Positions 1 to 32,000 of a stretch of 32,000 nt of DNA are shown piece after piece. Source of the stretch: Candidatus Lokiarchaeum ossiferum (GTDB lineage Archaea > Asgardarchaeota > Lokiarchaeia > Sigyniarchaeales > Promethearchaeaceae); contig CP104013.1 in NCBI GenBank assembly GCA_025839675.1, positions 4,320,001 to 4,352,000 on the forward strand. The letters run 5' to 3'. The notes beneath the pieces are model-generated. The model was not told the origin of the DNA and did not search any database. It worked only from the letters and a program-made list of their open reading frames with translations. Position 1 is the first letter of the stretch. Each line of letters begins with the position of its first letter. Position numbers and translations under genes: made by a program.

Positions 1-126
1 AACTGCAATGCAGTTCAAGTTGATTGCCACTTCTTCAAATAACTGTCGTACTTGGGCATATTTCTCTTTTTGCAATAGGTGTATCATTTTTTTCACGTTC
101 TCTACTTGAAATATTTTATCATGCAT
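1..126 (-). CDS. Hypothetical protein, N-terminal 42 codons only (gene runs off the left edge)
   Basis: Reverse-strand ATG at 126..124 opens a frame (MHDKIFQVENVKKMIHLLQKEKYAQVRQLFEEVAINLNCIAV) that stays open to position 1. It is too short to assign a family. Confidence 0.35.
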   Translation of the reverse strand, partial: MHDKIFQVENVKKMIHLLQKEKYAQVRQLFEEVAINLNCIAV

Positions 127-408
127 ATCACATTTTTAATGGTCTCTTGAAGAAACAGATTGCTGTATAAGAAGAGAAGTTAAAAGAGAAAGAAAGTACG
201 TTAAACATTGTAAATAAGCACTTTTGAATCTGCCTACCTCTTACATGCAGACAATTGTTCATTCCAAAGTTGATTAAAATTGATGCTTACTTACAATACA
301 TAAAATAAATATATTCTAATGATAGAGAGTATTTGAGAAATAAAAATTTGTTTATAATATATTTGTTTATAAAAAATATACTTAATATTTGACATTCGAG
401 GCGTTTAT

Positions 409-1437
409 GTGGAAAATCTAAGCAAAATTAGTGTGCTATTTATCTGGGATGTAAATGAACGACTAAAAACTTACCTGAAATCGAAGTTAGAACAACTATC
501 TAATCTTAATCTAATTTTTCCAAAGGATCTATCTGAAGAAAACTTATTAAGTTTAGCACCGAAAGCATCGGTTATAATTGGGTGGCGTCCGGACATAAAA
601 ATGCTCCAATCTGCAGATCAACTAAAGCTTTTCATCAATCCAGGGGCGGGTGTGCAGCATTTAATTCCCATATTTCGAGATCTTGAAAGAAAGGATCAAA
701 TAATTTTAGTAAATGGCCATGGTAATTCTTATTTTACCGCTCAACATGCGGTGGCTCTCTTACTCTCGCTAACCAATAAAATAATTCTTCATCATGACTG
801 GATGAAGCAAGGAAAATGGCGAACTGGGGATTCGGAGGCCAAATCCGTGCCCCTTTGGAAGAAGAAAGTCGGTTTAATTGGTTATGGGGCGATCAACAAG
901 AAAGTTCATCAGCTTTTATCTGCGTTTCAATGTGAGTTTTCCATTTTACGAAGATCTTGGGAAAACACCAATGAACAATTGTTAACTCCAGTGACTCGGT
1001 ATGAACCTTCCGAAATTCGGAAATTCATGGGAAACATTGATTTTTGTATTGTTGCCGTTCCTCAAACGGGGAATACGGTTAATATGATCCAAAAGGATGA
1101 ATTAAATCGGTTAGGACGTACTGGATTTTTAGTCTCTGTCGCCCGTGGGCAAGTAATCAACGAAGAAGATCTTTATTATGCTTTAAATGAAAATCGAATT
1201 GCTGGGGCTGCCATTGATGTGTGGTATGATTATTCTCCCGAACCAAACACAGATAATCAGAAATTTCCCTATCATTTTCCCTTTCATGAATTGCCTAACA
1301 TTGTACTCTCTCCGCATCGAGCCGCTTCGCCCTTTGATAACCTCGATCGTTGGGATGAGGTGGTTGAAAATTTGACCAAAATTTCGGAAGGAAAAAAAGA
1401 CTTTATTAATCAAGTGAATATTGCAAATGAATACTAA
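409..1437 (+). CDS. D-isomer-specific 2-hydroxyacid dehydrogenase family, NAD(P)-binding (glyoxylate/hydroxypyruvate reductase-like)
   Basis: 342-aa ORF with a GTG start; the ATG at 407 is out of frame and stops at once. Rossmann motif GLIGYGAINKKV. Family signature VARGQVINEEDLYYAL..IAGAAIDVW. Catalytic-His region LSPHRAA. Confidence 0.85.
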   Translation: MENLSKISVLFIWDVNERLKTYLKSKLEQLSNLNLIFPKDLSEENLLSLAPKASVIIGWRPDIKMLQSADQLKLFINPGAGVQHLIPIFRDLERKDQIILVNGHGNSYFTAQHAVALLLSLTNKIILHHDWMKQGKWRTGDSEAKSVPLWKKKVGLIGYGAINKKVHQLLSAFQCEFSILRRSWENTNEQLLTPVTRYEPSEIRKFMGNIDFCIVAVPQTGNTVNMIQKDELNRLGRTGFLVSVARGQVINEEDLYYALNENRIAGAAIDVWYDYSPEPNTDNQKFPYHFPFHELPNIVLSPHRAASPFDNLDRWDEVVENLTKISEGKKDFINQVNIANEY

Positions 1438-1462
1438 ATTGGGTTTTTTATATTGCACTCGA

Positions 1463-1915
1463 TTATTTTTTTTGAAAACGTACAACTGATAAATGCAACC
1501 CTCGGGGGCATTTTTTGATTTTTTTCATCCGTTGGACCAGTTTCACTTTTTGACCTCTTTGAATCATCAGGCTATGTGGTTGACAATATTTATGATACAC
1601 ACAATCATCGTGATCGCAGCCAACAGGAGTAAAATCGAGTATCGAACCTTCATAAATGTCCTTATTGTGCATGGAAGCAAACAATACGGGTTTTTTAATC
1701 TTAACTAATACCATGTCTTCCTCATGAAAATCTTCTGGACACGGAATGACCCGATCTAAGATTTCTACTACTTCATAAACGGTATTTGGAGTTAAATTTT
1801 GTTGACATGTCTCATAGAGTGTACATGTAGTCGGACATTCTTGCTTTGGTTCTTGAAAGAAAAATTGAAATCCTTTATATGCAAATGATTTCCCGAGAAA
1901 AGTCATTAAAGCCAT
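1463..1915 (-). CDS. UPF0179-family Cys-rich small archaeal protein
   Basis: From the internal Met (MALMTFLGKSFAYKGFQFFF..ECPTTC..C..NL....Y.V..PC..H.....V.....YEGS..F....C....C.....C.P......G.K......KKCP.GL.L..V) the Cys pattern and length (about 150 aa) match my recollection of UPF0179. The tracked start at 2056 would add an implausible 47-aa extension overlapping the next gene. I chose ATG 1915; ATG 1906 is also possible. Confidence 0.55.
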   Translation of the reverse strand: MALMTFLGKSFAYKGFQFFFQEPKQECPTTCTLYETCQQNLTPNTVYEVVEILDRVIPCPEDFHEEDMVLVKIKKPVLFASMHNKDIYEGSILDFTPVGCDHDDCVYHKYCQPHSLMIQRGQKVKLVQRMKKIKKCPRGLHLSVVRFQKK

Positions 1916-2045
1916 CGCTAATATGAAAACATAATATTTGATCCTTTTAAAAGAACATTGATCAACAAATTCAACCATAGAACATCTAACAATCGCATTG
2001 AGTTTGGGAAAAAATCCCGAAAAATATGAGAAAACAATGTCCCCA

Positions 2046-2762
2046 TTATTCTTCAATTTGATAATGTTCTTTCAAACATTTAGGACATAGTGAATGGGAA
2101 AACAATAGGTCAGAATTCCGTGATACATATTCTTCCACTTGAAGCCAAAAACCTTCATCATCGCGGACATTTTTACAATGGCTGCAAATTGGGATGAATC
2201 CTTTTAATGTCTTTATTTCTTTCAGTGATTTTTCTAATTTATTAATATTTTCTCGAATATTGTCAAGATTTCGACTATTTACCAAAGCCATTGCCGCAAA
2301 TTCACAGAATCCTTCTGCCAATTTTGCATCATGATCATTAAAGGGATCTTTTTTATTAGCCAATCCCATCACACCTACCGATTTTTTTTTAATAATAAGA
2401 GGTGCAAATAAGATATTGTTTAAAGGCATATGGCCCGGCGGCATCAATTTTGCAAATCTGGATGACATAAAGGAATTGTTATACACGGCTTTCTGTTTTT
2501 GATAGCATTCTTCCCGTAATCCTCTAATTGGCATTGGTAAAGAAGGATCCACAGTACATTTTATACCACCTGATTCTAAAAACAAGACATCATTAAGTTT
2601 TCCATCTTTTGACAATAGAGCAATATATCCAGAAGTCGCTTCCGTTAAATAGCATGCTTCATCAAATATTTTCCTTGCTGAATCCTGAAAATTATCAAAT
2701 TCGAGTACTGCCTTGGATGCTCTCATTAAGGATTCAACTTCGTTTAAACGTGATTGTTCCAT
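2046..2762 (-). CDS. GAF-domain sensor protein with a C-terminal CxxC...H.CPxC metal-binding-like tail
   Basis: GAF-like core (ATSGYIALLSKDGKLNDVLF..GG......LPMPIRGL....Y...KAVYNN....S.........GHMPLNNILFAPLIIKKKSVGVMGLANK). Tail is IPICSHCKNVRDDEGFWLQVEEYVSRNSDLLFSHSLCPKC. ATG at 2762 is preferred over the TTG at 2819. Confidence 0.7.
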   Translation of the reverse strand: MEQSRLNEVESLMRASKAVLEFDNFQDSARKIFDEACYLTEATSGYIALLSKDGKLNDVLFLESGGIKCTVDPSLPMPIRGLREECYQKQKAVYNNSFMSSRFAKLMPPGHMPLNNILFAPLIIKKKSVGVMGLANKKDPFNDHDAKLAEGFCEFAAMALVNSRNLDNIRENINKLEKSLKEIKTLKGFIPICSHCKNVRDDEGFWLQVEEYVSRNSDLLFSHSLCPKCLKEHYQIEE

Positions 2763-2926
2763 TATGATCTCAAAAATACAAGTTTTTAGTTGGCTTAAAG
2801 CATGATGGATCGAGGACAAATATTTTGTTCATTTCTTTTGAAAAAATGTTTAGTTTTTAACGCAAAAATTTAAGTTATTGTGAATTATAACAAGAATAAC
2901 TATAAAGTTATTTAAAGCGTGATACC

Positions 2927-3700
2927 ATGGACCAACTACCGAACCAAACGAACATTGATATGAACATTCTGAAGATAACGCCAGAAAGTGCTGATGATTT
3001 CAAAGTAGAACAACTAAAAGCTTTACCAAAGATGAAAACGGGGACAACTACTGTCGCTTTATTAATAAAAGACGGTGTCGTATTAGCTACGGACAATCGC
3101 GCCACCATGGGGATGTATGTCGCCAATAAAAATGCAAAGAAACTCCATATGATTCAACCTCATATGTATATTACGATTGCAGGGTCTGTCGCCGATGCCC
3201 AATATTTAATTGATTTGTTGAAGGCTGAAACAGAAATTTACAAGCTACGAAACGATCATGATATTGGAGTGGGACAAACCGCCAAATTACTTCAAAATAT
3301 ACTCTATAATAATAAAGGTTATTTCCAAGTTGGTCATCTTCTCGGAGGGTATACCGACAAAGAAGGTGGGGCCATCTATAATTTAGGAGGGTATGGTTCC
3401 TTATTAGAAGAAAAATATGCGTCTGTTGGAAGTGGAAGTCCTTTTGCGATAGGAGTCCTTGAAACAGATTGGAAAGAAGATTTATCTGCTGAAGACGGAA
3501 TGATTTTAGCTGCCAGAGCGGTACGTTCTGCAATTATTCGAGATATTGCTTCTGGGAATGGAATTGATATTATTGCACTCCAAAAAGGCCAAGCCCCTAT
3601 TGAAAAAAGATACGAAATCACTGATATTGACATCCGTGACAATAAAATTGAAAATAAGAAAAAAAAAGTTTCCAAAAAAAAAACGACGAAATCTAAATAA
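2927..3700 (+). CDS. psmB: 20S proteasome beta subunit (Ntn Thr protease) with propeptide and a Lys-rich C-terminal tail
   Basis: The propeptide ends ..KMKTG, followed by TTTVALLIKDGVVLATDNRAT (Thr1 nucleophile context). Also has the SVGSGSPFA motif. Length is typical apart from the ..NKIENKKKKVSKKKTTKSK tail. Confidence 0.93.
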   Translation: MDQLPNQTNIDMNILKITPESADDFKVEQLKALPKMKTGTTTVALLIKDGVVLATDNRATMGMYVANKNAKKLHMIQPHMYITIAGSVADAQYLIDLLKAETEIYKLRNDHDIGVGQTAKLLQNILYNNKGYFQVGHLLGGYTDKEGGAIYNLGGYGSLLEEKYASVGSGSPFAIGVLETDWKEDLSAEDGMILAARAVRSAIIRDIASGNGIDIIALQKGQAPIEKRYEITDIDIRDNKIENKKKKVSKKKTTKSK

Positions 3701-3732
3701 TTTTTTTCTTTTCACCTTTTTAGGGATTCCCC

Positions 3733-4476
3733 ATGTATCAGATCCTGATTGATCTCAGCCATAACGAACAATTGGCCTCCTTACCGGATGAAATTTTTGT
3801 AAATCAAGATCTTTTATTTTCGTTTACTCGCCCCACCGATGATTTAACCAGTCTGGAATTTTTGCAACAATATGATATGATTTTTATGGGCAATCCAAAA
3901 CCCGTTTCCGAAGATCGATTATTATTTACTCCCGATGAATTAAAAACATTAAAACAGTATGTTGCTGAAGGGGGAAATCTATTTCTGACTTCTGGAGCAC
4001 GTGGCGATTATAATTTTTCTCATGAACTTGGTTCCTTACGGGTTTTTTATAATTTAACTGGAATAATTCAATATCATTATGCAGTGTTATTTCATACTGA
4101 TCCCCAGATTTATCGAACAAAGAAATGGAATATTAAAATCTCTCAATTTCCGTCTCACCCCATTTTTACTAATTTTTCAACAAAAGATTATCTGGTTTTT
4201 GGAAAATCAACGTTTTTTTCCCTTGGGGAAGATCTTGATGTTGTACCTCTAATTCTTGCTCCTGAAAAAACACAAGCGCATTTTTATCAAAATAAACAAA
4301 AAACTCCCATTCGGCAAGAATCATTAATGGTTGCAAATGAGTTTCATAAAGGAAAAGTGATTTCTCTAAGTTCCTCTTCGTTATTTACGAGAAATGCTCA
4401 TAATGGGTATTTAGCGGGTGCAAATCAGAAATTGATTAATGGCATCTTTGATTGGCTTCTTGATAAAGTTGAGTAA
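3733..4476 (+). CDS. Hypothetical protein, possibly DUF4350-like / class-I glutamine-amidotransferase-like fold
   Basis: 247-aa ORF starting 33 nt after psmB on the same strand. Pattern ILIDLSHNE ... YDMIFMGNP..FTPDELKTLKQYVAEGGNLFLTS ... GKVISLSSSSLF ... NGIFDWLL resembles DUF4350-type proteins. The family call is weak. Confidence 0.55.
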   Translation: MYQILIDLSHNEQLASLPDEIFVNQDLLFSFTRPTDDLTSLEFLQQYDMIFMGNPKPVSEDRLLFTPDELKTLKQYVAEGGNLFLTSGARGDYNFSHELGSLRVFYNLTGIIQYHYAVLFHTDPQIYRTKKWNIKISQFPSHPIFTNFSTKDYLVFGKSTFFSLGEDLDVVPLILAPEKTQAHFYQNKQKTPIRQESLMVANEFHKGKVISLSSSSLFTRNAHNGYLAGANQKLINGIFDWLLDKVE

Positions 4477-4511
4477 CAATAAAAAAGCAAAAATAAATTA
4501 AAAAAGAAAGA

Positions 4512-6605
4512 CTAAACACTTAGTTGGGCATGTAATGCTTGTTGAATGGATTGAATATCAATATCCAGTGAATCCGCATCTTCATCGCTTAACATTGCTT
4601 CTTCATCTTCATAGACATCTTCTTCTAATTTCTTTACCCATTCATAAATTTTGGCAACGGATTGATCATCATCACTGGTGATGCGAGTTAACCGTGAATA
4701 AGTATCTTCCAATTTGATTTTGGCACTTGAAGCCCGATATCGGAGCAAGCAAATGTTCGATATTTCCATTAAATTACGGGTGATGGCCATAACATCCATT
4801 GTTTTATTACGTTCTTCACTTTTGATTTTTCGCATCATATTGATTTCTACAAATAATAATTCAATCATTTTCGCCAGCAATCCCGTCAATTGACCTGCTT
4901 CATTGCACCAAACACGAATTTCCAATGTTGAACTTGATCCGTTGATATATATTCGGGTAATAACTCTTCCCCCTGTAACTTTAGCTTCACTGCTAAACCA
5001 TGCTTCGGCTTCATAGTTTCCCGATTTATCATCTTCATAGGATGCCACATTTGTAACGTCAAATTGACCTACGGCTCGATGAGCGGCACTATAGGCCATT
5101 TGTGGAGGTAGATCTGCAATGAGAAATGCTCGAGCATCACTAGGTAGTGATTGGATGGCTTTTTGACAATCTTCAATGGTGTCCAAGCTTTTAATTAAAA
5201 GAGGGCATTTGATTTGGACATCTTTGGGATTGACATTCATGGTGTTTATTTTTCCCATGGCATCCTTGTAGATAACTGTGCCTCCAATTGTAGAGATCCC
5301 ACATTCCGCAGGTTCTAAATAGAAATCCACTCCATGGGTGTTGCCCGGATCAATAACAGGGATTGTGATAAGTTCTCTCGCCCTTCGATAGGAGCTGGGC
5401 ACATCTAATATAACTTTTATATCATGAATTGCCATATTAGATTTGTTGCGTACTACCACTTTGAAATGAAGTTGCCCCCCAACAAAATCATATTGACGGA
5501 CTACTTCAACCTCTCCAATTTTGGAAGGCATTTGGGGAGTTGCTGAAGCGTTTGTTGATGTATGAGGTGCATGAGAACTGAAGGATGTCACCGGTTGTTT
5601 CCCATCAGCTACAAATTGTCGTTTGGCCATATCAATATAACCATTAATAGATCCTCGAGAAATTAAAGTGGCTAACCCCTCTTCAACACGTTGTTCGGTA
5701 ATTGCCAGTTTTTTCGCCAAATCACCAATGGATATTGTTCTATAAGCACGGGCAATGGCTTTGATTTTTTCACTTAGTTTTTCTTCTGTAAGAAATTCGT
5801 GATTTTGGGTGAAAATACCGCGGATAGTTCCTTTTTGGATCAATTTAAATAGGGCTCTTCTTGCTAATTCAGGTGCAATTTGTAAATGGGTCGCTAAAGC
5901 ATTAATCATGAAAATTCCATTTTTAAGACAGAAGTTTTCAATTTCACTCTCCAATTCTTGTTCGGAAAGGGTAATTTTTCCTCCATCAGCAAAAAAGGCG
6001 ACAATAATTTTATTGCGCATCATGTTCATGATATAGTTTTTAACATTTCCTTCTGGAATTTCGAATTTCTGAGCCAGATCATAATGTACAACCTTTCCGT
6101 GGGTCTTGATCTCTTGCAGAATTAATTGAGTTAGTCCTTGTTCCAAATAATATCGTGTTTTTTTATGGTTAAATGTCCCACGAAGCTTATTTTTCCGGAT
6201 CAATTCGATCATAATTCGGGTAGTAGTGGCCGTACTGGCACTCATATTCTGCTGGAGTTGATCTAAGTCTACAAATCCTTGAGATTGGAGATCGCTTACC
6301 AAACGAGCTTCCATTTCTGTAGTAAGAAAGATGAAGATTTGTTTTTTTGAATCTAAAAATCCCTTGATTTGGTTGCGTTTAAGTAACTCTTCAATGGTTA
6401 TCTCAATTTCTACATTATTAAGACCATAACGCAATTGTAATGTCCGAAAGTTTGTTTCTATTGCTTCTTTCAAATCATTGGTGAAGCAATTTAAACAAAA
6501 CTCTCTACCTTTACTTCGTCGCAATTTTTCATTGCATTTATCGGGGTGGCGAGCTAAACCGTATTTTTCCGCTTCTCGCTCAATATATTTTTCTGAAGTG
6601 CCCAT
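4512..6605 (-). CDS. Large multi-winged-helix protein: 4-5 tandem PCI-like WH modules, then a beta-sandwich-like domain and an acidic helical C-terminus. Coordinates run from the first canonical ATG; the frame continues upstream.
   Basis: 697-aa ORF. Repeated modules of the form x-LA..L.I....V...L..LI..G.I.G.ID/F, e.g. ISIGDLAKKLAITEQRVEEGLATLISRGSINGYIDMAKRQFV, MINALATHLQIAPELARRALFKLIQKGTIRGIFTQNHEFL and VHYDLAQKFEIPEGNVKNYIMNMMRNKIIVAFFADGGKITL. A beta-rich region follows: VEVVRQYDFVGGQLHFKVVVRNKSNMAIHDIKVILDVP... Confidence 0.8.
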   Translation of the reverse strand: MGTSEKYIEREAEKYGLARHPDKCNEKLRRSKGREFCLNCFTNDLKEAIETNFRTLQLRYGLNNVEIEITIEELLKRNQIKGFLDSKKQIFIFLTTEMEARLVSDLQSQGFVDLDQLQQNMSASTATTTRIMIELIRKNKLRGTFNHKKTRYYLEQGLTQLILQEIKTHGKVVHYDLAQKFEIPEGNVKNYIMNMMRNKIIVAFFADGGKITLSEQELESEIENFCLKNGIFMINALATHLQIAPELARRALFKLIQKGTIRGIFTQNHEFLTEEKLSEKIKAIARAYRTISIGDLAKKLAITEQRVEEGLATLISRGSINGYIDMAKRQFVADGKQPVTSFSSHAPHTSTNASATPQMPSKIGEVEVVRQYDFVGGQLHFKVVVRNKSNMAIHDIKVILDVPSSYRRARELITIPVIDPGNTHGVDFYLEPAECGISTIGGTVIYKDAMGKINTMNVNPKDVQIKCPLLIKSLDTIEDCQKAIQSLPSDARAFLIADLPPQMAYSAAHRAVGQFDVTNVASYEDDKSGNYEAEAWFSSEAKVTGGRVITRIYINGSSSTLEIRVWCNEAGQLTGLLAKMIELLFVEINMMRKIKSEERNKTMDVMAITRNLMEISNICLLRYRASSAKIKLEDTYSRLTRITSDDDQSVAKIYEWVKKLEEDVYEDEEAMLSDEDADSLDIDIQSIQQALHAQLSV

Positions 6606-6944
6606 TATGATGGGGGAATTTGTTCGAGAATTCCAAGAACATTTAGTACACTGAAGATAGAGTTGACCTGAAGGTAAAGTAGTATATTCAAGTAAATCTC
6701 CACACGTAGGACATTTACTTTTTTCTAATATATGGCATCTATTTTTCCGAATGCTTGCTTGAATGCGATTTAATTTAATTTGAGGATGTTTTTTACAAAT
6801 ATAACTGTCCGTGGAGCCTGTGTGGTTAAAACAAAAACTCTCGCCGCAATTGGGGCAATTATAATCTGTATCTGTGGATGAACAATATTTACATGTTGCG
6901 ATTGTGGGTAGCCTCCGAAGATGAATGCTTCTATTCCTTATTAA
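6606..6944 (-). other. In-frame, stop-free 5' extension of the 4512..6605 gene. It encodes zinc-finger/zinc-ribbon motifs but has no ATG/GTG/TTG.
   Basis: My reverse-strand translation, in frame with ATG 6605: (stop TAG 6947..6945) L I R N R S I H L R R L P T I A T CKYCSSTDTDYNCPNCGESFCFNHTGSTDSYICKKH PQIKLNRIQASIRKNR CHILEKSKCPTCGDLLEYTTLPSGQLYLQCTKCSW NSRTNSPII-M. The regular CxxC pairs argue that this is coding. The only start-like codon near the top is ATA at 6941..6939. Confidence 0.6.
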
Positions 6945-7091
6945 CTATAAGGATTCTTTCTCCTATTTATTTTATTTTTTTATGTTCTTTATGTTTTGGG
7001 GAGGCCAAAATATATGCGGACAATTTTTCTATGGACAAAGCATATCAATGTTTGTGCACCAAAATGAAGTTGAAAATTTAAAAATAAGCTT

Positions 7092-8108
7092 CTATTTGCA
7101 AATTTCATTGGCTATTTTCATAGTTGGTGGGTAAATCGCTGGTTTAATTTCTTCTACTACCACTGTTGTATGAGTATTCATGATCGGATACTTCTCATAC
7201 AGATGTTTTAAAAAATTATTCAACCCTTTAAGCCCTCTAGTCCTTACAATGGCAAGTAAACCTGCTTCATTACCAGTTCGGTAGAGATCAATAATGTTAG
7301 GCTCTTTTACCAGTCTATTTGCTAACATCGTATACTGACTCATTTGTTCTGGTTGAATTTGGAGATAAAATTTGGTGGAAAAGTCCGGTTCTTTATAGAT
7401 CCGTTCACCTCCAGAAATCAAGGCTCGTAATTTTTCATTATTTAGAGAAATCGTAAAATCTTGGATAATATTATCTACTTGGAATCGATTGAATTCTCGG
7501 GAAAGATTGATTTTATCCAATAATTGTTGTTCTGATTCTGTGAAAAAAATTTCATTTGGGCGATCAGGCCATCGTTTAATATTAAAATTTTTTTGTAATA
7601 ATTGAAGTAAGCGCCATTTTTTTTCATGATCGTCCAATTTTTTAGTGGGGTGGGAACGTTCTAAAACAAATCCCCCCACTTTGAAGATATCAATGCATTC
7701 AATGATGCGATAGGATGAAAATAAGCTTTCTGAAATATTTTCATCAATTTGGGATAAAATTTCAGCGAAATTTTTCTTGGTTTGCACTTCAAATTTGGCT
7801 ATAAGAGAATATTCGCCTAATACACCATCAATGGATGCCAGTTCATCGTTTTTTTTGATCTGTTCTAATATTTTGGGTTCACTCGGATTTGTTTTAATTT
7901 CCATGAAGAAATATTGGAGATTTAAAACGAGTGGATTAATAATAAATGTCGGACGATCAATTATATGTTTTTCCCAGAGATTTGTTCTTATTTTTGAAAT
8001 GGTTTGACGAGAAAGGTGAAGTTTTTCCGTCAAATGGCTTGCTCGAACCCGGGAATTGCGATATAGTTCTTCTAATAATGTTAAACGATGCGCTTTATCA
8101 ACCATCAT
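7092..8108 (-). CDS. Lrp/AsnC-family transcriptional regulator, tandem (duplicated) architecture
   Basis: N-terminal HTH (LTLLEELYRNSRVRASHLTEKLHLSRQTISKIRTNL) followed by an AsnC/RAM-type domain (YFFMEIKT.....ILEQIKKNDELASIDGVLGEYSLIAKFEV). The second half repeats a RAM-like pattern (FYLQIQPEQ...LANRLVKEPNIIDLYRTGNEAGLLAIVRT). Divergent from ahcY. Confidence 0.75.
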   Translation of the reverse strand: MMVDKAHRLTLLEELYRNSRVRASHLTEKLHLSRQTISKIRTNLWEKHIIDRPTFIINPLVLNLQYFFMEIKTNPSEPKILEQIKKNDELASIDGVLGEYSLIAKFEVQTKKNFAEILSQIDENISESLFSSYRIIECIDIFKVGGFVLERSHPTKKLDDHEKKWRLLQLLQKNFNIKRWPDRPNEIFFTESEQQLLDKINLSREFNRFQVDNIIQDFTISLNNEKLRALISGGERIYKEPDFSTKFYLQIQPEQMSQYTMLANRLVKEPNIIDLYRTGNEAGLLAIVRTRGLKGLNNFLKHLYEKYPIMNTHTTVVVEEIKPAIYPPTMKIANEICK

Positions 8109-8281
8109 CTAAAACTAAGCTTTTATGCTTAAAAAAGATAATGTAGAAATTGATGGATTTTCATTTATTTCTATAACAATAATTACTTTAAATTTCGTTT
8201 TCTGTAAGAAATGCTAACTTTTTTATTTTCCTCATTACTCTTTCTTGTTAATTATTCAATCTATTCATGGAATGAATTATT

Positions 8282-9613
8282 ATGTTTGATATGTCTGGAA
8301 TTAAAATGGCGTGGGAACCCGATCACAAATTACCCTATAAGGTAGAAGATATCGGTCTTGCGGATTGGGGACGAAGAGAAATCTCCATAGCAGAAAAAGA
8401 AATGCCGGGTTTGATGGCATTACGAGAAAAATACGGTGAATCAAAGCCATTAAAGGGTGCTCGAATTACGGGCTCTCTTCATATGACTAAACAAACTGCA
8501 GTTTTAATTGAAACTTTAGTTGCTTTAGGTGCCAAAGTGCGATGGGCGAGTTGCAACATATTTTCAACTCAAAATCATGCTGCTGCCGCAATAGCTGCTG
8601 CAGGTGTTCCGGTTTTTGCATGGAAGGGGGAATCTGAGGAAGAATATTGGTGGTGTACCAATCAAGCATTATTATTTGAAGAAGGCGGTCCTAATTTGTT
8701 GCTCGATGATGGAGGCGATGTTACTCTTTGGGTTCATTATCGCCGTCCTGAACTCTTAGATGAAATTAAAGGTGTATCGGAAGAAACTACCACCGGTGTT
8801 CACCGTCTCTACCAAATGATGGAAGAAGGGGAATTAAAAATTCCTGCCTTTAATGTTAATGATTCTGTAACTAAAAGCAAATTTGATAATCTTTATGGTT
8901 GTCGTGAATCCCTAGTTGATGGGATTAAACGTGCGACTGATCGGATGGTTGCTGGGAAAATTGTATGTGTCGCAGGTTATGGTGATGTTGGCAAAGGTTG
9001 TACACAATCTATGCTTGGATTTGGCGCGCGTGTTATCGTTACTGAGATCGATCCCATTTGTGCTTTACAAGCCGCAATGGCTGGATTAGAAGTTGTCACA
9101 ATGGAAGAAGCAGCCCCAATCGCGGATATTTTCGTCACCACTACTGGTAATAAAGGAATCATTATGGCTGAGCACATGGCTAAAATGAAGGATACTTCGA
9201 TTGTGTGTAATATCGGTCATTTTGATTGTGAAATTGATGTTGCTGGGTTAAATGCTTATCCAGGAATTAAGAAAGCCGAAATCAAACCACAAGTTGATCA
9301 ATATTTCTTCCCTGATGGTCATTCCATTGTATTACTTGCGGAAGGTCGCTTAGTCAATTTAGGGTGTGCCAATGGTCATCCATCATTCGTTATGAGCGCA
9401 TCCTTTTCAAATCAGGTCCTAGCCCAAATTGCCCTTTTCACAGAGAAACATGAGGTTGGTGTTTATATGCTCCCTAAGTACCTGGATGAAGAAGTGGCTC
9501 GGCTACATCTCGCAAAATTAGGTGTTCATCTTTCCAAATTAACCCAAGAACAAGCGGATTATATTGGAGTGAAAGTTGAAGGTCCTTACAAACCGGAACA
9601 CTACCGGTATTAA
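8282..9613 (+). CDS. ahcY: S-adenosyl-L-homocysteine hydrolase (adenosylhomocysteinase)
   Basis: 443-aa [36 protein letters not shown]-binding [19 protein letters not shown]-terminal ..YKPEHYRY. The start could be a downstream Met (M4 or M8). Confidence 0.95.
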
Positions 9614-9615
9614 TA

Positions 9616-9634
9616 TTTTTAATTTTTTTTTTTT
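9616..9634 (+). terminator. Oligo-T archaeal terminator after ahcY (T5, then T12)
   Basis: Directly after stop codon 9611-9613 come ttttt (9616-9620) and a 12-T run (9623-9634). Confidence 0.5.
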
Positions 9635-10160
9635 CTCTCCTGAAGCATTTTCTCAATTCCCTTAATTTAATTGTTTATTTTTTTAACCTTTTTTCCTCAC
9701 TCCTACAACGCGTTTAAATTGAGATTGTTATTTTACGATTTGATTTTTCCCTTTTCTTTTGCCATAAAATTAATCTTTCGTGGAAAATACAAAAGGAATT
9801 GTTAGGATCAAAGGCATGCATAGACATCCATCCCCCAAGGATGTTTCTACTGTCTGCTTAAGATGAAAACTTATATATGTTGCCGACAAAAATCTAATTA
9901 CGGTTGACATCTCATGTCTGCCAATCCTGAAGGTTCTGGAGAACAATTGTTAATTTTTGTGATCCTATCACCGCTCATATCAAAAAAAAGTTTGTCATCT
10001 CTGTGCGTAATGCTCCTTGATTCCCTTCGAGGTGGATCAGGAAGTGTTGAGGTCAATCATCTTTCATGGACTTTAGTTAATCAATATAATGGATGGAATG
10101 TTGAAGTAGATCAATCATTTGCATCCAAGATTTTGAATTGGCTATTCAATTAAATATTGT

Positions 10161-10393
10161 CACGCCTTACAGCACATGGTGCAGTTCCTTTTGGGATTTT
10201 TTTCACTTTGGTGAAAAAGGCGGGAACAGACCGCAACAGGCAGAACCATCATAAGGAGTGGCAGAACTGTGTCACCGATAGAAAATCCTTTAATTCTCAT
10301 CATAATTGGGGATAAAAGAAGAAATAAGGCACGTTGCTACAACAACATGCCTTAATACACGAATTCAGTAGACGCTGAATTCGGTGATCTAGC
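10161..10393 (+). ncRNA. Candidate IS110 bridge/seek-type guide RNA encoded in the IS left end (structure-based hypothesis)
   Basis: Non-coding, relatively GC-rich leader packed with helices. Hairpin 10199-10206/10211-10218. Hairpin 10220-10223/10231-10234. Long-range pairing ggtg+cagttc (10178-10187) with gaactg..cacc (10264-10276). Hairpin 10326-10336/10343-10353 (10 bp, 1 mismatch). Perfect 9-bp hairpin 10360-10368/10375-10383. Alternative pairing tcaccga (10272-10278) with tcggtga (10381-10387). Confidence 0.4.
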
Positions 10394-11911
10394 ATGAGTC
10401 AAAATCCCTCAAAAACTTTTAGGTTACACAAAAAAAAGTGTAAATCCCGTGGATCTCTGCACCTCTCTTCGAATTCAACTTTTATAGAACAGATAATTCG
10501 CTTTGGAGTTGGAATGGATGTGCATCGAGACACAGTTGTTGTCTGTATCTGTGCCCAAACGGCACAAAATGAAATTATTGTGGTAAAACAGCATTCCTTC
10601 CGCAATGTCCCAACAGGTCTTCAAGAAATGATGAACTTTCTGAAAAAGTACCGTCCAATTTCCCACTATCTAATGGAATGCACAGGGATCTATCATCGCC
10701 CAGTGTATCATGCGCTAGAACGAGCCTTCCCACAAGAAAAAGAGAAAATTATCGCAATGAACCCCCTTTTAGTCCATCGTCGTTTAACAGATTTGGGAAA
10801 CAAACATGACAAAGCAGATGCTCAACGTATGGCAGAGCTATCTTTTTATGATAAATTACTCCGCCCCAGCTACGTTGGCGATCCTCAATTCTTTCATCTC
10901 CGGGATTGTCTTCGGAGTTACACTCGAAGCCGACAAGATTCAACTCGCTTTAAAAACCGGATCCACCGTGTGCTTTGCAGCATTCACTTCATGTACAAAT
11001 TCGATTTGGGCAAGGAATGGTCCTTACAAATCCTTGACTATTGGATCCACCATGGAGGGGTCTTCCAAAATGCATTCCAAGCCCTTCTTTTGCACATGAT
11101 TGAAGAGGGAATGCCGATCTTGATATTGCAAAAGCATAGCGATGATTTTGCACCTTTTGCATCCGTTTCTCTGACACGGGAGAGTACATTTAATTTAGCA
11201 CAATTATTGCAGCAATTTCTCGAAGTAGAACGCCATGCTGCCCAATACTTGTTGCAGACAGAGCAATTTATTCTCTCGGATGCCGAATTCACAACCAATT
11301 ATCAAGCATTACTTACAATTCCATGCATGGGTCCCGTATCGGCCCTGCAAATTTTAACTGAAGTTGGAGATTTTCGTCGTTTCAGAGATTGGCGAGCATT
11401 CGCAAAGTTTTGTGGCGTTGTTCCAGAGATAAAAGAAAGTGGAAGTAGCATTAATAAGGGACATGTGAATAGATACACAAATGCCCACCTTCGGAGATCA
11501 TTGGTCCAGATTGCAAATTTAATAATTAACGGAAAAGCTTCTGGAACAGATCTTGATGAATTTGCTACTAAACAGTACCATTCACGTAAGTTGCCGTTCA
11601 AAAAGGCATGCATGAAGGTGGCTTTTAAATTAAGTCGAATCGTGTACAACATCCTAGTGAAAAACATTCAGTATGACCCTCACTATGAGCAAACTCAACA
11701 AAAGATGCAAAAACTACTGCGACGGAAAGCACGAACAGGCACTTTACTGCAATCCGCACAAGTGCGTGCATTGCGAAAGGATATAGGACGGTTCTTTGTA
11801 AACCATCATGAACACCTCAATTCGAAAAGTCGTTTTCTATTGACACGGGGCTTTACACAGATGATTGACAAGGTGAATAAAAAGGATCTGAATGATAAGG
11901 ATACGAAGTGA
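10394..11911 (+). CDS. IS110-family transposase/recombinase (N-terminal DEDD RuvC-like domain plus C-terminal Tnp/Ser domain), unusually long at 505 aa
   Basis: DEDD motifs GVGMDVHRDTVVV, MECTGIYH and NKHDKADAQRMAEL. C-terminal domain LLTIPCMGPVSALQILTEVGDFRRFRDWRAFAKFCGVVPEIKESGSS..GHVNRYTNAHLRRSL. About 85 extra C-terminal residues and a basic N-terminal leader. No alternative canonical start lies upstream of the first catalytic Asp. Confidence 0.9.
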   Translation: MSQNPSKTFRLHKKKCKSRGSLHLSSNSTFIEQIIRFGVGMDVHRDTVVVCICAQTAQNEIIVVKQHSFRNVPTGLQEMMNFLKKYRPISHYLMECTGIYHRPVYHALERAFPQEKEKIIAMNPLLVHRRLTDLGNKHDKADAQRMAELSFYDKLLRPSYVGDPQFFHLRDCLRSYTRSRQDSTRFKNRIHRVLCSIHFMYKFDLGKEWSLQILDYWIHHGGVFQNAFQALLLHMIEEGMPILILQKHSDDFAPFASVSLTRESTFNLAQLLQQFLEVERHAAQYLLQTEQFILSDAEFTTNYQALLTIPCMGPVSALQILTEVGDFRRFRDWRAFAKFCGVVPEIKESGSSINKGHVNRYTNAHLRRSLVQIANLIINGKASGTDLDEFATKQYHSRKLPFKKACMKVAFKLSRIVYNILVKNIQYDPHYEQTQQKMQKLLRRKARTGTLLQSAQVRALRKDIGRFFVNHHEHLNSKSRFLLTRGFTQMIDKVNKKDLNDKDTK

Positions 11912-11941
11912 GTAAAACGTGTAAAGGTTAAAAAAATATAG

Positions 11942-11990
11942 ACCTTAGTCCATAATGGGGGCTTCATGCCCCCTGGCTAAGGTTTTTTTT
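11942..11990 (+). terminator. Hairpin plus T8 at the IS right end (terminator-like, possibly also a recombination-site structure)
   Basis: accttag (11942-11948) pairs with ctaaggt (11977-11983). Inner stem gggggc (11957-11962) pairs with gccccc (11968-11973), loop ttcat. An 8-T run at 11983-11990 (its first T is the last base of ctaaggt) ends the structure. Confidence 0.55.
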
Positions 11991-12126
11991 AATATTTTTA
12001 TTAGAAGTTAGTATACAATAATGACCTGAAACTTGAAAATGATCGATATGTTTGAAAAAATACTTAAAGTTAAATGCAATATTTACGATGTTAAAATTAA
12101 CTTATAACATTGAGACAAGAGCATTT

Positions 12127-13902
12127 ATGACCATACCATTAAAACAAAATCCTTCAAAAATTTCTCAAAAAACCCGAAAAATGCAATTTTTTTATTTAGT
12201 AAATATTATACTAATTCTTGCCCTTCTAAGTGGTATAATCTCCTGTTTAAACGTCATAGTACCCAATCAAAATCGAACTGGCTCATATTCGGATAAACTT
12301 GAACCAGGAGATCTTTACTTGTATCCGATATTACCTCATGATAATGCTTTTTCAATAACATCTTCTTCACAATTAAATGCAGTTTTTATAGATCCTTCTC
12401 AATTATCCTTATCCAATTTTTCTTCAACTAAAACTACATATCAAGTCACAAGTGAAAGATCTCAAACGATCCGCTTCTATTGTCCTGCTGGGAGTAATAT
12501 TATTTTAGATTTTATAACTGGACATTCTTCTCTTGAATATAAATTATCATCTGATAGGGCACGTAGCTCACAACCTTCACAAACAAAAACTGGTAGCATA
12601 ATTGGTGGTTTTTTTTTACAAGTAGATAACGTCACAATTCCAATAAGTTCTTCTGCTGAACATACTCTTGAACTAAAGGCTCCCCGTTATTCATCACAAG
12701 ATGGAAGGGAATCGGGAAATATCAAAGTAGAACTTATTATTAATCGTGCTCAATATAACATCTCCAATTTTGATGAATTACAAAAAATTTCAGGTAATGG
12801 AAAACATTCTTTGGATGAAAATGATATCGGAAAAACTCTTTGTATTATAAATAGAGGTAATTCGGATTTGACTTTTGATTTAGAGATATTCCAGGATTTA
12901 GGTATTTATTGGATATTACTTGGATTATCTTTAATTTTAATAATAGGGCTCTTAAGAAAAAATGAAATGATTCATATTCGAATAAAAACAATAAAATCAA
13001 ATCAAAATATTGAAATGTTGCATGAAGTTCTTTCAGATTTGAACTATTTGACCTCTCAAGAGAATTTAGGAACTTTGAAAGATATTCAATCTATACTAAT
13101 CGAAAAACTTAGCATCATAAAATGCACTTGTAAAAAAAAAAGAGAATATTCGAAATGGTTTACCACAAAAAAAGGTATTTCGGTATCTTTTTATGATTTC
13201 CATAAATATAATGAAAAAATCTCTGAAACAATAGCCAAACTCCTATATAGAATATCCAACAGGTCTCACGAACCTTTGATTCAACGAGTAAAATTCTGTC
13301 ATCTTTTTTATAAGCATTTCCACGAAAACCTAGGCAAACCAATAATTACTAATGGATGGTTTGCTGAACCACTTACCCATATGATAGGTCTTGAAGGAAT
13401 TAGTTCATCCGAAAATATGCATCTTATTGATGCAATTCTGGCAATTCCATGTAAATTGATGCAATTGCAATTTTCCGCATTAAATTCTCTTTTGACTGAT
13501 CATTTTCAAGTTCTAAATAAAACGTACAATGAAGATCTCCCTAATTTATTAAAAAATTTCAAGGAATTTGCTGAGAATTATCCCAATGTTGTTCGAGTTT
13601 TTAGATTGGATATCAAAAATGAAATTAAAGTAATAGAAATTGCCATCAAACTCCAAGTAGCGATCCAAAAATTAAGTATAGAATTTAATCATGCACATAT
13701 TTTAGAATTAGTTGACGAAACTGGATGTTCGGAATCCGTATTAGAATTAAACATACCTAGAATAATATCTTATAAATTGCTAGATATTAAATATGATTCC
13801 AAGTATAAAAGAGTCAAATTTAATTTTGATATACAGGAAGAAATTGATGATTTAGTTGAAAAATTTGAAGATTGGGGACGGAATGGCAAGAAAAAGATTT
13901 GA
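12127..13902 (+). CDS. Hypothetical two-TM membrane protein: extracytoplasmic domain between the TMs and a large cytoplasmic domain ending in a WH-like module
   Basis: ATG 12127 (MTIPLKQNPSK...) is preferred to TTG 12052. TM1 is FFYLVNIILILALLSGIISCLNVIV and TM2 is LGIYWILLGLSLILIIGLL. C-terminal HILELVDETGCSESVLELNIPRIISYKLLDIKYDSKYKRVKF resembles the WH modules of the 4512..6605 product. No family recognised. Confidence 0.6.
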   Translation: MTIPLKQNPSKISQKTRKMQFFYLVNIILILALLSGIISCLNVIVPNQNRTGSYSDKLEPGDLYLYPILPHDNAFSITSSSQLNAVFIDPSQLSLSNFSSTKTTYQVTSERSQTIRFYCPAGSNIILDFITGHSSLEYKLSSDRARSSQPSQTKTGSIIGGFFLQVDNVTIPISSSAEHTLELKAPRYSSQDGRESGNIKVELIINRAQYNISNFDELQKISGNGKHSLDENDIGKTLCIINRGNSDLTFDLEIFQDLGIYWILLGLSLILIIGLLRKNEMIHIRIKTIKSNQNIEMLHEVLSDLNYLTSQENLGTLKDIQSILIEKLSIIKCTCKKKREYSKWFTTKKGISVSFYDFHKYNEKISETIAKLLYRISNRSHEPLIQRVKFCHLFYKHFHENLGKPIITNGWFAEPLTHMIGLEGISSSENMHLIDAILAIPCKLMQLQFSALNSLLTDHFQVLNKTYNEDLPNLLKNFKEFAENYPNVVRVFRLDIKNEIKVIEIAIKLQVAIQKLSIEFNHAHILELVDETGCSESVLELNIPRIISYKLLDIKYDSKYKRVKFNFDIQEEIDDLVEKFEDWGRNGKKKI

Positions 13903-14093
13903 TCTTGAAAAAATGAATTTTTCATATTTCCTTTTCAAATCCTAAATTGGTAATTTAATTAACCCTATAGTCACAAACCTGATCTACTATCCAAAAAGTT
14001 GACCGATTTGAAATTATTGTATCATGATTGAAGTCCACTGGTTTAGAGAGTAAATTTATATGATAATTGACATTAAAATAAAATAAAAAAAAT

Positions 14094-15563
14094 TTACTTC
14101 TTTTTGGTTTTCAGTACAATTCCAACGATTGTTATCACCAAAAGTCCACCACCGCCTCCAATTAAATACCATTTATTTTCAATGGCAAAATCCGCGACAT
14201 TGGATACTAATGATGATGTGACTTCAATTTTTACTTGAAAACTGACAGTATTATTATCAATATCATAGAATGTGAAGTCCATGGTATAATTTCCCACATC
14301 TAAATTTGGTAAAATCATCTCCATAGGTGAGTTCGTCCAAGTGGTGGTATTATATAATGAACCATTTAAATTTATCTCCAAAATTGCTGGATTTTCATCC
14401 GTAACTGTCCAGTTCAATTGTGGGGCGTCATCTAAAAGTTTTCTATATTGAATCGATGAGGGTTGTGCAATTATTGAGGGGAATGTAATGTCAATAGGAC
14501 GGTTAAATGGATACTCGTCGAAGATTTGAATTGGTTCCAGCTCCCAAACTAAATAAGTTGATTGATTTGCTGGCTTATCACTCCAATAATTTCCAATTTT
14601 TTCGTAGGACCATAAATTCGTAACTGAATCTGGATTAATTGTAGGTTTGGAGACAATTTCAATGAAGTTATTCCAATAAATGATATTTGAAGTGGAATCT
14701 TGCAAAAGAATTGCAATATCACAATTTTTGAATGTGTTTTTTGTCAATATGTTGTTTGATGATCCATAGAGCCCTATTGCTTGGGAAAAATTTTCAATGT
14801 AATTGTATGATATTTCAAAATCTTGACATAGCGATAATATTATAGCTATGCCTGATTCTGAATTTTGTATAGTATTTTCGAAAATGGTGATTTCTTTGGA
14901 ATCCACCATGAGAAATATTGGAGCTGAAGAGGGATCACTAACAATATTTCTTGATATATCAGATTCAGATACATTCGTAAATTGCATAATCATTTGTAAT
15001 TTTTCAAAGGAATTTCCTTGTATTGATAAGAATCTACTATCATCTACTTGGACACCGTACATGCCATCAATAATTAAATTATCTTCTAACTCACATTTCC
15101 GGCTATCAGAAATTAGGACACTCTGCCCCCAATATTTAAATTCACTATTTTCGATTTTAATATTTTCGCACTTAACAAGTTGGAATCCTTGACCACTGTA
15201 GACTGCAGTGGATTGCAATAGTACATTACGAACTACCACGTATTTATCAATGTTCACCAAATGTATTGCAGAAGTTGGTCCCGAAATGATATAGTTTTCA
15301 ATAATGTATGGATTATCAGCGGTTCCATTTCCTGGCCATTCCTCTGCTATTGCTTGACTTTCGAGTTGGGAATTATTTGTTAATGAAATCGAATCATGAA
15401 TTTCCGAGGCCGCTATCCCGGGGATTAATTGAGCATTATCGCCTTGAGAGATCATCGTATTTGCACTATGCAAAGAATTATTCGTTTGCCATCCCAAAGA
15501 AGAAGTGAAAATAAATATAAAAACCACTGAGAAAACTGTTCTCATTTTCAATGTTTCGTTCAT
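14094..15563 (-). CDS. Secreted/surface right-handed beta-helix (PbH1 / NosD-like repeat) protein with an Ig-like stalk and a C-terminal TM anchor
   Basis: Signal-like N-terminus MRTVFSVVFIFIFTSS. At least 7 repeats of the I.N..I......GI.L..S..N.I..N type (e.g. YGVQVDDSRFLSIQGNSF, QAIGLYGSSNNILTKNTF, DIAILLQDSTSNIIYWNNF). GNYWSD motif. Many N-x-S/T sequons. C-terminal WYLIGGGGGLLVITIVGIVLKTKKK. Confidence 0.75.
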   Translation of the reverse strand: MNETLKMRTVFSVVFIFIFTSSLGWQTNNSLHSANTMISQGDNAQLIPGIAASEIHDSISLTNNSQLESQAIAEEWPGNGTADNPYIIENYIISGPTSAIHLVNIDKYVVVRNVLLQSTAVYSGQGFQLVKCENIKIENSEFKYWGQSVLISDSRKCELEDNLIIDGMYGVQVDDSRFLSIQGNSFEKLQMIMQFTNVSESDISRNIVSDPSSAPIFLMVDSKEITIFENTIQNSESGIAIILSLCQDFEISYNYIENFSQAIGLYGSSNNILTKNTFKNCDIAILLQDSTSNIIYWNNFIEIVSKPTINPDSVTNLWSYEKIGNYWSDKPANQSTYLVWELEPIQIFDEYPFNRPIDITFPSIIAQPSSIQYRKLLDDAPQLNWTVTDENPAILEINLNGSLYNTTTWTNSPMEMILPNLDVGNYTMDFTFYDIDNNTVSFQVKIEVTSSLVSNVADFAIENKWYLIGGGGGLLVITIVGIVLKTKKK

Positions 15564-15676
15564 ATGATTATTTTTTTTCGTAAAGATTAAAATCTTCGCT
15601 TTTCTAAGAAATAATAGAAGCTTGGATAGATTTCAAGTTTAATCTCGCTTTTTGTAATAGAATTGGTGATAAAAAA

Positions 15677-16093
15677 TTAGTATTTATTTCTTGTAAGATT
15701 ATGTGAAGGTCCGCTATCTCTGGCCCGTCGTTCAAATGCTTTTGCTGCTTTAGCTTGTTTAAGCATGGATTCTTCAGGTGTTTCAATCAATCCTTTAAAA
15801 ATTTTGTCAAATCTGTCTAAAAATTCCTTAAACAGCTCTTTATTCATTTGAAAAATATCAAAGCGAGAAAAACGATTTAAAAATTGGAGTAAGGCTTCAT
15901 TCATTACTTCTTTAACCTTTTCTTTATTGGTGTCCTTTTCCGCGATGGAATACATTCGAATCGGAAGTAATTCTTCTGTTCCAGGTTTTTCGATCTCGTG
16001 AGTAATCATGGTAATTTGAAACTCTCCCACGGCAAAATTCTCAATGGAATCATTAAAAGCATTTTCCGATAATCCCATAATTGCCGAAAGCAA
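15677..16093 (-). CDS. Small roadblock/longin-like alpha-beta protein. Coordinates run from the first canonical start (TTG); the frame is open upstream to 16207.
   Basis: The tracked 138-aa ORF starts inside a predicted helix (LLSAIMGLSENAF). The 38 in-frame upstream codons (H I L T V YETSILFQGETILTNIFYTSSSKKILGEKTRTA) supply the beta-hairpin expected N-terminal to that helix. The upstream stop is TGA at 16210..16208. No ATG/GTG/TTG lies in the extension; ATA is at 16204..16202 and CTG at 16201..16199. Confidence 0.6.
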   Translation of the reverse strand: MLSAIMGLSENAFNDSIENFAVGEFQITMITHEIEKPGTEELLPIRMYSIAEKDTNKEKVKEVMNEALLQFLNRFSRFDIFQMNKELFKEFLDRFDKIFKGLIETPEESMLKQAKAAKAFERRARDSGPSHNLTRNKY

Positions 16094-16507
16094 TGCAGTT
16101 CTCGTCTTTTCTCCTAAAATTTTCTTGCTGGATGAAGTATAGAAAATGTTGGTGAGAATCGTTTCTCCTTGGAATAATATGGATGTTTCATAAACAGTCA
16201 GTATATGTCACCTAAGTTATAGTTCCTCTACAAATGATACTCATTTTTCAACATTTGGTGGGGCGGATGTACTAATTATATCACGAAAGATTGAAATATC
16301 TCTCTAAGTTCTGAATATCAATTTATAAAATTGAGCCAAGTAAATAAAATTTTTTCATCCTAAAAACATGTCTTTTTCCAAACAATATACAATATTGGAT
16401 TTTACCTATTAAACCTAAATAAAAAATGGAAAAAAGGAATATTTTGTTTGCTTTCAGCGGGTAAACCTTCAAAAGCTATTTATATGCTACCATCGAGAAG
16501 ATAATTA

Positions 16508-17530
16508 ATGCAAACCAAAAAAATTCTTTCATGGCTGGGCATTCTTCTTTTTTCGCTTGCGACTCCCCTTATTGTCTTATTTCTCTCTGAACAAGAATCC
16601 TTTCTTCAGAATGTCTTTTTATTCATATTATTGTTTATTATGGTTTCAACTATCCTTATTTTATTATGTCCTATGATTAATGGACCCATTGTTGAAAAAT
16701 TGGGGCAAAAGTGGTTATATTATCCTTTTTTGGCATTCTTATTGATTTTTCCCTTGAGTAATTGGGTTTTTATTGAATATTTTTTCCAATATTCAAGGCT
16801 GCTTTGGGGAACCTTCGCTCTTTGGTATGTCGTTCCCGTTGTTATTATGACTCTACCGACGCTTTTCATGAAACTTGATCGCATTCGTCCACTATTTTTC
16901 ATATGTGGTGTTATTATCTTGGCAATTGGCTTTGATAATCGGAATACAAATATCCTTCTAAATGGGTTTAATGATATTGGTTATATTTTTAATTCTTTAT
17001 GGGTTTCTGCCCTCATTTTAGTCATTATCTCTAATCAATATGATGATTTTCCAGGTTTTTTTAATTGGGAAATTCAATCAAGGAAGTTTATATTGCCCCT
17101 TACTATTTTACTCTGTGTTGGAGTAGTGATCCTTCCAATTGGGTTATTGACGGGCTTCATTGTTTGGGCTCCGATGTGGGATGGTGTAGGGATGTTAATT
17201 GTCACCTTTTTAGGGATTTGGTTTACCATTGCCCTTCCCGAAGAACTCATTGCTCGGGGAGTCATTCAGCACCAACTCATGAAATTTTCTCGAGATAATG
17301 TTAAGAAATTTGAAACTCTTCAGATCACGGTAGTTATATTGATCTCCTCCTTTATTTTTGGAGTGTCCCATTGGAACAATACTACGACGGATTTTGTGTG
17401 GATCTACATTGGTCTTGCTACTGTTGCTGGGGTTGGATTTGGTTGGTGTTGGCAGAAATCAGGGCTTTTTTCGAGTATGCTTCTCCATACTTCAATAGAT
17501 TTTGTGTGGGCCATGTGTTTCGGGGGATAG
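16508..17530 (+). CDS. CPBP-family (CAAX/Abi-type) intramembrane glutamic metalloprotease
   Basis: Polytopic membrane protein with the three CPBP motifs: PEELIARGVIQ (EExxxR), FGVSHWNN (FxxxH) and LLHTSIDF (HxxxD/N). Confidence 0.85.
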   Translation: MQTKKILSWLGILLFSLATPLIVLFLSEQESFLQNVFLFILLFIMVSTILILLCPMINGPIVEKLGQKWLYYPFLAFLLIFPLSNWVFIEYFFQYSRLLWGTFALWYVVPVVIMTLPTLFMKLDRIRPLFFICGVIILAIGFDNRNTNILLNGFNDIGYIFNSLWVSALILVIISNQYDDFPGFFNWEIQSRKFILPLTILLCVGVVILPIGLLTGFIVWAPMWDGVGMLIVTFLGIWFTIALPEELIARGVIQHQLMKFSRDNVKKFETLQITVVILISSFIFGVSHWNNTTTDFVWIYIGLATVAGVGFGWCWQKSGLFSSMLLHTSIDFVWAMCFGG

Positions 17531-18114
17531 TATTTTTCCTATATTATCCATATTGGAATTATTTTAAAATCTTTTAATTCAGTTTGGCTGCATTTTGCCC
17601 CCATTGTGGTGATTCAACGGAAGATAAAAGAGCATTGATTTAATTTATCTTTTTTTTTTGATAACCGATTCTTGTATTTTTTATATTTTTTGGAGTCAAT
17701 CGAAATATATCATTACGAATATTTTTGCTTGAATTAAAAATGTCATTAAATCCAAATAAACCTCAATCTTCTCCAATTCTGATGGTATGATGTAATTTCT
17801 ATTTAAATGAGATATTTTTCAACTTTTTTGAAGTTGGTCCGATTGTGGAGAAAAATTGATCTCAAAATCTTTTTTGGATTTCAGTTTTGCTATACGTTCG
17901 GAAATCGCTGAAAATTAGAACCTTTTATTTTTCCCTTTTAAATTTTGTGCTCCAAACTTCCCCATGTTTGTGATTTTTTTTCCCCCTTTGTTAATTTTTC
18001 AAAAAATTTTATAAAGCACAAAGAATTGGTCTAAGACATTCAATTGTTATTATTATTTTTCAAAATTCTTATTAACTTTTTGAAAAACAATTGAGTTGTT
18101 GTTGGTTGAAAAAC

Positions 18115-18128
18115 GTTCCCTTGGGAAC
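18115..18128. promoter_or_regulatory. Inverted repeat GTTCCC-tt-GGGAAC just upstream of the wHTH regulator gene (possible operator or 5' hairpin)
   Basis: Perfect 6-bp arms at 18115-18120 and 18123-18128, ending 13 nt before ATG 18141. It is GC-rich relative to the surrounding AT-rich spacer. Confidence 0.3.
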
Positions 18129-18140
18129 ACAAGGCGGAAT

Positions 18141-18761
18141 ATGAGTAAAATGCCGGAAAATACAAAAATTAAAAGACAAGCACTTCTTTTTCTCGCTTCG
18201 ACTTGCATGGCAAGCTATAGCGGGACTCGACGACGATACGGTCGAGAATTTAAGAAAGAAGATGTACTCGAGCAAGGAACACGCTCTGCGATATTTGAGC
18301 TGATTCGGGAAAATGAAGGATTACATTTCCGTAAAATCTGTCGGTTGCTCGACAAAAAGATGGGTGTTGTCCAATATCATGTCAGTGTATTGGAAAAGCA
18401 CGGATTAATCCGTGCCATACGCGATGGAAGATATAAATGTTTTTTTGCCACTAATGGCGAGAAAAACCGAATGGTTTCACCAGATGATAGGGATCCCAAA
18501 ATGGAATCTCTTCGTGAAACAATCATTACTTCTCTACGGAGAAAGACGCCTCAAGTGCTCATTCAACACTTAGTTAAAGAGAATGTTGCGAGTCACCAAG
18601 CTCTTTCGAATGTTGCACAAGTATCTCCTCAGGCGATAACCTTCCACACACAACGGTTGCAATCCTTTGGGATAATCGAATCCCAAAAAGAAGGTAGACA
18701 AAAATTCTACACTTTAAGCGACAATGCACGCCTTATTACTGACAATTTGGTTCGACGTTAA
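18141..18761 (+). CDS. ArsR/winged-HTH family transcriptional regulator with two wHTH modules
   Basis: ATG 18141 is preferred to TTG 18096. wHTH 1 is RSAIFELIRENEGLHFRKICRLLDKKMGVVQYHVSVLEKHGLIRAIRDGRYKCFF. wHTH 2 is LIQHLVKENVASHQALSNVAQVSPQAITFHTQRLQSFGIIESQKEGRQKFYTL. Confidence 0.75.
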   Translation: MSKMPENTKIKRQALLFLASTCMASYSGTRRRYGREFKKEDVLEQGTRSAIFELIRENEGLHFRKICRLLDKKMGVVQYHVSVLEKHGLIRAIRDGRYKCFFATNGEKNRMVSPDDRDPKMESLRETIITSLRRKTPQVLIQHLVKENVASHQALSNVAQVSPQAITFHTQRLQSFGIIESQKEGRQKFYTLSDNARLITDNLVRR

Positions 18762-18870
18762 ACCTTTTTTGGCACTTCTTTTTTCTTCCCTTTTCTTTCT
18801 ATTTTCGATTCACTTTAAATTAGTAGAGAACGGCAAAATATCAGAGACTGTTCAAGAATAAAAAAAAAAT

Positions 18871-19611
18871 TCATGCTTCTTTCTTTGAAGGCATAAATCC
18901 AAGAAAAATTAAGATGTATCCTGCTCCCATAATTATCCGAGCAAAGATCACATATTTTAATAAATCAGTTGGGAGAATAGAATCCATAATTGCTCCTAAA
19001 CCAAAAAAAGCCCACCCAAAAGCGAGTTGAGTGATTTTTTTGATTTCTTTTGCTTCACTATTTTGAGATACCAATTTTCTTCTCATCCAAAAGAAGCCCC
19101 CACTGATGACAAAGATCAAGCTTAAAATATAGAAAGCTGTCTGATATTTTATTATATGTTCCAAATTAATGTCTAATAATTGTCCGGGAAGGGGGACCTC
19201 CGCAGAAAACATCATGTCTGTATAAAAAAACATGGCAACCCAATAATCAATACATAAAATCGAATACAAAATGGTAATAGGTATGCGATATTTAGGTTGA
19301 AATACACTAAATCCAAGGTACAACACAACTACTGTTGCGATCGGTATGAACACATAGGAAAATTTGAAATAAAGTTCTGGATCAAGATTCTCTCCATTAA
19401 ACATTAGAGAAATAAACGAAATCGCGGGACCTAAATAAAAAGTTCCCATACTAAAAGCCGCAAAACCTACAAGGGGGAGCAGTTTTCTCTTTTCTTCAAA
19501 ATACATTTTGAAGTAAATAGTTGCAAAAATGCCCCCAATTAATACAAGGGCAAGTGCACTCCCGCCATTTAAAATTGTTACTATTGAAACTGCCATTCTC
19601 TTAATCACCAT
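18871..19611 (-). CDS. Hypothetical seven-TM integral membrane protein
   Basis: 246-aa ORF with an ATG start. I count seven hydrophobic segments by eye (e.g. ALALVLIGGIFATIYF, LVGFAAFSMGTFYLGPAISFISLMF, YVFIPIATVVVLYLGFSVF, ITILYSILCIDYWVAMFFY, AFYILSLIFVISGGFFWM, LAFGWAFFGLGAIMDSIL, IIMGAGYILIFLGFM). There is no retinal-type Lys in TM7. Confidence 0.7.
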   Translation of the reverse strand: MVIKRMAVSIVTILNGGSALALVLIGGIFATIYFKMYFEEKRKLLPLVGFAAFSMGTFYLGPAISFISLMFNGENLDPELYFKFSYVFIPIATVVVLYLGFSVFQPKYRIPITILYSILCIDYWVAMFFYTDMMFSAEVPLPGQLLDINLEHIIKYQTAFYILSLIFVISGGFFWMRRKLVSQNSEAKEIKKITQLAFGWAFFGLGAIMDSILPTDLLKYVIFARIIMGAGYILIFLGFMPSKKEA

Positions 19612-19691
19612 TAGTTAATAACATTAATAGATAGTTTGTTTTTCAACTATTTAATTATATTAAATTCTCGTTTATCTGAATTCTTATGATA

Positions 19692-19955
19692 AAACCATAG
19701 TCTTTATCCATTCTTCTGGGGTGGTCGACGAACTTTCCTTGAAATCATCCTTGGTTCCAAACAAATATCTAGAAACTATTGTCATGATGGCGAGTGGATT
19801 GGCGCTTATTTTTGTATCCTTTTTACTGGATCAAATCTGTACTTTCATAGCTGGATAGGTTTACTCTTCGATTATTTGACGTGGGGGTGGGCTCGTTTCA
19901 TTATTTGCTGCTTATTTTGGATATTAAAACCCGCTACAACAAAATCAAAAAATTG
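19692..19955 (+). pseudogene. Start-less 87-codon open frame with membrane-protein-like sequence (gene remnant, or small protein with a non-canonical start)
   Basis: The frame is open from the stop TAA (19689-19691) to TGA (19953-19955): NHSLYPFFWGGRRTFLEIILGSKQISRNYCHDGEWIGAYFCILFTGSNLYFHSWIGLLFDYLTWGWARFIICCLFWILKPATTKSKN. The only canonical start codon is a TTG 26 codons before the stop. This is an unusually long open frame for an AT-rich spacer. Confidence 0.3.
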
Positions 19956-19980
19956 ATCTTATTTTTCCTTCAAGTAATTC

Positions 19981-21120
19981 TTAAAATCCTGGCCACTCCA
20001 AAATTTTACCTATTCCTCGATAAATTTCCCCTATGATAGATTCTCGCTGGGATTTTCCCGGTTCTGCATTCATCATAATGATACTCGCTGAACCTGTTTG
20101 AGGGAATGCAATGATATTGGCTTGAAAACCAACCCCCCAGCCATTGGATATTACCATTGGTTCCGGGCAATCACCATCTAAAAATACACCTAACCCGACA
20201 TGTGCAAAACATCCTTGACTTGTGACCATTTCTTTGACAAGCTGCACATCCGTAAGAAGTTTCCCCTTTCCTTGAAGACTGAGGGACAATTGAATTACGA
20301 TCTTGGCCAATGAAGTCGGGGAGATCCATAATCCCGCGGCGGCCATATAAGGATAAATAGGATACTTGTTAGTAATTGGGTCTCCTGTGGAATTATGACC
20401 TACAACTGATTTTGAATAATCCATGGTGAGGGTAGGATCATGATAAAAGGCATCGTGAATATTCAACGGTTGGAAAATCAGTTCCTTTATAACCAAGGCA
20501 AAAGGTTTTTGTAGAATGTCTACAACAATTTGTTCTAGGACACAAAATCCTCCATCGGAGTAATGAAATTTGGTATTCGGTTCACTTTGAGCATGCACTT
20601 CCCCCTCATGGTAGGATGAGACACCTGTCAGAATATCCAAATTGGTAGGGTAAGGTGTTTGTGGGTTATAAACATCAAAACTGCCTTCGGGATCGATGAT
20701 TCCTGCTTGATGACTTAATAAATGGCGAATAGTTACCGGAGTTTTCTTAGTGAATTCGTTTTCTGGAAAGATCCATGATGTCAAGTAATTTTTAATAGGG
20801 GTATCCAAATCCAGAAATTTTTGTTCAATGAGTTTCATAACTGCCAAGGCTGTAATAAATTTGCTAATGGAGCAAGCATGAAAGATCGACTTCTTGTTAA
20901 TTTTAAGATCTGTTGTTGTATCACTTTTTCCATAGCAAAGATGGTGTGTTTGAATATTATTTTGGAGCAATACTATTGAGATCCCTGAGATATGTAATTC
21001 GTTCATGCGATTATGGATATTATAAGATATACTGGTTTCAGATTCATTTCCGTCTTCTGATTTCACTGGAATTAAAGTGTTTTCCAATGTTGTAACGAAG
21101 TGATTTGCACTCGGGTTCAT
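19981..21120 (-). CDS. Serine hydrolase of the beta-lactamase / penicillin-binding-protein (class C-like) family
   Basis: SxxK motif in FHACSISKFITALAVMKL. Second motif YSDGGF (Y-x-N/D position). Overall length and the LLSHQAGI segment are typical of the family. Confidence 0.85.
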   Translation of the reverse strand: MNPSANHFVTTLENTLIPVKSEDGNESETSISYNIHNRMNELHISGISIVLLQNNIQTHHLCYGKSDTTTDLKINKKSIFHACSISKFITALAVMKLIEQKFLDLDTPIKNYLTSWIFPENEFTKKTPVTIRHLLSHQAGIIDPEGSFDVYNPQTPYPTNLDILTGVSSYHEGEVHAQSEPNTKFHYSDGGFCVLEQIVVDILQKPFALVIKELIFQPLNIHDAFYHDPTLTMDYSKSVVGHNSTGDPITNKYPIYPYMAAAGLWISPTSLAKIVIQLSLSLQGKGKLLTDVQLVKEMVTSQGCFAHVGLGVFLDGDCPEPMVISNGWGVGFQANIIAFPQTGSASIIMMNAEPGKSQRESIIGEIYRGIGKILEWPGF

Positions 21121-21172
21121 ATATCAGCTAGGTAAAAAGGGAATATTATTTTTATGCTCAACAGTTTGATAC

Positions 21173-22099
21173 TCACTGATTTGCCATGCTGGTGAGTTCT
21201 TCTTTATGCTCATCCTTAGATTCAATAATAAAAACTGAGGCGAGAACAATCATACTGCCGAGAATTGTTCGCCAAGTAATCGCTTCCCCAAGAACAATTA
21301 TGCTCGTGATGATCCCTACTACTGGCAATAAAAAGCTAATAAGGGCGAGATTTTCCGAAGGGATGGTTTCATTAGAAAGAGCGATTGTATAAAATAGTGT
21401 GGCAATTCCGCTGCAAATGATGCATAAATATGCAATAACGACCCAATCAAGGAAAGTGAGTGTTGAAATTTGTTCAACTATTCCGAAACCAAAGGATAAA
21501 GGAACAAGTAATGCACACGTCCAGATAAAAACTGAAGTAGTGACTAGTAGAGGCTTCTCTTTTGTCGTTATGTCCCGATTAAGGATAACATAGAGTGACC
21601 AGAGAAAAAATGAAAGGAGAGTGAGTAAATCTCCTTTCAAGGTCGAAGCAGAGATCTGCATTTCATCATTTAACATAATGAGCAAGACTCCCAAAAATCC
21701 AGTGATCATACTTATGACAAAAAGTTTTGTGGGCTTGCGTTTGTACAGGATGAAATTGAGAAGCACGACAAAGAATGTGGTAGTATTACTAATAATGGTT
21801 TGATTAATGGCCGAGGTATATCTCACCCCAAAATATTGCACGATATAGGAACATGCATATAATGTCAATCCTAAGGCAAATAACTTCCAAAAATGGCGTT
21901 TGAACATTTTTCCCCATTCTTTAATTTGTTTTGTAGCTACCAAATACACGACACAAAATAATAATGCGAAAGACATGCGTAAAGCCAGAAAAACGATCGG
22001 GTTGATCGATTTATCAATAATGTATTTGGAAAAGGGGAAGGCTGTTCCCCAAAAGATCATGGTGATAATGGCCAGAAGATAGGAAGTCCGTTTTTGCAT
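21173..22099 (-). CDS. EamA/DMT-superfamily transporter (about 10 TM, duplicated EamA domains)
   Basis: 308-aa polytopic protein. N-terminal LLAIITMIFWGTAFPFSKY is typical of EamA. It has a two-fold internal repeat of 5-TM units. Confidence 0.85.
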   Translation of the reverse strand: MQKRTSYLLAIITMIFWGTAFPFSKYIIDKSINPIVFLALRMSFALLFCVVYLVATKQIKEWGKMFKRHFWKLFALGLTLYACSYIVQYFGVRYTSAINQTIISNTTTFFVVLLNFILYKRKPTKLFVISMITGFLGVLLIMLNDEMQISASTLKGDLLTLLSFFLWSLYVILNRDITTKEKPLLVTTSVFIWTCALLVPLSFGFGIVEQISTLTFLDWVVIAYLCIICSGIATLFYTIALSNETIPSENLALISFLLPVVGIITSIIVLGEAITWRTILGSMIVLASVFIIESKDEHKEELTSMANQ

Positions 22100-22235
22100 G
22101 TCACTTTAAAATATAATGAATCCTATGAGAAGTTTTTGAAATCAAATATCGATGATTAAAATAATGAAATGATACACTATTTCTGAAAGATAGGTTTTTT
22201 TAAAATCCCTTCGTTAACTAATCTGAGAAGTCACC

Positions 22236-23285
22236 ATGGATTTAACAAAGATATTTCCTGTATTACATGTTAAAGGCACCAACTATGAAATGGGGTATTC
22301 GATTGGGAAAACATTTAAATCTCGAATAAATCATGCTCTGAATACCTGTGATCAATTACACCTCAATGCGGAGAAAGATAAAAGAAATCCTAAGTTTTTA
22401 GATTCACTCCTACAACATGCAAACAAACACCTCCCCCAATATATTGATGAAATTCAAGGGATGGCTGATGGTGCTAGCTGTGATTTTCGGTTACTTTTGA
22501 TACACAATCTCCGTCATTCCTTCCAATCGGCGAATAATTGCTCCACAGTCATTTTTAAACATACCGATCACATGGTTTTTGGGCACAATGAAGATAATCT
22601 CAAATCCTTGGGGATGAATTCTTATATAATAATGGCTCACCTTGAAAATGGAGGGCATTATCTCGCTTTTACTAATGCGGGAAGCCTTAATGGGAATGCA
22701 TGGGGGTTCAACTCTCATGGTATCGCAATGTCTGGGAATGCCATGCCAAATTTCTCCCCGAATGATACTTTCCCACGTATTTTAATTGATCGGAATCTCA
22801 TGGAAGCCACGTCCATCAACGATGTGATTCATCGGATTTCAACAATTCCCAAAAGAGCAGGAGTATACAGTTATAATATCGCTTCGTTACACGAACATCG
22901 GGTGATTAACATCGAAACAATAGCCGATGATATAGCCATAACAGAAATTTCTGATCGATATTTCCATACGAATCATTATATTTCTCCCAAATTCAAGCAT
23001 TTATCACAAAATGTGTCCGGGTCTTCCCTAACACGCTATACTGCAGGTCATGAAGAGATTCAAAAAGTACATGGGACTGCAGAAGATGTCAAGAATATCC
23101 TCTTTCACGAGAATATCCATGTCGAAGAAAAATCAAATGTTTCTGGGGATACTGGTTTAACTTTGTGTACTCCGGTTTTCGAGCTTTCGTCGAATCAAAT
23201 TAACTTAAATCTTTTCTCGAATAAGGATAGGAATCTCCCCATTTTCCAAATGTCTTTGGATGAACTAAAGCATGGAGAAAACTAA
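22236..23285 (+). CDS. Peptidase C45 / acyl-CoA:6-APA acyltransferase-like Ntn hydrolase family
   Basis: N-terminal LHVKGTNYEMGYSIGKTF. Putative autoprocessing/nucleophile site ANN-CSTVIFKHTDHMVFGHNEDN. Length about 350 aa. Confidence 0.75.
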   Translation: MDLTKIFPVLHVKGTNYEMGYSIGKTFKSRINHALNTCDQLHLNAEKDKRNPKFLDSLLQHANKHLPQYIDEIQGMADGASCDFRLLLIHNLRHSFQSANNCSTVIFKHTDHMVFGHNEDNLKSLGMNSYIIMAHLENGGHYLAFTNAGSLNGNAWGFNSHGIAMSGNAMPNFSPNDTFPRILIDRNLMEATSINDVIHRISTIPKRAGVYSYNIASLHEHRVINIETIADDIAITEISDRYFHTNHYISPKFKHLSQNVSGSSLTRYTAGHEEIQKVHGTAEDVKNILFHENIHVEEKSNVSGDTGLTLCTPVFELSSNQINLNLFSNKDRNLPIFQMSLDELKHGEN

Positions 23286-23387
23286 TTTTCTTTTTTTAAA
23301 TTCTATTCCAAACACTGGCTTTTAGAAGATATTTTTTCTACAAATCTTTTATGGTAGAATTATTCTTATTTTATTAGTGCATTCCAA

Positions 23388-24230
23388 ATGGAAAATGAAC
23401 GTGTGATGCAACATACTGTGAGTAATGAGCAACGCTCATCATTCTCTTCTAATTTGATTTTTGATTCTGTTGAACTGGAAAATTTTGCCGAATTGAAAAA
23501 GAATAAGCGCTTATTGATACCCATTATTCTTGGATTGTTTTTCGAACTGATCATTGATTTAATTTTGATCCCTATTTTTGACACAAATCCAACGTTCGAA
23601 GTGAATCCCTTGCTTTTTCTTACCCTAATGAAAATGATTTCTCTTCGGATTTTAATTCCGGTATGGTTCCTGAAAATGCTTCAAAATGTTATAAATTACC
23701 GTAAGGTGTCTTCTTTTGAAAATAACAAGACGGCTCAATCTGCCTCTCCTCTACGATCCCTCAAAGAATCCCTAATTCATGTACCAAGTATTTTAATGAT
23801 AAATTTAATTATATCCATTTTTGAAATTGGAAAAACCTTCATTTCTTACTTTTCTCAAGAAATATATGTGAATACTGCTTCTTCTTTTCTTTCAACTATA
23901 TTGCTTATTGTTGCATTTTTAATTAATGTTGCATTTCTAATTTTTGAATTGTTTTTAAGCGTAGTATTTATTCACTGGATGATTTTGTCTGTCTACAATG
24001 AAGATCGCTTGGAACAATCATTCAAAGACTCGTGGAAGTATGTTCAATCCAATTTCAAACATATCATCAATCAAGGTATGATTCCGGTTTTGGTGACTTT
24101 GGTCGTTTCAATAATCATAGCAATTAATCCACTATTTTGGCTCAATGTGATTATAGTCGATCTCTGGTATTATTTTGTGATTTTCTTCGTGGTGCTTGTT
24201 TTTGGGGGAAACTATTTAAAGAATCAGTAG
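23388..24230 (+). CDS. Hypothetical polytopic membrane protein
   Basis: 280-aa ORF with an ATG start and multiple hydrophobic segments (LLIPIILGLFFELIIDLILIPIF, ILLIVAFLINVAFLIFELFLSVVFIHWMIL, IPVLVTLVVSIIIAINPLFWLNVII). No family recognised. Confidence 0.6.
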   Translation: MENERVMQHTVSNEQRSSFSSNLIFDSVELENFAELKKNKRLLIPIILGLFFELIIDLILIPIFDTNPTFEVNPLLFLTLMKMISLRILIPVWFLKMLQNVINYRKVSSFENNKTAQSASPLRSLKESLIHVPSILMINLIISIFEIGKTFISYFSQEIYVNTASSFLSTILLIVAFLINVAFLIFELFLSVVFIHWMILSVYNEDRLEQSFKDSWKYVQSNFKHIINQGMIPVLVTLVVSIIIAINPLFWLNVIIVDLWYYFVIFFVVLVFGGNYLKNQ

Positions 24231-24462
24231 GTTTAGTTCCCTAATCTCTTTTTTATTGAATCTTAGCGCTTTTTTTTGATGGAATTTAATTTTTAACGAT
24301 TTCAACAATTAGAAATTTTTTTTTTCTGTTCAAATTATTTCTTTCTTTTCTCACTATTTTGTTCGTATTTAAAAAATCGCAAAGAATAAGAAAAATGGCG
24401 CATTTTATAAGCTACATTTGATCAGCGTTAATCATCAAATGGCGCACTATAGGTGAAAAAGC

Positions 24463-25995
24463 ATGGCAAATCAGAAAAATGCTAAGAAACAAAAAAATCA
24501 ATCAAAAGGAAAATCATCCAATAACCAACTCGCACTTCCTAAAATGGAAGAAAAATTTAGCGAGTGGTTTAATGAGGTAATCTTCCAAGCCGATATTATT
24601 GACTACCGATACAATTTGAAAGGATGCGGGGTCTGGCTTGGCTATGGGTTTAAGGTACGTAAAAATACCTTCCAGGTCATCCGCGATCTACTGGACTCAA
24701 CCCCCGTTCCTCATGATGAAATGTTATTTCCCATGCTCATTCCCGAACCACAATTCATGAAAGAAGCCGAAACAGTCAAAGGGTTTGAAGAGGAAGTGTA
24801 CTGGGTCAAAGATGGTGGAACAACGCCTCTTGATGTCAAACTCGCATTACGCCCCACTTCCGAAACTGCTATGTATCCTATGGCTGCTAAATGGATTCGT
24901 TCTCATCAAGATCTTCCTTTAAAGACTTATCAAGTTGCGAATATGTTCCGCTACGAAGGTAAAAATACCCGTCCTCTAATTCGGGTTAGAGAAATTACCA
25001 CCTTTAAGGAAGCTCACACCTATCATAAGAATGCAGAAACATGCGAAGAACAGATTCGCGAAGCTATGGAGTCCTATTCGCGCTTCTTTGATACTTTGGG
25101 TGTACCATACATTAAAACTCAAAGGCCAAAATGGGACACGTTCCCTGGTGCAAATTATACAATTGCCTATGATTGTATATTCCCACAAAAACACCGGGCT
25201 TTACAAATTGGGACGGTGCACAACTTAGGGACGACATTCGCAAAGACTTTTGACATTAAATATGAAGATAAAGAAGGGAATCAACAATATGTTCATCAAA
25301 CATGCTATGGAATCAGTGAACGGGCTATCGCAGCATTAATTGCTTCCCATGGGGATGATAAAGGACTGAAACTTCCTCCAATGATTGCTCCTATTCAAGC
25401 CGTAATTGTTCCAATTCTCTTCAAAAATAAAGAAGAAGCGGTTTTAAAAGCTTCCGAAGAATTCTTCCAAAAAGTGCGAAAAGCAGGGCTTAGAGTGCAC
25501 TTTGATAAACGTGATATGAGTTCCGGTAAGAAATATTTCCATTGGGAATTACGGGGTGTACCTATTCGGATTGAAATAGGACCACGGGATATTGAGAAGG
25601 GAAATGTTTGTCTTGTTCGTCGAGATACGCGAGAGAAAATTTTTATCGCTCAAACCGAAGCTATTACTAAAATCAATGAATTATTAGATTTAATCCAGCA
25701 AGAGATGTGGGATTCTGCGAAAAAACTTCATGCTTCTTGGATTACACGTACTAATGATTTGGATGAAGCTCTTGATTTTATAGAATCCAATCAAGGTATC
25801 GCAGAAGTTCCATTCTGTGGAAGTGAAGAATGTGCTGCTGAAATTGAACAACGTGTTGATGGATTAAAATTTTTAGGTATTCCTGATGAATATCTTCCCG
25901 CACTTCATAAAGAAGTTAAAGAAGAATCTGATATTTATTGTATCCATTGTTCCAAACCCGTGAAACAATACTGGCGAATTGGTCGCCCTTATTAA
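24463..25995 (+). CDS. proS: Prolyl-tRNA synthetase, archaeal/eukaryal type (class IIa)
   Basis: FSEWFNEVIFQADIIDYRY, LRPTSETAMYPM, FRYEGKNTRPLIRVREITTFKEAHT, GTVHNLGTTFAKTF. C-terminal Zn-type CGSEECAAEIE...YCIHCSKP and terminal WRIGRPY. The homologous core starts at M28 (ATG 24544), so the first 27 Lys/Asn/Gln-rich codons may be an extension or 5' UTR. Confidence 0.93.
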   Translation: MANQKNAKKQKNQSKGKSSNNQLALPKMEEKFSEWFNEVIFQADIIDYRYNLKGCGVWLGYGFKVRKNTFQVIRDLLDSTPVPHDEMLFPMLIPEPQFMKEAETVKGFEEEVYWVKDGGTTPLDVKLALRPTSETAMYPMAAKWIRSHQDLPLKTYQVANMFRYEGKNTRPLIRVREITTFKEAHTYHKNAETCEEQIREAMESYSRFFDTLGVPYIKTQRPKWDTFPGANYTIAYDCIFPQKHRALQIGTVHNLGTTFAKTFDIKYEDKEGNQQYVHQTCYGISERAIAALIASHGDDKGLKLPPMIAPIQAVIVPILFKNKEEAVLKASEEFFQKVRKAGLRVHFDKRDMSSGKKYFHWELRGVPIRIEIGPRDIEKGNVCLVRRDTREKIFIAQTEAITKINELLDLIQQEMWDSAKKLHASWITRTNDLDEALDFIESNQGIAEVPFCGSEECAAEIEQRVDGLKFLGIPDEYLPALHKEVKEESDIYCIHCSKPVKQYWRIGRPY

Positions 25996-26062
25996 ATTCA
26001 TAAATTTCTTTTTTTTTATTTATGCCGATCAAGTTGAACAGCAAATAGAAGTAGAAAAAAAA

Positions 26063-26911
26063 ATGTCAGCTCCTCCTCCTCGTTATGGTTTGCTTGTTGA
26101 AGATATGGCTCATGTGGGTGTTTATTTAGTGGATAAAAACACTCAATTATTGAAAGTTTTAGAATTAATGGATAAAAAGCAAATTTCTGCAGTAATAATT
26201 GAAGATTTAGATGATTTACTGCACTATTATATTATTTCACACACGGATATTGTCCGATTTTTAGTAAAAAATAGATCACATTTGGATTATCTAGGTTTGT
26301 TGGTCGGTGGAAAAACACTTATGCAAGAGACCAAAGCAAAAGATATAATGCGAGGACCCATCGAAATTATTCAGAAAGATACCCCGATTGATGAATTGAT
26401 TGGAATCTTGCTGAAAACGGGTTTTAAACGCGCAATTGTTGGTAATGAGAAAAATCAACCGATTGGTATTATTACGACAAAAGATATCATTAAATGGAAT
26501 TCCGTCTTGCTTCCTCCGGGTATTCCGTTTGTCTTAAGCGTTATGGAAATGGAATCTGGGTTAGTGTTATGTAAACACTTTTTTGAGCAAGATATTACCG
26601 ATGGTTTTCTTTCCATTTTGGGTGGATCGATATCAGCCGTTTCAGGAATCACCTCCGAAATTTTAAAGCATTCAGGCAATGTTCGGTTGATTGAGAAGGA
26701 TAATTATGAAATTATGCTAGAAACGGCTGGACAGATTGCTGCTTTTTTAGTTGTTGACCGATCCTCAATTACCTTACGTCGTAAACTCCAAAATTTTCTC
26801 CGCCAGTTTCGTGAAAAATATGCAAAGGAATTGCAAAGACGGAAAGATTCGCGTGGATTAACGCCCGTTAATGTCTTTAACATTCAAAAAATGGCTGAAA
26901 TGTTCAAATAA
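26063..26911 (+). CDS. CBS-pair protein fused to a C-terminal roadblock/longin-like module
   Basis: ATG 26063 (MSAPPPRYG..) is preferred to the tracked 25979 start, which overlaps proS. CBS1 is VYLVDKNTQLLKVLELMDKKQISAVIIED. CBS2 is IEIIQKDTPIDELIGILLKTGFKRAIVGNEKNQPIGIITTKDIIKW. Then PFVLSVMEMESGLVLCKHFF....DGFLSILGGSISAVSGITSEIL...VRLIEKDNYEIMLETAGQIAAFLVVDR. Confidence 0.75.
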   Translation: MSAPPPRYGLLVEDMAHVGVYLVDKNTQLLKVLELMDKKQISAVIIEDLDDLLHYYIISHTDIVRFLVKNRSHLDYLGLLVGGKTLMQETKAKDIMRGPIEIIQKDTPIDELIGILLKTGFKRAIVGNEKNQPIGIITTKDIIKWNSVLLPPGIPFVLSVMEMESGLVLCKHFFEQDITDGFLSILGGSISAVSGITSEILKHSGNVRLIEKDNYEIMLETAGQIAAFLVVDRSSITLRRKLQNFLRQFREKYAKELQRRKDSRGLTPVNVFNIQKMAEMFK

Positions 26912-26931
26912 GTAAAAAAAAAGGCAATTGA

Positions 26932-27639
26932 TTATTTTTCTCGAGAAGTTATTGTTCCATCAGCTTGTCCAAAGAATGCTTTGATTGCCATGTTGGTAAA
27001 CAATCCCGTTTCGACTACACCGGTCATCATTGTGAGTTTTTCATTAAGGGTGATTGGATCTTGAATTATCCCGAAATCAGCATCAATTATAAAATTACCA
27101 TTATCAGAAATGATTGGTCCTGCTTTGTTTTTCGCCATTCGTAACGTAGGTTTTCCTCCCATTTTCTTGATCTTATTTATAATAGGGACATAGGCCATTG
27201 GCACGACTTCAATTGGGACTCCTTTTTTCCATTTTTCACCTAAGGATTTTGAATCTTTCCTATAATCTGCAATAATGACGAGTTGCTTGGATACACTTGC
27301 AACAATTTTCTCTTGGACTTGACAACCTCCTCCTCCTTTAATCAAATGTAATTTATCATCAACTTCATCTGCCCCATCAATATCCACATCAATTTCGGGA
27401 TGTCTTGAGAGATCACCTAAAGTTAATCCTCCGTCAACTATCAACTGGATCGATTGAAAGGAAGTAGGGATGCAAATAACCTTTAAGTTTTCATTTTTAA
27501 CTCGTTCAATCAAGCGTTTAACTGCATAAACTACTGTAGATCCACTTCCAATTCCCAATACCATTCCATCTTTAACAAATTCGTCCACAGCTGCATATCC
27601 CGCTTTTTTCTTAGCAAGTTCGATTGGTGTTTGACTCAT
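26932..27639 (-). CDS. rpiA: Ribose-5-phosphate isomerase A
   Basis: GIGSGSTVVYAV, DIDGADEVD, LIKGGGGCQVQEKI, and length 235 aa. Confidence 0.93.
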   Translation of the reverse strand: MSQTPIELAKKKAGYAAVDEFVKDGMVLGIGSGSTVVYAVKRLIERVKNENLKVICIPTSFQSIQLIVDGGLTLGDLSRHPEIDVDIDGADEVDDKLHLIKGGGGCQVQEKIVASVSKQLVIIADYRKDSKSLGEKWKKGVPIEVVPMAYVPIINKIKKMGGKPTLRMAKNKAGPIISDNGNFIIDADFGIIQDPITLNEKLTMMTGVVETGLFTNMAIKAFFGQADGTITSREK

Positions 27640-27968
27640 ATGATTATCAAACCATAACCCTATTTGATTTTTGTTTTAATTAGAAAATCATAATAGTGAA
27701 TAAAAAAGGATTAAATTTTCCAAAAATTAACCATTAATAGATCAAATTTTAAGAACTGAAGAAAATGGAAAAATTAAATACTGGAAATTCAAAAAATAAG
27801 AAACTTATCACAAAAATGATTTCTCAGATCATCAAGACGAAACCATTAGATTTCAAAATGAATATAGGATCCAGAAAGGCTCTGATCGAAGGGGAAACGA
27901 ATGATTTAACTCATCGATTTCTAAAATTGTTCCAAAATCAAAAAAAGTATTCTTTTAATTAATGGTGA

Positions 27969-29171
27969 ATGCAAATGGTTGAAGCAATTATTCTTTCTTT
28001 CGAGACAAAAGAAAAAAGTTTCGAAATTCTTACACAATATCCTTCAGATTTTCAGATGATCTCCTCTTCTTTTCAATCCCTTCACGACCAACTTAAGGAT
28101 CATAGCTCCAATAGGGTTTTAACATATAAGGATGATTTATATTTTTTCTCTGCTTATTCTTTTGGAAGTGACCAAGAATTTAGCGTTATTTTTGTCCATG
28201 AAAATCCTGAAGCTAATGTTAATTATGAAAAAGCTCTAATCGATCTTACCACCGAAATTTTGATAGGAATCGGACCTATTTTATTAAAAACACCTCAAAA
28301 GGTGCAATCCGATTCTAATCTGGTGCAAAAAATTGAAAATATACTCATTTCAAATTTTAAAATTGGTAGTCTTTATCTTTTCAAAGATCCAAATCTGCAG
28401 TTAATTTTAACCATGAGAAATCCTCTAAAACGAGCCATTTTTCAAATTCTTCGGAAAAATGGATCCATTGCAAAAAAACAGCTTATAGATCAATTACAAA
28501 TTCAATTTTCCTCAAATTTTCTTAATGTGGATGCAGTTTTACATTTGCTAACAAATGATGGATTTATCAAACAAAAATATCATGATGATTTATTGGATGT
28601 TTATGTTTATCTAGTTAGCGATTTGCTTCTTTATAGAGTTCCTCCTCTAAATTTGGCAGATTCTTTACTAAAATCAGAAATAAAAAATGATTTAGAGAAG
28701 CAATATCTTCAAGAATTAATTGGCTTTTTTAAAAGTTATCAGTTCGATGAAAGATATGAACTAGAAACGGTTGTTCCTACCATTTTCAATTTAGATATTT
28801 ATTCTATTATTCATAATTTACGAGTAAAATTATTCAAACGAATTGATTTGGAACATAAATTATATGGAGAATTTGGACAAGATTCTCTGAATCTGGTCTT
28901 ACATCAGCTTTTCAAAGCAAAATTCATTACCATAATGAATGATGAAATGGGAAGAGAAATTATTGGCTTGATTAGTGAATTTAAGGGAAAGAAATTTACT
29001 CCTCTTTATTTATTGGAGATCCTTCAGTCCCAATATCAACAAAAGTATCAAGTTCCGCAAGTTATTTTACAACATCTTTTCTTTTTACTGAAAGAAGGTA
29101 ATGAAATCGAAGGAAAGCTTAAAAAATTATATGATGAATTCATTATGACTTACCCTTCTTTAAAATCCTAA
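27969..29171 (+). CDS. Hypothetical protein: N-terminal longin-like module followed by two WH-like modules
   Basis: N-terminus VEAIILSFETKEKSFEILTQYP...FQSLHDQL...VLTYKDDLYFFSAYSF...EFSVIFVHEN...YEKALIDLTTEIL fits a beta-beta-alpha-beta-beta-beta-alpha pattern. WH-like segments are LKRAIFQILRKNGSIAKKQLIDQLQ...VDAVLHLLTNDGFIKQKY and IIHNLRVKLFKRIDLEHKLYGEFG..LNLVLHQLFKAKFITIMND. No P-loop or catalytic motif seen. Confidence 0.65.
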   Translation: MQMVEAIILSFETKEKSFEILTQYPSDFQMISSSFQSLHDQLKDHSSNRVLTYKDDLYFFSAYSFGSDQEFSVIFVHENPEANVNYEKALIDLTTEILIGIGPILLKTPQKVQSDSNLVQKIENILISNFKIGSLYLFKDPNLQLILTMRNPLKRAIFQILRKNGSIAKKQLIDQLQIQFSSNFLNVDAVLHLLTNDGFIKQKYHDDLLDVYVYLVSDLLLYRVPPLNLADSLLKSEIKNDLEKQYLQELIGFFKSYQFDERYELETVVPTIFNLDIYSIIHNLRVKLFKRIDLEHKLYGEFGQDSLNLVLHQLFKAKFITIMNDEMGREIIGLISEFKGKKFTPLYLLEILQSQYQQKYQVPQVILQHLFFLLKEGNEIEGKLKKLYDEFIMTYPSLKS

Positions 29172-29178
29172 ATATAGA

Positions 29179-31308
29179 GTGAAATATATGACAATTGAAT
29201 GTTTAGATGAATGCAAATGGGTTTTAAATACCCAAAAAACTACATACGCTTTTGGACTCGGTGTAGACGAAATGCTAACCCATCTTTATTGGGGACCAAG
29301 ATTGAGTTTTTCTTCTGATATTCCCGAACCGCTACGAACTTTTCATGCATCATTCAATAATATGCGAGATATGGCTAATTTGGAATATCCTTCTCAAAGT
29401 GGGATGGCATATCATGAAGTTTGTTTGAAAGCAAGACTGCACGATGGAAGCAGAGATGTCATTTTAAATTATGATTCTTATTCAATCGGTGACGTTGAAA
29501 TACGCGAAGAAAAATGTCCTAAATTGACCGTGATCTTGAAAGACCCTCACTATTCTCTGACGGTTCATTTACATTATATAGTGTATGAAAAATATGATCT
29601 CATCGAGCGCTATAGTGAAATTATTAATACTGGCTCAGAATTAATTCAGCTGGATCAAGCTTTTTCTGCCGCTTTTTATGTTCCCGAAGGTTTTCCTTAT
29701 CGATTAACAACAATTTCAGGGGGGTGGGCAGCTGAGTATACTTTGAACCAAGAAATGTTAGTTCCTGGGAAAAAAGTTATTGAAAGCCGTCGGGGCGCTA
29801 CTAGTCACAACAGTCATCCATGGTTTGCTTTAGATCACGGAAATTCTCAGGAATGTTCTGGAGATGTGTGGTTTGGTGCGTTAAGGTGGAGTGGGAATTG
29901 GAAAATGTCATTTGAACATACACCAAGAAATCAGATCCGAATTCTCGCCGGTTTGAACAATTATGATTTTACTTGGGGATTGTTACCAAAAAATCCATTA
30001 ATCACACCAAGTGTTATTTTAGGGTTTACAAGCCAGGGATTTGGACAGGCTAGCCGTAATTTACATCATTTTCAAGAAGATTTAATTTTACCGAAAAAAC
30101 ATAATAAAAAATTACGAAAAATACTCTACAATTCCTGGGAAGCAACTTATTTTGATGTCAATCTTGAAAATCAGACTTCTCTTGCAGAAAAAGCTGCTTC
30201 TATTGGAGTAGAATTGTTTGTTATGGATGATGGGTGGTTTGGTCAACGAAATACTGATATGGCGGGACTTGGAGATTGGTATGTCAATACTCAAAAATTT
30301 CCCGAAGGATTAGACCCCCTAATAAATAAAGTTAATGAGTTAGGTATGGATTTTGGATTGTGGGTTGAACCTGAAATGGTGAATCCAGATAGTGATCTTT
30401 ATCGAGCTCATCCCGAATGGGTGTTTCAATTTCCCAATCGTGAAATAACTCGTGCTCGTCATCAGCTTAATTTGAATTTAGCTAAACCAGAGGTGAAGGA
30501 CTTTGTTTTTCATATGGTAGATGATTTACTCAATAAATATAATATCAAATTTATTAAATGGGACTGGAACAAGTCTATTAGTGAACCGGGTTGGCCTGAT
30601 GTCCCCAAAGAACATCAGCAAGAAGTAATGGTGCATTATATTAAAAATTTGTATGATATTTTTTCAAAATTACGTGTCAGTCATCCAAATGTGGTATTTG
30701 AAACATGTTCTGGGGGTGGCGGGCGAATTGATATGGGAATTTTGAGTTTTACTGATCAGGCATGGATATCTGACAATACTAATCCTTATGATCGTTTGTT
30801 TATCCAAGAAGGCTATTCTCACATCTATTGTCCGAAATCCATGGTCTGTTGGGTTACCGATGCTGGGGACGATAATCTATTTTCGCTAAAATACCGGTTT
30901 TATAGTTCTATGATGGGAACGTTGGGAATTGGGGCAAATCTTAACAATTATACTGAAAAACAATTAAAAATTGCAAAAAAGCATATCAAAAGATATAAAG
31001 AAATTCGTCCGTTAATTCAAGAGGGAGAAATGTATAGATTACTCTCCCCTCGAGCTGGAAACGTTTCTGCGGTTCAGTATATGAATGTGGAAAAAACCGA
31101 AGGAGTGGTATTTATATTCTTGCAATCTTCGAAATTTCCCGAAAATCGGTTCCGCTTGATATTTCAAGGATTAAATCCTGAATCACAATACAAAATATCA
31201 AAAATTTCTCAAAAATTGAGCGGAAGACTACTCATGTCCTTAGGGGCCTTGATAACTTTGGATGGACATTTTAAGTCTGAGTTGTTAAAAGTTACACAAA
31301 TAGAATAG
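29179..31308 (+). CDS. Alpha-galactosidase, glycoside hydrolase family 36
   Basis: FVMDDGWFG, nucleophile region IKFIKWDWN, acid/base region FETCSGGGGRIDMG, and length about 700 aa. GTG 29179 or ATG 29188 are both possible starts. Confidence 0.9.
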   Translation: MKYMTIECLDECKWVLNTQKTTYAFGLGVDEMLTHLYWGPRLSFSSDIPEPLRTFHASFNNMRDMANLEYPSQSGMAYHEVCLKARLHDGSRDVILNYDSYSIGDVEIREEKCPKLTVILKDPHYSLTVHLHYIVYEKYDLIERYSEIINTGSELIQLDQAFSAAFYVPEGFPYRLTTISGGWAAEYTLNQEMLVPGKKVIESRRGATSHNSHPWFALDHGNSQECSGDVWFGALRWSGNWKMSFEHTPRNQIRILAGLNNYDFTWGLLPKNPLITPSVILGFTSQGFGQASRNLHHFQEDLILPKKHNKKLRKILYNSWEATYFDVNLENQTSLAEKAASIGVELFVMDDGWFGQRNTDMAGLGDWYVNTQKFPEGLDPLINKVNELGMDFGLWVEPEMVNPDSDLYRAHPEWVFQFPNREITRARHQLNLNLAKPEVKDFVFHMVDDLLNKYNIKFIKWDWNKSISEPGWPDVPKEHQQEVMVHYIKNLYDIFSKLRVSHPNVVFETCSGGGGRIDMGILSFTDQAWISDNTNPYDRLFIQEGYSHIYCPKSMVCWVTDAGDDNLFSLKYRFYSSMMGTLGIGANLNNYTEKQLKIAKKHIKRYKEIRPLIQEGEMYRLLSPRAGNVSAVQYMNVEKTEGVVFIFLQSSKFPENRFRLIFQGLNPESQYKISKISQKLSGRLLMSLGALITLDGHFKSELLKVTQIE

Positions 31309-31368
31309 AAGTATTTTTTTAACTTTGTAAAAAGCAAATTTTTTCTGATTTCTTTTCTTTTTCTCCCT

Positions 31369-32000
31369 ATGGATTATATCTTGGGGTTAGCTCAGTTCTT
31401 TGAAAAGCTACTTGAAAATAAAAATTTAACTTCTAAAAAATTATCAAAGTTCATCAAACCTGCCAAGAAAGGTTTGAAAATTGATTTTGCGATGAATTGT
31501 TTTGCATTAAAAAGAGATTTAAATAAAGATGGTCCTGAAATTGCCCAGGATATTATTAATTTAATCACTGAAGATGTATTGTTGCACTTTCCATTTATCG
31601 CTGCCATCGAAGGTGATGGTCCTTATATTAATATAATATTAAACAAAGCAAGTATGGCTGCCGATATTTTTCCTCAAATTCTCTCCGATGTGCGCACTTA
31701 TGCAAAATCTCATTACTTAAAAACTCAAAAATCCGCTCGATTGGTGGTAGAATATCCAAGTCCGAATACTAATAAACCACTTCATTTAGGTCACGTTCGT
31801 AATATGCTATTGGGACAATCACTATCATTAATTAATCAAAAAGTTGATAATACTGTTTTTCAAACAAACTTGTTTAATGATCGGGGGATTCATATCTGCA
31901 AAAGTATGTGGGCTTATCAAAAATTTGGAGAAAAAAAGACTCCTGAATCTGAAAACCGTAAATCTGATCATTTTGTGGGTGATTTTTATGTCAAGTTTGC
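31369..32000 (+). CDS. argS: Arginyl-tRNA synthetase, N-terminal part (continues beyond the window)
   Basis: This frame is not in the supplied ORF track because it lacks a stop in the window. ATG 31369: MDYILGLAQFFEKLL... then GPYINIILNK, VVEYPSPNTNKPLHLGHVRNMLLGQSL (HIGH-type motif) and NDRGIHICKSMW. Confidence 0.9.
   Translation, partial: MDYILGLAQFFEKLLENKNLTSKKLSKFIKPAKKGLKIDFAMNCFALKRDLNKDGPEIAQDIINLITEDVLLHFPFIAAIEGDGPYINIILNKASMAADIFPQILSDVRTYAKSHYLKTQKSARLVVEYPSPNTNKPLHLGHVRNMLLGQSLSLINQKVDNTVFQTNLFNDRGIHICKSMWAYQKFGEKKTPESENRKSDHFVGDFYVKF

What the first reader, a model, noticed from the sequence alone, without database searches (positions are those of the whole stretch)
10153..10393. 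Structured ~235-nt leader of an archaeal IS110-family element: candidate bridge/seek guide RNA
The recombinase at 10394-11911 is unambiguously IS110-type (DEDD domain plus Ser-containing Tnp domain). In this family (work published in 2024 on IS621/IS110/IS1111), the non-coding end next to the recombinase gene encodes a structured RNA. Its two internal loops base-pair with the target DNA and with the element's own joined ends, so the DNA specifies its own integration site. Here the left end is long, non-coding, GC-enriched and almost entirely foldable. Helices: 10199-10206/10211-10218; 10220-10223/10231-10234; long-range 10178-10187 with 10264-10276; 10326-10336/10343-10353; 10360-10368/10375-10383; and a competing pairing of 10272-10278 with 10381-10387. 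Between the helices are unpaired stretches that echo the element's edges. tgtcac occurs at the proposed left terminus (10158-10163) and again at 10270-10275. cataattgggg (10301-10311) resembles cataatggggg at the right end (11951-11961). tttaatt (10289-10295) matches the reverse complement of the left flank (aattaaa, 10148-10154). An 8-nt direct repeat ggcagaac sits at 10239-10246 and 10260-10267. The long-LE/short-RE layout is the IS110-subgroup arrangement. All matches are short and AT-biased, so they are suggestive only.
Basis: partly seen in the sequence, partly recalled or inferred. Interest (0 to 1): 0.8.

Follow-up and report, generated by a model that had tools for sequence, protein, structure and literature searches.

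The report
Bridge RNA of an Asgard IS110
The insertion sequence in this Lokiarchaeum window very probably carries an RNA guide that chooses its own insertion sites, but the guide loops lie about 100-450 bases upstream of the flagged stretch, which is only the tail of the same folded RNA.

Summary
The window comes from Candidatus Lokiarchaeum ossiferum. ORF 10394-11911 is an IS110-family DEDD/Ser recombinase. Comparison with ten related loci, a related strain and two Logan contigs puts the element at about 9666-11990 (2.3 kb), not 10158-11961. The non-coding left end is therefore about 728 nt, not about 235 nt.

A roughly 480-nt RNA fold (9902-10383) is strongly supported by covariation: 40 of 104 pairs show compensatory changes. 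The flagged interval is real, structured and partly correctly folded, but it is the 3' scaffold plus the leader proper.

Two bridge-RNA-type internal loops lie upstream:
- **Target loop (9938-10000).** Its variable 5' strand repeats each copy's own left flank plus T-run (P about 0.0005). Its 3' strand is an A8 run.
- **Donor loop (10049-10168).** Its 3' strand, CAAUUAAA, is complementary to the first bases of the element, TTTAATTG. Its 5' strand, AUGGACU, is complementary to AGTCCAT in a conserved right-end hairpin.

Both donor contacts covary across five sequence variants. No Rfam family matches.

Verdict: a bridge RNA of a new variant type. It has a large scaffold, 16-bp subterminal inverted repeats, T-run targets and non-canonical right-end recognition. 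All function is inferred from sequence.

The parts
9666..11990 (+). Whole IS110-family element, about 2325 bp. The ends are uncertain by a few bases because both lie in T-runs.
   Evidence: The homology boundaries with L001, L002, L004, L006, L016 and L017, which sit in different flanks, agree. The related strain L020 loses identity with the window at 9665-9668. Logan contig L021 ends at 9691, so the repeat starts at about 9662 for k = 31. The 99.8%-identical copies L017 and L018 diverge right after the right-end T-run.
9666..9673 (+). Left-end start TTTAATTG: T's (core) plus the right-donor half-site read by the RNA's donor loop.
   Evidence: It is complementary to RNA 10147-10154, and the two change together in relatives: TTTAATTA, TTTTATTA, CATTTCGTTTTAT, ATTTCATAA.
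9676..9691 (.). Left subterminal inverted repeat, TATTTTTTTAACCTTT.
   Evidence: It forms a perfect 16-nt inverted repeat with 11923-11938. The variable part changes on both arms in relatives, read by eye: AACC/GGTT here and GAAC/GTTC in L002.
9869..9892 (+). Candidate archaeal promoter: TATA-like TTATATAT (9871-9878) followed by the conserved motif CCGACAAAA. The predicted transcription start is near 9900.
   Evidence: The block is conserved in all relatives, including the distant ones. Its promoter role is inferred from the archaeal TATA consensus and spacing, and was not tested.
9902..10383 (+). Conserved structured RNA (scaffold plus bridge core plus leader hairpins).
   Evidence: RNAalifold gives 104 pairs. 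92.3% of cells are paired, against 35-45% when partners are slid. 40 pairs have changes on both sides, and 0 of 500 shuffles reach that. The MFE z-score is -5.0.
9902..9938 (+). 5' strand of the long closing helix. Its partner is 10240-10280.
   Evidence: The helix is present in the MFE of all 8 sequences. Duplex energies are -25 to -65 kcal/mol for cognate pairs and -12 to -26 across subgroups. In L017 it was found as a 55-nt inverted repeat.
9938..10000 (+). Target-binding stem-loop. It has a closing helix (9938-9946/9992-10000), a variable 5' strand with UUAAUUUUU (9950-9958, left target guide), a distal hairpin (9958-9979) and a 3' strand with A8 (9982-9989).
   Evidence: The 5' strand equals each copy's own left flank plus T-run: TTAA|TTT here, TAA|TTT in L001, TTCC|TTT in L002 and AAT.CA|TTT in L007. 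Permutation gives P = 0.0003-0.0006. The A-run is complementary to the T-run at the insertion site, which is a low-complexity match.
10009..10048 (+). Hairpin between the two guide loops.
   Evidence: 12 of its 15 pairs have changes on both sides (helix 6).
10049..10168 (+). Donor-binding stem-loop. It has closing helices (10049-10059/10158-10168), a 5' strand (10060-10073) with AUGGACU at 10066-10072, a variable distal hairpin (10074-10144), and a 3' strand (10145-10157) with CAAUUAAA at 10147-10154.
   Evidence: A column-wise scan over 7-8 loci and tests over 10 loci support both contacts. The 3' strand is complementary to the left-end start (P about 1e-5). The 5' strand is complementary to the right-end site (P about 5e-5). 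The distal hairpin covaries (helices 9-11).
10153..10393 (+). It holds the end of the donor stem, hairpin 10172-10182, a U-run/A-run hairpin (10199-10218), hairpin 10219-10234, the 3' strand of the closing helix (10240-10280), hairpins 10325-10354 and 10360-10383, and the Shine-Dalgarno-like GGTGAT (10383-10388).
10394..11911 (+). IS110-family recombinase, 505 aa.
   Evidence: Pfam DEDD_Tnp_IS110 plus Transposase_20. NCBIfam NF033542, 'IS110 family RNA-guided transposase', scores 191 bits against a cutoff of 140. It is homologous to the ISCro4 and IS621 transposases of known structure, and the ESGSS serine motif aligns.
11923..11938 (.). Right subterminal inverted repeat, AAAGGTTAAAAAAATA.
   Evidence: In relatives it overlaps the last codons of the recombinase (KKI-stop).
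11943..11990 (+). Right-end hairpin (11943-11982) followed by T8 (11983-11990). The RNA-complementary site AGTCCAT (11947-11953) lies in its 5' arm.
   Evidence: In the hairpin, 79% of cells are paired and 6 pairs have changes on both sides, against 30-64% paired when partners are slid. The site covaries with RNA 10066-10072 through five variants.

Best explanation
The element at about 9666-11990 is an IS110-subgroup insertion sequence of Ca. Lokiarchaeum ossiferum. Its 728-nt left end encodes a bridge RNA.

**Transcription (inferred).** The RNA starts near 9900, from a TATA-like promoter inside the left end.

**Fold (shown by covariation).** A long closing helix (9902-9938 with 10240-10280) encloses two stem-loops. 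Each stem-loop has a large internal loop and a distal hairpin.

**Target loop (9938-10000).**
- Its 5' strand has the same sequence as the last 3-4 bases of the left flank plus a T-run. [quoted passage not shown]
- Its 3' strand is an A8 run that can pair with the T-run on the top strand.
- The element is therefore directed to T-runs preceded by a short specific sequence, which in practice means the T-rich terminator regions just after genes.

**Donor loop (10049-10168).**
- Its 5' strand pairs with a 7-nt site in the 5' arm of the conserved right-end hairpin, 37 nt inside the right end.

**Recombination (inferred from IS621).** The 505-aa DEDD/Ser recombinase would bind this RNA and recombine the joined ends with the target at a T-rich core.

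**The flagged interval (10153-10393).** It supplies one strand of the closing helix and two hairpins in front of the ribosome-binding site. It carries no detectable guide.

**Shown:** element boundaries, RNA fold, and co-variation of loop sequences with ends and flanks. **Inferred:** transcription, protein binding, strand choice, core position and catalysis.
For: **Family and boundaries**
- The recombinase belongs to the IS110 family.
- Four independent sources give the same boundaries.

**Fold**
- 104 pairs, 40 with compensatory changes. 92% of cells are paired, against 35-45% when partners are slid. 0 of 500 shuffles reach the observed values.
- The closing helix is present in all 8 MFE structures and is subgroup-specific.

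**Guide relations**
- The target-loop 5' strand matches each copy's own left flank: run of 4 in the window, 3 in L001, 4 in L002, and 6 of 8 positions in L007. Permutation gives P = 0.0003-0.0006.
- Logan contig L021 implies that the copies in this genome share TTAA just outside the element, as that guide predicts.
- The donor-loop 3' strand is complementary to the left-end start in 5 co-changing variants, up to 13 nt in L007, P about 1e-5.
- The donor-loop 5' strand is complementary to the right-end site in 5 co-changing variants, P about 5e-5.

**Match to the IS621 paradigm**
- The loop order (target first, donor second), the topology (internal loop plus distal hairpin), the variable target loop and the conserved donor loop all agree with the IS621 description (PMC11208160).
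- Insertions sit just downstream of genes, at T-runs.
Against: - No expression data are available, and no Rfam hit was found. The published bridge-RNA covariance models could not be run.
- The expected left donor guide, an RNA stretch identical to the right-end terminus, was not found. The right-end contact is to the top strand and lies 37 nt inside the end, unlike IS621.
- That right-end site is also present in the recombinase mRNA, so the contact could be RNA-RNA.
- The A-run/T-run match is low-complexity. The base next to the A-run fits the base after the T-run in only 6 of 12 junctions, counted by eye from the alignments.
- In subgroup B and L015 the left-flank match is only 1 nt plus the T-run.
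- The permutation tests do not correct for relatedness. The effective number of independent lineages is about 5.
- The exact core and ends cannot be fixed within the T-runs.
Confidence: 0.75

Rival explanations
1. The structured left end is only a cis-regulatory 5' leader of the recombinase mRNA. It would control translation or stability, for example by hairpins next to the ribosome-binding site and a 5'-3' contact with the right-end hairpin, and would have no role in choosing DNA sites.
For: - Two covarying hairpins sit directly before the GGTGAT ribosome-binding site.
- The 7-nt site in the right-end hairpin is on the same transcript as the leader, so that complementarity could be RNA-RNA.
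- A further conserved hairpin lies in the first 50 nt of the ORF.
Against: - It does not explain why a loop strand is complementary to the first 8-13 bases of the element. Those bases lie upstream of the likely promoter, and they co-change with the loop.
- It does not explain why another loop strand repeats each copy's own left flank, which is not part of the element.
- The recombinase family is known to need such an RNA.
Confidence: 0.1
2. The co-varying short matches are DNA-level inverted repeats rather than RNA guides. They would be protein-binding sites or cruciform-forming sequences recognised by the recombinase.
For: - The element does have a 16-bp subterminal inverted repeat and a right-end hairpin that could act at the DNA level.
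- Both donor-loop matches are formally inverted repeats within the element.
Against: - The matches sit exactly on the two strands of an internal loop of a fold supported by 40 compensatory pairs.
- The sequences drift freely (TTTAATTG, CGTTTTAT, CATAA), which is not expected for a protein-recognition site.
- The left-flank identity cannot be an element-internal protein site.
Confidence: 0.07
3. One reading: the element runs from about 10158 to about 11961, and its roughly 235-nt leader (10153-10393) is the bridge or seek RNA. Everything upstream would be a separate host element into which it inserted.
For: Logan contig L003 spans exactly 10161-11966 in three samples, with CA at both ends. At first sight that looks like a 1.8-kb repeat unit.
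Against: - Helices with covariation cross 10160/10161 and tie 9902-9938 to 10240-10280.
- The subterminal inverted repeat links 9676-9691 to 11923-11938.
- In both subgroups the 2.3-kb unit moves as one piece.
- The contig ends are explained without a nested element. The only exact blocks of 31 nt or more that diverged family members share lie at 10142-10186 and 11930-11990. A diverged paralogue in the sample would therefore break a k = 31 graph at 10161 and 11966.
- The proposed loop/end echoes are not conserved.
Confidence: 0.03

Closest known systems
IS621 / ISCro4 bridge RNA systems (IS110 subgroup; Durrant et al. 2024, PMC11208160; PDB 8wt6, 9t56)
   Same: - A DEDD plus Ser recombinase, homologous by sequence to both solved proteins.
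- The RNA is encoded in a long left end upstream of the gene.
- There are two internal loops, each with a distal hairpin, with the target loop first and the donor loop second.
- The 5' strand of the target loop has the sense of the left target. The 3' strand of the donor loop is complementary to the core plus the start of the left end.
- The target loop is variable and the donor loop is conserved.
   Different: - The recombinase is about 170 aa longer.
- The left end is 728 nt, whereas the RE-LE of IS621 totals 298 bp.
- The two loops are embedded in a roughly 380-nt domain closed by a 35-40-bp helix, with about 100 nt more of conserved hairpins behind it.
- There are 13-16-bp subterminal inverted repeats.
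- The right end carries a conserved hairpin plus T-run.
- The 5' strand of the donor loop is complementary to (not identical with) a right-end site 37 nt inside the end.
- The target is a T-run rather than a complex 11-14-nt sequence.
- There is a likely internal archaeal promoter rather than a junction-spanning sigma-70 promoter.
IS1111 subgroup / seekRNA (Siddiquee et al. 2024; as summarised in PMC11208160)
   Same: Subterminal inverted repeats of 7-17 bp are a hallmark of IS1111 elements. This element has a 13-16-bp pair.
   Different: IS1111 elements have a short left end and a long right end, and they encode the RNA downstream of the gene. Here the RNA is upstream, and the right end is only 79 nt.
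Archaeal box C/D sRNA with Nop5 (proposed relatives of IS110 recombinase and bridge RNA; Vaysset et al. 2024, 10.1101/2024.06.21.599552)
   Same: An RNA with two bulged guide regions, bound (by inference) by a protein with a Nop-like domain. The host is an Asgard archaeon.
   Different: No C/D or K-turn motifs were looked for systematically, and none is obvious. The guides here match DNA ends and flanks, not rRNA. No membership is claimed.

Membership tests
IS110 family, IS110 subgroup (insertion sequence) | Recombinase with an N-terminal DEDD (RuvC-like) domain and a C-terminal Tnp domain with a conserved Ser | tested here: met
   PF01548 (E = 2.5e-18) and PF02371 (E = 1.8e-19) both match. 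NF033542 scores 191 bits against a cutoff of 140. ESGSS aligns with ISCro4 and IS621.
IS110 family, IS110 subgroup (insertion sequence) | Long non-coding left end and short right end, with the RNA upstream of the gene | tested here: met
   The left end is 9666-10393 (728 nt) and the right end is 11912-11990 (79 nt). The structured RNA lies in the left end.
IS110 family, IS110 subgroup (insertion sequence) | No long terminal inverted repeats; only 2-3-bp subterminal repeats in this subgroup | tested here: not met
   There is a 16-bp perfect subterminal inverted repeat (9676-9691/11923-11938), conserved with co-changes in relatives. This is an IS1111-like trait.
IS110 family, IS110 subgroup (insertion sequence) | Site-specific insertion with a duplicated core dinucleotide | tested here: inconclusive
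   All junctions lie in T-runs of 3-9 T on both sides, so the core cannot be read. The related strain shows CCCTTA-T7 at the site.
Bridge RNA (Durrant et al. 2024) | Match to the published bridge-RNA or seekRNA covariance models | not testable with these tools
   The models are not available here. Rfam 15 gives no hit at the gathering threshold or at E <= 10 over 9900-12300.
Bridge RNA (Durrant et al. 2024) | Conserved fold with two internal loops, each closed by stems | tested here: met
   The loops lie at 9947-9957/9980-9991 and 10060-10073/10145-10157, between helices 4/5 and 7-9. The fold is supported by covariation.
Bridge RNA (Durrant et al. 2024) | 5' strand of the target loop identical to the left target plus core (pairs with the bottom strand) | tested here: met
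   Each copy matches its own flank, with P = 0.0003-0.0006 over 10 loci. The match is strongest in the window, L001, L002 and L007.
Bridge RNA (Durrant et al. 2024) | 3' strand of the target loop complementary to the core plus right target | tested here: inconclusive
   The A7-A9 run is complementary to the T-run. The next base fits in 6 of 12 junctions, counted by eye from the alignments. The match is low-complexity.
Bridge RNA (Durrant et al. 2024) | 3' strand of the donor loop complementary to the core plus the start of the left end | tested here: met
   The complementarity is 8-13 nt, with five co-changing variants and P about 1e-5.
Bridge RNA (Durrant et al. 2024) | 5' strand of the donor loop identical to the right-end terminus plus core (pairs with the bottom strand) | tested here: not met
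   No such identity was found. Instead there is a 7-nt complementarity to a top-strand site 37 nt inside the right end, which covaries (P about 5e-5).
Bridge RNA (Durrant et al. 2024) | Expressed as a stable RNA, bound by the recombinase and required for recombination | not testable with these tools
   No expression or biochemical data are available here.
IS1111 subgroup / seekRNA | RNA encoded in a long right end downstream of the gene | tested here: not met
   The right end is 79 nt and holds only a hairpin and a T-run.

The most novel reading that the evidence does not exclude
This would be the first bridge RNA worked out for an archaeon, and an Asgard one. It would use a variant recognition geometry:
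- A target loop specialised for T-run terminators, with only 3-4 programmable bases.
- A donor loop that reads both element ends on the same (top) strand, with the right-end contact inside a conserved DNA hairpin 37 nt from the crossover.
- All of this held in a scaffold about twice the size of known bridge RNAs.

If true, right-end recognition would work through hairpin opening or invasion rather than through the canonical left donor guide.
Probability: 0.35. Interest if true: 0.7.

Novelty: new variant of a known kind. Interest (0 to 1): 0.6.

Why it matters
- **A test of generality.** Bridge recombinases are being developed as programmable genome-editing tools, and all characterised examples are bacterial. 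An archaeal family whose natural copies show guide/flank and guide/end co-variation is an independent test of how general the mechanism is.
- **Three departures from the paradigm.** These are a large scaffold, IS1111-like subterminal repeats combined with a left-end RNA, and a right-end contact inside a hairpin. They bear on how donor recognition evolved.
- **A benign insertion niche.** The apparent preference for T-runs after genes, which are archaeal terminators, suggests a harmless place for the element to land.
- **The Nop5 connection.** IS110 recombinases have been proposed as relatives of Nop5/box C/D RNPs (10.1101/2024.06.21.599552). A tractable example in a cultured Asgard archaeon is therefore a useful comparison point.
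- **Annotation.** Public annotation of this genome names the protein, but not the RNA or the true element ends.

Tried and rejected
1. **Rfam.** Scans at the gathering threshold and at E <= 10 found nothing relevant.
2. **Nested-element model.** In this model a 1.8-kb IS (10161-11966) sits inside a roughly 530-bp host element, as Logan contig L003 suggested. I pursued it at length and rejected it. Covarying helices and the subterminal inverted repeat span the supposed junctions. The contig ends also coincide with the exact blocks that diverged family members share.
3. **Right end at the hairpin loop or just after AGTCCAT.** Rejected because the 99.8%-identical copies L017 and L018 stay identical through the hairpin and T-run. 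The related strain also shows no hairpin at the site.
4. **Inversion between internal sites as the cause of the Logan breaks.** The predicted contig ends do not fit.
They are not conserved.
6. **Search for a canonical left donor guide.** I looked for RNA identical to GGCTAAGGTT or its equivalents. Only lineage-specific 6-mers turned up.
7. **Extension of the A-run guide into the right flank.** The fit is inconsistent.
8. **U-run strand at 10197-10203 as a further guide.** It gives a striking 9-nt match in L002 only.
9. **More copies.** The exact-protein look-up does not return the source chromosome. The first metagenome scan found nothing. Two viral-contig DNA scans gave only chance hits.
10. 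**Literature search.** No paper on Lokiarchaeal or Asgard bridge RNAs is in the library.
Full report
**1. What is at the coordinates**

The interval 10153-10393 lies directly upstream of a 505-aa ORF (10394-11911). That ORF matches Pfam DEDD_Tnp_IS110 and Transposase_20. It also matches NCBIfam NF033542, 'IS110 family RNA-guided transposase', at 191 bits against a cutoff of 140. It is homologous by sequence to the structurally solved ISCro4 and IS621 transposases, and the ESGSS serine motif aligns.

The interval folds much better than shuffled sequence (z = -6.2). No Rfam family matches it or anything else in the window. Protein searches identify the source as Candidatus Lokiarchaeum ossiferum. 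That genome holds at least three copies of the gene, one of them degenerate.

**2. Where the element really ends**

I collected relatives at three distances:
- 74-80% protein identity: L001, L002, L004, L005.
- 56-62%: L006, L015, L016, L017, L018.
- 40-48%: L007-L010, L019.

Their flanking genes differ, so they are separate insertions.

In both close subgroups, pairwise comparison gives the same unit of about 2.3 kb. It starts about 730-755 nt upstream of the start codon and ends after a hairpin and T-run. Three further observations agree:
- The 99.8%-identical pair L017/L018 diverges immediately after the T-run.
- A related Lokiarchaeum genome (L020, 99.5% identical on the left) loses identity with the window at 9665-9668.
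- The Logan contig carrying the upstream gene (L021) ends at 9691. For k = 31 that places the start of the repeat at about 9662.

The element is therefore about 9666-11990. Its left end is 728 nt and its right end is 79 nt.

**3. A misleading contig**

Logan contig L003 equals window 10161-11966 exactly, with CA at both ends, in three samples. This led me to test at length a nested model, with a 1.8-kb IS inside a host element. I reject it for three reasons:
- Covarying helices cross 10160/10161 and join 9902-9938 to 10240-10280.
- A 16-bp perfect subterminal inverted repeat joins 9676-9691 to 11923-11938.
- The only exact blocks of 31 nt or more shared between diverged family members lie at 10142-10186 and 11930-11990.

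A diverged paralogue in the sample would therefore split a k = 31 graph at just these places. This explanation is likely but not proven, because I could not read the other copies.

**4. The RNA fold**

I aligned eight leaders (A5, window 9894-10396) and obtained a consensus of 104 pairs, of which 38-40 have compensatory changes. 92.3% of cells are paired, against 35-45% when partners are slid by 1-3 columns. None of 500 shuffles reaches the observed values. The whole 503-nt stretch has z = -5.0.

One RNAalifold helix (9926-9937/10183-10194) is probably wrong. In every individual MFE, 9902-9938 pairs with 10240-10280, and the duplex energy favours that pairing (-25 to -65 kcal/mol). Strands combined across subgroups pair poorly.

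**5. Guide loops**

I scanned every RNA alignment column against the element ends and flanks across all loci. I then checked the distant relatives. Both guide loops lie inside the closing helix.

Donor-type loop:
- It lies between helices 10049-10059/10158-10168 and 10074-10079/10139-10144.
- Its 3' strand, CAAUUAAA (10147-10154), is the reverse complement of the first eight bases of the element, TTTAATTG (9666-9673).
- The pair changes together: UAAUUAAA/TTTAATTA in L002 and L015, UAAUAAAA/TTTTATTA in subgroup B, AUAAAACGAAAUG/CATTTCGTTTTAT in L007, and UUAUGAAAU/ATTTCATAA in L010. Permutation gives P about 1e-5.
- Its 5' strand, AUGGACU (10066-10072), is the reverse complement of AGTCCAT (11947-11953) in the right end.
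- That pair also changes together: AGGGACU/AGTCCCT, AAAGACU/AGTCTTT, AGAGAUA/TATCTCT and AGAGACA/TGTCTCT. Permutation gives P about 5e-5.

Target-type loop:
- It lies between the invariant helix 9938-9946/9992-10000 and hairpin 9958-9979.
- Its 5' strand is variable. In each copy it repeats the last bases of that copy's left flank followed by T's: UUAA+U5 against TTAA|TTT in the window, UAA+U3 against TAA|TTTT in L001, UUCC+U3 against TTCC|TTT in L002, and 6 of 8 positions in L007. Only 1 nt matches in subgroup B and L015.
- Permutation over ten loci gives P = 0.0003-0.0006.
- Its 3' strand is an A7-A9 run, complementary to the T-run in which every copy sits.
- The Logan result that the copies in this genome share TTAA just outside the element fits this guide.

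These tests ignore relatedness. The real number of independent lineages is about five.

**6. Comparison with the known mechanism**

According to Durrant et al. [quoted passage not shown] The target loop comes first and is variable, and the donor loop is conserved.

Here the order, the topology and the conservation pattern fit. So do the left target guide and the right donor guide.

Two things do not fit:
- The right target guide is only an A-run.
- The donor loop's 5' strand is complementary to a top-strand site 37 nt inside the right end, in the 5' arm of a conserved, covarying hairpin. It is not identical to the terminus. I found no canonical left donor guide.

That contact could be RNA-DNA, which would open the hairpin. 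It could instead be RNA-RNA, because the site is also in the mRNA's 3' region. I cannot decide between these.

Other differences from IS621 are as follows:
- The recombinase is 505 aa.
- The scaffold is about twice as large.
- The subterminal inverted repeats are 13-16 bp, which is an IS1111-like trait.
- A conserved TATA-like box lies at 9871-9878, followed by CCGACAAAA. This suggests an internal archaeal promoter with a start near 9900 (inference only).

**7. Biology suggested**

All insertions lie in T-runs shortly after a gene end or a hairpin. T-runs are archaeal terminators. The element also ends in its own hairpin plus T-run. This looks like targeting of terminator regions. It is an inference.

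**8. Novelty**

The kind of system is known, and NCBI already names the protein as RNA-guided. I found no paper describing a bridge RNA from Lokiarchaea or other Asgard archaea in the searchable library. The RNA itself, the true element ends and the variant features appear to be undescribed. I class this as a new variant of a known kind.

**9. Verdict on the finding**

The flagged 241 nt are the tail of the structured RNA, not its guide part. The guide part lies at 9938-10168.

Noticed in passing
window 9669-14033; L020 7388-7469: A related Lokiarchaeum genome (GCA_041410205.1, 98-99.5% identical around this site) lacks both the IS and most of the 616-aa ORF (12052-13902). Its junction reads CCCTTA-TTTTTTT-AAATTGCC, where AAATTGCC... 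is 90% identical to window 13637-13684, inside that ORF. This could be an IS-associated deletion or an independent indel. Its left breakpoint coincides with the left end of the IS.
   Followed up: partly
window 10161-11966 (L003): A Logan contig from the L. ossiferum culture equals this span exactly and recurs in three samples. The span is bounded by CA on both sides. The likely cause is that a diverged paralogue shares exact blocks at 10142-10190 and from about 11937 onward. I could not verify this without the other genomic copies.
   Followed up: partly
window 11909-11941: The recombinase ORF stops at a TGA ten codons before the family-typical end (...KKI-TAG), and that end follows in frame. 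In relatives the last codons overlap the right subterminal inverted repeat. All L. ossiferum copies share the early stop.
   Followed up: partly
window 10394-10445: GenBank annotates the protein from Met41 (465 aa) and RefSeq from 10394 (505 aa). The first 34 nt of the longer ORF are identical in relatives that are about 75% identical overall. A hairpin with an A8 loop (TTACAC-A8-GTGTAA, about 10424-10443) shows a compensatory change in L001, L004 and L015 (TTACGC...GCGTAA). This suggests an RNA-level constraint inside the coding start.
   Followed up: partly
window 10197-10218; L002 about 600-630: A U-run/A-run hairpin lies just after the donor stem-loop. In L002 the U-rich strand reads UUUCUUUCU, identical to that copy's right junction TTTCTTTCT. 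No comparable match appears in the other loci. This could be a further guide or chance.
   Followed up: partly
window 9838-9856 and 9882-9892: Two conserved blocks lie in the part of the left end upstream of the RNA. One is CATCCATCCCCCAAGGATG, a small palindrome-like motif. The other is CCGACAAAA, invariant even in distant relatives, lying between the TATA-like box and the predicted start. Their function is unknown.
   Followed up: no
window 4512-6605 (- strand): A 697-aa ORF has DDRGK, E3_UFM1_ligase and PCI domain matches. This is a UFM1-ligase-like eukaryotic signature protein. It sits next to a proteasome subunit gene in the related locus.
   Followed up: no
window 12052-13902: The 616-aa ORF directly downstream of the IS has no Pfam match and a predicted N-terminal hydrophobic segment. 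It is absent from the related strain.
   Followed up: no
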